Part shown: piece after piece, positions 1-64,000 of the stretch
How positions within the stretch are numbered: the first letter of the stretch is position 1
Layout of the letters: every line of letters starts with the position of its first letter
DNA from: a phage
Length of the DNA: 64,000 bases
Sequence record: PZ452606.1
Direction: 5' to 3' (one strand)
Position numbers and translations under genes: made by a program
The notes under the pieces: model-generated
Seen by the model: only the letters and a program-made list of their open reading frames with translations
What the model was told of the DNA's origin: nothing
Databases searched by the model: none

Positions 1-32
1 AATATATTAAAGCATATTAAAGAGGATTAAAA

Positions 33-2012
33 ATGACTTTATTATCTCCGGGCATTGAGCTCAAAGAAACTACGGTTCAAAGCACCGTGGTTAATAACTC
101 TACTGGTACAGCAGCTTTGGCCGGTAAATTCCAGTGGGGTCCTGCTTTTCAGATTAAACAGGTTACAAATGAAGTAGATTTAGTTAATACTTTTGGTCAA
201 CCAACAGCTGAAACTGCTGACTATTTTATGTCTGCGATGAATTTCTTACAGTACGGAAATGACTTACGAGTAGTTCGTGCTGTTGATAGAGATACCGCTA
301 AAAACTCATCTCCGATTGCTGGTAATATTGAATACACAATTTCTACCCCAGGTAGTAACTATGCAGTTGGAGATAAAATCACGGTCAAATATGTTTCAGA
401 TGATATTGAAACTGAAGGTAAAATTACTGAAGTAGACGCAGATGGAAAAATCAAGAAAATTAATATTCCTACTGCAAAAATTATCGCTAAAGCGAAAGAA
501 GTCGGTGAATATCCAACACTAGGTTCTAACTGGACTGCGGAAATTTCTTCATCTTCCTCTGGTTTAGCTGCAGTAATAACTCTTGGAAAAATTATTACTG
601 ATTCTGGTATTTTATTAGCTGAAATTGAAAATGCTGAAGCTGCTATGACAGCGGTTGACTTTCAAGCAAATCTCGAAAAATACGGAATTCCAGGAGTAGT
701 AGCTCTTTATCCAGGCGAATTAGGCGATAAAATTGAAATTGAAATCGTATCTAAAGCTGACTATGCAAAAGGAGCTTCTGCATTACTCCCAATTTATCCA
801 GGTGGTGGTACTCGTGCATCTACTGCTAAAGCAGTGTTTGGATATGGACCACAAACTGATTCACAGTACGCTATTATAGTTCGTCGTAATGATGCTATTG
901 TTCAAAGCGTTGTTCTTTCAACTAAGCGTGGTGAAAAAGATATTTACGATAGTAACATCTATATCGATGACTTTTTCGCAAAAGGTGGTTCAGAATATAT
1001 TTTTGCAACTGCACAAAACTGGCCAGAAGGCTTCTCTGGAATTTTAACTCTGTCTGGTGGATTATCATCAAATGCTGAAGTAACAGCAGGAGATTTGATG
1101 GAAGCTTGGGACTTCTTTGCTGACCGCGAATCTGTTGACGTTCAACTGTTTATTGCGGGTTCTTGTGCCGGTGAATCTTTAGAAACAGCATCTACTGTCC
1201 AAAAACACGTCGTTTCAATTGGGGATGCTCGTCAAGATTGCTTAGTATTGTGCTCACCACCACGTGAAACTGTAGTTGGAATTCCTGTAACTCGTGCTGT
1301 TGATAACTTAGTCAATTGGAGAACTGCAGCAGGTTCATACACTGATAATAACTTTAATATCAGTTCAACCTATGCAGCAATCGATGGCAACTACAAATAT
1401 CAGTATGACAAATATAATGATGTGAATCGTTGGGTTCCATTAGCAGCTGATATTGCTGGTTTATGCGCAAGAACTGATAACGTATCTCAGACTTGGATGT
1501 CTCCAGCTGGTTATAATCGTGGCCAGATTCTTAACGTTATTAAACTTGCTATTGAAACTCGCCAGGCTCAGCGCGACCGTTTATACCAAGAAGCTATCAA
1601 CCCGGTAACTGGTACAGGCGGTGATGGTTACGTATTGTATGGTGATAAAACAGCTACTTCTGTTCCTTCTCCATTTGATCGTATTAACGTTCGTCGTCTG
1701 TTTAATATGTTGAAAACGAATATCGGACGTAGTTCAAAATATCGTTTGTTCGAATTAAACAATGCGTTTACTCGTTCATCATTCCGCACAGAAACTGCCC
1801 AGTACTTACAGGGAATTAAAGCTCTCGGTGGAATTTATGAATATCGTGTAGTTTGCGATACAACAAATAACACTCCGTCAGTAATTGATAGAAATGAGTT
1901 TGTTGCAACATTCTACATCCAACCTGCGCGCAGTATAAATTATATTACTTTGAATTTCGTAGCAACTGCTACCGGTGCAGATTTCGATGAGTTAACTGGT
2001 CTTGCAGGTTAA
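33..2012 (+). CDS. 18: tail sheath protein gp18
   Basis: 659-aa ORF; length and N-terminus (MTLLSPGIELKETT...) match T4 gp18 as I recall it; AGAGG RBS upstream; followed by genes 19-24 in canonical order. Confidence 0.93.
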   Translation: MTLLSPGIELKETTVQSTVVNNSTGTAALAGKFQWGPAFQIKQVTNEVDLVNTFGQPTAETADYFMSAMNFLQYGNDLRVVRAVDRDTAKNSSPIAGNIEYTISTPGSNYAVGDKITVKYVSDDIETEGKITEVDADGKIKKINIPTAKIIAKAKEVGEYPTLGSNWTAEISSSSSGLAAVITLGKIITDSGILLAEIENAEAAMTAVDFQANLEKYGIPGVVALYPGELGDKIEIEIVSKADYAKGASALLPIYPGGGTRASTAKAVFGYGPQTDSQYAIIVRRNDAIVQSVVLSTKRGEKDIYDSNIYIDDFFAKGGSEYIFATAQNWPEGFSGILTLSGGLSSNAEVTAGDLMEAWDFFADRESVDVQLFIAGSCAGESLETASTVQKHVVSIGDARQDCLVLCSPPRETVVGIPVTRAVDNLVNWRTAAGSYTDNNFNISSTYAAIDGNYKYQYDKYNDVNRWVPLAADIAGLCARTDNVSQTWMSPAGYNRGQILNVIKLAIETRQAQRDRLYQEAINPVTGTGGDGYVLYGDKTATSVPSPFDRINVRRLFNMLKTNIGRSSKYRLFELNNAFTRSSFRTETAQYLQGIKALGGIYEYRVVCDTTNNTPSVIDRNEFVATFYIQPARSINYITLNFVATATGADFDELTGLAG

Positions 2013-2028
2013 TACGATGCATTCTAAA

Positions 2029-2046
2029 GGCCTGTTTCGGCAGGCC
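2029..2046 (+). terminator. stem-loop after gene 18 (possible attenuator / stability element)
   Basis: GGCCTG-loop-CAGGCC; no U-run, so probably not a full terminator. Confidence 0.3.
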
Positions 2047-2047
2047 A

Positions 2048-2055
2048 TATAAATA
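2048..2055 (+). promoter_or_regulatory. T4-type late promoter (TATAAATA) upstream of gene 19, copy 1
   Basis: Exact TATAAATA octamer in the 18-19 intergenic region. Confidence 0.6.
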
Positions 2056-2106
2056 CACTATATCCTTAATTCTTTAATTCTATATGCCCTAGGTTAAACA
2101 TAGGGA

Positions 2107-2114
2107 TATAAATA
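2107..2114 (+). promoter_or_regulatory. T4-type late promoter upstream of gene 19, copy 2
   Basis: Exact TATAAATA 15 nt upstream of the gene 19 ATG. Confidence 0.65.
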
Positions 2115-2128
2115 CTACAGAGGCTAAT

Positions 2129-2620
2129 ATGTTTGTAGATGATGTAACACGAGCGTTTGAATCTGGTGATTTTGCTCGACCTAACTTATTCCAAGTAGAA
2201 ATTTCTTATCTTGGACAAAATTTTACGTTCCAATGTAAAGCTACTGCTCTACCAGCTGGTATTGTAGAAAAAATTCCAGTCGGATTTATGAACCGTAAAA
2301 TTAACGTAGCAGGCGATCGTACATTCGATGACTGGACTGTTACAGTAATGAACGATGAAGCTCATGATGCTCGCCAGAAGTTCGTTGATTGGCAAAGCAT
2401 TGCTGCAGGACAAGGAAACGAAATTACTGGTGGAAAACCTGCAGAGTATAAAAAGAGCGCTATCGTTCGTCAATATGCTCGTGACGCTAAAACAGTAACA
2501 AAAGAAATTGAAATTAAAGGTCTGTGGCCTACTAACGTGGGTGAACTTCAATTAGATTGGGATTCAAACAATGAAATCCAAACCTTTGAAGTAACTCTTG
2601 CTCTCGATTATTGGGAATAA
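2129..2620 (+). CDS. 19: tail tube protein gp19
   Basis: 163-aa ORF directly after gene 18; size and position match T4 gp19; two TATAAATA late-promoter motifs upstream. Confidence 0.92.
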   Translation: MFVDDVTRAFESGDFARPNLFQVEISYLGQNFTFQCKATALPAGIVEKIPVGFMNRKINVAGDRTFDDWTVTVMNDEAHDARQKFVDWQSIAAGQGNEITGGKPAEYKKSAIVRQYARDAKTVTKEIEIKGLWPTNVGELQLDWDSNNEIQTFEVTLALDYWE

Positions 2621-2625
2621 AATGA

Positions 2626-2643
2626 ATGGGGAGAAATCCCCAT
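2626..2643 (+). terminator. stem-loop with GAAA tetraloop after gene 19
   Basis: ATGGGGA-GAAA-TCCCCAT, 7-bp stem; no U-run. Confidence 0.35.
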
Positions 2644-2652
2644 CCTGCTTAA

Positions 2653-4277
<1,625 letters not shown>

Positions 4278-4278
<1 letters not shown>

Positions 4279-4517
4279 TGGAAGGTTTAATTGAAGCTAT
4301 TAAATCAAACGACCTCGTAGCCGCTCGTAAATTATTTGCTGAAGCCATGGCTGCAAGAACGACTGATTTAATCAAAGAAGAAAAAATCGCTATCGCTCGT
4401 AATTTCTTAATCGAAGGTGAAGAACCTGAAGACGAGGATGAAGATGATGACGAAGATAGTGATGATAAAGACGACAAAAAAGACAAAGACTCTGACGAAG
4501 ACGAGGATGATGAATAA
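4278..4517 (+). CDS. 67: prohead core protein gp67 (acidic C-terminal tract)
   Basis: 79-aa ORF, stop/start overlap with gene 20 (TAATG); poly-Asp/Glu tail; position between 20 and 68 as in T4. Confidence 0.85.
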
Positions 4518-4942
4518 TGATTCTAATCCCTGAAACTCATGAATTAGTTCTCGAGAATGTCGAAGCACTTATTCCTGAAGCACAGGGTCGCTTTGACGAG
4601 TTGTCTTCTGCTTTAAATAAAGACGATATAAATAAAATTATCGAGAATATGCTTGATGATGAAACTGATTTAGCGGTTGCATTAGCTTCTATTAATGAAA
4701 ATATGCCGTTAAATGAATTTATCGTTAAACATGTTTCTGCCCGTGGTGAAATTACTCGCACTAAAGATCGCAAAACCCGCGAACGTAATGCATTTCAAAC
4801 TACCGGGTTGTCTAAAGCAAAACGTAGACAAATTGCTCGTAAAGCTACCAAAACGAAGATTGCCAATCCAGCAGGTCAATCTCGTGCTCAGCGTAAGCGT
4901 AAAAAAGCTCTTAAACGCCGTAAAGCATTAGGATTAAGCTAA
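4517..4942 (+). CDS. 68: prohead core protein gp68
   Basis: 141-aa ORF, basic C-terminus, ATGA overlap with gene 67; position matches T4 gene 68. Confidence 0.85.
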
Positions 4943-5580
4943 TGAATGAACCCCAATTGCTAATTGAAACTTGGGGTCAACCTGGCGAAATTATTGATGG
5001 CGTGCCAATGCTTGAATCCCATGATGGGAAAGACTTAGGTTTAAAACCTGGTTTATACATCGAAGGAATATTCATGCAAGCAGAAGTCGTCAATAGAAAT
5101 AAACGTCTTTATCCAAAACGTATATTAGAAAAAGCGGTAAAAGACTATATTAATGAGCAAGTTTTAACTAAACAAGCTCTCGGAGAATTAAATCATCCTC
5201 CACGCGCTAATGTTGACCCGATGCAAGCCGCTATCATTATAGAAGATATGTGGTGGAAAGGAAATGACGTATACGGACGAGCTCGTGTTATTGAAGGTGA
5301 CCATGGTCCTGGAGATAAATTAGCAGCTAATATTCGTGCCGGATGGATTCCAGGAGTTTCTTCTCGTGGATTAGGTTCATTGACTGACACAAATAAAGGT
5401 TATCGTATCGTAAACGAAGGATTCAAATTAACTGTAGGTGTTGATGCAGTATGGGGTCCAAGTGCTCCAGATGCATGGGTAACTCCTAAGGAAATTACAG
5501 AATCACAGACGGCGGAAGCCGATACAAGTGCCGATGACGCCTATATGGCTCTCGCAGAGGCCATGAAAAAAGCGTTATAA
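4942..5580 (+). CDS. 21: prohead core protease gp21
   Basis: 212-aa ORF, sequence [17 protein letters not shown]... and length match T4 gp21. Confidence 0.93.
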   Translation: MNEPQLLIETWGQPGEIIDGVPMLESHDGKDLGLKPGLYIEGIFMQAEVVNRNKRLYPKRILEKAVKDYINEQVLTKQALGELNHPPRANVDPMQAAIIIEDMWWKGNDVYGRARVIEGDHGPGDKLAANIRAGWIPGVSSRGLGSLTDTNKGYRIVNEGFKLTVGVDAVWGPSAPDAWVTPKEITESQTAEADTSADDAYMALAEAMKKAL

Positions 5581-5583
5581 ATA
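5576..5583 (+). promoter_or_regulatory. T4-type late promoter upstream of gene 22
   Basis: Exact TATAAATA overlapping the gene 21 stop codon. Confidence 0.6.
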
Positions 5584-5610
5584 TTATTATCTAAACAACA
5601 GGACTACAAA

Positions 5611-6420
5611 ATGCTTAAAGAACAACTGATTGCCGAAGCGCAGAAAATTGATGCTTCCGTTGCTCTTGATAGTATTTTCGAATCAGTTAATATTTCTCCG
5701 GAAGCAAAAGAAACTTTCGGCACTGTATTCGAAGCTACCGTCAAGCAGCACGCCGTTAAATTAGCTGAATCTCATATCGCTAAAATTGCTGAAAAAGCAG
5801 AAGAAGAAGTAGAAAAAAATAAAGAAGAAGCAGAAGAAAAAGCTGAGAAGAAAATCGCTGAGCAAGCTTCTAAATTCCTTGACCATCTTGCAAAAGAATG
5901 GCTCACTGAAAATAAATTAGCAGTAGATAAAGGCATCAAAGCCGAACTGTTTGAATCCATGCTTGGTGGATTGAAAGAGCTCTTCGTTGAACACAACGTT
6001 GTTGTTCCAGAAGAATCAGTTGATGTTGTAGCTGAAATGGAAGAAGAACTGCAAGAACACAAAGAAGAATCAGCTCGTCTGTTCGAAGAACTCAATAAGC
6101 GTGACGCATATATCAATTATGTGCAGCGTGAAGTGGCATTGAGCGAAAGTACTAAAGATCTGACTGAGTCTCAAAAAGAAAAAGTCTCTGCTCTGGTCGA
6201 AGGTATTGATTATTCAGATGCATTCTCAAGCAAATTGAGTGCCATCGTAGAAATGGTGAAGAAATCTAATAAAGATGAAAGCACTATTACTGAGAGTATA
6301 AATACTCCTGATACTGAAGCAGCCGGACTGAATTTCGTCACTGAAGCTGTAGAAGATAAATCTGCACAAGGTGCAGAAGATATTGTAAGTGTATATGCGA
6401 AAGTCGCATCTCGTTTCTAA
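5611..6420 (+). CDS. 22: prohead core scaffold protein gp22
   Basis: 269-aa ORF, Glu/Lys-rich coiled-coil composition, position between 21 and 23. Confidence 0.9.
   Translation: MLKEQLIAEAQKIDASVALDSIFESVNISPEAKETFGTVFEATVKQHAVKLAESHIAKIAEKAEEEVEKNKEEAEEKAEKKIAEQASKFLDHLAKEWLTENKLAVDKGIKAELFESMLGGLKELFVEHNVVVPEESVDVVAEMEEELQEHKEESARLFEELNKRDAYINYVQREVALSESTKDLTESQKEKVSALVEGIDYSDAFSSKLSAIVEMVKKSNKDESTITESINTPDTEAAGLNFVTEAVEDKSAQGAEDIVSVYAKVASRF
6297..6304 (+). promoter_or_regulatory. T4-type late promoter for gene 23 (inside 3' end of gene 22)
   Basis: Exact TATAAATA ~135 nt upstream of the gene 23 ATG. Confidence 0.6.
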
Positions 6421-6438
6421 TTTTAAAGGTTAACACAA

Positions 6439-8004
6439 ATGACTATCAAAACTAAAGCTGAACTTTTGAACAAATGGAAGCCATTACTGGAAGGTGAAGG
6501 TTTACCGGAAATTGCTAATAGCAAACAAGCGATTATCGCTAAAATCTTTGAAAACCAGGAAAAAGATTTCCAGACAGCTCCGGAATATAAAGACGAAAAA
6601 ATTGCTCAGGCATTCGGTTCTTTCTTAACAGAAGCTGAAATCGGTGGTGACCACGGTTACAATGCTACCAACATCGCTGCAGGTCAGACTTCTGGCGCAG
6701 TAACTCAGATTGGCCCAGCTGTTATGGGTATGGTACGTCGTGCTATTCCTAACCTGATTGCTTTCGATATTTGCGGTGTTCAGCCGATGAACAGCCCGAC
6801 TGGTCAGGTATTCGCACTTCGTGCGGTATATGGTAAAGACCCAATCGCTTCCGGCGCTAAAGAAGCATTCCACCCAATGTATGGTCCAGATGCAATGTTC
6901 TCTGGTCAGGGTGCTGCTAAGAAATTCCCAGCTCTGGCTGCTAGTACTGAAACTGTTGTAGGTGATATCTATACTCACTTCTTCCAGGAAACCGGTACTG
7001 TATATCTGCAAGCTTCAGCTGTTGTGACAATTGATTCTAGTGCAAATGATGCAGCTAAATTAGATGCTGAAATTAAGAAACAAATGGAAGCAGGTGTACT
7101 GGTAGAAATCGCTGAAGGTATGGCTACTTCTATCGCTGAACTCCAGGAAGGTTTTAACGGTTCTACCGATAACCCATGGAATGAAATGGGCTTCCGTATC
7201 GATAAGCAAGTTATCGAAGCTAAATCTCGTCAGCTGAAAGCTGCTTACTCTATTGAATTAGCACAAGACCTCCGTGCTGTTCACGGTATGGATGCTGATG
7301 CTGAACTGTCTGGTATTCTGGCTACCGAAATTATGCTGGAAATCAACCGCGAAGTTGTTGATTGGATTAACTACTCAGCGCAGGTTGGTAAATCTGGTAT
7401 GACCCTGACTCCGGGTTCTAAAGCTGGTGTATTTGACTTCCAGGACCCAATCGATATTCGTGGTGCTCGCTGGGCGGGTGAATCCTTTAAAGCTCTGTTG
7501 TTCCAGATTGACAAAGAAGCAGTTGAAATTGCTCGTCAGACCGGTCGTGGTGAAGGTAACTTCATTATCGCTTCCCGTAACGTAGTTAACGTTCTGGCTT
7601 CAGTTGATACTGGCATTTCTTATGCTGCACAAGGTCTGGCTACCGGCTTTAACACTGATACTACCAAGTCAGTATTTGCTGGTGTTCTGGGTGGTAAATA
7701 CCGCGTATATATCGACCAGTATGCTAAACAGGATTATTTCACTGTAGGTTATAAAGGTCCGAACGAAATGGATGCTGGTATTTACTATGCTCCATATGTA
7801 GCTCTGACTCCGCTGCGTGGTTCCGATCCGAAGAACTTCCAACCGGTAATGGGGTTCAAAACTCGTTACGGTATCGGTATCAACCCATTTGCAGAATCCG
7901 CTGCTCAGGCTCCGGCTTCTCGCATCCAGAGCGGTATGCCTTCTATTCTGAATAGCCTTGGTAAAAACGCTTACTTCCGCCGTGTATATGTTAAAGGTAT
8001 CTAA
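6439..8004 (+). CDS. 23: major capsid protein gp23
   Basis: 521-aa ORF; N-terminus MTIKTKAELLNKWKPLLEGEGLPEIANSKQ... recognised as T4 gp23; strong terminator hairpin downstream. Confidence 0.97.
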   Translation: MTIKTKAELLNKWKPLLEGEGLPEIANSKQAIIAKIFENQEKDFQTAPEYKDEKIAQAFGSFLTEAEIGGDHGYNATNIAAGQTSGAVTQIGPAVMGMVRRAIPNLIAFDICGVQPMNSPTGQVFALRAVYGKDPIASGAKEAFHPMYGPDAMFSGQGAAKKFPALAASTETVVGDIYTHFFQETGTVYLQASAVVTIDSSANDAAKLDAEIKKQMEAGVLVEIAEGMATSIAELQEGFNGSTDNPWNEMGFRIDKQVIEAKSRQLKAAYSIELAQDLRAVHGMDADAELSGILATEIMLEINREVVDWINYSAQVGKSGMTLTPGSKAGVFDFQDPIDIRGARWAGESFKALLFQIDKEAVEIARQTGRGEGNFIIASRNVVNVLASVDTGISYAAQGLATGFNTDTTKSVFAGVLGGKYRVYIDQYAKQDYFTVGYKGPNEMDAGIYYAPYVALTPLRGSDPKNFQPVMGFKTRYGIGINPFAESAAQAPASRIQSGMPSILNSLGKNAYFRRVYVKGI

Positions 8005-8017
8005 TCTTTGACGATTT

Positions 8018-8037
8018 AAGGGACCTTCGGGTCCCTT
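8018..8037 (+). terminator. rho-independent terminator after gene 23 (UUCG tetraloop)
   Basis: AAGGGACC-TTCG-GGTCCCTT followed by a T-rich run. Confidence 0.8.
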
Positions 8038-8052
8038 TAGTTGTTTTTATGG

Positions 8053-8060
8053 TATAAATA
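8053..8060 (+). promoter_or_regulatory. T4-type late promoter for gene 24
   Basis: Exact TATAAATA directly after the gene 23 terminator. Confidence 0.7.
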
Positions 8061-8087
8061 AATCATATAAACCAAAAGGAAAGCGCA

Positions 8088-9371
8088 ATGGCTAAAATCA
8101 ACGAACTTCTGCGCGAATCAACCACAACGAATAGCAACTCAATCGGTCGCCCAAATCTCGTTGCTTTGACTCGCGCTACCACTAAATTAATATATTCTGA
8201 CATTGTAGCAACGCAAAGAACTAATCAACCTGTTGCTGCTTTTTATGGTATCAAATACCTTAACCCAGACAACGAATTTACATTTAAAACTGGTGCTACT
8301 TATGCTGGCGAAGCTGGATATGTAGACCGAGAACAAATCACAGAATTAACAGAAGAGTCCAAATTAACTCTCAATAAAGGCGATTTATTCAAATATAATA
8401 ACATCGTTTATAAAGTATTAGAAGATACACCATTTGCTGATATTGAAGAAAGCGACTTAGAGTTAGCTCTTCAGATTGCAATCGTTCTTTTAAAGGTTCG
8501 TCTATTTTCTGATGCAGCATCAACAAGCAAATTTGAAAGCTCTGATAGCGAAATTGCAGATGCTAGATTCCAGATTAATAAATGGCAAACCGCCGTTAAA
8601 TCTCGTAAACTTAAAACTGGTATCACAGTTGAATTAGCACAAGATTTAGAAGCAAATGGATTCGATGCTCCTAATTTCTTGGAAGATTTGCTTGCAACTG
8701 AAATGGCAGATGAAATCAATAAAGATATTCTGCAGTCTTTGATTACAGTATCAAAACGTTATAAAGTTACAGGAATTACTGATACTGGATTCATTGATTT
8801 GAGTTATGCATCTGCACCTGAAGCTGGTCGTTCATTATACCGAATGGTATGTGAAATGGTTTCGCATATCCAAAAAGAATCAACTTATACAGCAACGTTT
8901 TGTGTTGCTTCAGCTCGTGCCGCTGCGATTCTTGCTGCATCAGGTTGGTTAAAACATAAACCAGAAGATGATAAATATCTTTCACAAAATGCCTACGGGT
9001 TCTTAGCTAATGGTTTACCGCTTTATTGCGATACTAACAGCCCATTAGATTATGTAATCGTTGGCGTAGTAGAAAATATCGGTGAAAAAGAAATTGTTGG
9101 ATCAATTTTCTATGCTCCGTATACAGAAGGTCTCGACTTAGATGACCCTGAACATGTAGGTGCATTTAAAGTTGTTGTTGATCCAGAAAGCTTGCAACCG
9201 TCTATCGGTTTATTAGTTAGATATGCTTTATCTGCAAATCCTTACACCGTAGCAAAAGATGAAAAAGAAGCAAGAGTAATTGATGGTGGAGACATGGATA
9301 AAATGGCGGGTCGTTCAGATTTGTCTGTTTTATTAGGTGTTAAGCTACCAAAAATTATCATTGATGAATAA
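8088..9371 (+). CDS. 24: capsid vertex protein gp24
   Basis: 427-aa ORF following gene 23; size matches T4 gp24 (gp23 paralogue). Confidence 0.93.
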   Translation: MAKINELLRESTTTNSNSIGRPNLVALTRATTKLIYSDIVATQRTNQPVAAFYGIKYLNPDNEFTFKTGATYAGEAGYVDREQITELTEESKLTLNKGDLFKYNNIVYKVLEDTPFADIEESDLELALQIAIVLLKVRLFSDAASTSKFESSDSEIADARFQINKWQTAVKSRKLKTGITVELAQDLEANGFDAPNFLEDLLATEMADEINKDILQSLITVSKRYKVTGITDTGFIDLSYASAPEAGRSLYRMVCEMVSHIQKESTYTATFCVASARAAAILAASGWLKHKPEDDKYLSQNAYGFLANGLPLYCDTNSPLDYVIVGVVENIGEKEIVGSIFYAPYTEGLDLDDPEHVGAFKVVVDPESLQPSIGLLVRYALSANPYTVAKDEKEARVIDGGDMDKMAGRSDLSVLLGVKLPKIIIDE

Positions 9372-9374
9372 AAC

Positions 9375-9396
9375 AAAGGGACCTTTCGGTCCCTTT
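9375..9396. terminator. bidirectional terminator between gene 24 (+) and rnlB (-)
   Basis: AAAGGGACC-TTTC-GGTCCCTTT, 9-bp stem flanked by A-run and T-run, between convergent genes. Confidence 0.8.
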
Positions 9397-9400
9397 TTAT

Positions 9401-10405
9401 TTAGCTCACCAATTCAATCCAAGCCGGACGAAGTACATCTTGTACCATTTTAACTAATTCCTTTTTAATCAAAGAAGGATTATCCGCTTGAGTTAGAGTA
9501 ATACCTTCACGAGAAGTTTCTTCCAAAATATCTTGAACAGTTAGTCCCATCACCTTTCCAAAATCTTTTGGACCAATTTCGCCAATTTTAGAAATAACGT
9601 TATTTACTCGGTTTAGTGTAACGTAACAAGCTAAAATTCCTACCAATTTGTTATCAGCTTCTGACAGTTCAACTTTAGCTTTAATAGGCTTATCAGACTT
9701 TTTCTTTTCACTAAATTTAGAATTCTTGCATTTGATAGCTACACGATTGCGATTAGGCAGCCAAGAAGGATAACAAGGTTTCAATACATATCCTTCAGCG
9801 GTAAATACTTCGCCTTTGGCTTCAGCTTTCCAAACACATTTGTTAGCGTCAATTAAACCTGCATTATCTACGGTAAAATTATAAGACGGAACAACAGAAT
9901 CCAAATCATTTGGAAGTTTAATAAGATCTTCAAATTTACCACGACCCAAAAGTGGAGCGATTTTAAACCCAAATGAATTACAAAACGATTCCATCATGTA
10001 ATCATCAACATAAGTTACATCGCCACTTTCTGTAGTGACAATAATGTCAAATACATAAAAATCTTTATCGCCATAATCAACATTCTTCTGAATGCCAGGT
10101 CCAGCGAATTCGCCAAAGACTTGATAAGATACAACCGCTGAGGTTTCCATAATATCTTGTACTGCTTTAATGGAATCAGCGTAATTCTTTAAAATAATTT
10201 CATACCCAAAGAAATCTTCAGCAGGAAGAATAGGACCAGTACGTTTAGCGCAAGTTACTTTATCACGCTCAATAATCAACGAAAAGTTTGTTCCATGAAT
10301 CTTTTCACGAGCTACCCATTCGCCGCCAGTCAATCCCAGGCTATAAAGTTTTTCAATAAATTTAGAGTTGTAATGATTTTCAAGACTGCTATACTTTTTA
10401 AACAT
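9401..10405 (-). CDS. rnlB: RNA ligase 2 (Rnl2)
   Basis: 334-aa ORF; nucleotidyltransferase lysine motif KIHGTNFS near N-terminus; size and position (after gene 24) as T4 rnlB. Confidence 0.9.
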
Positions 10406-10414
10406 AATTAATCC

Positions 10415-10693
10415 TCAAAATGTAATTTCTAACCAATCACCATCACGCTGATCACTATTGACTTTAAAGCTGAATCCTTCTTTTCTCAGCCAATCACCAA
10501 TTTCTTCAGTAATCAATTTATCACGAGCAATACAATAATAACTAAAATGTGTTTTACCTTGTTCAGCTGCTTTATTAGCAAGTTCCGAAAAATCTTTAAT
10601 AAAACACTCTAGCTTAAACTGTTTACTTTTAAGTGCTTTTTCGCGCAATTGATTAGCAAAAGATTCATTTTCATAAAGATCATACTGTTCCAT
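10415..10693 (-). CDS. hypothetical protein (T4 24.2 position)
   Basis: 92-aa ORF between rnlB and hoc; no recognisable motif. Confidence 0.55.
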   Translation of the reverse strand: MEQYDLYENESFANQLREKALKSKQFKLECFIKDFSELANKAAEQGKTHFSYYCIARDKLITEEIGDWLRKEGFSFKVNSDQRDGDWLEITF

Positions 10694-10895
10694 TTTTCAC
10701 CTTTTTATTGATATGTCTTTTTCTATAGACAACTTTTTCTCGAGTTTCAAATTTATTCTTAGCAGTCATAGCTCGAGCCCATAATACAGCCACTTCTTTT
10801 GCCTGTAAGTTTAATTCACGAGCAATTTCAATGAATGACTTTCCAGACTCATGAAGAGTAAACACCACAACCTCAGTTCTCATAATCAATCTCAT
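10680..10895 (-). CDS. hypothetical small protein with putative helix-turn-helix (T4 24.3 position)
   Basis: 71-aa ORF; segment ESGKSFIEIARELNLQAKEVAVLW resembles an HTH; overlaps downstream ORF by 14 nt. Confidence 0.5.
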   Translation of the reverse strand: MRLIMRTEVVVFTLHESGKSFIEIARELNLQAKEVAVLWARAMTAKNKFETREKVVYRKRHINKKVKNGTV

Positions 10896-10963
10896 GTTAT
10901 CGAGTTGGTGCCATTATATACATCATTTTCTGATTGTGTTTTGTGTGCTTTCAAAATGAAGAA

Positions 10964-10979
10964 AGGGGCCGAAGCCCCT
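10964..10979 (-). terminator. stem-loop downstream of hoc (CGAA loop)
   Basis: AGGGGC-CGAA-GCCCCT, 6 nt after the hoc stop on the - strand. Confidence 0.5.
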
Positions 10980-10984
10980 TATGA

Positions 10985-12115
10985 TTATGGATAGGTATAG
11001 ATGATACCAGTTTCTAAAGCAGTTTTATGAATGATGTATCCATTACGCGATTCTTGGACATCAACTTCTGGATAGTCTTTCATCATCTTCTGAAGAGTGT
11101 AACGATGCAGGTAGTATTTACTATCTGGATCTTCAGTTTTCCAATCTTTACCTTCTTCAGTCATTTTTTGAATTTCATCCATAACCCACCAACCGCACCA
11201 GATGTAAGCTGAAGTACGATGTGGAAGAGGATGAACATAAGGTAATTCACCTTCTGGTTCTGGAGCAACTTTATCAGTTACCTGAACTTGACCTTCTGTT
11301 GTAATAGTTTTGCTATCATAATCAGTAGCAGTAACAATTGCAGTAACTTCAATAGTTTGACTTCCAATAGATGAGGTATCAACGGTATATACATTAGTTG
11401 ACCCTTCTACAGGAGAAGAATCTTTCTTCCATGAATACGCAATTTGCGCTTCTTCTGGGGCATCAGTGACATTAGCGGTAAATGTAGCCGAAGCATCTTG
11501 TTGAACGTTAATAGAAGGAGGAGTCAATGTAACCTGCGGATTCATTGTCTTCTTATTAACCGTTAATGACACTTCATTAGAAGTAACTTCTTTTGCATCA
11601 TAATCTGTCGCGGTTACTTGAGCCACACACTTAATTGTTTTAACTCCGCTTGTGGTAGGAGTGTAATTGAATGTAGCAGAAGTTGCTTCGCCTACAGGAG
11701 AACCGTCAACGTGCCATTGATACGTAGCAGATGCTCCTGATGGCTGCGAAGCTAAAGTAGCGGTAAATTCAACAGCTGTTCCGATTACTCCAGCAGCGGG
11801 GCTATCAGGAGTTACTGCCAAGGTAGTTGTCTGTGTCTTGTTTTGAACTGTAATAGTTGTACTAATTTCAGCTGTTTCAGCTTCAGAATCAGGAATAGTA
11901 TTTGTTGCAACTACCTTAATAGTCTTTTGACCGGCAGGTCCTTTTAATACATAATCAAAAGTTGCTGCTGATCCTTCTTGGGGAGCATCATCTACACTCC
12001 AAGCATAGGTAATAGTTCCACCTCCAGTTTCACCACTGGGTGTAGCAGTAAACTGCTTGGTTTCATCAATAACCCCTGTTGGTGTTTTAGGAGTTATATC
12101 AACTGTAAAAGCCAT
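10985..12115 (-). CDS. hoc: Hoc, highly immunogenic outer capsid protein (Ig-like repeats)
   Basis: 376-aa ORF, Thr/Val-rich tandem Ig-like domain pattern; size and position match T4 Hoc. Confidence 0.9.
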   Translation of the reverse strand: MAFTVDITPKTPTGVIDETKQFTATPSGETGGGTITYAWSVDDAPQEGSAATFDYVLKGPAGQKTIKVVATNTIPDSEAETAEISTTITVQNKTQTTTLAVTPDSPAAGVIGTAVEFTATLASQPSGASATYQWHVDGSPVGEATSATFNYTPTTSGVKTIKCVAQVTATDYDAKEVTSNEVSLTVNKKTMNPQVTLTPPSINVQQDASATFTANVTDAPEEAQIAYSWKKDSSPVEGSTNVYTVDTSSIGSQTIEVTAIVTATDYDSKTITTEGQVQVTDKVAPEPEGELPYVHPLPHRTSAYIWCGWWVMDEIQKMTEEGKDWKTEDPDSKYYLHRYTLQKMMKDYPEVDVQESRNGYIIHKTALETGIIYTYP

Positions 12116-12124
12116 AAGTTATCC

Positions 12125-12805
12125 TTATTTTAATGTTACGAAAGAAGAATTGCGTGTTTCACGAATTAGAACTGATCCGTCGCGGTTAATGTAATAAATT
12201 AAGCTAAATAAAGTTTGGTGTGCTGACGCATGTTCAAAACTAGTTGGGTGAGATTTCCAATCAGGAGTTTCAGCAATCCATTGATAAATCCACCAAGGAA
12301 CAGTGCAGAATCCTGGATTTTTTCCAATCAGCTGAAGATTCGGGCTAAAGTTTTCCGGAAGAGTAAATACAGACGGCTTTTCAGATTCAATAATCTCAGC
12401 TACAGCTTGTTCGAATTTTTCTTCAACAAAAGGAGTGTCTTCAATCAAAACATCAGTATTTTCAGGAATTTTATCCGTTTCTACTACTTCAATTTTAATG
12501 TCAGATTTAACTGGAGAATCAATCAGAAGTGCTGCTTCTGGATTGACTTCTTCATCGTCATATTTTAATCCCTCTGCGGCATCAGCAGCATCAATTAAGT
12601 CTTTAATAGATAACCCATCAGTCTCTGGCATAGGTTCACTAGCGAGCTTCTGGAGGGCTTCTTCAATATCAACAACGATATTATCAAAAGATTTATTCTT
12701 TTTGACCTTTATACCAAACTGTTCAGCATATTCAGCTAATTTAGCTTTAGCTTCTTTATTATCATCAAGAGCCTTCAGCTCTGCAATATAATCTTTATCT
12801 ATCAT
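12125..12805 (-). CDS. inh: Inh, inhibitor of prohead protease
   Basis: 226-aa ORF immediately upstream of hoc on the - strand; size and position match T4 inh. Confidence 0.8.
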   Translation of the reverse strand: MIDKDYIAELKALDDNKEAKAKLAEYAEQFGIKVKKNKSFDNIVVDIEEALQKLASEPMPETDGLSIKDLIDAADAAEGLKYDDEEVNPEAALLIDSPVKSDIKIEVVETDKIPENTDVLIEDTPFVEEKFEQAVAEIIESEKPSVFTLPENFSPNLQLIGKNPGFCTVPWWIYQWIAETPDWKSHPTSFEHASAHQTLFSLIYYINRDGSVLIRETRNSSFVTLK

Positions 12806-12818
12806 AATATTTCCTCAG

Positions 12819-12826
12819 TATAAATA
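12819..12826 (+). promoter_or_regulatory. T4-type late promoter for uvsW
   Basis: Exact TATAAATA 30 nt upstream of the uvsW ATG. Confidence 0.6.
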
Positions 12827-12855
12827 TAGATATATTTATTACATGGTATTTAGAC

Positions 12856-14367
12856 ATGACTGACATTAAAGTACATTTTTATGATTTTAGTCACGTGAGA
12901 ATTGATTGTGAAGAAAGTACATTTCATGAACTCCGTGATTTCTTTAGCTTTGAAGCTGATGGGTATCGTTTTAATCCGAAGTACAAATATGGCAACTGGG
13001 ATGGACGAATCCGTCTTTTAGATTATAATCGTCTTCTTCCATTCGGCTTAGTCGGGCAAATTAAAAAGTTCTGTGATAACTTTGGCTATAAAGCCTGGAT
13101 TGACCCGCAAATTAACGAAAAAGAAGAATTATCAAGAAAAGATTTTGATGAATGGCTTTCTAAATTAGAAATCTATTCAGGAAATAAAAGAATTGAACCA
13201 CACTGGTATCAAAAAGATGCAGTGTTCGAAGGATTAGTTAATCGTCGTAGAATTCTTAATCTTCCAACATCTGCAGGTAAATCTTTAATTCAAGCTTTGC
13301 TTGCGCGATATTATTTGGAAAATTATGAAGGTAAAATTCTTATCATTGTTCCAACAACTGCTCTGACAACTCAGATGGCTGATGACTTCGTTGACTATCG
13401 TTTATTCAGTCATGCAATGATAAAGAAAATTGGTGGCGGAGCATCAAAAGATGATAAATATAAAAATGATGCACCAGTCGTTGTTGGTACATGGCAAACT
13501 GTAGTAAAACAACCAAAAGAATGGTTCTCACAGTTTGGAATGATGATGAATGATGAATGCCATCTTGCTACAGGAAAAAGTATTTCATCTATCATATCAG
13601 GTTTAAATAACTGCATGTTCAAATTTGGTCTATCTGGTTCATTACGTGATGGCAAAGCCAATATCATGCAGTATGTTGGAATGTTTGGTGAAATATTTAA
13701 GCCAGTAACGACTTCTAAGTTAATGGAAGATGGACAAGTAACTGAGCTAAAAATTAATAGTATTTTTCTTCGCTATCCTGATGAGTTCACTACTAAATTA
13801 AAGGGAAAAACTTATCAAGAAGAAATAAAAATTATTACGGGGCTTAGTAAAAGAAATAAATGGATCGCTAAATTAGCTATTAAGCTTGCGCAAAAAGATG
13901 AAAACGCTTTTGTCATGTTTAAACATGTATCACATGGTAAAGCTATTTTCGATTTAATTAAAAATGAATACGATAAAGTTTATTACGTATCAGGGGAAGT
14001 TGATACCGAAACCCGCAATATAATGAAAACCTTAGCTGAAAATGGTAAAGGAATAATTATAGTAGCTAGTTATGGTGTATTTTCTACTGGTATTTCAGTT
14101 AAAAATCTGCATCACGTTGTTTTAGCGCACGGTGTTAAATCAAAAATCATTGTATTACAAACAATCGGTCGTGTATTACGTAAGCATGGTTCTAAGACAA
14201 TAGCAACAGTCTGGGACCTCATAGATGATTGTGGTGTTAAGCCAAAATCTGCTAATACGAAAAAGAAATATGTTCATTTGAACTATCTTTTAAAACACGG
14301 CATTGATCGTATTCAGCGCTACGCAGATGAAAAATTCAATTACGTAATGAAAACAGTTAATTTATAA
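12856..14367 (+). CDS. uvsW: UvsW DNA/RNA helicase (SF2)
   Basis: 503-aa ORF; Walker A-like LPTSAGKS and DEAH-box-like MNDECH motifs; TATAAATA late promoter at 12819. Confidence 0.92.
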   Translation: MTDIKVHFYDFSHVRIDCEESTFHELRDFFSFEADGYRFNPKYKYGNWDGRIRLLDYNRLLPFGLVGQIKKFCDNFGYKAWIDPQINEKEELSRKDFDEWLSKLEIYSGNKRIEPHWYQKDAVFEGLVNRRRILNLPTSAGKSLIQALLARYYLENYEGKILIIVPTTALTTQMADDFVDYRLFSHAMIKKIGGGASKDDKYKNDAPVVVGTWQTVVKQPKEWFSQFGMMMNDECHLATGKSISSIISGLNNCMFKFGLSGSLRDGKANIMQYVGMFGEIFKPVTTSKLMEDGQVTELKINSIFLRYPDEFTTKLKGKTYQEEIKIITGLSKRNKWIAKLAIKLAQKDENAFVMFKHVSHGKAIFDLIKNEYDKVYYVSGEVDTETRNIMKTLAENGKGIIIVASYGVFSTGISVKNLHHVVLAHGVKSKIIVLQTIGRVLRKHGSKTIATVWDLIDDCGVKPKSANTKKKYVHLNYLLKHGIDRIQRYADEKFNYVMKTVNL

Positions 14368-14381
14368 GGGCTTCGGCCCTT
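14366..14381 (+). terminator. stem-loop between uvsW and uvsW.1 (UUCG loop)
   Basis: AAGGGC-TTCG-GCCCTT overlapping the uvsW stop. Confidence 0.45.
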
Positions 14382-14392
14382 TGGAGAAAAAG

Positions 14393-14623
14393 ATGTTACT
14401 AGAATTTAAACAATTTCTTTATGAAGCTTCTATTGATGAATTTATGGGTAAAATTGCCTCTTGTCAAACATTAGAAGGTTTAGAAGAACTTGAAGCTTAT
14501 TATAAGAAAAGAGTTAAAGAAACTGAATTAAAAGATACTGATGACATCTCTGTGAGAGATGCTTTGGCAGGAAAAAGAGCTGAATTAGAAGATTCAGACG
14601 ATGAAGTAGAAGAAAGCTTTTAA
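14393..14623 (+). CDS. uvsW.1: UvsW.1 small acidic protein
   Basis: Track ORF begins at a TTG; ATG at 14393 preceded by GGAG gives a 76-aa product (MLLEFKQFLYEAS...). Confidence 0.7.
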   Translation: MLLEFKQFLYEASIDEFMGKIASCQTLEGLEELEAYYKKRVKETELKDTDDISVRDALAGKRAELEDSDDEVEESF

Positions 14624-14678
14624 ATTAAAAAAGGCCCAACCAAAAAGGAAGGGCCAAAACTATAGACTAAAGGTCACA

Positions 14679-14846
14679 CTATAGCAAAAGTTGTGTTTCA
14701 TTTAATTGTTCTTCCGAACTTTCTGAAACTGGTAGTTCTTTAATGTAATTATAGCAAGGCCCAGGATGTACAGGACCTTTGTCTGTTTCAACAACCAATG
14801 CAGAATCGATTGGAGTTTTACAGACAACACAAATCTTATCTGACAT
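14679..14846 (-). CDS. small hypothetical protein (55 aa, CxxC), uvsY.-2 position
   Basis: Hand-translated ORF below track threshold: MSDKICVVCKTPIDSALVVETDKGPVHPGPCYNYIK...; minus-strand TATAAATA 27 nt upstream. Confidence 0.45.
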   Translation of the reverse strand: MSDKICVVCKTPIDSALVVETDKGPVHPGPCYNYIKELPVSESSEEQLNETQLLL

Positions 14847-14872
14847 GATTGTCTCCTCTGAATTATATATCT

Positions 14873-14880
14873 ATTTATAC
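14873..14880 (-). promoter_or_regulatory. T4-type late promoter (minus strand) upstream of the 55-aa ORF
   Basis: Reverse-complement TATAAATA (TATTTATA on +). Confidence 0.45.
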
Positions 14881-15099
14881 AACTCTCATATGCATATCAA
14901 TGCCCATATCTTTAGAATAAAAATATTCATCAAGATATCCGGCAAATTTTCCTTTAATATAAAGGACATCTTCACCACACGGGTGGTCGGCCAGGATACG
15001 AATATCCTGACGCTTAAGATTATGCTTTTTCATTAAGAATTGAATTTCCGTTTCAAATTCTTCTTCATAATTAAAAGCATCATCAATGCTATATCTCAT
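14875..15099 (-). CDS. hypothetical protein (uvsY.-1 position)
   Basis: 74-aa ORF abutting the uvsY stop (ATGA-type overlap). Confidence 0.6.
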   Translation of the reverse strand: MRYSIDDAFNYEEEFETEIQFLMKKHNLKRQDIRILADHPCGEDVLYIKGKFAGYLDEYFYSKDMGIDMHMRVV

Positions 15100-15512
15100 T
15101 ATTTTCCAGCCTCAAATGCTCGCATGTCTTGAATATGCTTAATAGCAAATCCGCGTGATTTAATAGCATCAAGAGCTCCGCTACAGAAATCCAATAAAAT
15201 TCCCCAATATTGCAATGAAGTATCAACTTTTAAAACATCCTTATCAGCTGATAGAACTGTCTTCATTTCTGATTTCTCATAACGGTCCATACTAAATTCA
15301 TCACCATCTCCTCGTCCCGAGTAGTAGTCTAATTTAGCTTTAAGAGCAACTTTTTTCTGTGCATCAATTCTAAGCATTTCCTTTTTAATACTTGAATGCT
15401 TATTGAGCCATTTACTATATAACATCACATTATTAGCTGCTTCATACTGTAATTTAGTCGAATCTATAAACACATCTTTCTTCAATTCTTCTTGAAGATC
15501 TTCTAATTTCAT
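15099..15512 (-). CDS. uvsY: UvsY recombination mediator
   Basis: 137-aa ORF (MKLEDLQEELKKDVFIDSTKLQYEAANN...) matching T4 UvsY in length and sequence as recalled; MotA-type middle promoter upstream. Confidence 0.93.
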   Translation of the reverse strand: MKLEDLQEELKKDVFIDSTKLQYEAANNVMLYSKWLNKHSSIKKEMLRIDAQKKVALKAKLDYYSGRGDGDEFSMDRYEKSEMKTVLSADKDVLKVDTSLQYWGILLDFCSGALDAIKSRGFAIKHIQDMRAFEAGK

Positions 15513-15553
15513 ATTGTTCTCTATTCAATTGTTATTGGATGGACTTAGATTCA

Positions 15554-15579
15554 TTATACCACGTTTATACGTGAAGCAT
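15554..15579 (-). promoter_or_regulatory. MotA-dependent middle promoter candidate for uvsY
   Basis: Minus strand reads ATGCTTCAC (MotA-box-like TGCTTCA) then 13 nt then TATAAT, ~40 nt upstream of uvsY. Confidence 0.5.
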
Positions 15580-15977
15580 TATACTCTGTTACTGGAAGCC
15601 AGTTGTAGTTTTATCTGCTCAATATCATCAGGGTTATCGATGACTGAAAAGCGTATTTCTACTATCAGAGTATAATCATCATAAACTGGTATTACATTAA
15701 CTGCTAATTTATCAATACGTGGCTCGTAGTTTCTTACTGCGCTTTCAATGTTACGCTCAACAGTATCAGCAGTAAGAGGAGTCATATTCTCAAAAAGCTG
15801 ATCAGATAAATCGCATCCAAACTCTGGGTCAAATGGCCTTGACCCTTTCCTGGTTGTAATAATTCCTAAAAGGCTATTTTTAATTGACCTTAATCCAAGA
15901 GATCTGGAAACGTCTTTGTCCCAATCCATTTTCATTTCTGGGTCAATGTCAGAATAAAGCTTATTAATATTTGCCAT
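15579..15977 (-). CDS. 25: baseplate wedge protein gp25
   Basis: 132-aa ORF; size and position match T4 gp25. Confidence 0.9.
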   Translation of the reverse strand: MANINKLYSDIDPEMKMDWDKDVSRSLGLRSIKNSLLGIITTRKGSRPFDPEFGCDLSDQLFENMTPLTADTVERNIESAVRNYEPRIDKLAVNVIPVYDDYTLIVEIRFSVIDNPDDIEQIKLQLASSNRV

Positions 15978-16603
15978 TACAATAGCTCAAAGAATTCTTT
16001 GAGTCCTCTTATTACATGAGCGTGAGTTTTTCCACACTCTGGACACTTAATTGGAACAGCCAAATAAACAGTAGGCTTTAAAAGCATATCTTTTATAGCT
16101 ACAATATCTGACTCTGTGATGATAGAGTATAAATCTTCCAGTTCTTTTTCATTTAAATCTTCAACTGGAATGCTTTCGCCGTTAGCATGAATCGTTTTTA
16201 TACATGATACTATCATGTGGGCTATATTTTTATCATCAAAAATTTTAGGGTAATGGAACTTAATTTTAATGTCACCCAGTGTATACCAGAGGTCTTCTGG
16301 TGCATCTATTTGTGTATGTAATAGATTTATATGGGTTGGTATTTCAGTTCCACAGGTGCACTTCCAGGAGTTTTCGTGATTAACTTCTCCAAGAGAATGC
16401 GCCCATAAATGAATCAGCAGTAGTTCTGATTCTTGGCGGTTTAAATCTTTTGCATTTGTGCAGTCTTTAATTAGCTTTTTAACGATCTCTTCTACTGAAC
16501 CGTTCTTTTTAGCAGTAATAAGTTCTAGATATTCTTTAAGAGTAAATGCGCGACAGTTGATTATTTTAGAACCAACTCTCACATCAAATTTGTATTCATA
16601 CAT
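15977..16603 (-). CDS. 26: baseplate hub protein gp26
   Basis: 208-aa ORF, Cys/His-containing; divergent from gene 51 with shared late-promoter region. Confidence 0.88.
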
Positions 16604-16624
16604 ATTTAGCTCCTTTATTTATCA

Positions 16625-16636
16625 TATTTATAAATA
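16625..16636. promoter_or_regulatory. overlapping divergent late promoters for genes 26 (-) and 51 (+)
   Basis: TATTTATAAATA contains TATAAATA on both strands between the divergent 26 and 51 starts. Confidence 0.65.
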
Positions 16637-16653
16637 GAATAAAAGGAGCATCT

Positions 16654-17403
16654 ATGGCAAACATTATTCGTTGTAAATTACCAGATGGTGTTCATCGTTT
16701 TAAACCATTTACGGTAGAAGATTATCGAGATTTTTTGTTAGTTCGAAACGATATAGAACATCGGTCACCACAAGAACAAAAAGAAATAATTACTGATTTA
16801 ATTGATGATTATTTTGGAGACTATCCGAAGACTTGGCAACCATTTATATTTTTGCAGGTATTTGTAGGGTCAATAGGTAAAACTAAAGTACCGGTCACAT
16901 TTGTATGTCCAAAATGTAAAAAAGAAAAGACAGTTCCATTTGAAATATATCAAAAAGAATTAAAGGAACCTGTTTTTGATGTAGCTAATGTTAAAATTAA
17001 ATTAAAGTTTCCTTCTGAGTTTTATGAAAATAAAGCAAAGATGATTACTGAAAATATTCATTCTGTTCAAGTAGATGAAACATGGTATGATTGGAAGGAA
17101 ATTAGCGAATCAAGTCAAATAGAACTTGTTGATGCCATCGAGATAGAAACATTAGAAAAAATTCTCGATGCAATGAATCCTATTAATTTAACATTGCATA
17201 TGTCATGCTGTAATAAGTATGTAAAAAAATACACTGATATAGTAGATGTGTTTAAGCTATTAGTTAACCCAGATGAAATATTTACTTTTTATCAAATCAA
17301 TCACACGCTCGTAAAAAGTAATTATAGCTTAAATTCAATAATGAAAATGATTCCTGCCGAGCGCGGATTCGTATTAAAACTGATTGAGAAGGATAAACAA
17401 TAA
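16654..17403 (+). CDS. 51: baseplate hub assembly protein gp51
   Basis: 249-aa ORF; TATAAATA at 16629; position before gene 27. Confidence 0.88.
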
Positions 17404-18578
17404 TGAGTATGTTGCAACGCCCAGGATATCCAAATCTCAGCGTTAAATTATTTGATAGCTACGACGCTTGGAGTAATAATAGATTTGTTGAATTAGCTGC
17501 TACTATTACCACATTAACTATGCGGGATTCTCTTTATGGCCGAAATGAAGGAATGCTGCAGTTTTATGATTCTAAAAATATCCATACAAAAATGGATGGA
17601 AATGAAATAATTCAGATTTCTGTAGCTAATGCAAACGATATTAATAATGTTAAAACACGAATTTATGGATGTAAGCATTTTTCTGTATCTGTAGATTCAA
17701 AAGGTGATAACATCATTGCTATTGAATTAGGAACTATTCATTCTATAGAAAATCTTAAATTTGGCAGACCGTTTTTCTCTGATGCAGGTGAATCTATAAA
17801 GGAAATGCTTGGTGTCATTTATCAGGATCGCACGTTATTAACTCCAGCAATAAATGCTATAAATGCTTATGTTCCTGATATTCCATGGACTAGCACATTT
17901 GAAAACTATTTGTCGTATGTTAGAGAAGTTGCTCTAGCTGTAGGAAGTGACAAATTTGTATTTGTGTGGCAAGACATCATGGGAGTTAACATGATGGACT
18001 ATGATATGATGATAAATCAAGAACCGTATCCAATGATTGTCGGTGAGCCATCTTTAATAGGTCAATTCATCCAAGAATTAAAATATCCATTAGCATATGA
18101 TTTCGTTTGGTTGACTAAATCGAATCCTCATAAACGCGACCCAATGAAAAACGCTACTATCTATGCTCATTCATTTTTAGATTCTTCATTGCCAATGATT
18201 ACTACAGGAAAGGGAGAAAACTCTATTGTAGTGTCAAGGTCAGGTGCTTATTCTGAAATGACTTATAGGAATGGATATGAAGAAGCTATTCGTCTTCAAA
18301 CTATGGCACAATACGATGGCTATGCTAAATGTTCTACTGCCGGTAATTTTAACTTGACTCCTGGCGTTAAAATTATTTTTAATGATAGTAAAAACCAATT
18401 TAAAACAGAATTTTACGTTGATGAAGTTATCCACGAATTATCTAATAATAATTCAGTAACTCATCTATATATGTTCACTAATGCAACGAAACTGGAAACA
18501 ATAGACCCAGTTAAGGTTAAAAATGAATTTAAATCTGATACTACCACTGAAGAAAGTAGTTCTTCCAATAAGCAATAA
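17403..18578 (+). CDS. 27: baseplate hub protein gp27
   Basis: 391-aa ORF, ATGA overlap with gene 51; size matches T4 gp27. Confidence 0.92.
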
Positions 18579-19056
18579 AGAAGTTTCTATTCCTAAAATG
18601 GGTCTTAAACATTATAACATTTTAAAAGATGTTAAAGGTCCTGATGAAAATTTAAAACTTCTTATTGATTCTATTTGCCCGAATTTATCACCAGCAGAAG
18701 TTGATTTCGTTTCCATTCATTTATTGGAATTTAATGGAAAGATTAAATCTCGTAAAGAAATAGATGGTTATACTTATGACATTAATGATGTTTATGTATG
18801 CCAAAGATTAGAATTTCAATACCAAGGAAATACATTTTATTTTAGACCTCCTGGAAAATTTGAACAATTTTTAACGGTGAGCGATATGTTATCCAAATGC
18901 TTGCTTAAGGTCAATGATGAAGTTAAAGAAATTAATTTTCTTGAGATGCCAGCATTCGTTTTAAAATGGGCAAATGATATTTTTACAACTTTAGCAATTC
19001 CTGGCCCTAATGGTCCAATAACTGGAATTGGCAATATTATTGGATTATTTGAATGA
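18523..19056 (+). CDS. 28: baseplate hub distal subunit gp28
   Basis: 177-aa ORF overlapping the 3' end of gene 27 by 56 nt; size matches T4 gp28. Confidence 0.85.
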
Positions 19057-20825
19057 AAAAGCCACAAGAAATGCAAACGATGCGTAGAAAAGTTATTTCA
19101 GATAATAAACCAACACAGGAAGCGGCTAAATCCGCTTCCAATACTTTATCTGGACTTAACGATATATCTACGAAATTGGATGATGCTCAAGCTGCTTCTG
19201 AATTAATTGCTCAAACTGTCGAAGAAAAATCGAATGAAATAATTGGAGCAATTGACAATGTAGAAAGCGCAGTGAGTGATACTACTGCTGGTTCTGAGTT
19301 AATTGCTGAAACTGTCGAAATTGGCAACAATATTAATAAAGAAATCGGTGAATCGCTCGGAAGTAAATTAGATAAATTAACAAGTTTACTAGAGCAAAAA
19401 ATCCAGACAGCTGGAATTCAACAAACAGGAACTAGTTTAGCCACGGTTGAAAGCGCTATTCCTGTTAAAGTTGTTGAGGACGATACAGCTGAATCTGTGG
19501 GTCCTTTATTACCGGCTCCTGAAGCAGTTAATAATGATCCTGATGCTGATTTTTTCCCTACCCCTCAACCAGTTGAACCCAAACAAGAATCGCCAGAAGA
19601 AAAACAGAAAAAAGAAGCATTTAACTTAAAATTATCTCAAGCTTTAGATAAATTAACAAAGACTGTTGATTTCGGATTTAAGAAATCCATTTCAATTACT
19701 GATAAAATATCAAGCATGCTATTTAAGTATACCGTTAGTGCTGCTATTGAAGCTGCTAAAATGACTGCAATGATATTGGCTGTTGTTGTTGGAATAGACC
19801 TGTTGATGGTTCATTTCAAATATTGGTCAGATAAATTTTCACAGGCATGGGATTTATTTAGTACAGACTTTACTAAATTCTCTAGTGAAACGGGAACATG
19901 GGGTCCTTTATTACAGAGCATCTTTAGTTCTATCGATGAAATTAAAAAATTCTGGGAAGCGGGAGACTGGGGTGGTTTGACGGTAGCTATTGTAGAAGGG
20001 CTTGGAAAGGTTCTTTATAATTTAGGAGAACTTATTCAGCTTGGAATGGCTAAATTATCAGCAGCAATTCTTCGAGTTATTCCTGGTATGAAGGATACCG
20101 CTGATGAAGTAGAAGGAAGAGCGCTGGAAAATTTCCAAAATTCTACTGGAGCATCTCTCAATAAAGAAGACCAAGAAAAAGTAGCAAATTATCAAGATAA
20201 ACGAATGAATGACGATCTTGGTCCAATAGCAAAAGGATTAGATAAAATTGCTAATTGGAAAACCCGTGCATCTAACTGGATTCGTGGTGTTGATAATAAA
20301 GAAGCATTGACAACCGATGAAGAACGCGCAGCAGAAGAAGAAAAATTAAAGCAACTTTCACCTGAAGAAAGAAAAAATGCTTTAATGAAAGCTAATGAAG
20401 CTCGTGCCGCGATGATTCGTTTTGAAAAATACGCCGATTCGGCTGATATGAGTAAAGACTCAACGGTTAAATCAGTTGAAGCTGCCTATGAAGACCTTAA
20501 AAAACGAATGGATGACCCGGATTTAAATAATTCACCGGCAGTTAAAAAAGAACTTGCTGCTAGATTTTCTAAAATTGATGCTACTTATCAAGAGCTCAAG
20601 AAAAATCAGCCTAATGCCAAACCTGAAACTTCTGCTAAATCGCCAGAAGCAAAACAAGTCCAGGTAATAGAAAAGAACAAAGCACAGCAAGCTCCTGTTC
20701 AACAAGCATCTCCTTCAATCAATAATACTAATAATGTTATTAAGAAAAATACTGTCGTTCATAATATGACACCCGTAACGAGCACGACTGCTCCTGGTGT
20801 ATTTGATGCGACTGGAGTTAATTAA
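19053..20825 (+). CDS. 29: baseplate hub / tail length tape-measure protein gp29
   Basis: 590-aa ORF, long helical/Ala-rich composition with hydrophobic central segment; size matches T4 gp29. Confidence 0.9.
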   Translation: MKKPQEMQTMRRKVISDNKPTQEAAKSASNTLSGLNDISTKLDDAQAASELIAQTVEEKSNEIIGAIDNVESAVSDTTAGSELIAETVEIGNNINKEIGESLGSKLDKLTSLLEQKIQTAGIQQTGTSLATVESAIPVKVVEDDTAESVGPLLPAPEAVNNDPDADFFPTPQPVEPKQESPEEKQKKEAFNLKLSQALDKLTKTVDFGFKKSISITDKISSMLFKYTVSAAIEAAKMTAMILAVVVGIDLLMVHFKYWSDKFSQAWDLFSTDFTKFSSETGTWGPLLQSIFSSIDEIKKFWEAGDWGGLTVAIVEGLGKVLYNLGELIQLGMAKLSAAILRVIPGMKDTADEVEGRALENFQNSTGASLNKEDQEKVANYQDKRMNDDLGPIAKGLDKIANWKTRASNWIRGVDNKEALTTDEERAAEEEKLKQLSPEERKNALMKANEARAAMIRFEKYADSADMSKDSTVKSVEAAYEDLKKRMDDPDLNNSPAVKKELAARFSKIDATYQELKKNQPNAKPETSAKSPEAKQVQVIEKNKAQQAPVQQASPSINNTNNVIKKNTVVHNMTPVTSTTAPGVFDATGVN

Positions 20826-20833
20826 GGAATAAT

Positions 20834-21928
20834 ATGGCAATTGTTAAAGAAATAACTGCTGATTTAATTAAAAAGTCCGGTGAGAAAATTTCAGCCGGAC
20901 AGAGTACTAAATCAGAAGTAGTAACTAAAACATACACTGCCCAGTTTCCAACTGGGCGTGCTAGTGGTAATGACACCACAGGGGACTTCCAGGTAACAGA
21001 TCTATATAAGAATGGATTATTATTTACTGCATACAATATGTCATCTAGGGATTCTGGAAGTCTTAGATCGATGAGATCTAACTACTCTTCTTCATCTTCG
21101 AGTATTTTAAGTACAGCTAGAAACACTATTAGTAGTACAGTATCAAAACTATCAAATGGATTAATATCAAATAATAATTCAGGAACAATAAGTAAAGCTC
21201 CTGTCGCAAACATTCTTTTACCGAGATCTAAATCTGACGTTGATACGTCATCACATAGATTTAACGATGTTCAAGAAAGTCTTATCAGCAGAGGTGGAGG
21301 TACTGCTACTGGTGTGTTAAGTAATATTGCTTCAACTGCAGTGTTTGGGGCACTGGAAAGTATAACACAAGGTATAATGGCTGATAATAATGAACAGATT
21401 TATACGACAGCCAGAAGTATGTATGGTGGTGCTGAGAATAGAACTAAAGTGTTTACATGGGATTTGACTCCACGTTCAACAGAAGATTTGATGGCTATTA
21501 TCAATATCTATCAATATTTTAACTATTTTTCTTATGGTGAAACGGGCAAATCTCAATATGCTGCTGAAATAAAGGGGTATTTGGATGATTGGTATCGTTC
21601 TACGTTAATTGAACCTTTATCTCCGGAAGACGCAGCTAAAAATAAAACACTATTTGAGAAAATGACATCGAGCTTAACTAACGTTCTAGTAGTTTCAAAC
21701 CCGACAATTTGGATGGTGAAAAACTTTGGTGCAACATCTAAGTTTGATGGAAAAACGGAAATATTTGGTCCATGCCAAATACAGAGCATCAGATTTGATA
21801 AAACACCTAATGGTAACTTTAACGGATTAGCTATTGCTCCAAACCTCCCTAGTACATTTACTCTTGAGATTACTATGAGAGAAATTATCACGTTAAACCG
21901 TGCTTCTTTATATGCGGGGACTTTTTAA
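20834..21928 (+). CDS. 48: baseplate tail-tube junction protein gp48
   Basis: 364-aa ORF between 29 and 54. Confidence 0.9.
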   Translation: MAIVKEITADLIKKSGEKISAGQSTKSEVVTKTYTAQFPTGRASGNDTTGDFQVTDLYKNGLLFTAYNMSSRDSGSLRSMRSNYSSSSSSILSTARNTISSTVSKLSNGLISNNNSGTISKAPVANILLPRSKSDVDTSSHRFNDVQESLISRGGGTATGVLSNIASTAVFGALESITQGIMADNNEQIYTTARSMYGGAENRTKVFTWDLTPRSTEDLMAIINIYQYFNYFSYGETGKSQYAAEIKGYLDDWYRSTLIEPLSPEDAAKNKTLFEKMTSSLTNVLVVSNPTIWMVKNFGATSKFDGKTEIFGPCQIQSIRFDKTPNGNFNGLAIAPNLPSTFTLEITMREIITLNRASLYAGTF

Positions 21929-22893
21929 TGTATTCTTTAGAGGAATTTAATAATCAAGCAATAAACGCAGATTTCCAACGTAATAATATGTTTAGCTGCG
22001 TTTTTGCGACAACTCCATCAACTAAAAGCTCTTCGTTGATAAGTTCAATTAGCAACTTTTCTTATAATAACTTGGGTCTAAATTCAGACTGGTTAGGATT
22101 GTCTCAAGGCGATATTAATCAGGGAATTACCACGCTAATTACTGCTGGCACACAAAAACTGATAAGAAAATCAGGGGTTAGTAAATATCTTATTGGTGCC
22201 ATGAGTCAACGTACAGTTCAAAGTTTATTGGGCTCATTTACAGTTGGTACATATTTAATTGACTTCTTTAATATGGCATATAATTCATCTGGATTGATGA
22301 TATACTCTGTAAAAATGCCAGAGAATAGATTATCCTATGAAACTGACTGGAATTATAACTCTCCTAATATTCGTATAACTGGGAGAGAATTGGACCCTTT
22401 GGTTATTTCATTTAGAATGGATTCAGAAGCTTGTAACTATCGTGCGATGCAAGACTGGGTTAACGCTGTTCAAGACCCAGTAACTGGACTGCGTGCTTTG
22501 CCACAGGATGTCGAGGCAGATATTCAGGTTAATCTTCATGCTCGTAATGGATTACCTCATACTGCGGTGATGTTCACCGGATGCATTCCAGTGTCAGTGA
22601 GCGCTCCTGAGTTATCATATGATGGAGATAACCAAATAACTACATTTGATGTTACTTTTGCGTATAGAGTCATGCAGGCTGGGTCGGTTGATAGACAAGC
22701 TGCGCTTGAGTGGCTTGAATCTGCTGCTATAAATGGCATTCAAAGTGTTCTCGGAAATAGTGGAGGTGTTACTGGATTATCTAATTCGCTTTCACGACTT
22801 AGTAGATTAGGAGGAACTGCTGGAAGCATTTCAAACATTAATACTATGACGGGAATTGTCAACTCGCAAAGTAAAATATTAGGAGCAATATAA
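21928..22893 (+). CDS. 54: baseplate tail-tube initiator gp54
   Basis: 321-aa ORF, ATGA-type overlap with gene 48; bidirectional terminator hairpin downstream. Confidence 0.9.
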   Translation: MYSLEEFNNQAINADFQRNNMFSCVFATTPSTKSSSLISSISNFSYNNLGLNSDWLGLSQGDINQGITTLITAGTQKLIRKSGVSKYLIGAMSQRTVQSLLGSFTVGTYLIDFFNMAYNSSGLMIYSVKMPENRLSYETDWNYNSPNIRITGRELDPLVISFRMDSEACNYRAMQDWVNAVQDPVTGLRALPQDVEADIQVNLHARNGLPHTAVMFTGCIPVSVSAPELSYDGDNQITTFDVTFAYRVMQAGSVDRQAALEWLESAAINGIQSVLGNSGGVTGLSNSLSRLSRLGGTAGSISNINTMTGIVNSQSKILGAI

Positions 22894-22895
22894 CA

Positions 22896-22917
22896 ATGGG
22901 GACCGAAAGGTCCCCAT
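22896..22917. terminator. bidirectional terminator between gene 54 (+) and the alt region (-)
   Basis: ATGGGGACC-GAAA-GGTCCCCAT, 9-bp stem, followed by ATTTTTATTT. Confidence 0.75.
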
Positions 22918-22921
22918 ATTT

Positions 22922-23212
22922 TTATTTACGGAATGAAATAAAAGCAGCAACTGAAGCAACTAAACTGTCTTCAATATAAACTTCAATTTTTACCGGAGCT
23001 TCTGACTCAAATTTACCTGTTACTACACCTTGGAAAATGCTTTCAGTCTGCTGTGGCTTTGAAAAATTTTCAGAAGGAAAAATTCCGAACTTTTTATCTG
23101 TTCCAAAAATTTTGATAAATTCATCATAAACTGCTTCATTAAAAGCGTTATCAGCAGGAATAACGCCTTCAACTACAAGTTCTTGACCTAAAAAGCGTAA
23201 AGAAGATTTCAT
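22922..23212 (-). CDS. hypothetical protein (alt.-3 position)
   Basis: 96-aa ORF; preceded on the - strand by a GTTTAC...TAnnnT promoter-like element and GAGG RBS. Confidence 0.6.
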   Translation of the reverse strand: MKSSLRFLGQELVVEGVIPADNAFNEAVYDEFIKIFGTDKKFGIFPSENFSKPQQTESIFQGVVTGKFESEAPVKIEVYIEDSLVASVAAFISFRK

Positions 23213-23220
23213 TTTGTGTT

Positions 23221-23273
23221 CCTCATGTTATGTCAGTAAGATTACTGTAACACAACACGAGGGACTTGTAAAC
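23221..23273 (-). repeat. 53-bp intergenic repeat, copy A (second copy at 38546-38598, 52/53 identical)
   Basis: CCTCATGTTATGTCAGTAAGA[T/C]TACTGTAACACAACACGAGGGACTTGTAAAC present at both loci immediately 5' of minus-strand genes. Confidence 0.9.
23238..23273 (-). promoter_or_regulatory. T4 early-type promoter candidate (GTTTAC -35-like, TGnTACAGT -10-like) within 53-bp repeat, copy A
   Basis: Minus strand GTTTAC-17 nt-TTACAGT followed by GAGG RBS and the alt.-3-position ORF. Confidence 0.45.
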
Positions 23274-25330
23274 TACATCTTGAACTTTTTAGACATTCCG
23301 TTGATGCTAACCAAAGAAGCCAAGATTTGAGAAACTTCGTTTTCCTCTTCTTTTGATTCTTCTACAAGGAATTGATTAAACCCAGCCATTGGACGAACTT
23401 CACCAGTTTCCATTAGATGATCGCCATCATATACCGATTCTTCTAATTGTTCAGAAGGAGGAACGATTGTGCCTTCGATTAGATACTTGTTATAAGCAGT
23501 TTCTTTCATCATGTACGTGCTTACTTTATTAATCTTCAACAAAATTCCACGCGGTAGAATAACTTCAGCTTCTGATGGAAATCCTGATAAATGACCTGGA
23601 ACGATAACTTTGATTCGTTCAGCCCCTTTAATTACCATACCTACGCTAGTTTCAGCATCTTCATTAGCATATGTAGAATGACTACCCATATGCATCAAAT
23701 CTTCTGCATCAACGGAACCTTCTCCTTCACCAGAAAATACTGCGCCGGAATCATCTAGAGCCATATAGTTTTTACCATGCTCACCGAAGATATTTGGTTT
23801 AAGCGATGTGGATACGAAGTTCTTGAAATAGAACATTTTATTTTCAATATTATGACGTAAAGTTTTAAAGGTAACTTCTTGTCCGCGATAAAGCGTAGTT
23901 CCTGGAGGAAGAACTGAACCTTTAGCAAATGCAGAATCCAACGTCTCGATGTGCTTAATAGCTCGTTCCATATATTCTTCACGGGTAGAATCTGGTTTAC
24001 CCAAGAGGAACGAGTTCATTTCAACATATGAATCTGCACAATAATCTTCAATTACATCAGACTCAGCCTGAGTTAATCCTTTTGGAGTTACTTCGGTGCT
24101 TGCGTATTCATATGCCTGAGCAGCAGATTCATTAATCAATTTATAAATGCTATTCATGACAAATTGAATAATAGCTACTTTTTCGTCTGGCGTGGCTTTA
24201 GAACCTTTAACTAAATCATTGATAATTTTCTTAATAACATCAAAGCTATTAGAAATATTAATGTCAGCTAGATCGCTCAAAATTTTATCGGTTTTATAAT
24301 CAAAAAATTCTTTATTCTTTAAATATTCTTGAGAACCTTGATGTGTTATATCGCTCTGCAGTCTGATAGACGGATCACGTAAACGTGCATGGGCCAATGC
24401 AATATGATTTCGGAAGCTTTCTAGTTCATAATCGTTAGATTTAAAACGAGAAGCACTTCTCATACCACCGATAGCTCCTTTGCCGAAGTTGGAACCAATC
24501 TGAATAACGCCAGAGTTCATTGGTCCTTCTGCTTTATATACCGGAACTTTAGATTCAAACTCTTGATATTTCTTAGCGGCGAAGCTATCGCCCTGGAGTG
24601 AGGCATCGACAGTAGAATATTGAGCTTGCGCTGCTAATCGACGACTAATTTTAGTTTTCTGAATAACAGCTTGATCAGTGCGCTTATCATTTTCTAAAGC
24701 AATAGAAGCAGCAACAGCGACAGCTTTAGGAACAGCATTACCTGTTTTAACGTCTACATAAACATCACCAACCTTTGATTCAACTTTTGTGAATAACTCA
24801 GTTGAAATAGGAGGTACACCTGGAATGTCTTCTAAATTGGCATTTTTACGGTAAACCATAATATATGCGTACTTTTTATCATAGTCCCAGATTTCCTTTA
24901 AAAGAACATATCGACCTGCTCCTTTAGTACGTACTAAACGGTCAGCAATAACTTGCATTTGACGAGCTGCGCCATTTGTTTTACTCTTTAGTACGCGGAA
25001 TAGGCATGCGTCGATTTTATACTGCTTCATTGTTTGAAGAGCAGTATCAAAAACAGCATTAATGACGCCAATTGGATTTCCACCCAAGTTTCTAAGCTTA
25101 ACCAGCGATAATTTCTCGTTGACACCTATCATTACGATATGCATCATTTTATCGCCTGGCTTAACGTTTTTATTCGTATCACCACCAGAGGTGTATGTAC
25201 AAAATCTAAATCCAGGAAGCACGCTTTCTTCGCCGGCTTGAATAGCAAAAATTTGTGGTATTTTATGCTTAGGATTTAAGTTAACAACCGGCGCCGAAGC
25301 GCCGTCAAATAATTCTGTAATAAGTTCCAT
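23273..25330 (-). CDS. Alt-like ADP-ribosyltransferase paralogue (685 aa)
   Basis: N-terminal third near-identical in pattern to the adjacent 698-aa ORF; C-terminal ART R/S/E triad candidates: YRGQ, FVSTSL, PSEAEVILPRG. Confidence 0.8.
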   Translation of the reverse strand: MELITELFDGASAPVVNLNPKHKIPQIFAIQAGEESVLPGFRFCTYTSGGDTNKNVKPGDKMMHIVMIGVNEKLSLVKLRNLGGNPIGVINAVFDTALQTMKQYKIDACLFRVLKSKTNGAARQMQVIADRLVRTKGAGRYVLLKEIWDYDKKYAYIMVYRKNANLEDIPGVPPISTELFTKVESKVGDVYVDVKTGNAVPKAVAVAASIALENDKRTDQAVIQKTKISRRLAAQAQYSTVDASLQGDSFAAKKYQEFESKVPVYKAEGPMNSGVIQIGSNFGKGAIGGMRSASRFKSNDYELESFRNHIALAHARLRDPSIRLQSDITHQGSQEYLKNKEFFDYKTDKILSDLADINISNSFDVIKKIINDLVKGSKATPDEKVAIIQFVMNSIYKLINESAAQAYEYASTEVTPKGLTQAESDVIEDYCADSYVEMNSFLLGKPDSTREEYMERAIKHIETLDSAFAKGSVLPPGTTLYRGQEVTFKTLRHNIENKMFYFKNFVSTSLKPNIFGEHGKNYMALDDSGAVFSGEGEGSVDAEDLMHMGSHSTYANEDAETSVGMVIKGAERIKVIVPGHLSGFPSEAEVILPRGILLKINKVSTYMMKETAYNKYLIEGTIVPPSEQLEESVYDGDHLMETGEVRPMAGFNQFLVEESKEEENEVSQILASLVSINGMSKKFKM

Positions 25331-25333
25331 GAT

Positions 25334-27430
25334 TTATCCTTGAACGAACTTGTAAGGCATGTTTGTAATATCTATGCAAGACGCAATAATTCCAAGAGAT
25401 GATTCTACTTTCTGTTTAACATTTGATGAAACAAATGATGCAAAGTCAACTCTGTCTTCTATTTCAATATCACCTGTCATTGCAACTACTTCGCCAGTTT
25501 CCATTAAACGGTCACCGTCATAAATTACCGATTCGGTGAGTTCTTCGGTGGTCATAACTTCAGCTTGAATGAGTTTTGTATTATTAGACGTGGTTCCGTC
25601 ATTATTAGAAGCATCAGTTATTTTATTAACTTTGACCATCAATCCGCGCGGTAGAATAACTTCGGCTTCTGTTGCTATTCCGAGACTTCCTGGATATACA
25701 ACATTAACTTTATGAGCTCCATCAATTGCCCATCCTATTTGAACTTTAACGTATTCAGGATTTTCTTTATACGCTCTTATTTCGTTTGGATTAATAGTTA
25801 TTCCTTCTTCATTTTTATCAACTGTTAATTCGTTACGAGCTTCTGGTTCTAAAAGACCAATACCAGCATGTGTAATTCCAAAACGTCCAAAAATGATAGG
25901 AGTTAAAGAAGTAGATACAAAATTTCTGAAATAGAACACTTTATTTTTAACTAACGCTTCATATATAGGAGCAGTCATACTTTGAGCACGATAAACTGTA
26001 ATGCCTTCTGGTATACGGTCACCATTTTCAAAAGCTGAATCTAAGTTATTTATAGCAGATTCAATTTCTTTTTCGCTCATTACATCGTATCGTTCTGGAT
26101 TGTAACGACCTAAAAGAAGATTATTAATGTCTGTATATCCTGAACCGCAATATTCTCTAATGCCACGCTTTTGTGATGGAGTATATTTAGAACCATCGCG
26201 GGCAATAGTAATATCAATCATTGGACCGGCACCAATTCCAGAAAAACTGTAAATCATTCGTTTGAGGAATTTAGTTTTTGCTGCGTTCCAGGAATTTTTA
26301 GTTATTTCTTCCCAGACTTCATCTGGTTGCCCTTTACGAGTTTTATTATGTTTATCAAGCCAATTATCTTTATATTCTTCAAAGAATTTATTAACAGCTG
26401 CTGCGTATTTCTCTAAACATTTTATTGAAGTAGTTGGTTCATTTTTGATTGCGTTAAAAATTACATCTTTAATTTTTTCGGAAACTTCATCAACCTCACT
26501 TTTTGAAAAGAATTTATAGTCATAGTGAAGTTCATTCGCAGTTCCTTCGGCAATAATTTTTGCTGCCTTAGTTTTAGAAGCTAATGAATTAATTCCAAGC
26601 TTCATTTCTTCTGCTTCGGGAATTAAAGGAGCGGTAGCAGGTTTATTGAAATTAGCTGCGGTAGATTCATACTTCTGGAATAATTCACTTTCAAATCTAG
26701 AAGATTCCAATGATTGACTTTGCGCAATTGCTCTACGGGAAATTTTAACTTTAACGATTACAGCTTGGTCAGAACGTTTATCATTTTCCTGCGCAATAGA
26801 TGCTGCAATTGCCTCATTTTTAGTTACTTGGGCTCCAGTATCTTTATTGATATAAACATCACCGACTTTCGATTCAACTTTAGTAAAGAGCTCGGTACTA
26901 ATTTCTGGAACTCCCGGAATGTCTTCTAGTGATACATTTTTGCGATGTATAAGAATATATGCATACTTTTTATCATAATCCCAGAGTTCCTTAAGAAGGA
27001 CGTATCTGCCACCTGAACGACTACGGATAAGTCTATCAGCAATAACTTGAATTTGTCGAGCTTGACCAGCGGTTTTAGACTTAAGAATACGAAGCATACA
27101 AGCATCAATTTTATACTGACGCATTGTTTGCATTGCAACAGTAAAAACTGAATTGATATAATTAATTGGGCTTGGACCAAGACCTTTTAATTTAGCAATT
27201 GAACCTTTAGCAGTTAATGTAAAAGGAACAATATGCATCATTTTATCGCCCATCTTTAAATCGCGATTAGTATCACCTCCAGATGTATAGGTACATAAAC
27301 GAAAGCCTGGCTGTTCAATTGCATCATCAACGTGAACTGAAAAAATTTGCGGTATTTTCTTCTTTGGATTTAAGTTTGTAATCGGAAGAGTAGTATCTTC
27401 GTCAAATAATTCTGTAATAAGTTCCATCAT
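25334..27430 (-). CDS. alt: Alt-like ADP-ribosyltransferase (698 aa; probable alt)
   Basis: Position next to gene 30; ART motifs YRAQ, FVSTSL, ATEAEVILPRG; N-terminus MMELITELFDE; minus-strand TATAAATA late promoter upstream; which paralogue corresponds to T4 alt is uncertain. Confidence 0.8.
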   Translation of the reverse strand: MMELITELFDEDTTLPITNLNPKKKIPQIFSVHVDDAIEQPGFRLCTYTSGGDTNRDLKMGDKMMHIVPFTLTAKGSIAKLKGLGPSPINYINSVFTVAMQTMRQYKIDACMLRILKSKTAGQARQIQVIADRLIRSRSGGRYVLLKELWDYDKKYAYILIHRKNVSLEDIPGVPEISTELFTKVESKVGDVYINKDTGAQVTKNEAIAASIAQENDKRSDQAVIVKVKISRRAIAQSQSLESSRFESELFQKYESTAANFNKPATAPLIPEAEEMKLGINSLASKTKAAKIIAEGTANELHYDYKFFSKSEVDEVSEKIKDVIFNAIKNEPTTSIKCLEKYAAAVNKFFEEYKDNWLDKHNKTRKGQPDEVWEEITKNSWNAAKTKFLKRMIYSFSGIGAGPMIDITIARDGSKYTPSQKRGIREYCGSGYTDINNLLLGRYNPERYDVMSEKEIESAINNLDSAFENGDRIPEGITVYRAQSMTAPIYEALVKNKVFYFRNFVSTSLTPIIFGRFGITHAGIGLLEPEARNELTVDKNEEGITINPNEIRAYKENPEYVKVQIGWAIDGAHKVNVVYPGSLGIATEAEVILPRGLMVKVNKITDASNNDGTTSNNTKLIQAEVMTTEELTESVIYDGDRLMETGEVVAMTGDIEIEDRVDFASFVSSNVKQKVESSLGIIASCIDITNMPYKFVQG

Positions 27431-27450
27431 AGCCTCTCTAGTGTTTATTC

Positions 27451-27458
27451 TATTTATA
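27451..27458 (-). promoter_or_regulatory. T4-type late promoter (minus strand) upstream of alt
   Basis: Reverse-complement TATAAATA between a terminator hairpin and the Alt start; consistent with Alt being a packaged head protein. Confidence 0.6.
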
Positions 27459-27463
27459 AAATT

Positions 27464-27481
27464 AAAGGCCCGAAGGCCTTT
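27464..27481 (-). terminator. stem-loop after the gene 30 cluster, before the alt late promoter
   Basis: AAAGGCC-CGAA-GGCCTTT. Confidence 0.55.
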
Positions 27482-27668
27482 AGTAATCTAGTGGTAAGAG
27501 AGTACGATATATTTCAAACTTTGGTCCTTTTTCATAGGCATCAAATGTTTCTGTAAATTTATTATAAGCGTATGCATCTACAAATTCGAGAATGACTTGT
27601 GATACAGAAGTAGAAACATCTCCACCTTCTTTTTGAGCAATGACAATTGTTTCTAAGTAAGCTTTCAT
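27480..27668 (-). CDS. hypothetical small protein
   Basis: 62-aa ORF overlapping the 3' end of gene 30 by 4 nt. Confidence 0.5.
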   Translation of the reverse strand: MKAYLETIVIAQKEGGDVSTSVSQVILEFVDAYAYNKFTETFDAYEKGPKFEIYRTLLPLDY

Positions 27669-29128
27669 AAACCAGTTACCTCATGAAAATCGCCAAATAC
27701 ATCTTCGAACGTATTAGCTTTAGTTTTATCTTCACGTAAACGAATCGCAATCGGAAGAAATAATTTAACGTAATCAGTGCGGCCATCAGATTTTAACCAA
27801 CCGTTGCATTCGCACTCTAGAATTTTTCCAATATAATAATTTTGGTTTTCCATAATGCGAGTACGGTCAAGTTCATGCGATTTTACACCGGCTTTATCTT
27901 TTAAGCCTGAACCAGCATTTACTTTAATTTTTCCACACTCTGACTCAAGAATAAATCCACCTGCTTTAGTAGGGTCTTTACGGTGAGGATAAATTCCTAC
28001 AATTTTTAAATCAACATCAATTACTTCTTTAAATTTATAGAGATTTTTTGAACGAGCATTTTCCCATAATCCATCGATATTTTTGAGAATAATACCTTCA
28101 AGACCTTGGTCAATATACTTTTTATAAATTACCTTAGCTTCATCTAGGTTATTTACTACCTGGTTTTCAATTAAAATTACTTTATCATAGCCTGATGTCA
28201 TTTGTTCTAGTTTAGAAAAACGTACATCATATTTTAAACGAAATGCTGGAAGACCGTATATTTCTACTAATGGAACATAATCCCAGACTTGAAACTTCAT
28301 GCATTGAGCTTCTTTTTCTGAAATAGTTCCCTTTAAAGATTTATTAGCGATTCCATTAGAAGCAGTACGTGATTCAGCTACTTCGGCGAATTCTTTAGCT
28401 TTACTAATTTCAGGATAAGCATCAAAAAGAAAATCTAGGCCTTCTGGTTCCTTTTTAACTTGCTCATGGTATACCAATTCGCCATCAATTAACACACCTT
28501 CTGGATGAATCTGGCGGGCTTCAGCGGTCATTTTGATTAACTCTTCCTTAAGAAGATCTAATCCTAGATATTCATTACCGGCTCGTGATAAAAGACGAAC
28601 ATCATCTAATTCATCACCTCTGACTTCAGCAAAGCACCGAGCTCCATCAGCTTTTAATTGGGCAAAGGCTGGAAATTTGATATTCTTATTAATGCCTTTT
28701 TCATCATAAGAACTTGCCAGCATTTGAGGTTGTTCAGGAATTAAACCTGGCCAAACTTTATTTGCAATAGATACTGATGCACCGCATTCAAGGTCTCGCA
28801 TCATCACCCGACGCAAAACTTCAACATCATCTTTTTTACCGTCAGTAATATATCCAGTTAATTCCTCAATTGCCGCATTTCCAGTCAATTTCCGAGTAGC
28901 TAACGTGAATTCAATGAAGTCAAGCATATCGGTAAGAGTCAACATTCCAAAACTCTGGGTAGCAATACCCGGTTTAGGCCATTTCTTGATATAATACTGT
29001 AACCCACGAGAATAAGTCAGACGATATACTCGTTTAAGCAATTCATTATCTTTATTCTTTTCAAGAATTGCTTGCTTCTGCTTAGTTGAACCAATAGATG
29101 CTATTTCGTTCAGAATTTTAAGAATCAT
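27665..29128 (-). CDS. 30: ATP-dependent DNA ligase gp30
   Basis: 487-aa ORF; adenylation lysine motif K-A-D-G (FAQLKADGARCFAE); length matches T4 DNA ligase. Confidence 0.95.
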   Translation of the reverse strand: MILKILNEIASIGSTKQKQAILEKNKDNELLKRVYRLTYSRGLQYYIKKWPKPGIATQSFGMLTLTDMLDFIEFTLATRKLTGNAAIEELTGYITDGKKDDVEVLRRVMMRDLECGASVSIANKVWPGLIPEQPQMLASSYDEKGINKNIKFPAFAQLKADGARCFAEVRGDELDDVRLLSRAGNEYLGLDLLKEELIKMTAEARQIHPEGVLIDGELVYHEQVKKEPEGLDFLFDAYPEISKAKEFAEVAESRTASNGIANKSLKGTISEKEAQCMKFQVWDYVPLVEIYGLPAFRLKYDVRFSKLEQMTSGYDKVILIENQVVNNLDEAKVIYKKYIDQGLEGIILKNIDGLWENARSKNLYKFKEVIDVDLKIVGIYPHRKDPTKAGGFILESECGKIKVNAGSGLKDKAGVKSHELDRTRIMENQNYYIGKILECECNGWLKSDGRTDYVKLFLPIAIRLREDKTKANTFEDVFGDFHEVTGL

Positions 29129-29394
29129 TGTTCATCCTTTAGAGTTTGGTTTACAGCTCTATTATAAATCAATTCATCATTAAGCTCAGTCAAAGACCTG
29201 TGGTACGTGGTTCTAACTTTATTTCCTTGCATCCAGTGCTTGACGTAAATGAAACCTTGCTCTACACATTTTTTAAAAATTCGTTCGTCTTTTTGAGCTC
29301 GGAATTCTGGATTGCATCTAAAAAATTGATTTACGTGACCGTAATCACGTGTAGTATTACCTTCATTTTCATAAATAGTGTGAACGACAAACAT
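29125..29394 (-). CDS. hypothetical protein (30.1 position)
   Basis: 89-aa ORF, translationally coupled to gene 30. Confidence 0.55.
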   Translation of the reverse strand: MFVVHTIYENEGNTTRDYGHVNQFFRCNPEFRAQKDERIFKKCVEQGFIYVKHWMQGNKVRTTYHRSLTELNDELIYNRAVNQTLKDEQ

Positions 29395-30230
29395 TAGAAT
29401 GCTCCTTGGAAAATATTATCACCACTAGTAGGTCTATTATACAAATACTCTATGCCACCGGGTTTAATATAGTTCCATGTCTGAAACGGATGCGTCTGAT
29501 ATGGATGATATGGATTATAAGGATTAAACCCAGGAGTTCTCCAGGTAGTGTTCCAAGGAAAAGAATCGTTTTTGATCATCTTCTCAATTACATCTTTTAT
29601 AGCTTTTTCACGATCAAAACTTTCTTTAATTTCCTTCGATGGAAAAAGCTTATTCTCGACATCATTCCATGTATAAACTCGCTGTGCAGTTTTTGGAATA
29701 CTGTCACGCTCTCCTCGAGCCATCCAATAAACAGGAACATTTAATATTTCACTCGCGTGATCGCAGTGGTGAGCGAGATCGTCAATATAACAAATTACGT
29801 TATATTTTTCTTTTGCCTTTTTGAACAGCTCTTCTTTTGAAGAATCATGACTACACATCAGTACTTCTGAGAAGGCACCAGGAAAAAGAGCATTCAAATT
29901 AAATTGACGATTCAGCAGAGCGTCAATAGAATCACCCAATGCTGTAACAGCTACAAAATTATAATCTTCTTTTAATTTGTTAATTACACACAGGGCATCT
30001 TTATATGGAGACAAGTAACGAATAAAATCTGAACGATTATATTTTTCAATTAACTTGACACCAAGTTCTTCATCACAATTAAAGAGTTTACCAGGAGAAA
30101 TAAATTTCTCATCTTGGATCATTTTTAAAATATGTTCTAACGGAAGATTATATTTCTGAGCAAAATAAGGAAGGCCTGATTGCCAGCTTAAACATACTCC
30201 ATCAATATCAGTTAAAATAGTAGGCTTCAT
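29394..30230 (-). CDS. HAD-superfamily-like hydrolase candidate (30.2 position)
   Basis: 278-aa ORF; N-terminal ILTDIDGV (HAD motif I DxDG[TV]), later FVAVTAL, KAKEKY and CYIDD match HAD motifs II-IV. Confidence 0.6.
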   Translation of the reverse strand: MKPTILTDIDGVCLSWQSGLPYFAQKYNLPLEHILKMIQDEKFISPGKLFNCDEELGVKLIEKYNRSDFIRYLSPYKDALCVINKLKEDYNFVAVTALGDSIDALLNRQFNLNALFPGAFSEVLMCSHDSSKEELFKKAKEKYNVICYIDDLAHHCDHASEILNVPVYWMARGERDSIPKTAQRVYTWNDVENKLFPSKEIKESFDREKAIKDVIEKMIKNDSFPWNTTWRTPGFNPYNPYHPYQTHPFQTWNYIKPGGIEYLYNRPTSGDNIFQGAF

Positions 30231-30691
30231 AGAGAGTCTCTTAATAGGTTTAACACATCAATAAATTCAGCTTCGGTTAGTATTGTATCATCTTTTGTTA
30301 GACCACTAGCCATGCTGTGCTTCAAAACTTTTCCTTTCGAGGCTAGTAATGCATCACGAAAGCCCTTGTTTTGAATCGCTGCTTCAAAATATGCATTTGT
30401 GTATAATTCTTTCCACGCCGGGGAGTATCTTGAAAACGGAACTCCAAGCCAGAAGAGGGTCCCACGGTCCTGAGCTCTAGCATAAGACCTTCCAGCTTGT
30501 TGGGCGGCAAGCCCGGATAACCCAAATATACGACGTTGTTGTTCAACATTTTTCACCTTGCATCCTTGGAGGAATCCTTCAAGACCTCCAAATTGAATAC
30601 CATCCATAACGAAAGGCCATTGGGCGAAATTACTTAATGCACATGATGGCCACCTAAAATTACTTCTAATCTCTAACTCAGACATTTTCAA
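30227..30691 (-). CDS. NADAR/YbiA-like domain protein candidate (30.3 position)
   Basis: 154-aa ORF; LSNFAQWPFVMDGIQFGGLEGFLQGCK matches the SNFAAWP..DG....SEHYFQAQK signature of E. coli YbiA as I recall it. Confidence 0.6.
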   Translation of the reverse strand: MKMSELEIRSNFRWPSCALSNFAQWPFVMDGIQFGGLEGFLQGCKVKNVEQQRRIFGLSGLAAQQAGRSYARAQDRGTLFWLGVPFSRYSPAWKELYTNAYFEAAIQNKGFRDALLASKGKVLKHSMASGLTKDDTILTEAEFIDVLNLLRDSL

Positions 30692-30884
30692 TGCTTATAA
30701 TTTCAACATCAGCCCAATGACCATAGCAAGGAAGACGAAATTCAACTGGCCAGTTAGGGTCCTTTTCTAATATAATAGACTCAACTCGTGGTTCTTCATG
30801 TTCATCAGTATATGGATTTTTATCTGTTACTTTATATGTGACCTTAATGTACTGAATTCCAAAAATCTTATTAATTATATTCAT
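30678..30884 (-). CDS. hypothetical protein (30.4 position)
   Basis: 68-aa ORF in the coupled 30.x array. Confidence 0.5.
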   Translation of the reverse strand: MNIINKIFGIQYIKVTYKVTDKNPYTDEHEEPRVESIILEKDPNWPVEFRLPCYGHWADVEIISIENV

Positions 30885-31078
30885 ACTAATTCCTTTAATC
30901 CGTAAATAGGAGATAATTCATCACCCATGCGAAGGTCTTCATTTCCATCTACCCAGGAAACAATATAAGCCTCTTTTATTTGAATACCACTCCATTTAAA
31001 TGGAGGTAGAACCTTAGAAATTAATCCAGGTATACCAACTCCCTTTAATTCAACAGTTTGACCTAAAAAGAATTTCAT
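30881..31078 (-). CDS. hypothetical protein (30.5 position)
   Basis: 65-aa ORF, 4-nt overlap with neighbours. Confidence 0.5.
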   Translation of the reverse strand: MKFFLGQTVELKGVGIPGLISKVLPPFKWSGIQIKEAYIVSWVDGNEDLRMGDELSPIYGLKELV

Positions 31079-31365
31079 TAGAACCTCATCTGAAAACCGT
31101 GCGATTTAACATTACCGCCGCCAATATCAGAAATGTTAATTTCACGCGCAATTGAAGGGTCAATGTCAATTTCACGATTGAGTTTAGTGATAGCTAAAGT
31201 ATCGCGCCCATTTACAGTACGAAACTCTAAAGGACAAACCACATCAACATAGTTTTTAATCGATTCGCTAGTAGGTTGCAAATGTGCAGGAAGGTCTTTA
31301 GGCGCCTTTGAGAAAACTACTTCGCAGAAGTTTTTACGGGTATCAAAATAAGTGGTCATAAACAT
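31078..31365 (-). CDS. hypothetical protein (30.6 position)
   Basis: 95-aa ORF. Confidence 0.55.
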   Translation of the reverse strand: MFMTTYFDTRKNFCEVVFSKAPKDLPAHLQPTSESIKNYVDVVCPLEFRTVNGRDTLAITKLNREIDIDPSIAREINISDIGGGNVKSHGFQMRF

Positions 31366-31406
31366 AATAATTTCCTCAGTAAGGGGCTGAAGCCCCTCAT
31401 TTTATT

Positions 31407-31784
31407 TTAAATATCAAATTCGTTAAGAACTACATCAAAGATTGCTTCCAAGTGCTCAGGTTTAGCTTTGTTACTCAGAATATGACGAATCCAAGTTTTA
31501 ACCAAAAGCTTGCGATTAACGCCATTCCAGCAAGGATGAGTCCCTAAATCACGTTGACGGAAATCATCATCCAGAGCGATTTTAAAGTTGGAACCTTCCA
31601 TTGTGATTGAAACCGTGATACCGTTTTCAAATCGCATATAAACGTAATTAGGAGTCATATACTGTTCAATTTCGCATACTGAACCATTTTGATGTTTCCA
31701 GAGGCAAATAGTATCAATAGAACCTGCAATACCATTAGAAACATATTTACGTTCAAAGTTAATGTAGTTCATTTTATTCTCCAA
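31407..31784 (-). CDS. hypothetical protein (30.7 position)
   Basis: 125-aa ORF; GTTTAC-17-TATTAT promoter-like element upstream. Confidence 0.6.
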   Translation of the reverse strand: MENKMNYINFERKYVSNGIAGSIDTICLWKHQNGSVCEIEQYMTPNYVYMRFENGITVSITMEGSNFKIALDDDFRQRDLGTHPCWNGVNRKLLVKTWIRHILSNKAKPEHLEAIFDVVLNEFDI

Positions 31785-31797
31785 GATGTTTAATTGC

Positions 31798-31838
31798 GGT
31801 ACAGGTATATAATATCATATCCTGTACCAAAGTAAACA
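31798..31838 (-). promoter_or_regulatory. early-type promoter candidate with flanking 8-bp inverted repeat
   Basis: Minus strand GTTTAC-17-TATTAT; GGTACAGG/CCTGTACC inverted repeat brackets the -10. Confidence 0.4.
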
Positions 31839-31839
31839 A

Positions 31840-32172
31840 TTATTTTACTACTTTCCAGTGCTTCATGTCAAGTTTACCAACTTTTTTCATCTTCTCAATT
31901 AAGCGTTCGGCACGTTGGCGAGCTGTAACATAATACCATTCACCTAATTCATTTTGTTCAATTTTTCCAACGATTACTGTATTCAATTCATAAATCCAAC
32001 CAGTAAAGAAATTATGAACTTGAATTGTAAAGGTGAAATCTGTTCCCATACCTTCTGTTGTTTCTACTTCAATAATATCACCTTCAACTGCCATTAAGAA
32101 CCACATAGTTTCATCATATTTACCATTGAAGCATTTAGTTTTAACTGCAGCGTTCAGATTAATCGTTTTCAT
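31840..32172 (-). CDS. hypothetical protein (30.8 position)
   Basis: 110-aa ORF. Confidence 0.6.
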   Translation of the reverse strand: MKTINLNAAVKTKCFNGKYDETMWFLMAVEGDIIEVETTEGMGTDFTFTIQVHNFFTGWIYELNTVIVGKIEQNELGEWYYVTARQRAERLIEKMKKVGKLDMKHWKVVK

Positions 32173-32258
32173 TTTATTCTCCTTTGTTTGTGTAAGATAA
32201 TACTATCACAAAGGAGCTATACTGTAAACAACTTTGTGCAATCTTTGGAAAATAAAAA

Positions 32259-32278
32259 AGGACTCCCGAAGGAGTCCT
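32259..32278 (-). terminator. rho-independent terminator after the 58-aa basic protein gene
   Basis: AGGACTCC-CGAA-GGAGTCCT, followed on the - strand by TTTTTTATTTT. Confidence 0.75.
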
Positions 32279-32282
32279 CAAC

Positions 32283-32459
32283 TTATGCTTTCTGCTTACC
32301 AAAACGAGAAGCATCATCTCGAAGAACCGCACGTGCTCGGCGCATGATCTTCTCAACAGTTTGATTGATACGAGAGTTCGACCCACGCTTGTAACCAGCG
32401 CGTTTAGAATCACCAACTTTCTTTTCAACTGCTTTCTTTGCTTTAACTTGTTTTGCCAT
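32283..32459 (-). CDS. small basic protein (58 aa; 30.9 position)
   Basis: Track ORF 32283-32501; ATG at 32459 gives MAKQVKAKKAVEKKVGDSKRAGYKRG..., Lys/Arg-rich; strong terminator (hairpin + T-run) just downstream. Confidence 0.5.
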   Translation of the reverse strand: MAKQVKAKKAVEKKVGDSKRAGYKRGSNSRINQTVEKIMRRARAVLRDDASRFGKQKA

Positions 32460-32747
32460 TATAAATTCTCTTTTAAACGAAAATGCAGGACTTATTGGCA
32501 TTGCCTGCGAAAGCCCTCAAAGGGGTACTTAGGTTTTGAATATTTACCGACAGGATAACCATAAACCCGTCATCATACCACCAAGACTTACACAGATAAC
32601 ACTTTTCTGACGCATGATAGTAACATTCAAGAGGTACACCGTAAAACTGCCGGGGTCTTAAAACTATAATGATTCGCAAATCATTAATCAGACAGTTCGA
32701 CGGCTCCTCGATTTTAGCTCACACTAAGGCAGTGAATCTCCAATAAA

Positions 32748-32996
32748 TTACTTCAGTGTTACCACAAAGTGACGAACTGCTTTTCGTGCAGCAGAAGCCA
32801 GAGGCTTAGCATATTTAAGTTCATCTTTTTCCTGAAGCTCAGCAGCTAATGCAGTTTGAGCAGGATTCAGATGTTTGAAATAACGCAGGATTTCAAGAGC
32901 TTCGGCTTCAACATCAATAGATGCGCCATAGTTTTCGTGACCATTATTCCATGCGTTTCGTTGCAGTTCAAGAGCGTGTTGTAATTGTTTAATCAT
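32748..32996 (-). CDS. rIII: rIII lysis-inhibition accessory protein
   Basis: 82-aa ORF MIKQLQHALELQRNAWNNGHENYG...; size and position (upstream of gene 31) match T4 rIII. Confidence 0.88.
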   Translation of the reverse strand: MIKQLQHALELQRNAWNNGHENYGASIDVEAEALEILRYFKHLNPAQTALAAELQEKDELKYAKPLASAARKAVRHFVVTLK

Positions 32997-33135
32997 TTAA
33001 AAATTCTCGTTAGAGATTAAAACTCGGTAGTCACGTTCTTCTGAATTTCATCTTCTTTCGACAGATCTCTCAGTTGTAGACTACCACATAGAATTGTTCG
33101 GTTAACTTATTATTCCGACACCCAATTCATATTAT

Positions 33136-33143
33136 TATTTATA
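33136..33143 (-). promoter_or_regulatory. T4-type late promoter candidate (minus strand) between gene 31 and rIII
   Basis: Reverse-complement TATAAATA immediately downstream of the gene 31 stop. Confidence 0.45.
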
Positions 33144-33479
33144 TCACTTATAAAGACACGGAATAGCTTTATAATGACAGGTAACGAATTTTTGTTTAAT
33201 TTCTTTTGGCTGCTTAAGACCCAGAGCTACAAAAGGATGCGGAACATTTCGAATTTGACCAACTGGAAGAGAAGTCAAATCACCAACTTCGCAGAAACCT
33301 TCAGGAACATCAGGACCGACAGAGTGAACTACACACAGTTCAGGAACTTCACCTTGAACACGTTTACCGATGATAAGTCCTGATTCTGTAACTTCTTCAT
33401 CACCGGCTTGTGCAGGTTCAGAAACTAAAATAACATATTCACCGACAGCACGAATTGGTAGCTGTTGTACTTCAGACAT
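33144..33479 (-). CDS. 31: co-chaperonin gp31 (GroES-like)
   Basis: 111-aa [25 protein letters not shown]...; matches T4 gp31 length and sequence as recalled. Confidence 0.93.
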
Positions 33480-33535
33480 CGTTTTTCCTTTTTGTTAACA
33501 GATGAATTAATAATAACAAATAATTCTTAAAGCAT

Positions 33536-33844
33536 TTATTTACCAATAAATTGGAGTAAATGCTCAACTTTCATACCATTAACAGAAATCAATTTGTCAA
33601 TAGAAAAACCTCGCCATGCACCAAGCTCAACATCAAATACTGGAATCATGTCAGTAGATTCTTTCCGAGTAGATTCAGTCAATTTACCAGTTTGCATGGT
33701 TGGCATAAAGTCTGCATCACGAGTACCTTTCATAGTACGAATAGTACCATCAGACTTTTCAAAAACTACGTTTGAAACACCCATGGACAATTTAGTTTTC
33801 AAAATTTCACGAATTGCTACTTTCTGCTCAGTTGTCAGTTTCAT
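33536..33844 (-). CDS. hypothetical protein (31.1 position)
   Basis: 102-aa ORF. Confidence 0.55.
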   Translation of the reverse strand: MKLTTEQKVAIREILKTKLSMGVSNVVFEKSDGTIRTMKGTRDADFMPTMQTGKLTESTRKESTDMIPVFDVELGAWRGFSIDKLISVNGMKVEHLLQFIGK

Positions 33845-34081
33845 TTATTTACCTATTACAGTTTTAATATGAGTTGTTCCACGTTCTTTAAGGGTGGAAA
33901 GTAATTTTTGGCATTTTTCTAAATCAGATTTCCAACTATATGGTCTATCAATACTAGTCCAATCAGTTTTATAATACTGTTTCCATTTAGAGAAAAAATA
34001 TTTCTTATACTCTACAGCAAATGAGATGTTCTCGTTAGAATAAGAACTAATTGCTGTGAGCTTTACCAAACGAAATTTCAT
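33845..34081 (-). CDS. hypothetical protein (31.2 position)
   Basis: 78-aa ORF. Confidence 0.5.
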   Translation of the reverse strand: MKFRLVKLTAISSYSNENISFAVEYKKYFFSKWKQYYKTDWTSIDRPYSWKSDLEKCQKLLSTLKERGTTHIKTVIGK

Positions 34082-34662
34082 TATTCACCACAGAATTCGT
34101 TGATATTTTCCCAGTTTAACTTATTCAAGTTTTTCTTAGGAACATTAAACACTTCAATACCTGCATTTCGCAGAATATCATCCCAGCCAGGTTTATTTTT
34201 ATCGTATGTTTCACAATAAACCAGCTTTTTAATACCAGATTGAGCTATCGCTTTTGCACAATCTGGGCAAGGAGAAAGTGTTACATACATAGTAGCACCT
34301 TCAATAGAAGAACCATTTCGTGCAGCAAACAAAATTGCATTTAGTTCAGCATGAATTTCATTTTTAGACGACCATTCAGAGTGAGCGCTACGGTGTTCTT
34401 TCGCCAAAACAAAACGATCAGTTGAACCAAATGATACGCATTCAGGCTTATGGCCTTGAATGATAGTATGTTTAGGCTTATTCAGCAACCAACCTTGCTC
34501 AGCAGCATAATCACAACAGTTCACACCACCTGCGGGTGAACCATTATACCCAGTAGAAATAATACGTCCATTCTTTTCAATTACTGCTCCTACCTTCCAG
34601 GAGCAACATTTTGATTCCTGCGATACTAAATATGCAATTTGAAGTACTGTACTCGCTTTCAT
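34081..34662 (-). CDS. cd: dCMP deaminase
   Basis: 193-aa ORF; zinc-deaminase motifs HAELNA and PCPDCAKAI; length matches T4 Cd. Confidence 0.92.
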   Translation of the reverse strand: MKASTVLQIAYLVSQESKCCSWKVGAVIEKNGRIISTGYNGSPAGGVNCCDYAAEQGWLLNKPKHTIIQGHKPECVSFGSTDRFVLAKEHRSAHSEWSSKNEIHAELNAILFAARNGSSIEGATMYVTLSPCPDCAKAIAQSGIKKLVYCETYDKNKPGWDDILRNAGIEVFNVPKKNLNKLNWENINEFCGE

Positions 34663-34997
34663 TTCATAATCACCAGATAAGCAGATTTAGCAGTTTCAAC
34701 ACGATAAATTTCGTGACGAAGTTTAGTTATACTTTTAATAACAGAACTAATTATATTCTGCCCATCTTTAAAGCGGTTTTTCTTATCAATAAAAACTGCG
34801 CCAACCATCTTTTTGTGAAGCTCAACTGGATACTTCGTCACAATAATAGCATCATACACAGAAGGATGAATACTATTCACCAGAGTATCATTCATTAAAG
34901 TTATTCTAATGAACTGTGTTGTTTCAGAATCAAGCGCTCTATGATCGCCAGTATCATTTTCAAGACAATTATCAATTATATCAGTTAAATTCATCAT
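34659..34997 (-). CDS. hypothetical protein (cd.1 position)
   Basis: 112-aa ORF, 4-nt overlap with cd. Confidence 0.55.
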   Translation of the reverse strand: MMNLTDIIDNCLENDTGDHRALDSETTQFIRITLMNDTLVNSIHPSVYDAIIVTKYPVELHKKMVGAVFIDKKNRFKDGQNIISSVIKSITKLRHEIYRVETAKSAYLVIMK

Positions 34998-35233
34998 AGT
35001 ACGCCATACACCCTTTGTGCTTCAACTAATCCATCAAAATCCAGTTTAAGATGCGATATTTGATCGCCATCACCTGGATTCACAATTACTAATACTGAAC
35101 GAGGAGTTTCGGTAATAACACGAACCGATGTTTCAGGAAATCGTTCAGAAACCTTATTTACCAATTCCTGCGCAAATAGCTTAACTTTTTCTTGGAATTC
35201 TTTAACAGTAATCGGTTTTTCACTTAGCAGCAT
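34994..35233 (-). CDS. hypothetical protein (cd.2 position)
   Basis: 79-aa ORF. Confidence 0.55.
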   Translation of the reverse strand: MLLSEKPITVKEFQEKVKLFAQELVNKVSERFPETSVRVITETPRSVLVIVNPGDGDQISHLKLDFDGLVEAQRVYGVL

Positions 35234-35294
35234 TTTGTTTTCCTCATTTGTTTGGTAGAGCTATAATATCACAACTCTACCGTAAAGTAAACTA

Positions 35295-35570
35295 TTAAAT
35301 TGCTTTGAATTCTGCTGTCTGCGATTCAAAACGAATATCGCCTTTGATAACTAGCTCAGCATCAAGACCGAATACAACAATGATATGCGCGGAACCTGGA
35401 TACAGCGTAATGGCAACAGAATCCACCTGGTCTGGAAGCAAAGTATTCAATACATGAGTCACTTGAGCATGAATTCGAAGCTCAGCTGCGTTATCAAGTT
35501 TTTCAAACATATTATTAGCGATAATTTGGCTAAACACTACTTCTACGATTTTAGAGTAAGTCGGAAACAT
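35295..35570 (-). CDS. hypothetical protein (cd.3 position)
   Basis: 91-aa ORF. Confidence 0.55.
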   Translation of the reverse strand: MFPTYSKIVEVVFSQIIANNMFEKLDNAAELRIHAQVTHVLNTLLPDQVDSVAITLYPGSAHIIVVFGLDAELVIKGDIRFESQTAEFKAI

Positions 35571-35572
35571 AT

Positions 35573-35773
35573 TTACCTCGCATAATTTTCTTCAAGCCAA
35601 TCAATAACATCCAACGCATTATCAAAAGTTGAACCATCTACTCTGTCTTCTGTTTCATAATCAAGAACATCTAAGCCTACTCTTCCGTCAACAATAGGCC
35701 ATAGACAGAATAGGTATTTCTTTTCTTTTTCAATTTTATCACAAAGACGATAAATCTTTTCTATGTTATTCAT
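35573..35773 (-). CDS. hypothetical protein (cd.4 position)
   Basis: 66-aa ORF. Confidence 0.5.
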   Translation of the reverse strand: MNNIEKIYRLCDKIEKEKKYLFCLWPIVDGRVGLDVLDYETEDRVDGSTFDNALDVIDWLEENYAR

Positions 35774-35962
35774 AAGTTTTCCATGGTAAAGGCAGTTTAG
35801 TTTTCTTTACTGTTAGTTCAACATCAGGATTCTTTTCTCTTAATTTAAGGCATTCCTCCCAAGCTCTGATTTCACTAGCGAATACACAAAATTGCCCATT
35901 ACTAGTACCGACTAAACCGCTATTTACAATAATAATAGCCCAAGTTTCATGATGCCACGCCA

Positions 35963-35963
<1 letters not shown>
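35766..35963 (-). CDS. hypothetical protein (cd.5 position)
   Basis: 65-aa ORF. Confidence 0.5.
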
Positions 35964-37166
<1,203 letters not shown>

Positions 37167-37170
<4 letters not shown>

Positions 37171-37397
37171 TTATTTTTCTCAACCAATGATTGAATATAA
37201 TCATGCAGGTCTTTAGATGCTTTACCCCACTTATTTTGATATTCATTTTTAAGATTAGCCCGAGATTGAGCTAATAAAACATCATTAGTTGGAGGTAAAG
37301 ATTCTAATCGTTGAATCTGACGTCCATAAATCATTGCAGCCATCTCAGATTCATAAATCAATCCTTTGAGATGTTCAAATTGATGCCATGAAATCAT
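37167..37397 (-). CDS. hypothetical protein
   Basis: 76-aa ORF. Confidence 0.5.
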
Positions 37398-37693
37398 TTA
37401 CATTTATCCTCTTTTAGCTCTTGACGATAATAGCATATCATAGTTTTTTGGTCATGTACATATCGTTTTACATCATTAAGCCAAATACGAAATTCCTGGG
37501 AATCTTCAAATGGCATACCGACCCAAGCTTTACCATCAATAACTTTAACTTGCCAAGATAGTTTAGCTTCATCATATGACTTTATTTGTACAGGCCAATT
37601 AGGATGAACTGTTTCTTTCTTTACTTCTAGAGGCTTTGTAGAACAACCAACTAGAAGACCAATAGATAATATTACTGCTGATAGTTTAATCAT
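37394..37693 (-). CDS. o-spanin (outer-membrane lipoprotein, Rz1-like; T4 pseT.2 equivalent)
   Basis: 99-aa ORF with lipoprotein signal MIKLSAVILSIGLLVGC (lipobox LVGC); 4-nt overlap with the upstream i-spanin candidate. Confidence 0.7.
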   Translation of the reverse strand: MIKLSAVILSIGLLVGCSTKPLEVKKETVHPNWPVQIKSYDEAKLSWQVKVIDGKAWVGMPFEDSQEFRIWLNDVKRYVHDQKTMICYYRQELKEDKCK

Positions 37694-38043
37694 TTAGAAA
37701 GGTCCTGGATGTCTTCTGCGAACTTGTTGAAGGAGTTGTTGATTTGTTTTTCAACCAATCCTGGCTTATGAGCCACCACATCCGCCTTCTTTGCGTCTTT
37801 GCGCAGTTTTTCATTTTCACGCTCAATAGCAGCAATTGCCTCACGATTTTTATTATTCATCGCATCAATATAATTATACTGAATTCGCAAATTATTTAAT
37901 GCTAAGGCGTTTTCATTGGCCGTTTTTGTAATTTCTACAACAGACGTTTCTAATCTTTCAATTTTATTTTTTAAAATTAAAGAAGTTCCGCCTAATGCAA
38001 TTACAATTAATAGCAAACCTGCTGTCGTATTACTTAATTGCAT
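37690..38043 (-). CDS. i-spanin (inner-membrane, Rz-like; T4 pseT.3 equivalent)
   Basis: 117-aa ORF; N-terminal TM helix (AGLLLIVIALGGTSLIL) then coiled-coil-like Lys/Glu-rich periplasmic domain. Confidence 0.7.
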   Translation of the reverse strand: MQLSNTTAGLLLIVIALGGTSLILKNKIERLETSVVEITKTANENALALNNLRIQYNYIDAMNNKNREAIAAIERENEKLRKDAKKADVVAHKPGLVEKQINNSFNKFAEDIQDLSK

Positions 38044-38540
38044 AAAGTTTTAATAACCTCTATAATATCGTCTTGAGAAAGACCGTTAATTAAAATATGA
38101 TGTTCAGCTGGAGATTTAGAAATTTTAAAGCATGCCTCAACATCTTCTGCCATATCCGATGCACTACGATTTGGATTACTAATACCAAGGCGGTGTTTTC
38201 CCGTCAAAGGATTAACGATGATATAGCATTTGCAGCTATTGATATGAACATTGGGTTGAGTCTGATTAATGAACACTTCACAATCATACTTAGCGAGTTG
38301 ATTTTCTAAAAAGACTTTCATCTCTTCAACCGCATCAGGAAGCATATCACGGGCTTGCTCAAGACGACGATTTCGATATTCTTTAATGGTCGTTTTCCGC
38401 TTGACTTGCTTAGCTAAATCTTTCTTAAGATCGGTGATATATCCAACTCGACGATTTCCTTTGAATACAGAAATCCCATCTGTAGTATCACCGTATGCTT
38501 CAACGACCATTTCAGTAGTAATAAGTTGTAAATCCATCAT
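38034..38540 (-). CDS. alc: Alc, inhibitor of host transcription
   Basis: 168-aa ORF (T4 Alc ~167 aa); position between spanins and rnlA; preceded by the 53-bp repeated promoter element. Confidence 0.82.
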   Translation of the reverse strand: MMDLQLITTEMVVEAYGDTTDGISVFKGNRRVGYITDLKKDLAKQVKRKTTIKEYRNRRLEQARDMLPDAVEEMKVFLENQLAKYDCEVFINQTQPNVHINSCKCYIIVNPLTGKHRLGISNPNRSASDMAEDVEACFKISKSPAEHHILINGLSQDDIIEVIKTLCN

Positions 38541-38545
38541 AAAGT

Positions 38546-38598
38546 CCTCATGTTATGTCAGTAAGACTACTGTAACACAACACGAGGGACTTGTAAAC
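38546..38598 (-). repeat. 53-bp intergenic repeat, copy B
   Basis: See copy A; single T/C difference. Confidence 0.9.
38563..38598 (-). promoter_or_regulatory. T4 early-type promoter candidate within 53-bp repeat, copy B (upstream of alc)
   Basis: Same element as 23238-23273 with one mismatch. Confidence 0.45.
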
Positions 38599-38601
38599 AG
38601 C

Positions 38602-40189
<1,588 letters not shown>

Positions 40190-40196
40190 AATAAAA

Positions 40197-40212
40197 TGGG
40201 CCTTGCGGCCCA
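40197..40212 (-). terminator. stem-loop between nrdB and denA
   Basis: TGGGCC-TTGC-GGCCCA immediately upstream of the denA ATG. Confidence 0.45.
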
Positions 40213-40216
40213 CTCC

Positions 40217-41395
40217 TTAAAAATATTTTTTAAAACTCATCATAACTTTATCATCAACATCATTATCAATCTGTGCTACAAGGTAAGATGACAGTTCTAC
40301 TTCTTGCGGTGCAGATTGAACATTATCAGAATTAAGATATTCACGAATCCAAGGATATGGATGTTTAACCGGAGCATCGGTAATTGGGCATGGAAGACCG
40401 CACTGTTTCATACGAGATACAGTTAAGTAATCAATAAAGCTCCACATGCTATTTGTATTTAATCCAGGAACATCGCCATCTTTAAATAAATGAACTGCCC
40501 AATCTTTTTCTTGGCGGTTAACTTCCATGAAAATATCAACTGCTTCTTGTTCACACTCTTGAGCAATTTTAACCCATTGATCGCCATCAGTACCAGATTG
40601 AAGTTGACGAATAATATATTGTGTACCTTTAAGATGAAGCTGCTCATCACGTGCAATGAACTTCATAATCTTGGCATTACCTTCCATGATTTCCATGTTC
40701 TTATGGAAGTTAAAGGTACATGCGAAAGATACATAAAAACGAATAGCTTCCAATGCGTTGATTACATGCAAACAGAGGTAAAGAGATTTCATTAGCTCAC
40801 GCTTCCAATATGTCTCATGCTCAATAGCATCTTCAATAACGTCTTCGTCTGCATTAATTTCTTTTTGGTATTCGATATCAGCTTTAGCGTTTTCCCAATA
40901 ACGAGTTTTAATCAGAACATCATCATAATAACGTCCAATGGATTCAGCACGTTTCATAATAGCTTCATCTAATACAATTTCATCAAATACCTTCGATGGA
41001 TCAGTATAAAGATTTCGCATGATATGAGTATATGAACGACTGTGAATAGTTTCACTAAAAGTCCATGTAGCAACCCATGTATCAAGGCTTGGGTCTGAAA
41101 TTAATGACATAAGTACAGCAGATGGCGCGCGACCCTGAATGCTATCTAAAAGTGATTGATACTTCAAGTTGTTAGTAAAAATATTTTGCTGATACTGAGG
41201 AAGCTTATTAAACTGTGCAGCATCCATCATCAAGTTTACTTCTTCAGGACGCCAGAAAAATGATAAAGATTTCTCAATAAGTTCTTCAAATACTCTATGC
41301 CGTTGAATATCATATCGAGCTAAACCCAATCCAGAACCAAAAAACATCGGCTCAGTCAAAATATTAACAGGGGATGTATTAAAAACTGTACTCAT
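40217..41395 (-). CDS. nrdB: ribonucleotide reductase small subunit (uninterrupted)
   Basis: 392-aa continuous ORF with di-iron ligand-like E/H-rich helices; no intron interruption. Confidence 0.92.
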   Translation of the reverse strand: MSTVFNTSPVNILTEPMFFGSGLGLARYDIQRHRVFEELIEKSLSFFWRPEEVNLMMDAAQFNKLPQYQQNIFTNNLKYQSLLDSIQGRAPSAVLMSLISDPSLDTWVATWTFSETIHSRSYTHIMRNLYTDPSKVFDEIVLDEAIMKRAESIGRYYDDVLIKTRYWENAKADIEYQKEINADEDVIEDAIEHETYWKRELMKSLYLCLHVINALEAIRFYVSFACTFNFHKNMEIMEGNAKIMKFIARDEQLHLKGTQYIIRQLQSGTDGDQWVKIAQECEQEAVDIFMEVNRQEKDWAVHLFKDGDVPGLNTNSMWSFIDYLTVSRMKQCGLPCPITDAPVKHPYPWIREYLNSDNVQSAPQEVELSSYLVAQIDNDVDDKVMMSFKKYF

Positions 41396-42033
41396 TTAGA
41401 ATCCTTAAATTTACATTTATCATAATGCCATCTTAGAGCATTGCCTTTATTAACCTTCTTGCCACAATGCGGACAAGGCGGATACTCTATACTTTGCTTA
41501 GTTCTCAAAGAAATCAAATCACGAGTTTCTTTAGTATGAGGAACATCTCTTGTCGGAGAGATTGTACCATACATCGGATTAAGCACGCCGACTTTAGCAG
41601 CAGCTATATTCTTTTTAGCTTCTTCGGTTTTAGGTTTTCTCATGCGAGCTAAATGCTCTTTGGTAAATTTCCTTCCTTTAAGAGCTCTACTTATCTTTTC
41701 CCTGGTTTCTATAGAAACTTCACGTCCTATAGCAGCTTCAGATAAACGTCGTCTACCTAATTCGTATAGTTGAGAAGAAATTTTATATGAGCGATTTTTA
41801 CCAGTCAAGCACATTAAACCAAAAGCTTTCTTTAATCCTGGGGTGTCATATATTTTGCATAAAAGCCAATGAGCTATAAAATGCTCTCTACCTGTTAATT
41901 CAACTAAATTTTCTTTATCATCAGAACCTCCCATACATCTAGGGATTATATGATGAGTCTCTTTATATTCAGATAAAGGTTCCCGAGCCTGAGCTCGGGA
42001 AATTAGGTCATTATAGATTTTTTGATAATTCAT
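41392..42033 (-). CDS. mobE: free-standing HNH homing endonuclease (mobE-like)
   Basis: 213-aa ORF between nrdA and nrdB; HNH core HHIIPRCMGGSDDKENLVELTGREHFIAHW; C-terminal CPHCGKK...H..C zinc-finger-like; ATGA overlaps at both ends. Confidence 0.8.
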   Translation of the reverse strand: MNYQKIYNDLISRAQAREPLSEYKETHHIIPRCMGGSDDKENLVELTGREHFIAHWLLCKIYDTPGLKKAFGLMCLTGKNRSYKISSQLYELGRRRLSEAAIGREVSIETREKISRALKGRKFTKEHLARMRKPKTEEAKKNIAAAKVGVLNPMYGTISPTRDVPHTKETRDLISLRTKQSIEYPPCPHCGKKVNKGNALRWHYDKCKFKDSK

Positions 42034-44297
42034 TACAATTTACACGCTGCACAATCGTCGGCTTTTGGAGTTTCTATTTCATAATCATCAGTACCAGAAC
42101 CATCACGGGTATTATGATAATAGAAATTTTTTCCGCCAAAATACCAAAAATACAAAAGGTCATCAATCATTATTGACATTGGAACCTTTCCTTTTGGAAA
42201 AATCTGTGGGTCATAATATGTATTCGCCGAAGCTGATTGACAAACCCATTTCAGCATAATAGCTACCTGCGTAAGATAAGGTTTATTACCTTTCTTAGCT
42301 AATTTCCATGTATAGTCGTAAAGGTCTATGTTATGCTCAATATTGGGCACGACTTGATTAAAGGAGCCCTCTTTTGATTCTTTAACAGAGACTGGTCCAC
42401 GTGGAGGCTCGATACCGTTTGTACTGTTAGAAACTTGGGAAGATGACTCACATGGCATAAGTGCTGATAATGTGCTATTACGGATGCCAAAGAGCTTAAG
42501 GTCTTCCCGCAGCGACGACCAGTCACAAACGTATTTTGGAGCTGCGATTTGGTCAATCTTTTTATTGTACCAGTCGATAGGTAATTCGCCTCGAGACCAA
42601 CGAGTGTCTGAATAATATTCGCAAGGTCCTTTTTCTTTGGCGAGCTTAATGGATGCTTTAATGAGTCCATACTGTAATCTCTCAAATAGTTCATGTGTTA
42701 AATCGTTAGCATCTTCATAAGAAGCAAAGTTACTTGCCAGCCAAGCTGCATAGTTGGTAACACCCACACCGAGGTTACGGCGCTTTTTAGCTTTTTCTGC
42801 TTCAGGAACTGGATATCCTTGGTAATCCAAAAGATTATCAAGAGCACGAACTTGGACTTCTGCCAATTCATTAATTTTATCTTGGTCTTGCCAATCGAAG
42901 TTATCCAGCACAAATGCAGATAACGTGCACAATCCAATTTCAGCATCGGGGCTATTCACATCATTTGTTGGAATAGCAATTTCACAGCACAAGTTACTCT
43001 GACGAATAGGTGCCTTTTCACGAATAAATGGAGTATAGTTATTCGTATTATCAATGAACTGCACATAAATCCTTGCTGTTCCTGAGCGTTCAGTCATGAG
43101 CAATTCAAATAGTTCACGGGCTTTAATGCGCTTTTTACGAATATTAGGGTCTTTTTCTGCTGCTTCGTATAATTCACGGAAACGGTCTTGGTCTTTAAAA
43201 TAAGAATAATAAAGCTCGCCACCCATTTCATGCGGACTGAACAAAGTAATGTAGTCGTTCTTTCCAAAACGTTCCATCATTAGATCATTCAGTTGAACAC
43301 CATAATCCATATGACGAATGCGGTTTTCTTCTACGCCTTTGTTATTTTTCAAAACGAGAAGATTTTCAACTTCCAAATGCCAAATAGGATAATAAGCAGT
43401 AGCAGCGCCGCCACGAATTCCACCCTGTGAGCATGATTTAACTGCAGTCTGAAAATGTTTCCAAAAAGGAATAACACCGGTATGGCGTACTTCACCCATG
43501 CCAATCTTAGAACCTTCGGCACGAATCATACCAACGTTAATACCAATTCCAGCGCGTTTAGAGATATATTCAACAATTGAAGCGGAAGCCTTATTGATAG
43601 ACTTCAGCGAATCACCTGCCTCAATAACAACACATGAACTAAACTGTCGAGTCGGAGTACGACAACCAGCCATAATAGGAGTTGGCAGTGAAATCTGTCG
43701 AGTAGATACTGCTTCATAAAAACGGATAACATGTTTTAGTCTATCAACAGGTTCATCTTGATGCAGTGCCATTCCAATAGCCATAAATGCAAACTGTGGA
43801 GTTTCATAAATTTGACCAGTGGTTTTATCTTTAACTAGATATTTTTCTTTTAATTGCATCGCCCCGGAATAAGTAAATTCCATATCCCGCTCGTGCTTAA
43901 TTTTTGATTCTAAAAATGTAATTTCTTCTGCTGAATATTTTGACAATAATTCAGGGTCATATTTACCTGCATTTACACAATAAGAAATATGGTCAATAAA
44001 TGAACGCGGTTCATACTGCCCATAAACATGCTTACGAAGAGCAAACATTAAACAACGTGCAGCTACATATTGGTAATCAGGCTCTTCAACCGAAATAGAA
44101 TTCGCAGCGGCCTTAATGACAATAGTCTGAATATCATCAGTTGTCATTCCATCACGGAGATAAGATTTAATATTTTCATATAATTCATAAGGATCTACTG
44201 ATGTTCCTTCAGCTGCCCAAGATAAAACTTTAATAATTTTTTGTGGGTCAAAGCTCTGAGAAACACCACTACTTTTGATAACATTAATTAATTGCAT
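42033..44297 (-). CDS. nrdA: ribonucleotide reductase large subunit
   Basis: 754-aa ORF; size matches T4 NrdA; class I RNR active-site Cys-containing motifs. Confidence 0.95.
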   Translation of the reverse strand: MQLINVIKSSGVSQSFDPQKIIKVLSWAAEGTSVDPYELYENIKSYLRDGMTTDDIQTIVIKAAANSISVEEPDYQYVAARCLMFALRKHVYGQYEPRSFIDHISYCVNAGKYDPELLSKYSAEEITFLESKIKHERDMEFTYSGAMQLKEKYLVKDKTTGQIYETPQFAFMAIGMALHQDEPVDRLKHVIRFYEAVSTRQISLPTPIMAGCRTPTRQFSSCVVIEAGDSLKSINKASASIVEYISKRAGIGINVGMIRAEGSKIGMGEVRHTGVIPFWKHFQTAVKSCSQGGIRGGAATAYYPIWHLEVENLLVLKNNKGVEENRIRHMDYGVQLNDLMMERFGKNDYITLFSPHEMGGELYYSYFKDQDRFRELYEAAEKDPNIRKKRIKARELFELLMTERSGTARIYVQFIDNTNNYTPFIREKAPIRQSNLCCEIAIPTNDVNSPDAEIGLCTLSAFVLDNFDWQDQDKINELAEVQVRALDNLLDYQGYPVPEAEKAKKRRNLGVGVTNYAAWLASNFASYEDANDLTHELFERLQYGLIKASIKLAKEKGPCEYYSDTRWSRGELPIDWYNKKIDQIAAPKYVCDWSSLREDLKLFGIRNSTLSALMPCESSSQVSNSTNGIEPPRGPVSVKESKEGSFNQVVPNIEHNIDLYDYTWKLAKKGNKPYLTQVAIMLKWVCQSASANTYYDPQIFPKGKVPMSIMIDDLLYFWYFGGKNFYYHNTRDGSGTDDYEIETPKADDCAACKL

Positions 44298-44614
44298 AAG
44301 TCCTCAACTTGAAAATCGTCTTTAAACAATCGGTTAACTATATGAGCTATTATATCACCATGACACGGCTTTGGTTTACATGTGCATCCTAGCCTCATTC
44401 CACGTAAAGGCTCTAAATGTGCTTTAGTTATTTCTCCGGATTTAATTCGACGTATAAAATCTTTTTTGAATAATTCAATGGCAGCCTCCCGGCTGCCAGC
44501 ATCTTTACCGACGTAATTTCCCCAAAATGTACCGCGGTGAATATTAACATCAAAGTCGGATTTATATTTATTCACTACTCGGCATAGACGGCCCACGCTG
44601 GAATAATTCGTCAT
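44288..44614 (-). CDS. hypothetical Cys/His-motif protein (nrdA.1 position)
   Basis: 108-aa ORF; [13 protein letters not shown] motif suggests metal binding; overlaps upstream ORF by 47 nt (start may be later). Confidence 0.5.
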
Positions 44615-44843
44615 ATTGTTTTTCCGTTAATACAGTAATATCATAGTAACAATCGGAAGAAGTTTTAACTGTGGAAATTTTATTATCAAAATACTCACGA
44701 GTCATTTTATGAGTATAGTATTTTTTACCATAAATGGTAATAGGCTGTTCTGGTCCTGGAACTTCTAACTCGCTTGGGTTAGGAAGTGTAAAAAGAACAA
44801 CGCCAGAAGTATCTTTAAATCGTAAAATCATACATCCTCGCAA
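44568..44843 (-). CDS. hypothetical protein (nrdA.2 position)
   Basis: 91-aa ORF. Confidence 0.5.
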
Positions 44844-44851
44844 TAATAAAA

Positions 44852-45712
44852 TTACACCGCCATTTTTCCTTTAATTGGCAGATGAGATACATAGTTGTTA
44901 AGAACAAAATTATGAGGCTTTGCAAATTGACTCAACCAAAATACCTGCGATTCTGTGTCCCATTCATCAAATTCATCTGGAAATTTTAATTGTAATTCGC
45001 ATAAATCCATAGGTTCACGACGTAAAATTTCTTTACATTGTTCTACGTGATTCATATAGATATGAGTATTACCACCAGAAAATATCAAATCTCCAGGAAT
45101 AAGATTACACATTTTAGCTACAATATGAACTAACGTAGCATATGATGCAATATTAAATGGAAGACCGAGGAAAACATCTACCGAACGTTGATACCACTGC
45201 AAATCTAAATAGCCATTACGCACATTAAACTGATAGAACATATGACAAGGCGGTAATGCCATATATTTAAGTTCAGCTGGATTCCACGCAGAAACAATTT
45301 GACGCCTATCATTTGGCAGTTTTTTAATACGATCAACAACTTCTATAATTTGGTCTACACCGCCAAAATCACGCCACTGTTTTCCATAAATTGGACCAAG
45401 TTCACCGCTATGATATCCTAAATCTTTTGCCTGATTTTCGTAATTTTCATCCCAGACTGTTTTGCCTTGGATTAACGAATCGTGTTGAATTAATCGTAAA
45501 TCATTGACATTTGTGCTTCCTGATAAAAACCATATTAGCTCAGCAATGCATGCATTCCAGGCGAGCTTTTTAGTTGTTACTGCAGGAAAGCCTTTAGTTA
45601 AATCCCAACGCAATTTAGTACCGAACAGAGCAATTGTTCCTGTGCCTGTGCGATCATCGGTTTCATAGCCATTTTCAAAAATGTCTTTAATTAAATCTTG
45701 GTATTGTTTCAT
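44852..45712 (-). CDS. td: thymidylate synthase (uninterrupted)
   Basis: 286-aa continuous ORF; TS motifs (PPCH active-site Cys region [11 protein letters not shown]); no group I intron. Confidence 0.95.
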
Positions 45713-45757
45713 TTAGTACCTTATATAAATTATAATACATTTTATGAAGCTAAATAA

Positions 45758-46105
45758 TCAATACGGTTTAGCATCAAATTTTCTCTCAATTTCAGGTGTG
45801 AAATATAATTCTTTACCGCGTTTGGAAAAGCGACCAATAATATGATAATTATTCTCATCAAACGTAATATTACCAATATCCATAGCTTTCAACCAAATAT
45901 CGATATTTCTATCCAGCTTTATGTCAAAATTCCAATACGGAGAACTATTACCAAAAATACTACAAGCGGATTCAGTGAAACAGCTACTATAAATCTTGTC
46001 TTTAGGAACTACTAATTGATAGACACCTTTAATAAACTGAGGACCTTGCCATTTTGGCTGTTTCGCGTCTTTTTCTAATAGAATAGGATAATAATTAAAA
46101 TTCAT
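45758..46105 (-). CDS. hypothetical protein inserted between frd and td
   Basis: Track ORF 45758-46117 begins at GTG; first ATG at 46105 gives 115 aa (MNFNYYPILLEKDAKQPKWQG...); no recognisable motif. Confidence 0.5.
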   Translation of the reverse strand: MNFNYYPILLEKDAKQPKWQGPQFIKGVYQLVVPKDKIYSSCFTESACSIFGNSSPYWNFDIKLDRNIDIWLKAMDIGNITFDENNYHIIGRFSKRGKELYFTPEIERKFDAKPY

Positions 46106-46125
46106 ATTTTCCGCCACGCGTTATT

Positions 46126-46952
<827 letters not shown>

Positions 46953-46963
46953 ATTATCTCCTA

Positions 46964-47296
46964 TTAAAAAGGATCAGGAACATATCCGCTAGCTTTAATC
47001 ATTTTAATTAACGTTAACATTCCTTTGTTAACTGCTCGTGAGATTTCATCAAAAACTTCATCACTAAAAAGTTCTAACACGCCCTTCTGAACTTTTAATT
47101 TACAGCCAACAATTTCTTCATCGCCTATAGTAAATTCATTACCACCAATTCCACCGAAAAACTTAATTACACCAGTTAACTGTCTTCCACGAGAATATGG
47201 GTCGTGTGATAAAGTAATATGAGTCACCCCGGGTACAGTTTTAAATTGGCAGCGAATATTTACTTGTGAAATTCCAGTTACATGAATGTCAGACAT
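46964..47296 (-). CDS. hypothetical protein (frd.2 position)
   Basis: 110-aa ORF. Confidence 0.55.
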   Translation of the reverse strand: MSDIHVTGISQVNIRCQFKTVPGVTHITLSHDPYSRGRQLTGVIKFFGGIGGNEFTIGDEEIVGCKLKVQKGVLELFSDEVFDEISRAVNKGMLTLIKMIKASGYVPDPF

Positions 47297-47306
47297 AATA
47301 TTTTCC

Positions 47307-47549
47307 TCAAATAGACTTTTTCACAATTTTCCAATCAGCTTTAAACTGATCGACGTCAGAGTGATAAATCCAAAATCCTGCGCTTTCACCGTCTTCATAA
47401 AGCGGACACTCATCACATTCATCTTCCCATCCCATGCCACGTAAAAGGTGTTCAGCTTTTTCAACAAGTTCAGGATCTTTACCGATGATATTAAAATACC
47501 ATTTACCTCTAACTTCTGAATCTTTGATGCTCTGGCGTTGTAATCTCAT
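47307..47549 (-). CDS. hypothetical protein (frd.3 position)
   Basis: 80-aa ORF with CDEC motif. Confidence 0.55.
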   Translation of the reverse strand: MRLQRQSIKDSEVRGKWYFNIIGKDPELVEKAEHLLRGMGWEDECDECPLYEDGESAGFWIYHSDVDQFKADWKIVKKSI

Positions 47550-47645
47550 TTTATTCTCCTTAGCAAGCTTTAATCAAAAGATATAAACAGACCAACATAA
47601 CTGCTGCCATAATATAAGGTGCGAACATTTTCTTTTCTCCATTAG

Positions 47646-47688
47646 TTTTGATAGGGTAATAGTATCACACTACTACCCTTCTGTAAAC
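47646..47688 (-). promoter_or_regulatory. early-type promoter candidate overlapping an 11-bp inverted repeat
   Basis: Minus strand GTTTAC-17-ATACTAT; inverted repeat AGGGTAGTAGT/ACTATTACCCT (10/11) with 5-nt loop. Confidence 0.35.
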
Positions 47689-48068
47689 TACTTTTTGAAA
47701 GTTTTTCGCAAAAGTTCAATAATTTCGTCTGCATTGTTTTCGTCAACAATGCAGTGAATTTTTGCTACGCCAGAAACCTTGTCTTTGACTTCATCTTTTT
47801 CAGAAGTCGGTTCTTTATACTCACGAAAACAATGAAATTCGTCTTCGCAAATTTCTAAAAGTCTATCTTTGAGGTAAAAATGCTTTCCATTTGCGCATTC
47901 AATGTGTTTTACTGCTTTATATCCATTAGCGACGGAAACTTCTTTAACTTCAAACCATCCGCCATTATCTCGAATCGCTTTAACTATTGATGAATTAGAA
48001 CGTGGGCTATAATTAATAAATGTATCAATAAGTCTTGGAACAAGCTCATACTTTTTACCGGTATACAT
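47688..48068 (-). CDS. hypothetical protein
   Basis: 126-aa ORF between frd.x block and gene 32. Confidence 0.55.
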   Translation of the reverse strand: MYTGKKYELVPRLIDTFINYSPRSNSSIVKAIRDNGGWFEVKEVSVANGYKAVKHIECANGKHFYLKDRLLEICEDEFHCFREYKEPTSEKDEVKDKVSGVAKIHCIVDENNADEIIELLRKTFKK

Positions 48069-48113
48069 TACGTTTTCCTCATTTTAATAGGGGCTGTAAT
48101 AGCCCCTCGATAA

Positions 48114-48342
48114 TTATTGTTCAATCAGTCCCATGTAAAATTCTGCGTCTTCAGAATCCATGCCATCACAGTATTCATTAGCCATAAAGCGGGTGAGATC
48201 TTCAAGAGGACCTTCAATAACGATTTGAATACTCCAAAACTTAGAATCTTGCACGCTTGTGATACTAAGTTCAGGATAACGATTACGAATAATCTCTTCA
48301 ATATATTCAAAATCAACGATGTCAATATCAACTTTAGCCATA
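48114..48342 (-). CDS. hypothetical small acidic protein
   Basis: Track ORF 48114-48467; internal ATG at 48342 preceded by GAGG RBS gives 75 aa ([16 protein letters not shown]...); the upstream part of the track ORF looks non-coding. Confidence 0.45.
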
Positions 48343-48446
48343 TTATTTTCCTCTTTAATCATCAGCAGTATTGCCGATAGTTGTATAGTACCATAGAAGG
48401 ACAAGGATGTAAACCGTTTTGTGAAAAAAATTTTTGAAATAAAAAA

Positions 48447-48465
48447 GGGGACCTCTAGGGTCCCC
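48447..48465 (-). terminator. rho-independent terminator after gene 32
   Basis: GGGGACC-TCTA-GG(G)TCCCC, followed on the - strand by TTTTTTATTTC. Confidence 0.75.
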
Positions 48466-48487
48466 AATTAATTAGTAATATAATCTA

Positions 48488-49396
48488 TTAAAGGTCATTC
48501 AAAAGGTCATCCAGGTCCGTGTCATCAGCACTAGATGAACTGCCAGAGCTTGAGCTCATAAAATCATCTTCAGTTTTTGTATTGAAGTCATCAACATTGA
48601 ATGCATCCAAATCATCAGCAACTTTATCAGCTTTCTTAGCAGCAGTTGCAGCGGCACCGCCCATCACAGCAGTTCCCATAACTTGACTGAATTTAGTATT
48701 CAGTTCTTCAAACGATTTGAATTTATCTTTAGAAGTCATTTCAGAAAGGTCAACCATTTGTTCGAACAGTTCTTTCTGGAAAGATTCATCGTCAATGTTT
48801 GGAATCGCAGATTGATTCAGGAATTTAGATTCGTCGTAGTTACTAAATCCAGAAACCTGTTTAACTTTCAGTACAAAGTTAGCACCTTCCCACGGACAAG
48901 TTACATCAACCGGAGTTTCACCCATTTCAACATCAACCGCAATCATCGCGTTGATTTTATCCCAGATTTTCTTACCGAAACGATATTTAAATACTTTACC
49001 TTCGTTTTCTGGAGCAGCTGGGTCTTTTACAACAAGAATGTTAGCCCAGTAAGAAGTTTTACGTTTAACAAGACTGTACTCTTTATTATCAGTGTTGTAC
49101 AGATCATTTTTACTGATGTATTGACATACTGGGCAAGAATCGTAATCACCGTGGGTAGATGAACAGTTTTCAATATACCATTTACCATTTTTCTTGAAAC
49201 CGTGATTTACAAGAATTGCGAATGGTGCTTGTTCATCATTTTTAGACGGAAGAAAACGAATTACTGCTTGACCGTTACCCGCATTGTCGAGTTTCAGTTT
49301 CCACTCGCCTTTATCTTCAGAAGAAAAACCACCTTTATTTCCAGCCAGTTTAGCCATTTGCGCAGCGAGTTCAGCAGTAGATTTACGTTTAAACAT
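48488..49396 (-). CDS. 32: single-stranded DNA-binding protein gp32
   Basis: 302-aa [40 protein letters not shown]..., acidic Ser/Asp-rich C-terminus; matches T4 gp32; AU-rich operator-like leader upstream. Confidence 0.95.
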
Positions 49397-49470
49397 TTTT
49401 ATTTCCTTTTTAATTTAATTAACAGTTGGTGCTATGACGATGTATGACCTCATAGCTGGTCAGTGAGATA
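49397..49470 (-). promoter_or_regulatory. gene 32 autoregulatory translational operator (AU-rich leader)
   Basis: mRNA leader ...AAUUAAAUUAAAAAGGAAAUAAAAAUG with repeated UUAAA-type elements, preceded by a GC-containing structured segment. Confidence 0.55.
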
Positions 49471-49479
49471 ATTATAATC

Positions 49480-49487
49480 TATTTATA
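49480..49487 (-). promoter_or_regulatory. T4-type late promoter (minus strand) upstream of gene 32
   Basis: Reverse-complement TATAAATA ~85 nt upstream of the gene 32 ATG. Confidence 0.55.
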
Positions 49488-49495
49488 ATAAGCAA

Positions 49496-50149
49496 TTAAT
49501 ACTTGCAAGATTTCACAGTTTCAATAAAAACACTTTTAGCTTTCTGTGAATCAATATTTAAAATTTTTCTATAAGCCTTTAACTTTATAGAATAATTATT
49601 CCAGACTAAATTATCAGTCTGTTCATCATGTTTATCAATTATATTTAAAAACGAATCAAGCAAGATAAACGTCTCAAACGAAATTATGTTCGATTGCAGA
49701 AGTTTAAAAATATAACTTGACTGAACCTTTGGATTATATTCAAAGATTTCTTTAAAAGCAGAAACTTCAACTTTTTTACTAAAATAGTAAATATTGCGAA
49801 TATCTTCTTCAAACTTAAATTTAATTTGCTTTAAGCGTCCGATATATTCACGATAAAACACAAGTGCATCAGCGTCAGAGATGTCACCAATCCAAGCATC
49901 TTGGTTAGCAACCAAATTGCTTATAAAGATTAAAGCAAGTTCCTTTAATTTATATTTTTCTGATAACTTCTGGAAAAAATACTTATCCCTTCGCTTTTGA
50001 TAAGCGGCATCAGACACCCGCATGCACCAATTATACTTAATAACATCATACTTTCCATTCATATGCTGTTTTATCATTAAGTATAATTTATAAACTGATT
50101 TACCATCAATGTATCTTTCACCACCAGCAGGCATGCGGAGTTTAATCAT
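49496..50149 (-). CDS. 59: helicase loader gp59
   Basis: 217-aa ORF directly upstream of gene 32; size matches T4 gp59. Confidence 0.92.
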   Translation of the reverse strand: MIKLRMPAGGERYIDGKSVYKLYLMIKQHMNGKYDVIKYNWCMRVSDAAYQKRRDKYFFQKLSEKYKLKELALIFISNLVANQDAWIGDISDADALVFYREYIGRLKQIKFKFEEDIRNIYYFSKKVEVSAFKEIFEYNPKVQSSYIFKLLQSNIISFETFILLDSFLNIIDKHDEQTDNLVWNNYSIKLKAYRKILNIDSQKAKSVFIETVKSCKY

Positions 50150-50484
50150 AGCAGAAAATCTAATGTATTAGTTTTTTCACAACGAACAACAGAAGGACGC
50201 AAAAGATTTTCGTCAATAGCTTCTGACTGAATTTTTTCAATTATACCCGAAGGAATAAATTTAGCAAATTGAGTTTCAGGAATAGAGTTTTCTTCCAAGA
50301 ATGCTGTCGTAGCTTCAAGATAACTCATTCCAAACTCTTCTACCATTTTTTCAATGATAAATCCATTTTCTTGACGATCAAGAAGCTTTGCAATTTCATC
50401 CTTTTCTTTCTTAAGGGAAAGTTCTTTTTCTGAAAGACCGGTCTCATCGACCGGACGAATATCATTTAGAGAAAACTGTGTCAT
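50146..50484 (-). CDS. 33: late transcription co-activator gp33
   Basis: Track ORF 50146-50493; start placed at MTQFSLNDIRPVDETGLSEKE... (112 aa) as T4 gp33. Confidence 0.88.
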   Translation of the reverse strand: MTQFSLNDIRPVDETGLSEKELSLKKEKDEIAKLLDRQENGFIIEKMVEEFGMSYLEATTAFLEENSIPETQFAKFIPSGIIEKIQSEAIDENLLRPSVVRCEKTNTLDFLL

Positions 50485-50731
50485 AAAGTTCAACTACCTC
50501 TTCAGTTTCAGCTTCAAACACATCACGGTTATCTTTATGATACAAAGCTAACAGACGATTAAACATCTTGCCATCAACACCAAGTTCATCTTTGGCACGA
50601 ATTCGAATATCTTTAATCAGTTCATTATAACCGGAAATTTTCAGTTTATGATCAGATGCTTCTTTAATAAATTTAGCCAAGTCTTCGCCATGGATAGCTT
50701 CATCAAATTCAACCATTTCTTTTTTAGCCAT
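50462..50731 (-). CDS. dsbA: double-stranded DNA-binding protein DsbA
   Basis: 89-aa ORF overlapping the gp33 start; size and position match T4 dsbA. Confidence 0.85.
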   Translation of the reverse strand: MAKKEMVEFDEAIHGEDLAKFIKEASDHKLKISGYNELIKDIRIRAKDELGVDGKMFNRLLALYHKDNRDVFEAETEEVVELYDTVFSK

Positions 50732-50739
50732 TATTCACC

Positions 50740-51657
50740 TCAAAATTCATTAATGCTATTAGTTAATTTAGAAAGACCCGCTTTTACAAAATATGAATAA
50801 ATTTTGCCACGCGGTGGTAATTTATATGAATTATAGTAATTCACAATGTTTGAAGCAATATTATCAGGAATATAATCAAAATCAATTAGAACTAAATTTT
50901 CTTTATAACGATTATATTCAGATTCTGTGAGAAGCACCTTAGCTTGCTCACGGTCATTAGCAATAGCTTCAACGATTGAAGTTTTCATTGAAGGAGTTCG
51001 TTCACCTTCAACTTTGGTAAACCAAAAGTCAGATCGTACTTTAACTGAAGCAACGTTATCCTTTTTGTCGCCTTTAAGGATTTTAGTCATGCAATCAATT
51101 TCAGCAGAACCGCTTTTAATTTTAACCCATTTCTTATGCATCGGTGACCATTGCTTAACATTTGGGTATTTGTGAAGCTGTGTAAAGTCACCATCCGACG
51201 AAATGATTAAAATCTTATGTCCTTCTAAAGAGAACTTTTTAACAAGAACAGCAATATGGTCATCTGCTTCATACTTATCAATATCCATAACAATGTATGG
51301 CATATAAGCTTTCAATTCATCTATAACTTTATGGCTGGATTCAAAATAACCTTCCCAGTCCCAAGTAGATTCTTCTCGTGCTTTTCCACGGTTTTTCTTG
51401 TAATAATACGCAAAATCACGACGCCAGTATCCAGATTTCGCGTTATCAATACACAGTACAATTTTAGTGTATCCAAGCGTTTTTGCTTTTTTGACATTAA
51501 ACTTAATTGAGTTCAATATCAAATGACGAACCATTGATAAATTAATTTTTTCTTTATCTGGGAAGTTTACTAAAGCAGTTGAAAGCGCAATTTGACTAAA
51601 GTCAATAAAGCAAATTCCTTCTTTGTAATCTTCATCCAACATCATTTCTAAATCCAT
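50740..51657 (-). CDS. rnh: RNase H (5'-3' exonuclease, FEN-1 family)
   Basis: Track ORF 50740-51672; start placed at MDLEMMLDEDYKEG... giving 305 aa as T4 RNase H. Confidence 0.92.
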   Translation of the reverse strand: MDLEMMLDEDYKEGICFIDFSQIALSTALVNFPDKEKINLSMVRHLILNSIKFNVKKAKTLGYTKIVLCIDNAKSGYWRRDFAYYYKKNRGKAREESTWDWEGYFESSHKVIDELKAYMPYIVMDIDKYEADDHIAVLVKKFSLEGHKILIISSDGDFTQLHKYPNVKQWSPMHKKWVKIKSGSAEIDCMTKILKGDKKDNVASVKVRSDFWFTKVEGERTPSMKTSIVEAIANDREQAKVLLTESEYNRYKENLVLIDFDYIPDNIASNIVNYYNSYKLPPRGKIYSYFVKAGLSKLTNSINEF

Positions 51658-51719
51658 ATGAACCTCGTTCAATTAGTGAGATTTCTATTATATACCATCC
51701 AAATCTTAAAGTAAACAAG

Positions 51720-51727
51720 TATAAATA
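51720..51727 (+). promoter_or_regulatory. T4-type late promoter for gene 34
   Basis: Exact TATAAATA 35 nt upstream of the gene 34 ATG. Confidence 0.7.
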
Positions 51728-51761
51728 CTTATTATTGAAAACACAATAGGAGCCCGGGAGA

Positions 51762-54700
51762 ATGGCCGAGATTAAAAGAAAGTTCAGAGCAGAAGATGGT
51801 CTGGACGCAGGTGGTGATAAAATAATCAACGTAGCTTTAGCTGATCGTGCCGTAGGAACTGACGGTGTTAACGTTGATTACTTAATTCAAGAAAACACAG
51901 TTCAACAATACGATCCAACTCGTGGATATTTAAAAGATTTTGTAATCATTTATGATAACCGCTTTTGGGCTGCTATAAATGATATTCCAAAACCGGCAGG
52001 AGCTTTTAATAGCGGACGCTGGAGAGCATTACGTACCGATGCTAACTGGATTACGGTTTCATCTGGTTCATATCAATTAAAATCTGGTGAAGCTATTTCG
52101 GTTAACACCGCAGCTGGTAATGATATTACATTTACTTTACCATCTACCCCAATTGACGGTGATACTATCGTTCTCCAAGATATTGGAGGAAAACCTGGAG
52201 TTAACCAAGTTTTAATTGTAGCTCCAGTGCAAAGTATTGTAAACTTCAGAGGTCAACAAGTACGTTCAGTACTAATGACTCATCCAAAATCGCAGATAGT
52301 TTTAATTTTTAGTAATCGTCTGTGGCAAATGTATGTTGCCGATTATAGTAGAGAAGCTGTCGTTGTAACACCAGCAAGTCTCTATCAGGCGCAATCTAAT
52401 GATTTTATCGTACGTAGATTTACTTCTGCTGCACCAATTAATGTTAAACTTCCAAGATTTGCTAATCATGGCGATATTATTAATTTCGTTGATTTAGATA
52501 AACTGAATCCACTTTATCATACAATTGTTACTACATACGATGAAACGACTTCAGTACAAGAAGTTGGAACTCATTCCATTGAAGGCCGTACATCAATTGA
52601 CGGTTTCTTGATGTTTGATGATAATGAGAAATTGTGGAGATTGTTTGACGGGGATAGTAAAGCACGTTTACGCATTATAACGACTAATTCTAATATTCGT
52701 CCAAACGAAGAAGTCATGGTATTTGGTGCGAATAACGGAACAACTCAAACAATTGAACTTCAGCTTCCAACTAATATTTCTGTTGGTGATACTGTTAAAA
52801 TTTCCATGAATTACATGAGAAAAGGACAAACAGTTAAAATCAAAGCTGCCGGTGAAGATAAAATTGCTTCTTCGGTTCAATTGTTGCAATTCCCAAAACG
52901 CTCAGAATATCCGCCTGAAGCTGAATGGGTTACAGTCCAAGAATTAGTTTTTAACGGTGAAACTAATTATGTTCCAGTTTTGCAACTTGCTTACATAGAA
53001 GATTCTGATGGAAAATATTGGGTTGTACAGCAAAACGTTCCAACTGTAGAAAGAGTAGACTCTTTAAATGATTCCACTAGAGCAAGATTAGGCGTAATTG
53101 CTTTAGCTACACAAGCTCAAGCTAACGTCGATTTAGAAAATTCTCCACAAAAAGAATTAGCAATTACTCCAGAAACATTAGCTAACCGTACTGCTACAGA
53201 AACTCGTAGAGGTATCGCAAGAATAGCAACTACTGCTCAAGTGAATCAGAACACCACATTCTCTTTTGCTGATGATATTATCATCACTCCTAAAAAGCTG
53301 AATGAAAGAACTGCTACAGAAACTCGCAGAGGTGTTGCAGAAATTGCTACTCAGCAAGAAACAAACGCAGGAACAGATGATACTACAATCATTACTCCTA
53401 AAAAGCTTCAAGCTCGTCAAGGTTCTGAATCATTATCCGGTATTGTAACTTTTGTATCTACTGCAAGTGCTACTCCAGCTTCTAGCCGTGAATTAAATGG
53501 TACGAATGTTTATAATAAAAACACTAATAATTTAGTTGTTTCACCTAAAGCTTTGGATCAGTATAAAGCTACTCCAACGCAGCAAGGTGCAGTAATTTTA
53601 GCAGTTGAAAGTGAAGTAATTGCTGGACAAAGTCAGGAAGGATGGGCAAATGCTGTTGTAACGCCAGAAACGTTACATAAAAAGACATCAACTGATGGAA
53701 GAATTGGTTTAATTGAAATTGCTACGCAAAGTGAAGTTAATACAGGAACTGATTATACTCGTGCAGTCACTCCTAAAACTTTAAATGACCGTAGAGCAAC
53801 TGAAAGTTTAAGTGGTATAGCTGAAATTGCTACACAAGTTGAATTCGACGCAGGCGTCGACGATACTCGTATCTCTACACCATTAAAAATTAAAACCAGA
53901 TTTAATAGTACTGATCGTACTTCTGTTGTTGCTCTATCTGGATTAGTTGAATCAGGAACTCTCTGGGACCATTATACCCTTAATATTCTTGAAGCAAATG
54001 AGACACAGCGTGGTACACTTCGTGTAGCTACACAGGTCGAAGCTGCTGCAGGAACATTAGATAATGTTTTAATAACTCCTAAAAAGCTTTTAGGTACTAA
54101 ATCTACCGAAGCACAAGAAGGTGTTATTAAAGTTGCAACCCAGTCTGAAACCGTAGCTGGAACATCAGCAAATACTGCTGTATCTCCAAAAAATTTAAAA
54201 TGGATTGTGCAGAGTGAACCTACTTGGGCAGCTACTACTGCAATAAGAGGTTTTGTTAAAACTTCATCTGGTTCAATTACATTCGTTGGTAATGATACAG
54301 TCGGTTCTACCCAAGATTTAGAACTATATGAGAAAAATAGCTATGCAGTATCACCATATGAATTAAACCGTGTATTAGCAAATTATTTGCCGTTAAAAGC
54401 AAAAGCTGCTGATACAAATTTATTGGATGGTCTAGATTCATCTCAGTTCATTCGTAGGGATATTGCACAGACGGTTAATGGTTCACTAACCTTAACCCAA
54501 CAAACGAATCTGAGTGCCCCTCTTGTATCATCTAGTACTGCTACGTTTGGTGGTTCAGTTTCGGCAAATAGTACATTAACTATTTCTAATACTGGAACGG
54601 CAACTCGTCTGATTTTTGAGAAAGGACCTCAAACTGGAACTAACCCAGCACAGACGATGACTATCAGAGTTTGGGGAAATCAGTTTGGTGGTGGATCAGA

Positions 54701-55631
54701 TACAACACGTTCTACTGTATTTGAAGTTGGTGATGAAACATCTAATCACTTTTATTCTCAACGTAATAAAGCTGGTAATATTACGTTTAGCATTAATGGT
54801 ACTGTGATGCCAATAAATGTTAACGCTTCCGGTTCATTGAATGCGAATGGCGTAGCAACATTTGGTAGTTCAGTTACAGCCAATGGTGAATTCATTAGCA
54901 AGTCTGCAAATGCTTTCAGAGCAATAAACGGTGATTATGGATTCTTTATCAGGAATGATGGCGGCAGCACATATTTTATGCTCACTGCATCCGGTGATCA
55001 GACTGGCGGATTTAATGGATTACGTCCTTTAGCTATTAATAATGCATCTGGCCAAGTAACGATTGGTGAAAGCTTAATCATTGCCAAAGGTGCTACTATA
55101 AATTCAGGTGGTTTGACTGTTAACTCGAGAATTCGTTCTCAGGGTACTAAAACATCTGATTTATATACCCGTGCGCCAACATCTGATACTGTAGGATTCT
55201 GGTCAATCGATATTAACGATTCAGCCACTTATAACCAGTTCCCAGGTTATTTTAAAATGGTTGAAAAAACTAATGAAGTGACTGGACTTCCATACTTAGA
55301 ACGTGGCGAAGAAGTTAAATCTCCTGGTACACTGACACAGTTTGGTAACACACTTGATTCGCTTTACCAAGATTGGATTACTTATCCAACGACACCAGAA
55401 GCGCGTACCACTCGCTGGACACGTACATGGCAGAAAACCAAAAACTCTTGGTCAAGTTTTGTTCAGGTATTTGACGGAGGTAACCCTCCTCAGCCGTCTG
55501 ATATCGGTGCTTTACCGTCTGATAATGCTACAATGGGAAATCTTACTATTCGTGATTTCTTACGAATTGGTAATGTTCGCATTATTCCTGACCCAGCGAA
55601 TAAAACGGTTAAATTTGAATGGGTTGAATAA
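51762..55631 (+). CDS. 34: long tail fibre proximal subunit gp34
   Basis: 1289-aa ORF (T4 gp34 length); TATAAATA at 51720; internal ~40-aa repeats of the ETRRG.A.IAT type. Confidence 0.95.
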   Translation: MAEIKRKFRAEDGLDAGGDKIINVALADRAVGTDGVNVDYLIQENTVQQYDPTRGYLKDFVIIYDNRFWAAINDIPKPAGAFNSGRWRALRTDANWITVSSGSYQLKSGEAISVNTAAGNDITFTLPSTPIDGDTIVLQDIGGKPGVNQVLIVAPVQSIVNFRGQQVRSVLMTHPKSQIVLIFSNRLWQMYVADYSREAVVVTPASLYQAQSNDFIVRRFTSAAPINVKLPRFANHGDIINFVDLDKLNPLYHTIVTTYDETTSVQEVGTHSIEGRTSIDGFLMFDDNEKLWRLFDGDSKARLRIITTNSNIRPNEEVMVFGANNGTTQTIELQLPTNISVGDTVKISMNYMRKGQTVKIKAAGEDKIASSVQLLQFPKRSEYPPEAEWVTVQELVFNGETNYVPVLQLAYIEDSDGKYWVVQQNVPTVERVDSLNDSTRARLGVIALATQAQANVDLENSPQKELAITPETLANRTATETRRGIARIATTAQVNQNTTFSFADDIIITPKKLNERTATETRRGVAEIATQQETNAGTDDTTIITPKKLQARQGSESLSGIVTFVSTASATPASSRELNGTNVYNKNTNNLVVSPKALDQYKATPTQQGAVILAVESEVIAGQSQEGWANAVVTPETLHKKTSTDGRIGLIEIATQSEVNTGTDYTRAVTPKTLNDRRATESLSGIAEIATQVEFDAGVDDTRISTPLKIKTRFNSTDRTSVVALSGLVESGTLWDHYTLNILEANETQRGTLRVATQVEAAAGTLDNVLITPKKLLGTKSTEAQEGVIKVATQSETVAGTSANTAVSPKNLKWIVQSEPTWAATTAIRGFVKTSSGSITFVGNDTVGSTQDLELYEKNSYAVSPYELNRVLANYLPLKAKAADTNLLDGLDSSQFIRRDIAQTVNGSLTLTQQTNLSAPLVSSSTATFGGSVSANSTLTISNTGTATRLIFEKGPQTGTNPAQTMTIRVWGNQFGGGSDTTRSTVFEVGDETSNHFYSQRNKAGNITFSINGTVMPINVNASGSLNANGVATFGSSVTANGEFISKSANAFRAINGDYGFFIRNDGGSTYFMLTASGDQTGGFNGLRPLAINNASGQVTIGESLIIAKGATINSGGLTVNSRIRSQGTKTSDLYTRAPTSDTVGFWSIDINDSATYNQFPGYFKMVEKTNEVTGLPYLERGEEVKSPGTLTQFGNTLDSLYQDWITYPTTPEARTTRWTRTWQKTKNSWSSFVQVFDGGNPPQPSDIGALPSDNATMGNLTIRDFLRIGNVRIIPDPANKTVKFEWVE

Positions 55632-55639
55632 GAGGTATT

Positions 55640-56755
55640 ATGGAAAAATTTATGGCAGAGTTTGGACAAGGATATGTCCAAACGCCATTTTTATCGGAAA
55701 GTAATTCAGTAAGATACAAAATAAGTATAGCGGGTTCTTGCCCGCTTTCTACTGCAGGACCATATGTTAAATTTCAAGATAATCCCGTAGGAAGTCAAAC
55801 ATTTAGCGCAGGCCTTCATTTAAGAGTTTTTGACCCTTCCACCGGAGCATTAGTTGATAGTAAGTCATATGCTTTTTCGACTTCAAATGATACTACATCA
55901 GCTGCTTTTGTTAGTTTCATGAATTCTTTGACGAATAATCGAATTGTTGCTATATTAACTAGTGGAAAGGTTAATTTTCCTCCTGAAGTAGTATCTTGGT
56001 TAAGAACCGCCGGAACGTCTGCCTTTCCATCTGACTCTATATTGTCAAGATTTGACGTATCATATGCTGCTTTTTATACTTCTTCTAAAAGAGCTATCGC
56101 ATTAGAGCATGTTAAACTGAGTAATAGAAAAAGCACAGATGATTATCAAACTATTTTAGATGTTGTATTTGACAGTTTAGAAGACGTAGGAGCTACCGGG
56201 TTTCCAAGAAGAACGTATGAAAGTGTTGAGCAATTTATGTCGGCAGTCGGTGGAACTAATAACGAAATTGCGCGTCTACCAACTTCAGCTGCTATAAGTA
56301 AATTATCTGATTATAATTTAATTCCTGGAGATGTTCTTTATCTTAAAGCCCAGTTATATGCTGATGCTGATTTACTTGCTCTTGGAACTACAAATATATC
56401 TATCCGTTTTTATAATGCATCTAATGGATATATTTCCTCGACACAAGCTGAATTTACTGGGCAAGCTGGGTCATGGGAATTAAAGGAAGATTATGTAGTT
56501 GTTCCAGAAAATGCAGTAGGATTTACGATATATGCACAGAGAACTGCTCAAGCGGGACAAGGCGGTATGCGAAATTTAAGCTTTTCTGAAGTATCAAGAA
56601 ACGGCGGCATTTCAAAACCTGCTGAATTTGGCGTCAATGGTATTCGTGTTAATTATATTTGTGAATCTGCTTCACCTCCGGATATAATGGTACTTCCTAC
56701 GCAAGCATCGTCTAAAACTGGTAAAGTGTTTGGGCAAGAATTTAGAGAAGTATAA
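55640..56755 (+). CDS. 35: long tail fibre hinge protein gp35
   Basis: 371-aa ORF after gene 34; terminator hairpin and late promoter downstream. Confidence 0.9.
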   Translation: MEKFMAEFGQGYVQTPFLSESNSVRYKISIAGSCPLSTAGPYVKFQDNPVGSQTFSAGLHLRVFDPSTGALVDSKSYAFSTSNDTTSAAFVSFMNSLTNNRIVAILTSGKVNFPPEVVSWLRTAGTSAFPSDSILSRFDVSYAAFYTSSKRAIALEHVKLSNRKSTDDYQTILDVVFDSLEDVGATGFPRRTYESVEQFMSAVGGTNNEIARLPTSAAISKLSDYNLIPGDVLYLKAQLYADADLLALGTTNISIRFYNASNGYISSTQAEFTGQAGSWELKEDYVVVPENAVGFTIYAQRTAQAGQGGMRNLSFSEVSRNGGISKPAEFGVNGIRVNYICESASPPDIMVLPTQASSKTGKVFGQEFREV

Positions 56756-56760
56756 ATTGA

Positions 56761-56779
56761 GGGAGCCTTCGGGTTCCCT
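56761..56779 (+). terminator. rho-independent terminator after gene 35 (UUCG loop)
   Basis: GGGAGCC-TTCG-GGTTCCC followed by TTTTTCTTT. Confidence 0.7.
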
Positions 56780-56786
56780 TTTTCTT

Positions 56787-56794
56787 TATAAATA
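56787..56794 (+). promoter_or_regulatory. T4-type late promoter for gene 36
   Basis: Exact TATAAATA after the gene 35 terminator. Confidence 0.7.
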
Positions 56795-56817
56795 CTATTA
56801 AAATAAAGGGGCATACA

Positions 56818-57480
56818 ATGGCTGATTTAAAAGTAGGTTCAACAACCGGAGGCTCTGTCATTTGGCATCAAGGAAATTTTCCATTGAATCCAGCCGGTGA
56901 CGATGTACTCTATAAATCATTTAAAATATATTCAGAATATAATAAACCGCAGGCAGCTGATAACGATTTCGTTTCTAAAGCTAATGGTGGTACTTACGCC
57001 GCGACTGTTCGATTTAATGGAGGAGTACATGTTCCTACTATAGGTAGTAGTCAACAGTGCGGTGTTTATCCAGGTAACGGTGATGCAGCTACCTTTGCTA
57101 TGGCAAATATTGACATCGTTTCGTGGAATGGTATTGGTTTTAAATCATCACAAGGTTCAGCAGACCGAACTGTTGTAATTAATGCACGTAATGGTGATAT
57201 TAGTACAAAAGGCGTTATGACAGCAGTAGGTCAAATAAGAAGTAATGCAGTTGCTCCTGTAGCAGCAAATGACCTTACTCGAAAAGATTATGTTGATGGA
57301 GCAATAAATACTGTTACGGCAAATGCGGATTCTAGAGTTTTCCGTAAAGGAGACACTATGACTGGAAACTTAACCGCACCAAACTTTTTCTCACAGAATC
57401 CCGCATCTCAACCTTCACATGTTCCACGATTTGACCAAATCGTAATTAAGGATTCTGTTCAAGATTTCGGCTATTATTAA
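56818..57480 (+). CDS. 36: long tail fibre distal connector gp36
   Basis: 220-aa ORF; TATAAATA at 56787; precedes gene 37. Confidence 0.9.
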   Translation: MADLKVGSTTGGSVIWHQGNFPLNPAGDDVLYKSFKIYSEYNKPQAADNDFVSKANGGTYAATVRFNGGVHVPTIGSSQQCGVYPGNGDAATFAMANIDIVSWNGIGFKSSQGSADRTVVINARNGDISTKGVMTAVGQIRSNAVAPVAANDLTRKDYVDGAINTVTANADSRVFRKGDTMTGNLTAPNFFSQNPASQPSHVPRFDQIVIKDSVQDFGYY

Positions 57481-57488
57481 GAGGACTT

Positions 57489-60400
57489 ATGGCTACTTTA
57501 AAACAAATACAATTTAAAAGAAGCAAAACCGCAGGTGCACGTCCTGCTGCTTCAGTATTAGCCGAAGGTGAATTGGCTATAAACTTAAAAGATAGAACAA
57601 TTTTTACTAAAGATGATTCAGGAAATATCATTGATCTAGGTATTGCTAAAGGCGGTCAAATTGATGGAAATGTAACTATTGATGGAACTTTACGCGTCAA
57701 TGGACCAATAAACAACTTTGGAAATTTTTCTACAAGTGGTACTATTACGGCAAGTAATATTGTTTCTGCTACAGTATTCAGATCAACATCCGGTTCATTT
57801 TATACAAGAGCAATAAATGATACTGCAAATGCCCATCTTTGGTTTGAAAATACAAATGGCTCAGAACGTGGCGTTTTATATTCAAAACCGCAGTCTGAAA
57901 ATGAAGGCGTAATTACAATGCGTGTTCGTCAAGGAACCGCTGCGGGAGCTCAAAATTCAGAATTTCATTTCATTTCTACTGATGGCGGTATCTTCCAGGC
58001 ACGTAAGTTAACTGCTTTAACTTCTATTAGTACACCAACTATTAGTGTTAATTTAATTAATCATGATTCTAAATCATTTGGACAATACGATTCACAATCT
58101 TTGGTTAACTATGTTTATCCTGGAACCGGTGAAACAAATGGTGTAAACTATCTTCGTAAAGTTCGAGCTAAATCAGGTGGAACTATTTACCATGAAATTT
58201 GTACAGCTCAGACTGGGCTAGCTGATGAAGTTTCTTGGTGGACTGGTAATATACCGTTATTTAAACTATACGGTATTCGTAACGACGGTAGAATGATTAT
58301 CCGCAATAGCTTGGCCATTGGTACTGTGACTGAAGGATACCCGTCAAGCGATTATGGAAATACCGGGGTAATGGGAGATAGGTATTTAGCTCTTGGCGAT
58401 AATGCTTCTGGACTTAAATGGGTTCGTACTGGCGTTATTGACTTAATGGCTAACGGTATTTCTGCGGCGACTATTATTAATAATGGTATTAATAGTACTA
58501 AAAAATTGATGGTTGGTTATAGTCGAGATTCTGGTTCTACTTGGGATTTCCCAAATAACAACCAAGCAATGTTTACTGCGCGTACCGATGTTGATGGTAA
58601 TAATAACGGTGATGGTCAAACTCATATCGGTTATAGCAGTAATTCTAAAATGTATCACTATTTCCGTGGTACAGGTCGTATGTCCGTTAGTATGGGCGAT
58701 GGACTTCTTGTTGAGCCTGGCATTTTAGATATTAAAACTGGTTCAAATTCATTAAATTTGCGTGCTGATGGTACTGTTGCATCTACTCAAGAAGTTAAGC
58801 TTAATAATGGGTTATTCTTTAATAGTAGTTCTTCTAACGCCGGTCTTAAATTTGGCGCTTCTTCTTCTATAAATGGAACTAAGACAATACAATGGAACGC
58901 AGGCACCCGCCCGGGTCAGAACAAAAGCTATGTGACCATGAAAGCATGGGGCAATGCATTTGAGGATAACACTAATAAAAACAGAGAAACTGTATTTGAA
59001 TTAGGCGATGGACAGGGTTGGCATTTTTATTCACAACGCGTTGCTCCTGTAGCAGGTTCTACTGTCGGTTCTGTTGAATTTGCGATGGCCGGTAGTTTAT
59101 TAACTTCTGGTTCTATTACAACAAGATCTTCCCTGAATGCTGATAATGGATTGTCTGTAAATGGACAAGCTAAATTTGGTGGAACGGCAGATGCATTAAG
59201 AATTTGGAATGCTGAATACGGTGCTATTTTCCGTCGCTCAGAAAGTAATCTTTATATTATACCGACTCCTAAAGATGCTGGAGAATCGGGCGGTATAAGT
59301 AATCTTAGACCATTGATAATAGAACTGAACACTGGCACAGTTAAAATGTCGCATGATGTTCATTTAGGAGATTCTGGATCTGGTACAGGACTTTTACAAG
59401 TAAGTAATAGTCTTAAAACTATTAAAATGATATGTCCAGTAACTATTAATGAACGCAATGCAGCGCTTACCCTGGATTCTCCTTCATCTTCTTCTGCTAA
59501 TTATTTACAGGGTTCTAAAGCTGGAACTAGATCATGGTACGTTGGTCTTGGCGGCGCTGGAAATGATTTATCTCTTTATAGCCAATCTTATGGACATGGT
59601 CTTGTTATAAGCGATAATTTCGTGTCAATCAGTAAACCTCTTAAAGTTGGAAATGCCCAACTAGGAACTGATGGTAATATTACTAGCGGTTCAGGAAACT
59701 TTGCCAACTTGAACACCACACTAAACCGTAAAGTTAATTCTGGATTTATTACTTATGGAGCAACCGCTGGATGGTATAAGTTTGCAACAGTAACAATGCC
59801 ACAATCCACTTCGACGGTCTTCTTTAAAATAGTTGGAGGTTCTGGATTTAATAGCGGATTATTCACACAATGTAATATTGCTGAAATTGTTTTACGTACT
59901 AGTAATGAAAGACCTGCTGACTTAAATGCTGCATTATACACAAGAACAATTGGAGCTGCATTTAAAGATATTGCAGTTAATAACGTCTCTGGAGATACAT
60001 ATGACATTTATGTTTCTGCTGGAACATATTGTAATCAATTAGCTTGTGAGTGGTCATGTACCGAAAATGCTACTGTTAGTGTTATTGGTATTAACTCATC
60101 TACACAATCACCTGTAGATGCTCTTCCAGATACAGCAGTTAATGGTCAAGTTGCTAATGTTCTTAATAACTTGGTTGATCGCGGTAAAGTTAAGCGTTAT
60201 GAAGCCGATTCTGAAATAGCTATTAATAGCCAAACCGGTATTCGTATCAGAAGCAATGCCGATAAAACTGGTTCTGTGGCTACAATGTTACGAAATGATG
60301 GTGGTAGTTTTTATATTCTGTTTACAGATAAAAATGCCACTGATGGCGCAGCAACTGTTAACGGCGATTGGAATAGTAAACGTCCTTTCGCAATTAACTT

Positions 60401-61169
60401 AACAACCGGCGAAGTGATGATGAATAACGGCATAGCTGTTCGCAGCGCTGCTTTATTCTATAATAGCATAAACGTCAAAGATAATGGTTCTATTAACTTT
60501 GATAAGTCCGGCGCTAACCCGAGAAACATGCGTATATTCCATGCAGGTGATGGCACTCGTGGTAATCGCATTGAAATTGCTGATGAAACAAACTATATTG
60601 CTTACTTCCAAAAATTACCTGGTGGTCAAAATCAGGTTTCATTCAATAGTGCTACACTTTCTGGATTAACACAGTGTAATCAATTTGGTGTTAACACAAC
60701 AAACGCACTTGGTGGAAACAGTATAACATTTGGTGATACTGATACTGGTATTAAGCAAAATGGCGATGGATTATTAGACATATATGCGAACAACGTGCAA
60801 GTGTTCCGTTTCCAAAATGGTGATTTGTACTCATATAAAAATATAAATGCTCCAAACGTTTATATTCGTTCTGATATTCGTTTAAAATCTAACTTCAAAC
60901 CTATCGAAAATGCACTTGATAAAGTTGAAAAACTCAATGGTGTCATTTATGATAAAGCTGAATACATCGGTGGAGAGGCAATTGAAACTGAAGCGGGTAT
61001 TGTAGCTCAAACGTTACAAGACGTTTTACCAGAAGCCGTCCGTGAAACAGAAGACAGCAAGGGTAATAAAATACTCACTGTTTCTTCTCAAGCCCAGATT
61101 GCTCTTCTGGTTGAAGCTGTGAAAACACTTTCTGCTCGTGTAAAAGAACTTGAATCTAAACTTTTGTAA
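57489..61169 (+). CDS. 37: long tail fibre distal subunit gp37 (T2/T6-type, with C-terminal intramolecular chaperone domain)
   Basis: 1226-aa ORF, longer than T4 gp37 as I recall; C-terminal ~100 aa (from SDIRLKSNF...GIVAQTLQDVLPEAV) resemble S74-peptidase-type self-cleaving chaperone domains. Confidence 0.9.
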   Translation: MATLKQIQFKRSKTAGARPAASVLAEGELAINLKDRTIFTKDDSGNIIDLGIAKGGQIDGNVTIDGTLRVNGPINNFGNFSTSGTITASNIVSATVFRSTSGSFYTRAINDTANAHLWFENTNGSERGVLYSKPQSENEGVITMRVRQGTAAGAQNSEFHFISTDGGIFQARKLTALTSISTPTISVNLINHDSKSFGQYDSQSLVNYVYPGTGETNGVNYLRKVRAKSGGTIYHEICTAQTGLADEVSWWTGNIPLFKLYGIRNDGRMIIRNSLAIGTVTEGYPSSDYGNTGVMGDRYLALGDNASGLKWVRTGVIDLMANGISAATIINNGINSTKKLMVGYSRDSGSTWDFPNNNQAMFTARTDVDGNNNGDGQTHIGYSSNSKMYHYFRGTGRMSVSMGDGLLVEPGILDIKTGSNSLNLRADGTVASTQEVKLNNGLFFNSSSSNAGLKFGASSSINGTKTIQWNAGTRPGQNKSYVTMKAWGNAFEDNTNKNRETVFELGDGQGWHFYSQRVAPVAGSTVGSVEFAMAGSLLTSGSITTRSSLNADNGLSVNGQAKFGGTADALRIWNAEYGAIFRRSESNLYIIPTPKDAGESGGISNLRPLIIELNTGTVKMSHDVHLGDSGSGTGLLQVSNSLKTIKMICPVTINERNAALTLDSPSSSSANYLQGSKAGTRSWYVGLGGAGNDLSLYSQSYGHGLVISDNFVSISKPLKVGNAQLGTDGNITSGSGNFANLNTTLNRKVNSGFITYGATAGWYKFATVTMPQSTSTVFFKIVGGSGFNSGLFTQCNIAEIVLRTSNERPADLNAALYTRTIGAAFKDIAVNNVSGDTYDIYVSAGTYCNQLACEWSCTENATVSVIGINSSTQSPVDALPDTAVNGQVANVLNNLVDRGKVKRYEADSEIAINSQTGIRIRSNADKTGSVATMLRNDGGSFYILFTDKNATDGAATVNGDWNSKRPFAINLTTGEVMMNNGIAVRSAALFYNSINVKDNGSINFDKSGANPRNMRIFHAGDGTRGNRIEIADETNYIAYFQKLPGGQNQVSFNSATLSGLTQCNQFGVNTTNALGGNSITFGDTDTGIKQNGDGLLDIYANNVQVFRFQNGDLYSYKNINAPNVYIRSDIRLKSNFKPIENALDKVEKLNGVIYDKAEYIGGEAIETEAGIVAQTLQDVLPEAVRETEDSKGNKILTVSSQAQIALLVEAVKTLSARVKELESKLL

Positions 61170-61170
61170 A

Positions 61171-61188
61171 AGAGGGCTTCGGCCCTCT
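61171..61188 (+). terminator. stem-loop between genes 37 and 38 (UUCG loop)
   Basis: AGAGGGC-TTCG-GCCCTCT, then AAGGATTTTTAATG. Confidence 0.5.
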
Positions 61189-61199
61189 AAGGATTTTTA

Positions 61200-61985
61200 A
61201 TGGCAATTGTAGGTGTTCCTGGCTGGATTGGTGAATCTGCCGTGAATGAAACTGGACAACGCTGGATGGATGCTGCGATGAGAGCAGTTCGTGTTTCAGT
61301 TCCTGGTTGGATGAGTTCAATGGCTGGGCAATCTAAAGAAGTATATTATAGCATTGGTGCTAGCAATTCTTACAATAAAGACACACTAATAAATTGGATA
61401 AAAGCCCAAGGAAGTACTCCTGTTGTTATTACAATTACAGGCAATATCGTTTCTTCATCGACAGGTCAACCATGCTTAGATTTTCCTAGCTCATTAACTA
61501 ATGCATACGTGACACTTAATATCAATTCAGGCGTGCATGTTTGGGGGCGCGGCGGGAATGGCGGAAATAACTCTGCTGGCGGAGCAGGAGGAACTGCAAT
61601 AAATAACGGAATTGGAACTAGATTACGTATTAACAACAATGGTGTTATCGCAGGCGGCGGTGGCGGCGGTGGCGGCGGGTATTATTCTCCTTTTTCACAA
61701 ATGAGATTAACCTTTGGCGGTGGTGGTGGGCGTCCGTTTGGTGCTGCCGGTGGGTCTGCTAATATGGAACAGGGTGCTACTGCTGGTACTATTTCTGCGC
61801 CAGGTAAAGGGTCTGTCAACGGTATCTATAATGGCGGGAATGGTGGTGATGCCGGAGCCGCAGGAGGTAAATGTAATATTCGCGGTCAAGGATCAGAATA
61901 TAACGGCGGTGCTGCGGGTAAAGCTGTTACTGGTAATGCTCCAACTTGGACTAAAGTTGGTACAATATACGGTTCAAGAGTATAA
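61200..61985 (+). CDS. 38: gp38 receptor-recognising adhesin (T2/T6-type, glycine-rich motifs)
   Basis: 261-aa ORF; conserved N-terminal region then Gly-rich motifs (GRGGNGGNNSAGGAGG, GGGGGGGGG, FGGGGGRPFGAAGG, NGGNGGDAGAAGG) separated by short variable segments; differs from the T4-type gp38 chaperone. Confidence 0.85.
   Translation: MAIVGVPGWIGESAVNETGQRWMDAAMRAVRVSVPGWMSSMAGQSKEVYYSIGASNSYNKDTLINWIKAQGSTPVVITITGNIVSSSTGQPCLDFPSSLTNAYVTLNINSGVHVWGRGGNGGNNSAGGAGGTAINNGIGTRLRINNNGVIAGGGGGGGGGYYSPFSQMRLTFGGGGGRPFGAAGGSANMEQGATAGTISAPGKGSVNGIYNGGNGGDAGAAGGKCNIRGQGSEYNGGAAGKAVTGNAPTWTKVGTIYGSRV
61653..61679 (+). repeat. (GGCGGCGGT)x3 codon microsatellite encoding Gly9 in gp38
   Basis: ggcggcggt ggcggcggt ggcggcggg read directly in-frame in gene 38. 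Confidence 0.9.
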
Positions 61986-62015
61986 TTTGAATAAATATCC
62001 TTAAAAGGAGGGTCT

Positions 62016-62672
62016 ATGGCAGCACCTAGAATATCATTTTCGCCCTCTGATATTCTGTTTGGTGTTCTAGATCGCTTGTTCAAAGATAACGCTACCGGGA
62101 AAGTTCTTGCTTCCCGGGTAGCTGTCGTAATTCTTTTATTTATGATGGCGATTGTTTGGTATAGGGGAGATAGTTTCTTTGAGTACTATAAGCAATCAAA
62201 GTATGAAACATACAGTGAAATTATTGAAAAGGAAAGAAATGCACGCTTTGAATCTGTCGCCCTGGAACAACTCCAGATAGTTCATATATCATCTGAGGCA
62301 GACTTTAGTGCGGTGTATTCTTTCCGCCCTAAAAACTTAAACTATTTTGTTGATATTATAGCATACGAAGGAAAATTACCTTCAACAATAAGTGAAAAAT
62401 CACTTGGAGGATATCCTGTTGATAAAACTATGGATGAATATACAGTTCATTTAAATGGACGTCATTATTATTCCAACTCAAAATTTGCTTTTTTACCAAC
62501 TAAAAAGCCTACTCCCGAAATAAACTACATGTACAGTTGTCCATATTTTAATTTGGATAATATCTATGCTGGAACGATAACCATGTACTGGTATAGAAAT
62601 GATCATATAAGTAATGACCGCCTTGAATCAATATGTGCTCAGGCGGCCAGAATATTAGGAAGGGCTAAATAA
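62016..62672 (+). CDS. t: holin T
   Basis: 218-aa ORF; single N-terminal TM segment (VAVVILLFMMAIVWY) with large periplasmic domain; matches T4 holin in length and sequence as recalled. Confidence 0.93.
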   Translation: MAAPRISFSPSDILFGVLDRLFKDNATGKVLASRVAVVILLFMMAIVWYRGDSFFEYYKQSKYETYSEIIEKERNARFESVALEQLQIVHISSEADFSAVYSFRPKNLNYFVDIIAYEGKLPSTISEKSLGGYPVDKTMDEYTVHLNGRHYYSNSKFAFLPTKKPTPEINYMYSCPYFNLDNIYAGTITMYWYRNDHISNDRLESICAQAARILGRAK

Positions 62673-62945
62673 TTATTTGTTCGTATACATCTCTAGATAT
62701 CGATATACACCCTCAAAACCCTCGTTGAATTCGTTGATGAGGGTTTTCTTATCTTCTTGAGTTAATTCAGAAACAATTTTACGGAATGAATTCTGATTTA
62801 ATTTTCTACCTTCATGCGTTACTCCAATCTCATTCAGAAATGCAATAAAATTAGCACGATTCTCAACAATATCTTCTCTGGAAAATTTAATCAAAATAGA
62901 CGCAACAGTAATAATTTCACGAACTGTATCAATGTTTTTATTCAT
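62673..62945 (-). CDS. asiA: anti-sigma-70 factor AsiA
   Basis: 90-aa ORF MNKNIDTVREIITVASILIKFSREDIVENRANFIAFLNEIG... recognised as T4 AsiA; stop codon abuts the holin stop (convergent). Confidence 0.93.
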   Translation of the reverse strand: MNKNIDTVREIITVASILIKFSREDIVENRANFIAFLNEIGVTHEGRKLNQNSFRKIVSELTQEDKKTLINEFNEGFEGVYRYLEMYTNK

Positions 62946-62957
62946 TAACTATACCAC

Positions 62958-63110
62958 TCAATTAGTTGACTTTATTATAATATCATCAGACGCTTGATTT
63001 GTAAACTGGTCTGTGTTATTTTCTTCAAAAATTTTTTCTACGAATTCCTTGAACGACTCACGTTCCTGAGCTACATTATGCTCGATTACCTTTTCAAGAT
63101 TATGACTCAT
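62958..63110 (-). CDS. small acidic hypothetical protein (50 aa)
   Basis: Hand-translated ORF below track threshold (MSHNLEKVIEHNVAQERESFKEF...); start overlaps the arn stop (ATGA). Confidence 0.35.
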   Translation of the reverse strand: MSHNLEKVIEHNVAQERESFKEFVEKIFEENNTDQFTNQASDDIIIKSTN

Positions 63111-63385
63111 TCGAAATAATCTTCAATTTCGTAATCATGGACATAAAACATTATAGTTTTTAATACATCATCAATACTTTTTCCTGGAGCTGGAATTACG
63201 TAGAAATATCCTGCTTTTGAGAGGTCTTTATAAGTTCCAATCAAGAAATCATTGTTTTCAAGATGCAGTTCTTCAACTAATTCATTAACAATTGAGTGGT
63301 ATAAATTTGGTAGAAACTTATATAGCTTTTCTAGAATATCAATTTTGATTGTGTATTGAACCACAGACTGAGAATCAATAATCAT
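63107..63385 (-). CDS. arn: Arn-like anti-restriction (anti-McrBC) protein candidate
   Basis: 92-aa acidic ORF at the T4 arn position (after asiA); size matches; sequence identity not verifiable here. Confidence 0.7.
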   Translation of the reverse strand: MIIDSQSVVQYTIKIDILEKLYKFLPNLYHSIVNELVEELHLENNDFLIGTYKDLSKAGYFYVIPAPGKSIDDVLKTIMFYVHDYEIEDYFE

Positions 63386-63468
63386 AGACCTTCCCCTTAT
63401 GTTTCTGTTTGCGATTAGATTCTTTAAACGCTTTCTTCTTATCTTTATGAACAGAAGCTTTATTAAAA

Positions 63469-63687
63469 TTATGCTTTGCGACTAAATTGTTCATAGTGCT
63501 GAATTACCTCTCTCAAACATTTGCATGTGAATGAAAACTTTTTAGCTACACCACATTCAAATATGTGTTCTCTTAAATCACATGTATCGGTATATCCCAT
63601 CTCAACAATAAAATGCCGTATTAGATTTTTATCTTTATCATTGAGAGAATTAAAATAATCAGATTTTGAATTAATTTCCCTGGCCAA
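63469..63687 (-). CDS. hypothetical Cys-rich small protein
   Basis: 72-aa ORF with C..C...C.C pattern. Confidence 0.5.
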   Translation of the reverse strand: MAREINSKSDYFNSLNDKDKNLIRHFIVEMGYTDTCDLREHIFECGVAKKFSFTCKCLREVIQHYEQFSRKA

Positions 63688-63967
63688 ATTGAATCACCTT
63701 CAGTTGACGTTTTAATTCTTTTATCATTTCTTCGTTCATCGCAATATAAAGATCGCGTAAAGCAGGTTTTAGCATGTCATTTATTATAGAACTAAATGGA
63801 CATACATAATCTTTTCCTACGAGCTTTTTGGTGAATTCCATATCACAGAACTTAAATCCCGGCTCATTGGTATAAATTCCCCAATTAGTTGACATCATTT
63901 TATTGGCATATTCTAGTGCCTGGATTTGATTCATAATTCCATCAATTTGAAACTTTTTAATATTCAT
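63671..63967 (-). CDS. hypothetical protein
   Basis: 98-aa ORF overlapping downstream ORF by 17 nt. Confidence 0.5.
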   Translation of the reverse strand: MNIKKFQIDGIMNQIQALEYANKMMSTNWGIYTNEPGFKFCDMEFTKKLVGKDYVCPFSSIINDMLKPALRDLYIAMNEEMIKELKRQLKVIQFGQGN

Positions 63968-64000
63968 TAGTAAAGGTCCTCAGAGTAAAGTTCTTTTTCA

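Follow-up and report, generated by a model that had tools for sequence, protein, structure and literature searches.

The locus between gene 30 and gene 54 in the window, the whole 64,000-nucleotide stretch of phage DNA analysed here (PZ452606.1), carries two adjoining minus-strand open reading frames (ORFs) of 698 and 685 aa with a 3-bp gap between them, as a sequence-only reading had described. That reading took them for a tandem pair of Alt-like ADP-ribosyltransferases (ARTs), which raises the question of which copy corresponds to T4 alt and what the other encodes. The upstream ORF (697 or 698 aa), which adjoins alt.1 and gene 30, is alt. The downstream ORF is a full-length, ancient paralogue of Alt. 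The tandem pair is not newly discovered here: its sequence is known, and numerous GenBank and RefSeq entries annotate it.

Identity and organization of the tandem genes

Kha5h, Sf22 and RB32 share 97% DNA identity with the window and all three contain the same two coding sequences (CDSs); judged by its sequence, the window phage is a Tequatrovirus of the T2/T6/RB32-like kind. The gene order, gene 54 - alt.-3 - paralogue - alt - alt.1 - gene 30, is the same in RB32, T2 and T6. Both ORFs lie between gene 30/alt.1 and alt.-3/gene 54 with a late promoter ahead, as expected of phrog_802 members. The phrog_802 profile ('Alt-like RNA polymerase ADP-ribosyltransferase') covers the paralogue from residue 1 to 685 (E 6e-255) and window Alt from residue 1 to 696 (E 1e-272). 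Coordinates are collected in Table 1.

Translation of alt probably starts at the second ATG (27427), yielding a 697-aa protein that begins MELITE, because both the window and T4 read ATGATGG here and the T4 annotation uses the second ATG. The alt stop codon (TAA, 25334-25336) is followed by ATC (25331-25333) and the paralogue ATG (25328-25330). Window Alt is 99% identical to T2 and T6 Alt and 72% identical to T4 Alt. Relative to T4 Alt, residues 1-240 are 100% and the C-terminus 93% identical; the values for the centre and the ART domain are 14-37% (also given as 33%) and 67%, and by this comparison these two parts of window alt are a different allele.

The paralogue is the same gene as RB32 alt.-2 (YP_803136), T2 AYD82791 and T6 AXN58232: the proteins are 98-99% identical and equally long, and in each genome the gene lies between alt and alt.-3. 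A version with at least 95% identity is encoded in about 400 phage records. The T2 and T6 CDSs are unnamed ('hypothetical protein'); names across RB32, T2, T6 and these records include 'alt.-2' and 'Alt-like ADP-ribosyltransferase', and 'Alt-like RNA polymerase ADP-ribosyltransferase' is a further label.

Table 1 Features of the alt locus and related elements in the window.
Feature	Position	Strand	Remark
Gene 21 prohead protease (Peptidase_S77)	4942..5580	+	Expected trimmer of Alt and paralogue
Bidirectional hairpin terminator, gene 54/alt.-3 interval	22896..22917	.	Closes alt transcription unit
alt.-3 (DUF5498, 96 aa)	22922..23212	-	Downstream neighbour of paralogue
Sigma-70/early-like promoter match	23244-23272		Ahead of alt.-3
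Full-length Alt paralogue, 685 aa	23273..25330	-
Predicted C-terminal propeptide, paralogue residues 632-685	23276..23437	-
3' copy of 9-bp direct repeat (CTAAAAAGT)	23284..23292	-	18 nt before paralogue stop
LEE 629-631, gp21-type site	23438-23446	-	End of paralogue ART domain
C3/Vis-like ART domain, paralogue residues 416-631	23438..24085	-
Paralogue ART residues	R482 23885-23887; S507 23810-23812; S509 23804-23806; F584 23579-23581; E587 23570-23572; E589 23564-23566
Divergent all-helical central region, paralogue residues 236-415	24086..24625	-
Shared N-terminal alpha/beta domain, paralogue residues 7-235	24626..25312	-
5' copy of 9-bp direct repeat (CTAAAGAGT)	24983..24991	-	T4-type 1,699-bp deletion begins here
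Predicted N-terminal propeptide of paralogue, MELITE	25313..25330	-	gp21 cleavage expected after E6
alt, T2/T6/RB32-type allele, 698-aa mechanical ORF	25334..27430	-
Shine-Dalgarno-like AAGGA	25337..25341	-	Within last alt codons, 6 nt before paralogue ATG; GTTCAAGGATAAATCATGG
Window Alt gp21-type sites	ITE 4-6 27410-27418; LTE 630-632 25532-25540
Window Alt catalytic residues (697-aa numbering)	R480 25988-25990; S505 25913-25915; S507 25907-25909; E587 25667-25669; E589 25661-25663
T4-type late promoter TATAAATA	27451..27458	-	16 nt upstream of ATG 27427, 19 nt before ATG 27430
Hairpin terminator AAAGGCC-TTCG-GGCCTTT with T-run	27463..27482	-	Closes alt.1/gene 30 transcript, just ahead of alt promoter

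Over their full length the paralogue and window Alt are 41% identical (BLASTP, E 1e-161), and the identity is unevenly distributed. It amounts to 68% over residues 1-235, 16% over residues 236-415, 34% over residues 416-631 and 43% over residues 632-685, in agreement with the near-collinear N-terminus and strongly differing centre of the sequence-only reading. The first nine residues are the same in both proteins, and the first 31 nt of the paralogue match the start of alt at 30 positions, the longest near-identical DNA stretch between the copies. A tandem arrangement might by itself suggest a single alt duplicated by mis-assembly. The probability of such an artefact is negligible: the divergence of the copies and the same pair in T2 and T6 refute it, and the pair recurs in RB32, in Kha5h and in genomes sequenced independently, which number in the hundreds.

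The late promoter motif TATAAATA upstream of alt is the only one ahead of either gene, and the arrangement of terminator and alt promoter is identical in T4. Between alt and the paralogue no TATAAATA, no other promoter and no terminator was found. The paralogue would accordingly share the late promoter of alt.

Domain architecture and catalytic motifs

Models of both proteins exhibit the same three-part secondary structure, consisting of an N-terminal domain, a helical centre and an ART domain, and the predicted structures of the C-terminal domains adopt a C3/Vis-like ART fold. Pfam PF03496 matches the paralogue with 72.3 bits (E 4e-20) and alt with 128.9 bits (E 2e-37), against a curated cut-off of 23.4 bits. 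The Arg/Ser-Thr-Ser/Glu-x-Glu pattern that had been noted in both C-terminal parts is present as YRGQ (R482), FVSTSL (S507, S509) and SEAEVILPRG (E587, E589) in the 685-aa protein, and as YRAQ (R480), FVSTSL (S505, S507) and TEAEVILPRG (E587, E589) in the 697-aa protein. Alignment with T4 Alt, ModA and ModB shows no variation at the Arg, the first Ser or either Glu, and neither copy lacks the catalytic Arg or Glu; across 24 aligned Alt-family proteins these residues and also the second Ser are invariant. By these motifs both proteins are members of the R-S-E (C3/Vip2/Alt-type) mono-ADP-ribosyltransferase family with intact catalytic motifs, and the paralogue looks active. ADP-ribosylation is abolished by the substitutions E577A in Alt and E165A in ModA (PMC11404850). 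ModA E165 is the second Glu of E-x-E, and if numbering starts at the first ATG, Alt E577 presumably corresponds to it (E576 in the 682-aa numbering).

T4 ModA and ModB share the R-S-E catalytic core with the paralogue and can be aligned with it over the ART domain, with 17-19% identity to its ART-containing C-terminal part. In contrast to the paralogue, they are early proteins of ~200 aa that are not packaged and have neither N-terminal and central parts nor propeptides. A ModA/ModB-type early ART was rejected as an assignment for the window proteins, which are 685 and 697 aa long and have an N-terminal domain and propeptides.

The closest known systems include the C3-like and binary-toxin bacterial ARTs Vis, C3bot, Certhrax, iota Ia, CDTa and Vip2. 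The enzymatic components of the binary toxins (Vip2, iota Ia, CDTa) comprise two tandem ART folds, of which the N-terminal one is an inactive adaptor. Protein-arginine ARTs (the C3/iota/Vip2 group) are characterised by E-x-E in combination with Arg and S-T-S. This signature, and a sequence with no feature specific to RNA or DNA, speak against a paralogue that is active and packaged but uses another chemistry or substrate, be it NAD-capped RNA attachment like that of ModB, a nucleic acid or a small molecule. We regard such an activity as unlikely, even though ModB, which belongs to the same R-S-E clade, is reported to RNAylate host proteins (PMC10468400), and crystals of Vis, the closest solved structure, have also been obtained with the small molecule agmatine (entry 4xzk). 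A further point in its favour is the central region of the paralogue, for which no relatives suggestive of a partner could be detected; a search of 1.84 billion representative proteins returned a single weak match.

RNA polymerase alpha Arg265 is known as an ADP-ribosylation target for T4 Alt only (PMC2988021). The turn that precedes E-x-E reads F-P-S in the paralogue and I-A-T or P-S-N in the Alt alleles; its counterpart in Dhakavirus MX01 ORF194 has Y. Since the helical centre and this substrate-recognition turn differ from those of Alt, the two enzymes most likely modify different sets of host proteins. Alternatively, the centre could have diverged as a linker under relaxed constraint, with no change of target.

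Putative gp21 processing sites and proposed head packaging

T4 Alt is a head-core protein of ~40 copies that is trimmed by gp21 (PMC9958956). Virion mass spectrometry of T4 showed that gp21 cuts Alt at ITE-6 and LTE-619 to give a 68.2-kDa product (PMC5694885), and the computed mass of residues 7-619 agrees (68.2 kDa). The I-T-E tripeptide proposed earlier as a gp21 site is therefore the published ITE-6 site of T4 Alt, and both window proteins retain it. They also conserve the second site, L-x-E before SV(I)YDGD. Among 24 sequences E6 and E631 of the paralogue are invariant, as is the motif Y-D-G-D-x-L-M-E-T-G-E of its C-terminal propeptide. In the structure model, residues 1-10 and 631-685, i.e. 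the segments outside the two sites, are disordered. Because L/I-x-E tripeptides occur frequently, 7 to 10 times in each protein here, the motif alone is no proof of cleavage.

N-terminal domains are 55-88% alike within a genome and 26-46% alike between genomes; they resemble one another by phage genome and not by effector type. From this conservation pattern we infer that the N-terminal domain may be a head-core incorporation module. A rival reading is a paralogue that is made late, stays unpackaged and acts in the producing cell rather than being injected. This is very improbable given an N-terminal domain 68% identical to that of Alt, the nine shared first residues with their nearly identical coding sequence, the invariance of both gp21 sites and of the propeptide motif, and the tracking of genome by the N-terminal domain, as expected of a part that fits its own head core. 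The searchable literature yielded no virion proteomics, expression, enzymology or genetics of the 685-aa paralogue.

Loss of the paralogue in T4 and its retention elsewhere

The sequence-only reading had not settled whether the second copy is intact in T4. It is not; only the stubs alt.-1 (NP_049810) and alt.-2 (NP_049809), of 61 and 67 aa, remain. They align to paralogue residues 1-56 and 62-117, respectively, and lack an ART domain. The E values of phrog_23015 and phrog_15247 are 2e-40 and 1e-37 to the paralogue versus 1e-21 and 2e-19 to Alt. By sequence, both stubs derive from the paralogue gene. A 1-nt frameshift together with the loss of 1,699 bp between 9-bp CTAAA(G/A)AGT direct repeats produced them, and T4 is thus the derived state; the alt.-2 stub ends with the codons of the 3' repeat copy. 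Records of the full-length gene carry the note 'apparent insertion in alt.-2', whereas the comparison here indicates the opposite polarity, a deletion in T4.

The deleted form is found in T4 and in at least 91 further records, which indicates that the paralogue is dispensable under some conditions. Together with the non-essential nature of Alt itself in T4 (PMC9958956), this might suggest a redundant duplicate heading for loss that, expressed or not, adds nothing beyond Alt. Several observations make such redundancy improbable. Between the window and RB32, dN/dS is 0.058 for the paralogue (dS 0.14) and 0.025 for alt, so that by this measure the paralogue is under strong purifying selection. 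Its catalytic and processing residues are all intact, full length is kept in ~400 records, and a centre and an ART domain with so little identity to Alt (16% and 34%) do not look redundant. In addition, Dhakavirus MX01 ORF194, which likewise adjoins alt.-3, is a diverged counterpart (centre 46%, ART 60% identical), and the paralogue has therefore been retained since before the genera split. MX01 ORF196 is the counterpart of window alt.

Proposed role in infection

T4 Alt (NP_049811) is packaged in the head and injected; it is an NAD:arginine ADP-ribosyltransferase whose targets are RNA polymerase alpha Arg265 and further host proteins. It shares with the paralogue the three-part build, R/S-T-S/E-x-E, both gp21 site motifs, the late promoter and the locus. 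Their sequences differ, with 42% identity over the whole protein, 11% for the centre and 35% for the ART domain, and in the paralogue the turn ahead of E-x-E contains an aromatic residue. Purifying selection, the Dhakavirus counterpart, both gp21 sites and the late promoter of alt make it most likely that the paralogue, like Alt, is an arginine-specific ART that is packaged in the head and injected, but with a substrate of its own. We consider it probable that alt and this ancient paralogue encode co-transcribed, packaged, gp21-trimmed and injected arginine-specific ARTs with different substrates, and that T4 has lost the second. Both genes would be transcribed late as a single unit from TATAAATA, and both proteins would enter the prohead scaffolding core via their common N-terminal part. 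There gp21 would trim each after ITE-6 and after the L-x-E just before SV(I)YDGD, with expected mature sizes of ~69 kDa for the paralogue and ~70 kDa for Alt. Upon injection with the DNA, both enzymes would immediately mono-ADP-ribosylate host proteins at arginine. In T4, the 1.7-kb deletion has removed the paralogue gene.

Tandem Alt arrays in other Straboviridae

Tandem Alt arrays also occupy the ligase-gene 54 locus in Dhakavirus MX01 (ORF196/195/194) and in Aeromonas phage L9-6 (a pair); 44RR ORF187c belongs to the same group (Nolan et al. 2006, PMC1524935). The Straboviridae arrays consist of two or three head-to-tail genes with intact R/S-x-S/E-x-E and an L-x-E near the N-terminus, and they differ in copy number and effector types. 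A tentative reading, possible but short of an even chance, is that this locus is a variable array of injected effectors in which the 685-aa type hits a host target that Alt does not. A lineage-specific head-incorporation module, comprising the N-terminal domain and the two gp21-removed propeptides, may then carry exchangeable 'warheads' of centre plus ART, which may be of at least three old types; the host target of the 685-aa type would possibly be a defence or stress protein. If the locus is such an array, infection by T2 and T6 would differ from that by T4 within its first seconds.

The alt locus and its two genes

The sequence-only reading had described a tandem pair of minus-strand ORFs of 685 and 698 aa with a 3-bp gap, alike in their N-termini and strongly different in their centres. 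That observation holds, as does most of the interpretation placed on it. The ORF list and the sequence confirm the pair, with 3 nt between the stop of the upstream 698-aa ORF and the ATG of its 685-aa paralogue. BLASTP aligns the two proteins across their whole length with 41% identity (E 1e-161). By region (paralogue numbering), the identity is 68% in the N-terminal region (residues 1-235), 16% in the centre (236-415), 34% in the ADP-ribosyltransferase (ART) domain (416-631) and 43% in the C-terminal tail (632-685). The opening 31 nt of the genes differ by one mismatch. Artefactual duplication during assembly is excluded by the 41% identity of the copies, by DNA near-identity that extends over no more than 31 nt, and by the same pair in T2 and T6.

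Which copy corresponds to T4 alt, left undecided in the sequence-only reading, is now settled. The upstream ORF, which adjoins alt.1 and gene 30, is alt: its product shares 100% of the first 240 residues and 93% of the last 54 with T4 Alt, and shows 99% identity to the Alt proteins of T2 and T6. Identity to T4 Alt is 14-37% in the centre (30-residue windows) and about 67% in the ART domain, and by this comparison the window alt is an allele other than that of T4, mosaic relative to it. The ORF opens with ATGATGG, as does T4 alt; since the T4 annotation starts at the second of these codons, the product is likely the 697-aa protein starting MELITE.

The downstream ORF is 98-99% identical to RB32 alt.-2 and to its T2 and T6 counterparts; the RB32 record names the gene alt.-2, and those of T2 and T6 call its product a "hypothetical protein". 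About 400 phage records contain a protein that shares at least 95% identity with the intact paralogue. The 4.2-kb segment shows 97-98% identity to Tequatrovirus genomes including Kha5h, Sf22 and RB32, in each of which the same two CDSs are annotated. With genes 48 and 54, alt.-3, alt.1 and the DNA ligase gene 30 as surroundings, the segment is recognizable as the T4 alt locus, and the gene pair is already known, widely annotated and not novel as a sequence feature. The window also encodes gene 21 (prohead protease). Its gp37/gp38 arrangement, which we take to be a T2/T6-type tail-fibre tip, agrees with a T2/T6-type alt locus. The Kha5h GenBank record carries "315.5 attP-L/attP-R" and "D-loop" features within both genes, which look like the annotator's pattern matches.

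Features of the alt locus in the window and in compared phage loci (L-numbers)
Feature	Position	Strand	Remarks
alt.-3	22922-23212	-	DUF5498; small conserved flanking gene
Sigma-70/T4-early-like promoter match	23244-23272	-	GTTTACA ... TG-TTACAGT; between paralogue stop and alt.-3
Paralogue ORF	23273..25330	-	685 aa; ORF list
Paralogue C-terminal propeptide	23276-23437	-	predicted
Direct repeat CTAAAAAGT	23284-23292	-	9 bp; other end of 1,699-bp deletion; intact gene
Direct repeat CTAAAGAGT	24983-24991	-	9 bp; one end of 1,699-bp deletion; intact gene
alt ORF	25334..27430	-	698 aa; ORF list
alt, mosaic relative to T4 alt	25334-27427	-	
alt C-terminal propeptide	25337-25531	-	predicted
Second exact TATAAATA	26047-26054	-	within alt, coding strand
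Late promoter TATAAATA	27451-27458		ahead of alt, as in T4
Hairpin terminator	27463-27482		ahead of alt, as in T4
alt.1	27480-27668	-	Pfam "Phage_blade", PF24647; small conserved flanking gene
gp37, then gp38 adhesin	57489-61985	+	gp37 1,226 aa with C-terminal S74 intramolecular chaperone domain; gp38 261 aa
T4 deletion junction	L001 about 5105		single repeat copy
MX01 (Dhakavirus)	L005 864-7124		three tandem Alt-like genes
Kha5h "attP"/"D-loop" features	L008 1523-1536, 2949-2960		
Aeromonas phage L9-6	L009 1549-5426		two Alt-like genes
MIZ6 (Krischvirus)	L010 3423-6377		one full copy and a 274-aa ART

Loss of the paralogue in T4

The second copy, whose state in T4 the sequence-only reading had also left undecided, is not intact there: only two stubs, alt.-1 (61 aa) and alt.-2 (67 aa), occupy its position. 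These correspond to residues 1-56 and 62-117 of the 685-aa protein, and the paralogue is a better match than Alt for their PHROG families. DNA alignment with the intact gene shows a 1-nt deletion, which shifts the frame, and a 1,699-bp deletion bounded by the direct repeats CTAAAGAGT and CTAAAAAGT. T4 retains a single repeat copy followed by the final codons and stop of the intact gene, and this type of junction occurs in at least 91 phage records. The GenBank notes in the T4, RB32 and T6 records speak of a "duplication of the first part of alt" or an "apparent insertion in alt.-2". By this comparison their polarity is reversed: RB32 alt.-2 contains no insertion, and T4 alt.-1 and alt.-2 are remnants of deletion rather than a partial duplication. 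As a complete gene under selection is present in other genera, T4 represents the derived state.

Between the window and RB32, dN/dS is 0.058 for the paralogue (dS 0.14) and 0.025 for alt (dS 0.10), values indicative of strong purifying selection on both genes. The paralogue's ratio and the intact copies in T2 and T6 exclude the reading of this gene as a pseudogene.

Expression

A hairpin terminator and the late promoter TATAAATA precede alt, and no comparable promoter or terminator lies between alt and the paralogue. AAGGA is found 6 nt upstream of the paralogue ATG, and the next terminator downstream is a bidirectional hairpin past alt.-3. From this layout of promoters and terminators, late co-transcription of both genes is most likely. 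A second exact TATAAATA occurs within alt and may be due to chance; the window holds 18 matches, with 9.3 expected. The sigma-70-like match following the paralogue would allow separate, earlier expression of alt.-3, and is itself among the hits of a sigma-70 promoter scan of the region that was at chance level (16 found, 17.7 expected).

Predicted processing by gp21

T4 Alt belongs to the prohead core, where about 40 copies are present, and is trimmed by the prohead protease gp21 (PMC9958956). Virion mass spectrometry mapped the cuts to ITE-6 and LTE-619, leaving a 68.2 kDa product (PMC5694885), and the computed mass of T4 Alt residues 7-619 is exactly 68.2 kDa. The I-T-E tripeptide previously noted as fitting the gp21 rule thus corresponds to the mapped ITE-6 site. 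Window Alt contains ITE at 4-6 and LTE at 630-632; the paralogue has ITE at 4-6 and LEE at 629-631, immediately ahead of SVYDGD. L/I-x-E is frequent (7-10 per protein), and the argument for processing therefore stands on positional conservation rather than on the motif alone. E6 and E631 are unchanged in all 24 sequences compared, and L-x-E is present at both places also in the three copies of Escherichia phage MX01 and the two of the Aeromonas phage. In the paralogue model confidence is low at both ends (residues 1-10 and 631-685), from the predicted gp21 sites outwards; in the model of window Alt the low-confidence ends comprise 1-11 and 652-697. In mature form the paralogue would have a mass of 69.2 kDa and window Alt one of 70.2 kDa.

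In every Alt-like copy the C-terminal propeptide contains an invariant motif, YDGDxLMETGE, for which targeting, tethering or auto-inhibition are candidate roles. The motif includes a further gp21-type site, L-M-E.

Catalytic residues and predicted fold

Both proteins match PF03496 well over the cut-off and phrog_802 end to end; NCBIfam has no model for either. All of the catalytic motifs quoted in the sequence-only reading were located in the two ORFs, and its reading of both copies as apparently catalytically intact is supported by alignment with T4 Alt, ModA and ModB, which shows no variation at the Arg, at the first Ser of S-T-S or at either Glu of E-x-E. In a set of 24 diverse Alt-family proteins, the Arg, the two Ser and the two Glu are all invariant. 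In the ART family, E-x-E instead of Q-x-E denotes an arginine acceptor, which points to arginine as the predicted acceptor for both proteins. ADP-ribosylation is abolished by Alt E577A and by ModA E165A (PMC11404850). The ModA residue corresponds to the second Glu of E-x-E, which in T4 Alt is residue 576 in 682-aa numbering; we infer that Alt E577 is this residue if numbering starts at the first ATG.

No PDB sequence matched the 685-aa protein at E <= 1, and folds were compared instead. The AlphaFold2 models of the paralogue (685 aa; pLDDT 76, pTM 0.70) and window Alt (697 aa; pLDDT 75.5, pTM 0.57) have a common architecture in which an alpha/beta N-terminal domain (about 11-215) is followed by an all-helical centre (about 220-415), the ART domain and a disordered tail. 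The N-terminal domain matched no model among the Pfam profiles searched; the protein database gives a precomputed PF26846.

A possible conserved carrier with exchangeable effectors

Alt duplications of this kind were reported in 44RR and RB49 (Nolan et al. 2006, PMC1524935). MX01, L9-6 and MIZ6 likewise carry Alt-like copies, all with R / S-x-S / E-x-E intact. Inside one genome, N-terminal domain identity is 68% (Tequatrovirus), 67-88% (MX01) or 55% (L9-6), versus 26-46% across genomes. In domain-wise identity matrices the centre and ART domain pair by type across genera: the paralogue with MX01 ORF194 (centre 46%, ART 60%) and window Alt with MX01 ORF196 (centre 66%, ART 95%), whose N-terminal domains are 46% identical. 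The difference between ART and N-terminal identity in this last pair (95% and 46%) suggests exchange of modules between genera at alt. The pattern fits a "carrier" part matched to the head core of its own phage and linked to effector types that are old and distinct, although four genomes are too few to establish this.

It is possible, at somewhat less than even odds in our estimation, that the paralogue belongs to a variable array of exchangeable "warheads" (centre plus ART) and is injected as a second effector acting on a host target separate from that of Alt. Literature searches yielded no study of the 685-aa protein, functional or proteomic, although T2 and T6 carry the gene. The "alteration" of host proteins at infection has been studied nearly entirely in T4, which is the exception: T2, T6, RB32 and some 400 sequenced relatives encode a second ART that is apparently functional and probably injected. 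Modification of something other than RNA polymerase alpha, if true, would add a host-takeover or anti-defence step, and the paralogue could account for some phenotypic differences between T-even phages. Two database notes, on T4 alt.-1/alt.-2 and on RB32 alt.-2, are corrected. As a paralogue of a well-known enzyme, already annotated so, the protein is unsurprising in kind.

A search of 1.84 billion representative proteins with the paralogue's central 180 aa gave a single weak match, to another Alt-like protein (E 8.6e-4), and no homology clue to a partner; the centre is fast-evolving and restricted to the Alt-like family. The turn before E-x-E carries an aromatic residue in the paralogue (F584) and in MX01 ORF194 (Y), versus I or P in Alt alleles. 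This agrees with the turn by which C3 and iota toxin recognize their substrates, and it offers a lead for differing substrate recognition.

Follow-up and report, generated by a model that had tools for sequence, protein, structure and literature searches.

The question raised by this locus is why two genes that lie about 15 kb apart in a T4-like phage, alt.-3 and alc, are preceded by almost the same sequence, and what that sequence does there. The window, by which we mean the whole stretch of 64,000 nucleotides analyzed (record PZ452606.1), comes from a Tequatrovirus whose closest match is Escherichia phage SholemSchwarzbard (99%). The element is found on the minus strand as copy A (23220..23273, GTTTACAAGTCCCTCGTGTTGTGTTACAGTAATCTTACTGACATAACATGAGGA), located 5' of alt.-3, and as copy B (38545..38598), located 5' of alc. 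The repeat unit reads GTTTACAAGTCCCTCGTGTTGTGTTACAGTA, then A or G, then TCTTACTGACATAACATGAGGA, and the two copies are identical at 53 of 54 positions. The single mismatch, A in copy A and G in copy B at element position 32, falls in the loop of the hairpin described below and is the one T/C difference of the plus strand reported in the earlier note. That note had described a near-identical minus-strand element of 53 bp at both loci, and this description was correct except for the length, which is 54 nt. A search of the 64 kb allowing up to three mismatches returned two sites, copies A and B (0 expected from 100 dinucleotide shuffles), and no third site. Copies A and B form the highest-identity long direct repeat of the window, with a spacing of 15,325 bp, and the similarity between them ends sharply at both edges of the element.

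Each copy fills the intergenic space from the stop codon of the upstream gene to the SD and ATG of the downstream gene, with the early promoter inside. The first base of copy A is the G of the TAG stop codon of a 685-amino acid Alt paralogue, an ADP-ribosyltransferase encoded at 23273..25330 (minus strand), and its last base lies 8 nt before the ATG of alt.-3 (22922..23212, minus strand; 96 amino acids, DUF5498). Copy B starts 3 nt past the TAA stop codon of rnlA (RNA ligase 1; 38602..39762, minus strand), with no terminator between them, and ends 5 or 8 nt before two in-frame ATGs of alc (38034..38540, minus strand), which encodes an inhibitor of host transcription of 168 amino acids from the first ATG or 167 from the second, the one annotated in T4. 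Pfam assigned the four flanking genes to DUF5498 (Alt.-3), ALC, ADP-ribosyltransferase and T4 RNA ligase 1, confirming together with the coordinates that the copies lie directly 5' of alt.-3 and alc. The Alt paralogue next to copy A is one of two tandem full-length ADP-ribosyltransferase paralogues (23273-25330 and 25334-27430, minus strand), which share blocks of 72-78% nucleotide identity and 31 nt of 97% identity at their 5' ends; in T4 the alt copy beside alt.-3 is reduced to the fragments alt.-1 and alt.-2. A perfect 9-bp G+C-rich hairpin, terminator-like on both strands, was found at 22896-22917 between the convergent genes 54 (plus strand) and alt.-3 (minus strand). Elsewhere in the window, the region 53163-54088 (plus strand) contains three copies of a 69-nt motif (65-71% identity) and three of a 30-nt motif (80-83%), which resemble internal repeats of a long structural gene.

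Both copies contain TTTACA and TACAGT separated by 17 nt, with TG at -15/-14, followed by an 18-nt leader and the SD sequence GAGG. The -35 hexamer TTTACA (copy A 23267..23272, copy B 38592-38597, minus strand) was invariant in 28 of 28 aligned cassettes. The extended -10, TGT plus TACAGT, is located at 23244..23252 in copy A and at 38569-38577 in copy B (minus strand), and the corresponding T4 hexamer is TATAGT at both loci. The seventh nucleotide after the -10, A37 in element numbering (23237 in copy A and 38562 in copy B, minus strand; 123,057 and 136,300 in T4, NC_000866), was also invariant in the 28 cassettes, which represent several genera; it was taken as the predicted +1, and transcription would probably start exactly at this A. 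Variation within Tequatrovirus was sampled in 36 copies comprising 14 haplotypes. The -35, the TG, positions 1, 2, 4 and 6 of the -10 and leader positions 41-54 never varied in this sample, and the variable positions were 11, 15, 16, 18, 19, 27, 29, 32-34 and 40.

The same sequence is annotated as a "predicted early promoter" in the records of phages fPS-65 and vB_EcoM_Lutter; the T4 records NC_000866 and AF158101 carry no promoter features at these two sites. A T4 time course classes alt.-3 and alc as early RNA/early protein, alt.-1 and alt.-2, directly upstream of alt.-3, as middle RNA, and rnlA as early RNA/late protein, and these expression classes fit a separate early start before each of the two genes. 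The earlier note had interpreted the element as a T4 early-promoter-like -35/-10 with a 5' UTR and ribosome-binding site. The promoter match in both copies, the annotation of the same sequence in other phages and the early expression of alt.-3 and alc in T4 indicate that this promoter-plus-leader reading is right.

The T4 early promoters have reportedly been catalogued by Liebig and Rueger (1989) and by Miller et al (2003). Like the catalogued promoters, the cassette shows -35, TGn and -10 elements with excellent matches for sigma-70 RNA polymerase, a closely spaced SD and an early gene next to it. On the other hand, an A/T-rich UP element is hard to recognize, the DNA upstream being the 3' end of a coding gene; copy A has an A-run (ctaaaaagttc) in this region and copy B is moderately A/T-rich. 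These promoters were reviewed by Hinton in 2010 (PMC2988021).

The cassette is at the same time a long imperfect palindrome, a feature that the earlier note did not mention, in which positions from about 8 to 31 (spacer, TGn and -10) pair with positions from about 36 to 54 (leader and SD). The 5' arm, made up of the spacer, TGn and -10 (copy A 23243..23266, copy B 38568-38591), contains the anti-SD CCTCGTGTT (element positions 12-20; copy A 23254-23262, copy B 38579-38587), and the 3' arm, which is the leader (copy A 23220..23238, copy B 38545-38563), contains the SD arm AACATGAGG with the SD GAGG (copy A 23221-23229, copy B 38546-38554), all on the minus strand. RNAs of 101-104 nt around each copy were folded with 200 shuffles as control. 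A single long stem of about 20 bp was predicted, with the anti-SD CCUCGUGUU opposite AACAUGAGG, which contains the SD. The fold energy was -32.6 kcal/mol in the alc context (shuffles -18.1 +/- 3.0; z -4.8) and -28.4 kcal/mol in the alt.-3 context (z -3.55), and none of the 200 shuffles was as good in either case; the T4 alc copy gave -31.2 kcal/mol (z -4.2). In both read-through contexts the SD GAGG was paired in the predicted fold. The predicted +1 falls within the 3' arm and the 5' arm lies upstream of it, so that the anti-SD arm would be absent from the transcript made from the cassette's own promoter. RNAs starting at the predicted +1 gave only -1.8 and -2.2 kcal/mol (z about -0.3) and were unstructured, with no advantage over shuffles.

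An intrinsic terminator was rejected at both copies, since no U-tract follows the stem and a scan for G+C-rich stems with T-runs gave no terminator-like site overlapping either of them. A RegB site was also rejected, as GGAG is missing from the Tequatrovirus SD (GAGGA). Rfam 15 gave no match at the gathering threshold in the whole window, and the literature search returned no paper linking alc, gene 63 and a promoter and none describing a hairpin at alc. The GUGU/ACAC part of the upper stem follows general T4 early-promoter preferences, namely TGTG before the -10 and ACAC at the start. Natural variants that break pairs were present in Tequatrovirus (T16, A18, A19, A29 and T40), and a covariation test within the genus gave values equal to those of shuffles, the variation being too small to test. 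The hairpin is missing from the Mosigvirus alc region (z +0.4), indicating that it is dispensable in at least one genus.

The pairing was analyzed in alc-upstream regions gathered from Dhaka-, Karam-, Moon-, Mosig- and Marfavirus, from Klebsiella phage Roth34, from Morganella, Serratia, Aeromonas and Acinetobacter phages and from 23 IMG/VR contigs. Orthologous alc cassettes of at least eight other T4-like lineages were found to retain it in spite of different sequences. In 12 alc-type cassettes from at least six lineages the spacer:leader duplexes ranged from -10.9 to -24 kcal/mol, against -5 to -7 kcal/mol for shuffled spacers; none of 500 shuffled spacers was as good in 11 of the 12, and PWKp18 gave p = 0.04. 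When spacers and leaders of different cassettes were interchanged, the mean was -19.2 kcal/mol for cognate and -11.5 kcal/mol for non-cognate duplexes, and the cognate partner was the best in every row (0 of 20000 permutations). The same design was found with other sequences in Karam/Moonvirus (UCUCCAUUUGGUUGUGU/ACACUAACCAAAUGGAGA), Dhakavirus (UCUCCUCAU/AUGAGGAGA) and cassette L045 (UCCUCAUUUUGUUG/CAACAAAAUGAGGA). Double compensatory changes were observed between CCAUUUGG/CCAAAUGG and CCGUUUGG/CCAAACGG and between CUCAU/AUGAG and CUCAG/CUGAG, together with a G.U to A-U exchange at positions 16/49. In 14 of the 16 cassettes all partners of the SD core were located before the predicted start; of the remaining two, one is explained by a single bulge and the other by a mis-parsed -10. 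Morganella and Aeromonas phages have their anti-SD after the -10 and before the start, an arrangement that would have the same consequence as an anti-SD in the spacer.

Spacer:leader pairing was absent from the cassettes used as controls, that is, the alt3-type cassettes and six of the seven other early cassettes in the window. The exception among the seven was the related but not identical cassette of gp30.8 (32170..32229, minus strand, upstream of the ORF 31840..32172), with the anti-SD CTCCTTTGT in its spacer and ACAAAGGAG at the SD (-13.8 kcal/mol, z -4.7). In the 30.8 cassettes of T4, T6, Karam-, Moon-, Dhaka- and Mosigvirus the pairing is kept and the arms differ. The Tequatrovirus copies and the 30.8 cassettes were recovered by a covariance model derived from the alc cassettes of Karam/Moonvirus; the alignment of this model, which included antisense matches, was too ragged for pair counts, and duplex energies with shuffled and non-cognate controls were used. 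These comparisons show that the predicted pairing has been conserved by co-variation across genera.

The repeat belongs to a recognized class of elements, the T4 early promoter or PeSL (promoter-early stem-loop) cassettes, and T4 shares it. The PeSLs of T4-type phages (Arbiol et al 2010, PMC2839356; Comeau et al 2014, PMC4122927) consist of a strong sigma-70-like early promoter (PST/T4 consensus TTTACW-N17-TAYWAT) with an SD at the 3' end; they are repeated within a genome and are implicated in the movement and replacement of modules by recombination (PMC2839356, PMC4122927). The cassette described here shares with them the early promoter, a stable stem-loop over the spacer and -10, the 3' SD and the repeated copies. 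It differs in that the 3' arm is the leader and SD itself, so that the ribosome-binding site is sequestered in the predicted fold, and in that the hairpin is not G/C-rich and terminator-like and has no U-tract. Moreover, there are two copies only, 98% identical, fixed in the genus and flanking essential genes rather than ORFans, and the -10 (TACAGT or TATAGT) departs from TAYWAT at position 5.

Another known system is that of the T4 genes e, soc, 49 and I-TevI, in which long upstream transcripts bury the SD and/or AUG in a helix (PMC3014915) and a late promoter within the helix-encoding DNA gives transcripts that lack the 5' strand and are translated (Uzan and Miller 2010, PMC3014915); the stem of gene e is conserved across T4 relatives (PMC3014915). 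In the present cassettes the SD is likewise predicted to be paired in upstream RNA, and RNA from the cassette's own promoter would likewise lack the 5' strand. In contrast, the promoter here is of the early sigma-70 type and not a T4 late promoter (TATAAATA), which makes the cassette a variant of that set rather than a member, and the predicted effect is the opposite, early-only translation. The list of such hairpins in the review (PMC3014915) does not contain alc, alt.-3 or 30.8.

The earlier note had suggested a recent duplication or gene conversion. In T4 both copies are present at the same two loci and differ by one base. A blastn search with the T4 alc copy gave matches of 94% identity or more at 999 places in 500 phage records. 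About 1,100 phage genomes bear alc, and about 497 records contain a near-identical Alc, suggesting that 500 is approximately the size of the genus in the collection and that the matches are probably complete. Scans for the element in IMG/VR and in metagenome contigs yielded only 7 and 6 loci, numbers insufficient for a population analysis, and the INPHARED phage records were used. The presence of the same two copies in essentially every Tequatrovirus record contradicts a recent duplication and indicates an event at least as old as the genus.

Outside the genus a different cassette precedes alt.-3, as seen in Mosig-, Dhaka-, Karam- and Moonvirus and in six distinct non-Tequatrovirus IMG/VR cassette sequences. 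In this alt3-type cassette the hairpin lies wholly within the spacer (stems UCCAC/GUGGA, CACA/UGUG, CCACA/UGUGG and GCAC/GUGC) and there is no strong pairing with the SD (-4 to -8 kcal/mol). Among the genera and IMG/VR contigs compared, an alc-type cassette at alt.-3 was found only in Tequatrovirus, indicating that in this genus alt.-3 received a lineage-specific copy of the cassette of alc. Identity between the two Tequatrovirus copies is 98%, against at most 73% with any orthologue. The assignment of this cassette to the alc type rests more on architecture than on sequence identity, which is 70-73% to Dhakavirus alc and 64-68% to the alt3 types against a background of 55-70%. The spacer hairpins of non-Tequatrovirus alt.-3 (L022 4822-4900, L023 3235-3312, L024 4647-4725, L025 2357-2436 and L067-L083) occupy the classic PeSL stem-loop position; their stems covary (also ACGCCA/UGGUGU) and their loops are purine-rich (AUGGAA, AGGA).

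The parsimonious reading of this distribution is that the cassette was ancestral at alc and that, in the stem lineage of Tequatrovirus, it overwrote the alt.-3 cassette from the -35 to the SD. We infer the direction and mechanism of this event from the comparison of cassettes; it would probably have occurred through recombination at the ends, GTTTACA and ATGAGGA, that the cassettes have in common, and both copies would since have diverged at about the ordinary rate. A pattern of reverse transfer was found in Mosigvirus, whose alc is preceded by an alt3-type cassette, 81% identical to that of Dhakavirus alt.-3 and without the SD hairpin. Replacement of cassettes between loci is the behaviour described for PeSL cassettes (PMC2839356, PMC4122927). 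The alt3-type cassette of Mosigvirus alc also matched, at 83-85% over 47-50 nt, both a third locus in Tequatroviruses (T2, AP018813, 66150-66195; vB_EcoM_Lutter, NC_054924, 70137-70181) and a site near the genome end in Dhakaviruses (JS98, EF469154, 168447-168496), indicating that cassette subfamilies are dispersed beyond the alc and alt.-3 loci. In the Mosigvirus Shigella phage Shf125875 (L022 18208-18771) the annotated alc CDS begins upstream of the promoter cassette, spans it and abuts rnlA; this start was probably mis-called, as an ATG after the SD GAGGAG matches the other genera.

Taken together, we consider it rather probable that each copy is a self-contained early cassette of the PeSL class whose hairpin limits translation to RNA made from its own promoter. 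Read-through RNA from rnlA or the alt paralogue would carry both arms and would fold into the hairpin of about 20 bp, burying the SD and leaving alc or alt.-3 poorly translated. RNA from the cassette's own promoter would begin inside the 3' arm, without the anti-SD, and its SD would be open. The synthesis of Alc and Alt.-3 would in this way be tied to the short period in which early promoters fire. The block on read-through RNA is a prediction of the folding model. More tentatively, at somewhat less than even chances, the cassettes would form a conserved class of early-only gates in T4-like phages, present at alc and 30.8 in many genera and at alt.-3 in Tequatrovirus, in which a portable unit took its timing rule from alc to alt.-3.

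The alternative that the element is merely a duplicated early promoter and leader, whose palindrome is a by-product of the consensus without a role at the RNA level, has in its favour that all T4-type early cassettes share GTTTAC, TGTG-TAnnnT, a start at (T)AC, a CA-rich leader and (A)TGAGGA, that unrelated cassettes are 55-70% identical, that the GUGU/ACAC part of the stem is generic and that covariation within the genus is uninformative. It appears distinctly improbable, however, since spacer:leader pairing is absent from the other early and alt3-type cassettes, cognate arms pair far better than non-cognate ones across lineages (0 of 20000 permutations), compensatory double changes are present and the fold z-scores range from -3.6 to -6.1. 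Two further alternatives remain live. The hairpin could act on the upstream RNA, as a PeSL attenuator or terminator of the rnlA and alt transcripts or as a double-stranded site of processing by an enzyme such as RNase III. A very stable stem of about 20 bp would suit such a role, and Arbiol et al demonstrated termination of reporter transcription by a PeSL stem-loop, the usual sites being between the -35 and -10 or over the -10 (PMC2839356). The absence of a U-tract and the empty terminator scan at both copies argue against it, as does the feature kept in every lineage, an SD core paired upstream of the start, which an attenuator would not need; we regard this role as unlikely. Translational coupling, in which the SD of read-through RNA would become accessible only once a ribosome has completed the upstream gene, is very unlikely. 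The upstream stop codons lie 0-3 nt before the cassette and the anti-SD begins 11-14 nt past the stop, a distance which, judging from the known footprint, is within reach of a terminating ribosome, so that melting of the lower stem could give coupled rather than blocked translation. On the other hand, only the lowest few pairs would be melted and about 15 more lie above them, and in the Morganella and Aeromonas phages the anti-SD is about 35 nt from the upstream stop and beside the start, which fits promoter-dependent gating better.

The last alternative is that the repeats serve mainly as substrates for recombination, either through ongoing conversion or by causing the 15.3-kb interval to be deleted or circularized. 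In RB49/phi1, PeSL pairs sharing less than 50 bp of homology recombine to give mini-circles (PMC2839356), which makes recombination between the 54-bp repeats of a T4-type phage plausible by analogy. Transfer of a cassette from one of the two loci to the other has taken place on at least one occasion and probably on two (Tequatrovirus alt.-3 and Mosigvirus alc), and the variants A16, C27, A32 and T34 are present at both loci in different genomes. Ongoing concerted evolution was nevertheless not supported, and the earlier suggestion of gene conversion was not borne out: in nine genomes with both copies the paralogues were no more alike within genomes (2.0 differences) than between genomes (2.14; permutation p = 0.26), and the divergence of the cassettes (1.9% at alc and 7.0% at alt.-3) was similar to that of the flanking genes (2.6-4.8%), with no excess conservation. 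To account for the identity, a single ancient copy event with ordinary divergence thereafter suffices. Within the interval lie DNA ligase (gene 30), the co-chaperonin gene 31, rIII, cd and pseT. Genes 30 and 31 are essential in T4, and a viable 15-kb deletion is therefore unlikely; a deletion or circle, if formed, would be a dead end. In agreement with this, retention of the pair and its interval is evident from the 999 places in 500 records, with fewer than two copies in only 1 of about 500 records and no deletion in the 500 genomes. The deletion of about 15 kb proposed in the earlier note is thus possible in its mechanism and opposed by the contents of the interval and the retention of the pair, and recombination as the main role of the repeats is hardly to be expected.

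The repeat by itself is ordinary, as two copies of an early promoter cassette are present also in T4. As far as the searched literature shows, what is new is the conserved anti-SD in a promoter spacer and the lineage-specific transplantation of a module from alc to alt.-3. The 54-bp module interlocks promoter, leader and anti-SD, and the origin of a transcript is predicted to decide whether it is translated. If this is true, the cassette would be the early-only counterpart, and the inverse, of the late-only hairpin gates of T4 e, soc, 49 and I-TevI; read-through RNA persisting through middle and late times would be left untranslated, and this may be part of the reason why the synthesis of some immediate-early proteins stops abruptly. 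The design is simple and might be reused in synthetic biology. If confirmed, it would explain why the whole spacer and leader, and not the hexamers alone, were copied and kept, and would provide a concrete case in which a PeSL-type cassette was transplanted to a locus 15 kb away and took its regulatory logic with it.

Follow-up and report, generated by a model that had tools for sequence, protein, structure and literature searches.

What the 278-residue open reading frame beside the DNA ligase gene of a T4-like phage encodes is the question raised by the stretch of DNA analysed here (PZ452606.1; 64,000 nt, hereafter the window), which is a Tequatrovirus genome. Although no other large phage is as well studied as T4, the T4 counterpart of this frame, gene 30.2 (T4p204, NP_049815.1), is still unannotated: its RefSeq label is 'hypothetical protein', and the label 'hypothetical' persists in a genome-wide screen of 2025. 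The first-pass annotation had proposed a HAD phosphatase or nucleotidase that acts as a second phosphoesterase next to Pnk. The coordinates it gave for the frame are exact, and the gene and its neighbours are arranged as follows.

27665..29128, minus strand: gp30, ATP-dependent DNA ligase (PF01068).
29125..29394, minus strand: 30.1 (DUF3045; PF11243, E = 2.9e-64), downstream of 30.2.
29394..30230, minus strand: gene 30.2 homologue, a complete open reading frame of 278 aa plus stop.
30227..30691, minus strand: 30.3 (AdfN, NADAR family; PF08010, E = 2.7e-70), upstream of 30.2.

The stop codon of 30.3 overlaps the start of 30.2 (ATGA), and the start of 30.1 overlaps the stop of 30.2 (TAATG). At the nucleotide level, 503 records match the 30.2 frame, with 97.8-98.9% identity to the Tequatrovirus records among the matches listed. 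The protein matches PHROG 420 (E = 4e-93), a group labelled 'unknown function', and a few automatic annotations of homologues already give a HAD assignment. Literature searches on "gp30.2" and on 30.1/30.2/30.3 found no report.

The 30.2 product is a protein of the HAD superfamily. Conservation of its residues was assessed in two alignments, one of 45 T4-like homologues (A1) and one of 97 far more distant relatives with 20-53% identity and a mean column identity of 21% (A2). The conserved domain and its motifs are located as follows.

29643..30230, minus strand: HAD core and predicted C1 cap, residues 1-196 (AlphaFold2 model, fold matches and family profile domain 1-196).
30195..30209, minus strand: motif I, D8-I-D10-G-V (residues 8-12), at the C-terminal end of strand 1.
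30183..30185, minus strand: W16, start of the cap at nucleophile+8 (conservation in A1 and A2).
29943..29945, minus strand: motif II, T96 in FVAVTAL, at the end of strand 2.
29835..29837, minus strand: motif III, K132 in HDSSKEE (SSK), at the N-terminus of helix 133-142.
29778..29789, minus strand: motif IV, Y-I-D150-D151 (residues 148-151), at the end of strand 4.

Among the T4-like homologues, D8, D10, G11, W16 and K132 are invariant, and T96, D150 and D151 are conserved in at least 90%. In the distant relatives, D8, D10, R108 and K132 (97 of 97) are invariant, with G11, V12, W16, T96, N111 and D151 conserved in at least 90% of the sequences. Motif I, T96 and the acidic pair D150-D151, all named in the first-pass annotation, are real and conserved in the family, but the lysine of motif III had been misplaced: KKAKEKY (residues 137-143), where it had been sought, is a variable stretch, and the true lysine is K132, 5-10 residues upstream. 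D8 is presumed to be the nucleophile and D10 the general acid/base. An invariant Asp at nucleophile+2 is a mark of phosphatases and mutases, not of dehalogenases or ATPases.

The AlphaFold2 model of 30.2 has block-mean pLDDT values of 91-98 across residues 1-190 and displays the Rossmannoid three-layer HAD fold, with core strands predicted at residues 4-7, 91-96, 120-125, 145-150 and 167-169. Four predicted helices (16-26, 32-40, 46-49 and 54-65) follow strand 1 and precede the first core helix (77-86), which is where HADs of subfamily I carry their C1 cap. The motifs occupy the canonical HAD positions: D8 and D10 lie just after strand 4-7, T96 ends strand 91-96, K132 stands just before helix 133-142, which precedes strand 4, and D150/D151 end strand 145-150. 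Judged from secondary structure and alignment, the motif residues of the model are expected to cluster in space. The best Foldseek matches of the model in the PDB were the 5'(3')-deoxyribonucleotidase cdN (2jao, E = 9.6e-9), 2i7d and 3bwv, and its neighbours in a viral structure library are named '5' nucleotidase' or 'nucleotidase'.

Searches with the single 30.2 sequence returned no Pfam match at E <= 1 (NT5C included), no NCBIfam match and nothing significant in the PDB. Membership of a particular family therefore rests on transitive and profile evidence, and only the profiles and the structure model resolved it. The A2 profile gave a full-length match to 3bwv, a putative deoxyribonucleotidase (E = 1.1e-6; profile positions 1-194, chain residues 2-177) with all four motifs aligned, 38 of the 97 distant relatives match Pfam NT5C (PF06941) at E <= 0.01, and one of these relatives (P0200) scores 34.1 bits against the NT5C cut-off of 24.8 bits. 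The absence of a profile hit, and motif residues that fail to superimpose on a Rossmannoid fold in a structure model, had been named at the outset as grounds for abandoning the HAD assignment; a full-length match and a model with both fold and motif positions were found instead. As to the two subfamilies suggested then, the 5'(3')-deoxyribonucleotidases gained support and a Pnk-phosphatase-like affiliation did not.

The profile comparisons suggest that PHROG 420, with 30.2 included, is a large phage-borne lineage (1363 cluster representatives at E <= 1e-3, most of them 195-215 aa long) forming a divergent branch of the NT5C family. With human and mouse cdN and mdN and S. epidermidis 3bwv it shares a HAD core of about 190-200 aa and a four-helix C1 cap, a DxDGV motif I followed by an aromatic residue at nucleophile+8 and then xSGL (the [WF]xSGL cap entry), the Thr of motif II, the Lys of motif III and an (I/L)IDD motif IV. 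D8 and D10 align with the DMD of cdN and 3bwv, T96 and K132 with the Thr and Lys of 3bwv, and YIDD with its LIDD. At the cap entry, DIDGVCLSWQSGL of 30.2 is aligned to NMDGVLADFESGL of cdN by the single sequence and the A1 profile alike, and W16 corresponds to the Phe in DGVLADFESGL of cdN, a residue presumed to stack on the base. Unlike the solved NT5C structures, to which the identity of the window protein is only 17-20%, the 30.2 family has invariant residues of its own (R108, N111, S18, Y64, S67 and D78). Since R108 and N111 are not conserved in 3bwv in the profile alignment, the lineage may differ in specificity from the NT5C enzymes known so far.

We consider it probable, though well short of certain, that 30.2 is a catalytically competent, Mg2+-dependent HAD phosphomonoesterase of a divergent NT5C branch with a (d)NMP as its probable substrate. 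Its most likely activity, we infer, is that of a Mg-dependent (deoxy)nucleoside-monophosphate phosphatase. Following general HAD chemistry, an attack by D8 on the phosphate of the substrate would yield an aspartyl-phosphate intermediate, and D10 would protonate the leaving group and then activate a water molecule, while T96 and K132 would hold the phosphate and D150/D151 the Mg2+ ion. The four-helix cap would close over the active site. This predicted C1 cap makes a small molecule the most likely substrate, in preference to a nucleic-acid end, and a (deoxy)nucleoside monophosphate is the most probable candidate. We know of no 5'-dNMPase activity in T4, nor, to our knowledge, does T4 have an NT5C-type enzyme. 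Since T4 reuses host deoxynucleotides, an enzyme that dephosphorylates dNMPs in general would be a waste, which counts against such an activity. The enzyme class as such is ordinary, but its placement in the NT5C branch, together with the 1363 representatives, provides a concrete hypothesis on function. A nucleotide phosphatase retained beside the ligase throughout T4-like phages could bear on the balancing of nucleotide pools, on the exclusion of unwanted nucleotides or on the evasion of nucleotide-based immunity.

The position of the gene raises the alternative that 30.2 is a 3'-phosphatase of polynucleotide ends, healing nicks for the adjacent DNA ligase as a second end-processing enzyme beside Pnk. 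In 71 of 77 related phage loci the HAD gene lies directly upstream of the ligase gene, with both on the same strand, and the identity of the ligase across the loci falls to 36%. By comparison, 30.3 persists in only 36 of them and 30.1 in only 24; in one locus (L003) the HAD-ligase order is reversed and the pair is still close. NT5C enzymes are also able to hydrolyse 3'-phosphates. However, the loci all belong to Straboviridae with a globally conserved gene order, which makes adjacency to the ligase weak evidence. Pnk (pseT), encoded at 35963-36871 of the window and 6 kb from 30.2, has the superfamily and the DxDG[TV] nucleophile motif in common with 30.2, but its phosphatase half is capless, is joined to a kinase and works on the 3' ends of polynucleotides, whereas 30.2 lacks a kinase domain and has a predicted C1 cap. 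Such caps are typical of small-molecule HADs, and the polynucleotide phosphatases known so far (T4 Pnk, PNKP) have no cap. A paralogous relationship of 30.2 with the Pnk of the window was rejected, as hhalign aligned only 25 columns round motif I (probability 12%), and Pfam HAD_PNKP is touched by just one of the 97 distant relatives. The end-processing role put forward in the first-pass annotation is thus the less likely reading, and we regard an end-healing phosphatase as distinctly unlikely.

Compared with the preferred (d)NMP phosphatase, it appears rather unlikely that this HAD phosphatase has a small-molecule substrate other than a nucleotide, for instance the phosphate of a sugar or cofactor, or one derived from ADP-ribose and linked to AdfN. 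Such a substrate would accommodate R108 and N111, invariant in the lineage and absent from 3bwv, as well as the start/stop overlap with 30.3 and a homologue that one source calls 'FMN phosphatase YigB', but all sequence links lead to NT5C, through the 38 members matching Pfam, through 3bwv and through the DGV..[WF]xSGL signature. The gene product 30.3/AdfN counters DarTG1, and its gene is a proven anti-defence gene (10.1101/2025.11.20.689424). In published transposon data, insertions in 30.3 drop 150-fold under DarTG1 whereas those in 30.2 have no effect, which rules against a functional link of 30.2 to AdfN/DarTG1, and 30.3 is absent from roughly half of the loci with 30.2. In these screens, 30.2 is dispensable in T4 on laboratory K-12, its insertion mutants have no defect in LB or M9 minimal medium, and the library-comparison sheet lists no 30.2 effect; the data from LB, M9 and DarTG1 therefore offer no phenotype that anchors a role. 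Accessory anti-defence genes are usually dispensable as well, and 30.2 might lower a deoxynucleotide or a nucleotide-derived immune signal or precursor. As a proposed biological role, such counter-defence does not conflict with the chemistry of a (d)NMP phosphatase. It would agree with the proximity to 30.3/AdfN and with the dNMP kinase (gene 1) of T4-like phages, a trigger of such systems. Moreover, T5 Dmp is a proven dNMP phosphatase that blocks Kongming immunity via dAMP depletion (bioRxiv 10.1101/2024.12.20.629578), and may by analogy be regarded as a functional precedent in phages for 30.2. Both are phage-encoded HAD proteins with a DxDG[TV] motif I, but T5 Dmp is in a different HAD branch, and its gene is pre-early and situated in the terminal repeat, unlike that of 30.2 beside the ligase. 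Orthology of the two was rejected, given that hhalign aligned only 27 columns at motif I (probability 3%), and their kinship is at the level of the superfamily only. PHROG 415, the T5 Dmp family, is matched at full length by T5 Dmp and weakly and partially by 30.2 (E = 0.0056, residues 74-163, motifs II-IV); its label "polynucleotide kinase" is misleading. Almost every T4-like phage, over a wide set of hosts, retains 30.2, a distribution more usual for a housekeeping function than for an arms-race gene. Together with the lack of a 30.2 effect under DarTG1 and in the library comparison, this makes counter-defence a very improbable function.

The nucleotidase-like domain of 30.2 is followed by a C-terminal tail with the following features.

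29397..29642, minus strand: C-terminal tail, residues 197-278, with a helix (200-220) and then a disordered Pro/Trp/Tyr-rich linker.
29499..29526, minus strand: tandem repeat, 9 bp x 3.1, encoding NPY-NPY-HPY (residues 236-244).
29427..29453, minus strand: conserved end peptide I260-E-Y-L-Y-N-R-P-T268, which recurs among unalignable tails.

The unusual Pro/Tyr-rich composition noticed earlier is real and includes a threefold (N/H)PY stretch, NPYNPYHPY, whose codons at nt 29499-29525 stem from the 9-bp tandem repeat. In the AlphaFold2 model, the tail has pLDDT values below 50 at residues 228-231, 239-259 and 266-278. Solved NT5C chains have about 170-200 residues, whereas the 30.2 proteins of some phages carry a disordered tail of 80-130 aa. 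The tail is a hypervariable, lineage-specific and flexible appendage, absent in 163 of 243 family members and at least 30 aa long in 63 of them. Variants of the end peptide, which in 30.2 is placed 14 residues before the C-terminus, occur in other tails as GTGIEYLNRQPT, LEWYYNQP, LRAYY, LKAYY and LRA[ST]F, and a strict pattern of it was found in 21 of the 63 tails versus 1.3 +/- 1.1 in shuffled tails.

The end peptide would probably serve to dock the enzyme onto a partner. The clamp-binding epitopes of T4 gp43, gp55 and gp33 have the same layout, in which a hypervariable linker leads to a short, conserved peptide of hydrophobic/acidic character near the C-terminus (PMC2988020), and IEYLY of 30.2 resembles their LDFLY, LDFLF and LDFLL. 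In contrast to the acidic clamp epitope, other 30.2 tails contain a basic residue (LRAYY, LKAYY, LRATF). Only gp33 and 30.2 match a loose clamp-epitope pattern among the open reading frames of the window; this post hoc pattern would be expected to occur about once by chance in the complete set of six-frame open reading frames. Co-variation with the clamp epitope was sought in Enterobacter phage CIP9 and none was seen, its gp33 having TLDFLL and its 30.2 LRAYY. The peptide comparison thus leaves docking of the tail to the sliding clamp as a weakened proposal. More broadly, the peptide might tether a nucleotide phosphatase to the replisome or clamp, to the DNA ligase or to the dNTP-synthesising complex, so that dephosphorylation would be local and not bulk, but we hold this to be a long shot. 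If tethered, the enzyme might act at replication forks to police a particular nucleotide, either non-canonical or signalling, or it might counter defence as T5 Dmp does. Tethering would represent a new deployment of an NT5C-type enzyme and would explain the persistence of the gene beside the ligase.

Fused extra parts are present in four family members (P0150, P0204, P0102 and P0140) and have no match in Pfam. The extra domain of P0150 retrieved nothing in a sequence search of the PDB, and P0150 has one PHROG match, labelled "DNA polymerase".

The minus-strand ORF of 278 aa at 29394-30230, located exactly where the first-pass annotation had placed it, is the homologue of T4 gene 30.2 (T4p204, 837 nt), because its DNA is 97.8-98.9% identical to the Tequatrovirus genomes listed among the matches (Kha5h, RB3 and T4-derived strains) and the T4 genes alt, 30, 30.1, 30.3, rIII, 31, cd and pseT/Pnk lie around it. 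The region matches 503 phage records. T4 gene 30.2 is named "hypothetical protein" in RefSeq, and PHROG 420, matched by the protein at E = 4e-93, is labelled "unknown function". The immediate gene context is as follows:

30227-30691, minus strand: gene 30.3, upstream neighbour of 30.2 (PF08010, E = 2.7e-70)
29394-30230, minus strand: ORF 30.2, 278 aa
Gene 30.1: DUF3045
Gene 30: ATP-dependent DNA ligase (PF01068)

The first-pass annotation had read a set of four HAD motifs in this ORF. This reading was correct, with one motif to be re-assigned. Reading the codons directly located the following elements:

30195-30209: DIDGV, residues 8-12
29943-29945: T96
29835-29837: K132
29778-29789: YIDD, residues 148-151
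Residues 236-244: NPYNPYHPY
29499-29526: 9-bp × 3.1 tandem DNA repeat (NPY-NPY-HPY)

When 5.8 billion proteins were searched, 100 homologues were retrieved, the named ones nearly all from T4-like phages. An alignment of 45 of them shows no variation at D8, D10, G11 and K132, and T96, D150 and D151 are conserved to at least 90%. With a profile, 1363 relatives, mostly of 195-215 aa, were retrieved at E ≤ 0.001 from 1.84 billion representatives. Among 97 of these more distant proteins, which are 20-53% identical to the query with a mean column identity of 21%, D8, D10, R108 and K132 are still invariant, and G11, V12, W16, T96, N111 and D151 reach at least 90%. Conservation in both sets therefore places three of the four proposed motifs correctly and far beyond chance, whereas motif III had been misplaced: KKAKEKY (137-143) has lysines that differ between homologues, and the conservation pattern identifies K132 in HDSSKEE as the motif III lysine.

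An AlphaFold2 model built with the 45-sequence alignment (mean pLDDT 83; block means 91-98 across residues 1-190) contains core strands at 4-7, 91-96, 120-125, 145-150 and 167-169. Strand 1 is followed at once by an insertion of four helices (16-26, 32-40, 46-49 and 54-65), which in the model would occupy the place of a C1 cap. The motif residues all fall where HAD motifs must fall: the DxD immediately follows strand 1, T96 and DD close strands 2 and 4, respectively, and K132 stands at the N-terminal end of the helix that precedes strand 4. These residues would cluster in space. [quoted passage not shown]

The same relationship emerged from sequence profiles of increasing depth. The single 30.2 sequence matched nothing in Pfam and NCBIfam, and its best hit among PDB sequences, cdN 2jao, was insignificant (E = 0.92). 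This match rose to E = 0.064 with the 45-sequence profile, and the 97-sequence profile aligned over its full length with the putative 5'(3')-deoxyribonucleotidase 3bwv of S. epidermidis (E = 1.1e-6), with DxD, Thr, Lys and IDD in register. Pfam NT5C (PF06941) was matched by 38 of the 97 relatives at E ≤ 0.01, one of them with 34.1 bits at a cut-off of 24.8 (P0200). The likeness to cdN does not stop at motif I but runs on to where the cap begins (DIDGVCLSWQSGL in 30.2, NMDGVLADFESGL in cdN); there the near-invariant W16 replaces a Phe of cdN that presumably stacks on the base in cdN and mdN structures. That pi-stacking is important in HAD 5'-nucleotidases has been stated in general terms (PMC3946280). 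We conclude from these profiles that 30.2 and PHROG 420 represent a putative branch of the NT5C family that is carried by phages and has diverged, the 30.2 sequence itself staying below the Pfam NT5C threshold. The best description of the protein is an NT5C-like, C1-capped HAD phosphatase, probably a (deoxy)nucleotide monophosphatase. We predict a HAD phosphatase with high confidence and a (d)NMP as its substrate with slightly better than even confidence; confidence in any specific biological role is low.

The first-pass annotation had also proposed a second phosphoesterase beside Pnk. That 30.2 duplicates the phosphatase half of Pnk is rejected by profile comparison, in which the window's Pnk aligns with a probability of 12% over 25 columns around motif I. 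Orthology with T5 Dmp, a known phage dNMP 5'-phosphatase, is likewise rejected, as hhalign aligns motif I only. The weak match of 30.2 to PHROG 415, labelled "polynucleotide kinase", is in fact a weak match to the T5 Dmp family, because this deoxynucleoside 5'-monophosphatase (L005:124-858) matches PHROG 415 over its full length (3.6e-57); the label thus misleads annotation pipelines.

In the family member P0012 (302 aa, from a single 1378-bp contig), the 30.2 core and a 30.1/DUF3045 domain form an in-frame fusion, which could genuinely link the two genes or have arisen artefactually, by frameshift or misassembly, from an arrangement like that of the related locus L023. P0150 (591 aa; L086:6001-7776, a 58-kb marine contig) joins an N-terminal domain to a 30.2-like HAD; this domain matches PHROG 24943 'DNA polymerase' and nothing among Pfam and PDB sequences, and 3.4 kb upstream there is a gene for a family-A DNA polymerase. 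A 30.2-type HAD of Acinetobacter phage AB1I1M-1 (P0076, 216 aa) is called 'DNA ligase' in its source record, probably a misannotation from the adjacent gene.

In T4 screens published as a 2025 preprint, the "hypothetical" 30.2 was non-essential, with insertions at 72/72 sites, and was unaffected both under DarTG1 (log2FC -0.12, p = 0.61) and in M9 versus LB (log2FC -0.10, p = 0.61) (10.1101/2025.11.20.689424). Its neighbour 30.3 encodes AdfN, a NADAR enzyme that undoes DNA ADP-ribosylation by DarT1; it is needed under DarTG1, where 30.3 drops by a log2FC of -7.25 (10.1101/2025.11.20.689424). Because its insertions are neutral, 30.2 is dispensable in LB, M9 and DarTG1 and has no part in AdfN function there. 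Insertions in 30.4, just upstream of 30.3, were depleted under DarTG1 (log2FC -1.79, adjusted p = 0.014; 10.1101/2025.11.20.689424, supplement), which fits a polar effect on 30.3, downstream insertions in 30.2 being neutral.

Stop/start overlaps join 30.3, 30.2, 30.1 and 30 (ATGA 30227-30230, where the TGA stop of 30.3 overlaps the ATG of 30.2; TAATG 29392-29396; ATGA 29125-29128), and this arrangement suggests translational coupling of the three genes with the ligase gene. In 71 of 77 related viral contigs, the HAD gene is followed downstream by the ligase on the same strand (0.6-2.1 kb from start to start; ligase identity down to 36%); among the other six, one is cut at the contig end and four hold distant HADs of 25-28% identity. 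The pairing is kept in a Shewanella-phage-type contig devoid of 30.1 and 30.3, which occur in only 24 and 36 of the 77 contigs, respectively, and is also seen in a distant contig with the ligase first. It may point to a common transcription unit or function but is no proof of either, because all these contigs are Straboviridae with broadly conserved gene order.

For residues 197-278 the model shows one helix (200-220) and after it a segment whose pLDDT is below 50. Of 243 family members, 63 have tails of 30 aa or more and 163 end within 15 residues of the core; the tails contain much Pro, Trp and Tyr and are mutually unalignable. Close relatives differ at the NPY repeat (NPYNHLYHPY; NPYNPYHPYYTHSHQMHPF), which suggests slippage-driven tail evolution. 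A short peptide recurs 9-19 residues from the C-terminal end: IEYLY in this window, GTGIEYLNRQPT in Klebsiella- and Citrobacter-phage types and LRAYY or LKAYY in the Enterobacter-phage type, with LEWYYNQP and LRA[ST]F as variants and YVLLNKVTAND as a possible further one. The strict pattern was found in 21 of 63 tails versus 1.3 ± 1.1 after shuffling, a significance overstated by the relatedness of the sequences.

The epitopes by which gp43, gp55 and gp33 bind the gp45 clamp likewise combine a variable linker with a conserved end-peptide (PMC2988020); they read SLDFLFG, SLDFLYEAND and TLDFLL. In the last 30 residues of the window's ORFs, only gp33 and 30.2 share a loose common pattern. Docking of the 30.2 tail on the clamp is nevertheless unlikely, because gp33 of Enterobacter phage CIP9 keeps ...TNTLDFLL while its 30.2 tail has SDLRAYYGEVK, and because GDAGYFNRLT replaces GGIEYLYNRPT at this position in two very close T4 relatives from IMG/VR (L010 and L011; 30.2 93-94% identical). 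The latter replacement, possibly a compensated frameshift, means that the conserved peptide can change even between near-identical phages. A tail of docking type is predicted for some lineages.

Farther along the minus strand, the window holds two full-length tandem genes for Alt-like ADP-ribosyltransferases with similar N-termini (23273-25330 and 25334-27430; 685 and 698 aa), where T4 RefSeq has a single alt with alt.-1 and alt.-2, remnants of an old duplication.

Follow-up and report, generated by a model that had tools for sequence, protein, structure and literature searches.

An intact allele of the T-even gene 30.3 (adfN), encoding a NADAR-fold enzyme with a probable role against DarTG1, in a T4-like phage

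The 64,000-nt stretch of phage DNA analysed here (sequence record PZ452606.1, hereafter the window) derives from a T4-like Tequatrovirus, with ~98% identity to phage Kha5h over 25 kb, and its genes follow the order found in T4, namely alt, alt.1, 30 (ligase), 30.1 to 30.9, rIII, and 31. All of the genes flanking 30.3 are T4 core genes. The genes considered below are the following:

23273..25330, minus strand: Alt paralog, full-length, 41% identical to T4 Alt
25334..27430, minus strand: Alt paralog, upstream copy, full-length, 70% identical to T4 Alt
29394..30230, minus strand: gene 30.2, with a HAD-fold phosphatase- or nucleotidase-like domain (residues 1-200)
30227..30685, minus strand: gene 30.3, adfN (anti-DarT factor NADAR), 152 aa plus stop, a single-domain phage-type NADAR
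30343..30549, minus strand: internal out-of-frame ORF 30.3', 68 aa here versus 75 aa annotated in T4
30678..30884, minus strand: gene 30.4, 68 aa, with a stop codon that overlaps the adfN start

An earlier note, prepared from the letters of the sequence, had singled out a 154-aa ORF at 30227-30691 as a candidate NADAR/YbiA-like enzyme. This ORF is a real gene on the minus strand, and its sequence identifies it as gene 30.3 (adfN) of T-even phages. Its start required correction, in that the mechanical ORF call began at a TTG (30691) to give 154 aa, whereas the annotated T4 start is the ATG at 30685, which overlaps the stop codon of the upstream gene 30.4 (ATGTCTGA) and gives a product of 152 aa. 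The product is identical to T4 gp30.3 at 150 of 152 positions, with Q114L and I125M as the only substitutions, and in the LZ and T2 phage alleles all 152 positions match. The A-to-T change behind Q114L also introduces a TAG into the 30.3' frame, which suggests that 30.3' is under little constraint.

Against Pfam, the window 30.3 protein matched PF08010 (Phage_30_3) over the whole model (1-138 of 138; E 2.7e-70; 235 bits, compared to a gathering cut-off of 36). Searched individually, the same protein produced no match to PF08719 at E <= 1 and none in PADLOC, while NCBIfam returned just a sub-threshold match (TIGR02464, riboflavin-intermediate N-glycosidase; E 0.16) and a single-sequence search of the PDB returned one spurious match (E 0.37). 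Since family-level and structural tests were positive, we attribute the null results from PF08719, PADLOC, and NCBIfam to the limited sensitivity of a single sequence. In an alignment of 55 diverse gp30.3 homologs (A1), 23 of these PF08010 members matched PF08719 individually, with a best E-value of 1.5e-7, so that the link to this model anticipated in the earlier note is present in the family but absent from a direct search with the window protein. Several of the A1 homologs also carry the JGI label 'YbiA (DUF1768 family)'. When the A1 profile was searched against all PDB sequences, the only credible match was E. coli YbiA (2b3w; E 0.0045), with LsnFakhpFvldgvecasmEGFlqslkf aligned to FSNFAAWPIKVDGKTWPTSEHYFQAQKF, exactly the motif given in the earlier note. 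Structure comparison identified an unambiguous NADAR fold in the 30.3 product, including the helical core and small flanking beta-hairpins of YbiA. The sequence link of the window protein to NADAR is transitive, running through family members only, and the recovery by a reader of raw sequence of a remote relationship that Pfam's NADAR model misses for this protein has value for calibration.

The residues expected of a NADAR active site are also in place. The corresponding features within gene 30.3 are:

30557..30637, minus strand: NADAR signature, residues 17-43 (LSNFAQWPFVMDGIQFGGLEGFLQGCK), the part aligning to YbiA (profile-to-2b3w)
30578..30580, minus strand: Glu36, codon GAA, catalytic, read from the sequence; invariant in A1 and A5 and aligned to the YbiA Glu
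30557..30559, minus strand: Lys43, codon AAG, catalytic, read from the sequence; at least 90% conserved in the 55 homologs and aligned to the YbiA Lys
30317..30319, minus strand: His123, codon CAC; invariant in the 55 homologs and located directly after the last beta-strand (120-122 in the model)
30230..30274, minus strand: C-terminal helix, residues 138-152 (EAEFIDVLNLLRDSL), helical over 138-151 in the predicted model

The peptide quoted in the earlier note is therefore present, as residues 17-43 of the product, and within it L17, S18, N19, F20, F25, E36, G37, F38, and Q40 are invariant across the 55 homologs. In published structures and mutagenesis, the NADAR active site is defined by a catalytic Glu and Lys, with the last strand contributing a third, acidic residue. 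In T4 AdfN, Glu36 contacts the distal ribose and Lys43 coordinates phosphate, and function is impaired by E36A (PMC11825919) and by K43A (PMC11825919; PMC11543638); the counterpart pairs are E43/K50 in PnNADAR and E88/K95 in E. coli C7 NADAR. The last-strand residue is Glu in YbiA-type, Asp in DarG1-type, and His in phage NADARs (PMC11125620; PMC11543638), the His variant of phage NADARs having already been recognised (PMC11543638), and the window enzyme carries the phage-family residue in the form of His123. Truncation of the C-terminal helix of AdfN lowers activity, and the helix is needed for full activity (PMC11825919). The inactive RB69 allele, at 137 aa, ends ...DDTILT without this helix, whereas the 152-aa window allele retains it. 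With the linkage to YbiA significant through the family, the NADAR fold, and the conservation of E36, K43, and His123, the identification of a NADAR/YbiA-like enzyme proposed in the earlier note stands.

The function of gene 30.3 (adfN) as a guanine-specific DNA ADP-ribosylglycohydrolase acting against DarTG1 has been published (Mol Cell 2023; Toxins 2024; Nat Commun 2025; a 2025 transposon screen). Cihlova et al. 2024 reported that purified T4 gp30.3 removes guanine-ADPr but not thymine-ADPr, and that T4 gp30.3 does not rescue DarT1 toxicity in uninfected cells. Chimeras of T2 x RB69 and T4 x RB69 mapped DarTG1 resistance to the 3' end of 30.3 (PMC11825919; Nat Commun 2025), and the same study renamed the gene adfN and found that it is sufficient in trans, that E36A, K43A, and an RB69-like truncation each cause partial loss of function, that AdfN de-ADP-ribosylates DarT1-modified DNA in vitro, that it does not bind DarT1, and that its full activity is confined to T-even infections. 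In a 2025 transposon-screen preprint (HIDEN-SEQ), insertions in 30.3 were lost specifically under DarTG1. A 2026 paper found that the T4 enzyme, which consists of the NADAR core only, extends its activity to G-ADPr on RNA but does not act on C-ADPr. The published substrates of AdfN are guanine-ADPr on DNA and RNA only. As a minor discrepancy, the methods of PMC11125620 give the T4 NADAR construct as 'gp30.3; residues 1-208', versus 152 aa for the protein in both T4 and the window.

Based on these data, we place at roughly 95% the probability that the window ORF is adfN and encodes a minimal single-domain NADAR-fold ADP-ribosylglycohydrolase that counters DarTG1, an orphan antitoxin mimicking DarG1. 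In the proposed mechanism, the host DarT1 toxin would ADP-ribosylate guanine bases of phage DNA and thereby block replication, and AdfN would hydrolyse the N-glycosidic guanine-ADP-ribose bond, releasing ADP-ribose and restoring the base so that the phage could replicate; as an 'orphan antitoxin', AdfN would mimic DarG1 without binding DarT1. The window protein itself displays identity with alleles that have been characterised, a NADAR fold, the catalytic residues, and a C-terminal helix that is intact, while its enzymatic activity, guanine specificity, and DarTG1 counter-defence are predicted from experiments published for the alleles of T4 and T2, and we infer that the window phage uses adfN in the same way. 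The anti-DarTG role that the earlier note had raised is experimentally established for the T4 protein, to which the window product is 99% identical, and for the T2 allele, to which it is identical (PMC11825919; PMC11125620; HIDEN-SEQ preprint), and the inference made in the note was correct but already known, the window adding only another intact allele. AdfN is the first described phage orphan antitoxin-like enzyme that repairs DNA ADP-ribosylation inflicted by a defence system, and its function explains the DarTG1 resistance of T-even phages. The possibility that the window copy is a decayed, non-functional allele like that of RB69, prompted by its two substitutions relative to T4 and the existence of natural inactive alleles such as RB69, can be discounted almost entirely, since the product is full-length, retains the C-terminal helix together with E36, K43, and H123, and is identical to the T2 allele mapped as the DarTG1-resistance determinant, while relatives commonly have L114 and M125.

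Among the known systems closest to the window enzyme, AdfN(T4)/gp30.3 (PF08010) is the same gene at the same locus, with the same length, E36, K43, H123, and C-terminal helix; the window differs from T4 by Q114L and I125M and by keeping intact a second Alt paralog, which has been lost from T4. In contrast with DarG1 (BC4488 family; PDB 8bat), the window enzyme has His in place of the last-strand Asp and consists of the core domain only, without the extra N-terminal elements of DarG1, and adfN is not adjacent to a DarT gene, so that neither of the two features expected of a DarG1-type enzyme, the last-strand Asp and a gene beside DarT1, is found here. Moreover, AdfN(T4) is no substitute for DarG1 in uninfected cells. 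A PADLOC search with the neighbours 30.1, 30.2, and 30.4 likewise found no defence-system protein. E. coli YbiA (PDB 2b3w; PF08719) is ~20% identical, carries Glu at the position of the phage His, removes C-ADPr as well, which the T4 enzyme does not, and is encoded in a LexA-controlled host operon (dinG-ybiB). The AdfN enzymes of Bas32 and Bas60 are, like the T4 type, phage-encoded guanine-specific NADARs that counter DarTG1, but they were acquired independently from other NADAR branches and, unlike the T4 type, work without a T-even context. Because AdfN(T4) fails to neutralise DarT1 when cells are uninfected and rescues T5 and Bas25 only weakly, 'simple DarG1 mimic' is an incomplete description of AdfN, and published work has suggested that a further T-even protein is required.

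One candidate for such a protein is the product of gene 30.4. The HIDEN-SEQ supplementary table for T4 was considered over the roughly 200 rows from gene-26 to gene-rnlA and was taken to be the DarTG1 comparison from its position and its 30.3 value of -7.25 rather than from its header. In these rows, 30.3 has a log2FC of -7.25 (adj p 0), 30.2 and alt have values of -0.12 and -0.01, respectively, modA, modB, and nudE are unchanged, and 30.4 is depleted (log2FC -1.79, adj p 0.014), making it the only significantly depleted gene in this part of the table besides 30.3. The main text of the preprint nowhere mentions 30.4. Given that the 30.4 stop overlaps the adfN start, the two genes are probably translationally coupled, and the depletion is most simply explained by polarity or such coupling. 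The alternative, that AdfN is one half of a two-part counter-defence in which gp30.4 is a T-even helper rather than a victim of polarity, would fit the confinement of gp30.4 to Tevenvirinae-type phages (720 records, versus 1,511 for gp30.3) and the dependence of AdfN on T-even infection. A search upstream of distant gp30.3 genes found no 30.4 homologs. Weighing against a helper role, 30.4 is apparently frameshifted in one T2 record, yet T2 depends on adfN; this record is of an 'escape mutant', and an ORF for the C-terminal fragment survives. While we regard a helper role as unlikely, the 30.4 signal is a lead on why T4-type AdfN depends on T-even infection.

We also considered whether the enzyme might mainly degrade soluble ADP-ribose-derived signals or metabolite N-glycosides rather than DNA adducts, in the manner of YbiA and riboflavin metabolism. 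Such a role was predicted for phage NADARs by Iyer et al. 2022, and both the sub-threshold TIGR02464 match and the context-dependent activity of AdfN in vivo are compatible with it. However, ADPr is removed from DNA directly in vitro, the genetic phenotype is specific to DarTG1, and the phage family has His where YbiA-type enzymes have Glu, and we therefore judge a predominantly small-molecule role to be very unlikely.

The remaining proposal of the earlier note, that the NADAR and the nearby Alt ADP-ribosyltransferases form a writer/eraser pair, received no support. The two Alt genes placed by that note some 3 kb from 30.3 are indeed two full-length copies on the same strand, at distances of 2.8-7 kb. 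The upstream copy is just 70% identical to T4 Alt whereas its flanking genes are 97-100% identical to T4, and the Alt region is thus mosaic. The first 116 residues of the other copy (23273..25330) are 95-97% identical to T4 alt.-1 plus alt.-2, and these two small T4 ORFs are therefore what is left of a paralog still intact in the window. That the NADAR reverses ADP-ribosylation by the phage's own transferases, either the two Alt paralogs or ModA/ModB, in a tuning or clean-up role, would be consistent with this proximity and with the survey of phage NADARs by Iyer et al. 2022, in which those of T4-like phages are expressed early alongside ARTs, and the NADAR literature consulted reports no assay against arginine-ADP-ribosylated protein. 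However, the order Alt-ligase-30.x reflects shared T4-core synteny, and the gp30.3 homolog lies elsewhere in more distant phages. In the part of the HIDEN-SEQ table described above, insertion under DarTG1 is neutral for alt, alt.-1, alt.-2, modA, and modB. On a host free of defences, gene 30.3 can be dispensed with (27 of its 28 sites were hit), implying that there is no harmful self-modification in need of erasure. In addition, every demonstrated substrate is base-linked G-ADPr, whereas Alt, according to the T4 annotation, targets protein arginine. Alt was accordingly rejected as a functional partner of AdfN on the basis of the locus survey and these neutral alt insertions, and we hold an eraser role of this kind to be highly improbable.

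With regard to transcription, a promoter scan was uninformative, returning 21 sites compared to 20.2 expected. A GC-rich hairpin at 31374..31397, terminator-like on both strands, occupies the gap between 30.7 and 30.6, and downstream of it each gene from 30.6 to alt.1 (31365 down to 27480) either overlaps the next or lies directly against it, which is consistent with one translationally coupled block.

The HAD-like hydrolase that the earlier note had reported beside 30.3 was confirmed as gp30.2. Sequence profiles gave only sub-threshold matches, no Pfam family covers gp30.2, and the assignment came through structure, which displays the HAD Rossmannoid fold with the DxD, Thr/Ser, Lys, and DD motifs, the catalytic motifs being invariant. 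In a 4-sequence alignment, only the T-even sequence extends into a disordered C-terminal tail (~80 aa), in which Pro, Asn, and Tyr are abundant. Gene 30.2 is non-essential in T4, and since both 30.2 and 30.3 are near-core in Straboviridae, their genome-wide co-occurrence is uninformative. Among eight distant phages with a gp30.3 homolog, a 30.2 homolog occurs within 4 kb in three, in each case directly upstream of the ligase gene, while in the other five the NADAR gene lies among tRNA genes, by SbcCD, by a DinG-like helicase, or, without an intervening 30.2, directly upstream of the ligase. As a partner of AdfN or the missing T-even factor, 30.2 was rejected because its adjacency is lost in these five loci and elsewhere tracks the ligase gene, and also because its insertions are neutral under DarTG1 in the part of the HIDEN-SEQ table considered.

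Several arrangements in the distant loci are worth recording. In Sinorhizobium phage phiM9 (4070..6387), a gp30.3-family NADAR gene lies just upstream of that for a DinG-like helicase, with an endonuclease V gene nearby, echoing the position of E. coli ybiA in the LexA-controlled dinG-ybiB operon. In Aeromonas phage avDM14-QBC and Ralstonia phage RSP15 (around 4000..4500 in both), the NADAR gene is situated inside a tRNA gene array, away from the ligase gene. Finally, Acinetobacter phage vB_AbaM_3014 carries a gene annotated as a 'putative ADP-ribose pyrophosphatase' (913..1440) ~2.5 kb upstream of its gp30.3 homolog, and the encoded enzyme could dispose of the ADP-ribose released by the NADAR.

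Follow-up and report, generated by a model that had tools for sequence, protein, structure and literature searches.

A structured RNA core, gained and lost between coliphage families, in the rIII–30.9 spacer of a T2-like phage

A modular spacer between rIII and gene 30.9

What occupies the gap between rIII and gene 30.9 in a T-even phage, and does it act as a single leader of 30.9? We addressed this question in a stretch of 64,000 nt of phage DNA (record PZ452606.1; hereafter, the window). Identity over this region is 99.8% with Shigella phage Sf22 and ~99% with T2, and the phage is a Tequatrovirus (T2/Sf22-like). A preliminary description had remarked on a stretch of ~290 bp without a convincing ORF and proposed that it forms a structured 5′ UTR of the gene for a 58-aa basic protein or, alternatively, a small non-coding RNA. 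The stretch measures 288 nt (32460–32747) and is the longest of its kind in the 64 kb. When all ORFs of 55 aa or more that start with ATG are mapped on the two strands, only three stretches of at least 150 nt are left uncovered within the window, the rIII–30.9 gap among them, and one of the others (63386–63670) is probably coding via an ORF with a TTG start. The surrounding genes and signals are as follows:

33144–33479, minus strand: gene 31 (ORF list, T2/T4 annotation)
32748..32996, minus strand: rIII, 82 aa, the upstream gene (ORF list; annotated as rIII in T2, T4 and Sf22)
32283..32459, minus strand: gene 30.9, 58 aa, Lys/Arg-rich (ORF list, T2/T4 annotation)
32258–32279, minus strand: strong intrinsic terminator after 30.9 (terminator scan: 9-bp stem with 5 G-C pairs, UUCG loop, T-run)
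31840–32172, minus strand: gene 30.8 (ORF list, annotation)

The terminator had been noticed earlier 3′ of the 58-aa gene, and the terminator scan confirmed it.

At the same position, the gap of T4 is 244 nt long, and its length ranges from 120 to 467 nt over 24 other Tevenvirinae loci found in IMG/VR through gp30.9. The arrangement rIII–spacer–30.9 is constant across genera; the order and presence of modules within the spacer vary. In the annotation records examined, the spacer is left empty or given spurious small ORFs. We aligned the spacer of the window with those of T4, RB32, SA79RD, RB69 and phiC120 (alignment A3), and widened the comparison to VR7, LilPanda, fHe-Yen9-01, VPA32 and the 24 IMG/VR loci. 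In these alignments, the gap resolves not into one leader but into a mosaic of non-coding RNA modules, each oriented like the genes. Its parts in the window are listed below.

32713–32747, minus strand: module 0, a short hairpin module with a UCAC/GUGA stem and the loop UGCCUUAGU (alignments A3, A5 and A8)
32627–32712, minus strand: module A, the structured RNA core, 86 nt (covariance-model match of 113 bits)
~32578–32622, minus strand: module B, an early-promoter-like insert of 44–45 nt (alignment A3)
32460–32577, minus strand: proximal 30.9 leader, ~120 nt, with C1, H2 and H3 (alignment)
32549–32571, minus strand: C1 hairpin, GACGGG/CCUGUC, with the 11-nt loop UUUAUGGUUAU (directly after the −10-like element)
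32514–32525, minus strand: H2, a small G+C hairpin in the CCCC-UUU-GAGGG region (sequence; conserved in alignment A3)
32485–32508, minus strand: H3, GCAGG-14 nt-CCUGC followed by AUUUUCGUUU (sequence; just upstream of the ribosome-binding site)

The first bases of module 0 are TTTATTGGAGATT, the 13-mer that flanks a T4-derived insert in Justusliebigvirus (see below). Module 0 has relatives in VR7, fHe-Yen9-01, LilPanda and VPA32, with stem changes (CGC/GCG, UGC/GCA) that were read by eye, and is missing in RB69. Two possible identities for it were rejected: a tRNA-Gln relic, as the similarity is confined to a 13–14-nt stretch (microhomology), and a mimic of the type I-F CRISPR repeat, as the stem of the repeat is not preserved. 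Module B is missing from T4 and RB32. A further module of ~135 nt, module D, is found in many genera and is missing from the window; this second RNA, larger than the core and likewise unclassified, comprises a covarying kissing-loop plus GNRA hairpin and occupies the same slot in other Tevenvirinae genera. The 3′ neighbor of the core is module C in T4, module B in the window and module D in phiC120. As this neighbor differs between phages, the core needs no fixed neighbor.

The promoter-like elements of the preliminary description stood in part. The element TGGTATGAT contains a −10 hexamer, TATGAT (32572–32577), with a −35-like GTTATC (32595–32600) located 17 nt upstream. The T4/PST early-promoter consensus is TTTACW-N17-TAYWAT (PMC4122927), to which GTTATC-N17-TATGAT is close, its −35-like part being supplied by module B. 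The other element, GTTTTAC, is located ~60 nt upstream of that site, inside the 3′ strands of helices P3 and P2 of the core, and is not the partner of this −10 in the window. A generic sigma-70 scan called no promoter in the gap, core included. The combination of module B and TATGAT is thus best described as a putative promoter, recognized by its likeness to the early consensus.

C1 is present in every Tevenvirinae genus examined and covaries strongly, its stem being changed on both sides in nearly all of them (e.g. GUGGACG/CCCCAC, GUCGUAG/CUAGAC and GACGUGG/CCAGUC), and is probably the 5′-terminal stem-loop of the early transcript of 30.9. The authors of the SA79RD record annotated C1 as a terminator. 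The next two hairpins, GCAGG-14 nt-CCTGC (H3) and CCCC-ttt-GAGGG (H2), had been pointed out from the sequence of the window and are present there. Both are nearly invariant in T4, RB32, SA79RD, RB69 and phiC120, with related forms in other genera. H2 directly follows the rIII stop codon in several genera, and H3 is swapped in other genera for different stems at the same place (GGGAGC...GCUCCC, GAGAGGU...ACCUCUC). H3 resembles a weak terminator or attenuator and was not called by the terminator scan. The GGAAGA ribosome-binding site faces a CUCC tract in the non-coli genera. The ~120 nt next to the 30.9 ATG are always found with 30.9 and are 92–95% identical across genera, which equals or exceeds the identity of the coding flanks. 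This proximal leader (−10-like element, C1, H2, H3 and ribosome-binding site) could function as a regulatory 5′ UTR, and an autoregulatory role is possible for these ~120 nt.

Fold, conservation and distribution of the core

The core consists of a closed rod of ~17–19 bp, P1-P2-P3, with two small conserved internal loops. Carried on this rod are the P4 hairpin and a single-stranded, AU-rich stretch of 15–20 nt that is conserved. The elements of the core in the window are:

32706–32709 with 32631–32634, minus strand: helix P1 (covariance model, fold)
32700–32704 with 32638–32642, minus strand: helix P2 (covariance model, fold)
32691–32698 with 32644–32651, minus strand: helix P3 (covariance model, fold)
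32679–32686 with 32667–32674, minus strand: helix P4, loop UGCG (covariance model, fold)
32687–32690, 32652–32666 and 32635–32637, minus strand: conserved unpaired UGAU, UAGUUUUAAGACCCC and GUA, respectively

P4 corresponds to the stem-loop AATGATT-tgcg-AATCATT (32667–32686) that had been noticed earlier, now seen as one part of a larger fold and carrying compensatory changes. The minimum-free-energy architecture is identical in four divergent versions of the core (T4-type, W70 and two Kuravirus-type versions, at ~80% identity). These versions, 86–98 nt in length, have z-scores of −2.1 to −3.7 relative to shuffled sequences; the whole 296-nt stretch folds barely better than its shuffles (z = −1.17).

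The helices are strongly supported by covariation. In a MAFFT alignment of 18 distinct sequences, 98.4% of the cells are paired and double changes occur in 12 of 27 pairs; the corresponding values in a model-based alignment of 21 distinct sequences are 98.6% and 13 of 24, although sequence diversity is limited to ~5 lineages and, thus, many of these double changes trace to few evolutionary events. Shifting the 3′ partners by 1–3 columns as a control reduced pairing to 28–64% in the MAFFT alignment and 25–65% in the model-based alignment, with 0–2 double-change pairs in each. RNAalifold recovered the same helices independently. In W70 and Kuravirus, matched 2-nt insertions on both strands lengthen P3 by two base pairs, and VR7 contributes more compensations in P2 and P3. 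Stem-loops in the spacer are both conserved and covarying across related genomes, one of the checks named in the preliminary description. A search for additional tertiary or pseudoknot pairs among the unpaired columns gave only lineage-confounded correlations (e.g. columns 58/67).

Two of the base pairs are G·U throughout the alignment, and another is U·G in 11 of the 21 sequences. Since an invariant G·U would be C·A on the other strand, the core folds only as RNA of the sense (gene) strand, which favors an RNA over a DNA cruciform or an antisense product. The unpaired segments (A/GUA, C/U, UGAU and UAUAGUUUUAAG-ACCCC; ~30 conserved unpaired bases) are conserved above the helices. The core is also at least as conserved as its coding neighbors: between the window and RB69, it is 100% identical, compared to 88–89% for rIII and gene 31, and between the window and VR7 it is 89% identical, compared to 85% for rIII and 81% for 30.9. 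These sequence comparisons show the core to be an RNA domain that folds and is under purifying selection. The alternative of a small non-coding RNA, raised at the outset, fits this picture of a structured and conserved coding-strand RNA.

BLAST searches with the spacer matched 771 phage records, with one matching place per genome, and the covariance model found a single copy in the window. The core is always in the orientation of the flanking genes. Beyond Tequatrovirus, it is found in Mosigvirus, Gaprivervirus, Kuravirus, one clade of Vequintavirinae and Justusliebigvirus, and is common to T-even, phiEco32-like, rV5-like and phi92-like phages at ~80% identity. Every carrier infects E. coli, Shigella or a close relative; the core is missing from the sampled T4-type genera of Klebsiella, Enterobacter and Yersinia. 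It is also missing in RB32 and SA79RD, in the Jiaoda-, Teguna- and Karamvirus representatives, and from 19 of 25 IMG/VR loci encoding gp30.9, one degenerate remnant being found.

The surroundings of the core differ between these groups. In Kuravirus-type phages, the core is present in 28 of the 81 matching records. In 172-1, SU10 and XT18, it lies 8 nt after the stop codon of a 157-aa ORF and ~10 nt before a long hairpin and U-run; the large terminase gene comes next, with its ATG ~20 nt from the hairpin. phiEco32 and others lack exactly the core block of ~92 nt, a clean insertion or deletion. In the Vequintavirinae W70, A73 and A5-4, the core occupies a gap without annotation, directly 5′ of a tRNA-like element, and the tRNA run downstream of the W70-type core is Met, Tyr, Gly, Gln, Pro. 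Justusliebigvirus arall and PD06 contain a T4-derived copy inside a tRNA cluster, between tRNA-Gly and tRNA-Gln. This copy looks like a circularized T4 fragment integrated at a 13-nt microhomology and could be a neutral hitch-hiker of illegitimate recombination. Truncated copies in KBNP1711 and L082 keep the lower rod alone, which means either that the upper part can be dispensed with or that these copies are in decay. The core is a unit of gain, loss and horizontal transfer whose neighbors vary on both sides.

Searches for known relatives of the core were negative. Rfam 15 gave no match in 32460–32747 even at E up to 10, no gathering-level match in the whole window, and none in the homologous spacers of five other phages; matches to Atu_C8 and Phe-leader fell on the 30.9 terminator and were dismissed as noise. 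ARAGORN identified no tRNA or tmRNA in the window. When 5,426 complete E. coli genomes and 72,556 plasmids were searched with the core by BLAST, no match was obtained at E up to 1 and, thus, no host or prophage origin or mimicry is detectable at that sensitivity. Pattern scans of GTDB genomes and JGI metagenomes, and of IMG/VR for distant members, returned only T4-type or Kuravirus-type copies and chance matches; none of the core matches was in a GTDB genome, and those in metagenomes were on T4-type or Kuravirus-type contigs. Further candidates were rejected on sequence (L010–L013, L015, L019, L021–L023 and L027) or with the covariance model (L034–L037, L041, L042 and L088). The covariance model (R1) found nothing in the tRNA/rnaC/rnaD region of T4, and literature searches on the rIII/30.9 intergenic RNA, T4 small RNAs and T4 transcript maps gave nothing specific. 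By Rfam 15 and the literature searched, the core is an undescribed RNA motif; a catalogue of >10,000 candidate viral structured RNAs (PMC10690425) may list it.

Possible roles of the core

Our leading proposal, held with belief and doubt in about equal measure, is that the core is an autonomous RNA that binds a host factor, as a decoy or modulator, and is not the operator of gp30.9. Judged by gene orientation, the only guide to its transcription and processing, the cassette of ~86–90 nt would be transcribed within the gene 31/rIII/30.9 message, downstream of the rIII stop codon, and may yield a stable, possibly processed, RNA domain. Its partner would be a component present in all these infections, for example a protein or RNA of E. 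coli. The same cassette is found in differing neighborhoods of unrelated virulent coliphages and is gained or lost cleanly, which suggests that it works by itself as RNA; since the host is what all carriers share, a host factor is the most economical partner. The lack of a fixed expression platform and of a consistent downstream gene argues against a riboswitch or attenuator, as the sequence 3′ of P1 differs between carriers (module C, B or D, the pre-existing terminator of Kuravirus, or the tRNA-like element of W70). The positions of the core fit an RNA that is released or stabilized as a discrete domain: in Kuravirus, the cassette would be at the end of the upstream message, before the hairpin and U-run, and in W70 it precedes the tRNA-like element, where processing of the RNase P type would be expected. 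The 3′ part of the spacer (32460–32626), with the early-promoter-like insert, C1, H2, H3 and the ribosome-binding site, would then be the actual 30.9 leader.

The preliminary description had likened the whole 288 nt to the gene 32 operator, as one autoregulated 5′ UTR for the 58-aa protein. The evidence does not bear out this idea for the core, which ends 167 nt upstream of the 30.9 ATG and so does not abut the ribosome-binding site, with variable modules in between. Nor does it co-occur with the gene of the supposed binding protein, as it is missing from many gp30.9 loci and present in Kuravirus and Vequintavirinae. Sixty rows sampled evenly from ~1,000 tblastn records of gp30.9 homologues were all T4-type, with none from Kuravirus or Vequintavirinae. 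The genes downstream of the core differ by lineage (30.9, the large terminase subunit, tRNAs), and the core occurs independently of 30.9. The gp30.9 protein itself matches PHROG 1427 (function unknown) and has no Pfam family and no recognizable (RNA-binding) domain. As possible small basic partners beside the core elsewhere, the 57-aa Cys-rich ORF of W70 and the 157-aa ORF of 172-1, with its acidic tail, were rejected as unrelated to gp30.9.

These observations bear directly on the possibility that all 288 nt act together as a regulatory 5′ leader of 30.9, either as a riboswitch/attenuator or as an operator bound by gp30.9. A long structured spacer precedes 30.9 at every Tevenvirinae locus examined, the ~120 nt by the ATG are conserved across genera as described above, H3 and its U-rich run are just before the ribosome-binding site, and gp30.9 is very basic. 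However, the presence of the core does not track 30.9, the spacing, intervening modules and downstream genes vary between lineages, and gp30.9 lacks a recognizable RNA-binding domain; we regard a common leader function as improbable. It is very improbable that the core is a DNA-level or selfish element without RNA function, i.e. a PeSL-type recombination/promoter cassette or a neutral passenger, even though the spacer has clearly been shuffled by module, such shuffling in T4-type phages is documented to be driven by PeSL promoter-terminator cassettes (PMC2839356, PMC4122927), and the Justusliebigvirus copy has the appearance of an integrated T4 circle. Compensatory changes, the invariant G·U pairs and matched insertions maintain a one-strand RNA fold over ~20% divergence, the unpaired segments and the core as a whole are conserved above the helices and the neighboring genes, respectively, and no promoter was detected in the core. 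A short protein-coding gene that was missed or partly annotated is scarcely credible. SV76 is annotated here with an ORF of 28 aa and an antisense ORF of 25 aa, and KMB23 with one of 62 aa, and one frame of the core is stop-free in each lineage. These short ORFs do not, however, recur in the T2 or T4 annotations, the 44-nt module B indel breaks a 68-aa ORF between the window and T4, and the substitutions track base-pairing, not codon positions. The open frame also differs across P3 between the T4-type copies and those of W70 and Kuravirus, where the 2+2-nt insertions shift it between lineages, in keeping with the original impression that there is no conserved ORF. Both the DNA-level and the coding explanations are poorly compatible with the covariation.

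Cis-acting roles are harder to set apart. The core could be a transcription element resembling the HK022 put antiterminators, by which a polymerase started upstream would read through later hairpins and terminators: H3 and the 30.9 terminator in T-even phages, and the hairpin and U-run before terminase in Kuravirus. The core is always in gene orientation and upstream of terminator-like hairpins, requires no fixed adjacent sequence, and is carried by phages that all infect E. coli or close relatives, for which host RNA polymerase is a shared partner; with the Kuravirus hairpin ~20 nt from the terminase ATG, this gene must be reached by read-through. We nonetheless consider the proposal unlikely, as the core is one branched rod, not two stem-loops, the same terminase gene is expressed in phiEco32 downstream of the same hairpin and 30.9 is expressed in RB32 and SA79RD, all without the cassette, and no terminator directly follows the core in T4-type phages. 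It is likewise unlikely that the core is an RNA processing module, either a new self-cleaving ribozyme or a site for a host nuclease (RNase III, E or P-like), where cleavage would separate the rIII message from the downstream RNA or shield the upstream 3′ end from exonucleases. Small ribozymes are of comparable size, with conserved junctions and a patchy phage distribution, and the core resembles them in size, helix number, conserved junction nucleotides, patchy phage-to-phage spread and a position beside tRNAs in W70 and arall. Phage RNase III sites are rod-like helices with small internal loops, which the rod of ~17–19 bp recalls, but such sites need no ~30 invariant unpaired bases. The core matches no ribozyme model in Rfam 15, even at the permissive E-value used, and none of the hammerhead, twister, twister-sister, pistol, hatchet, HDV-like and hairpin families; its CUGAUUA differs from the hammerhead core, CUGAUGA, at the essential G, and there is no third helix. 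Cis roles that need no adjacent platform (polymerase modification, nuclease entry or block, self-cleavage) fit the same contexts equally well, and the put-like and processing explanations cannot be separated from host-factor binding by sequence alone.

Returning to an autonomous RNA that binds a host factor, a bolder version is that the cassette is an RNA-only mobile accessory gene, either a decoy or sponge that neutralizes a factor specific to E. coli or the first of a new small-ribozyme or ligand-sensing class. We find this version conceivable, though we doubt it. If it were true, a decoy might act on a nuclease or sensor used in defence, or on a regulator whose target is RNA polymerase, the ribosome or RNA decay, and the cassette would have spread between phage families because no phage protein partner is needed. 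With module D in the same slot, the rIII–30.9 spacer would be a dedicated locus for non-coding RNAs.

Significance and relation to known systems

T4 and T2 are among the best-studied genomes, yet the spacer RNA is unmarked in the records examined. Clean presence or absence between close relatives, combined with a covarying fold, is the signature of a selected accessory function. Such patterns have led to anti-defence genes, except that in this case the product would consist only of RNA. Phages that form natural pairs, one carrying the cassette and the other lacking it (T4 and RB32; 172-1/SU10 and phiEco32), make its role directly testable. The spacer, with its shuffled RNA modules, is also a useful case for the movement of non-coding cassettes between phages and corrects the picture of a long 5′ leader.

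Several known systems share features with the core. It may be compared to rnaC and rnaD of T4 (species 1 and 2 RNAs) as a small structured phage RNA of unknown function that would be made within a longer transcript, and the W70-type cassette is, like them, at the edge of a tRNA cluster; however, there is no similarity in sequence or structure, and the location in T-even phages is different. HK022 put RNAs consist of two adjacent stem-loops, are self-contained, ~70–90 nt long and without an adjacent expression platform, and are found upstream of terminators. The core would also be self-contained and lies upstream of terminator-like hairpins, but it is a single branched rod. In relation to Hfq-type 3′-UTR sRNAs, Kuravirus has a hairpin and U-run within ~10 nt of the core and the single-stranded UAGUUUUAAG is conserved, whereas the T4-type copies have no adjacent terminator.

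The T4 gene 32 operator is adjacent to the ribosome-binding site and moves together with its gene. The core is similarly a structured intercistronic RNA of T-even phages near a gene for a basic protein of the nucleic-acid-binding type, but it is separated from the ATG by the modules described above and occurs without 30.9. PeSLs are a stem-loop plus a promoter, acting as a DNA or transcription signal (PMC2839356, PMC4122927). Module B with C1, in which GTTATC-N17-TATGAT is followed by a covarying hairpin, resembles them, as does the shuffling of the spacer by module. In contrast, no promoter is detectable in the core, which crosses phage families and contains four helices that covary plus ~30 conserved unpaired bases; without a promoter, it is not a PeSL. 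The core is also like GOLLD and ROOL, orphan RNAs of Rfam that are conserved, covarying, patchy in phages and often found beside tRNA genes, although they are several-fold larger and have Rfam models. The core thus belongs to a known class, the orphan structured phage RNAs.

A second structured RNA in the rIII-30.9 slot

The spacer between rIII and 30.9 can also be occupied by module D, a second unclassified structured RNA of ~135 nt that is absent from the window.

Loci carrying module D
L054 (phage phiC120), 1302–1449: module D
L059 (phage LilPanda), 600–747: module D
L060, 582–729: module D
L068–L087: module D, in the alignment of these loci (A7)

Its carriers are distributed over many Tevenvirinae genera and include some Tequatrovirus and Mosigvirus phages. 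RNAalifold predicted 42 base pairs, with compensatory changes in half of them (21/42). Reading by eye identified a GNRA-capped hairpin (CUGA-GAAA-UCAG) and a covarying loop-loop pairing, which takes the forms GGCGAUGG/CCAUCG, UGAUGG/CCAUCA, CUAUGG/CCAUAG and CAAUGA/UCAUUG. Module D matched neither Rfam nor tRNAs.

Altered and relocated copies of the core

In T4, the equivalent of window 32572–32650 (L004, ~2150–2200) lacks module B, the promoter-like insert, and its loss brings the TTTTAC of the core RNA (3′ strands of P3/P2) to within 18–19 nt of AATGAT; the same two elements are ~60 nt apart in the window. Judged from this spacing, the T4 core may contribute a weak −35-like element.

Two independent truncations of the core were found, in KBNP1711 (L047, 1508–1549) and in L082 (1032–1073). 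Both have lost P3–P4 and retain the lower rod with its two internal loops; either no more than this rod is needed for function, or the copies are decaying.

The copy in the Justusliebigvirus phages arall (L005, 2990–3420) and PD06 (L009) is a circularly permuted T4 fragment when compared with window 32460–32830. It runs from module 0 (the short hairpin module) through the core, module C (directly downstream of the core in T4), the first 4 nt of 30.9 and the last 81 nt of rIII to a TAA. The copy is bounded by a duplicated TTTATTGGAGATT, which also makes up the beginning of tRNA-Gln together with its 5′ flank, and it looks like a mini-circle integrated at microhomology. The fused ORF arising from the T4 fragment is annotated as a “lysis-inhibition accessory protein” in the PD06 record.

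W70 (L006, 3105–3192), A73 and A5-4 carry, 14 nt past the core, a tRNA-like element that is unannotated. Its GCGCGGG/CCCGCGC stem continues to ~19 bp, and it includes a T-arm-like segment, GGTTCGAGTCC; ARAGORN made no call for this element. Unannotated stretches in Listeria phage LPML1, in Klebsiella phages KpS8 and P8734, and in the jumbo phage EC.P1 match these ~85 nt.

Database records and resemblance to a CRISPR repeat

The 58-residue gp30.9 ORF (window 32283–32459) is recorded as “1,4-alpha-glucan (glycogen) branching enzyme, GH-13-type” in many GenBank phage records and as a baseplate or head protein in others; these labels are evidently propagated annotation errors. gp30.8 is encoded at window 31840–32172 (Pfam Phage_30_8, E = 7e-59), whereas no 30.8 is annotated between 30.7 and 30.9 in the T2 record LC348380 (L003), which looks like a small difference in gene content from a very close relative.

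Within module 0, ATTCACTGCCTTAGTGTGAGCTAAAATC (window 32713–32745, minus strand) resembles a type I-F CRISPR repeat, GTTCACTGCCGTATAGGCAGCTAAGAAA, in the 5′ 9-mer and the 3′ AGCTAA. As the stem of the repeat is not preserved in ATTCACTGCCTTAGTGTGAGCTAAAATC, the likeness is probably due to chance.
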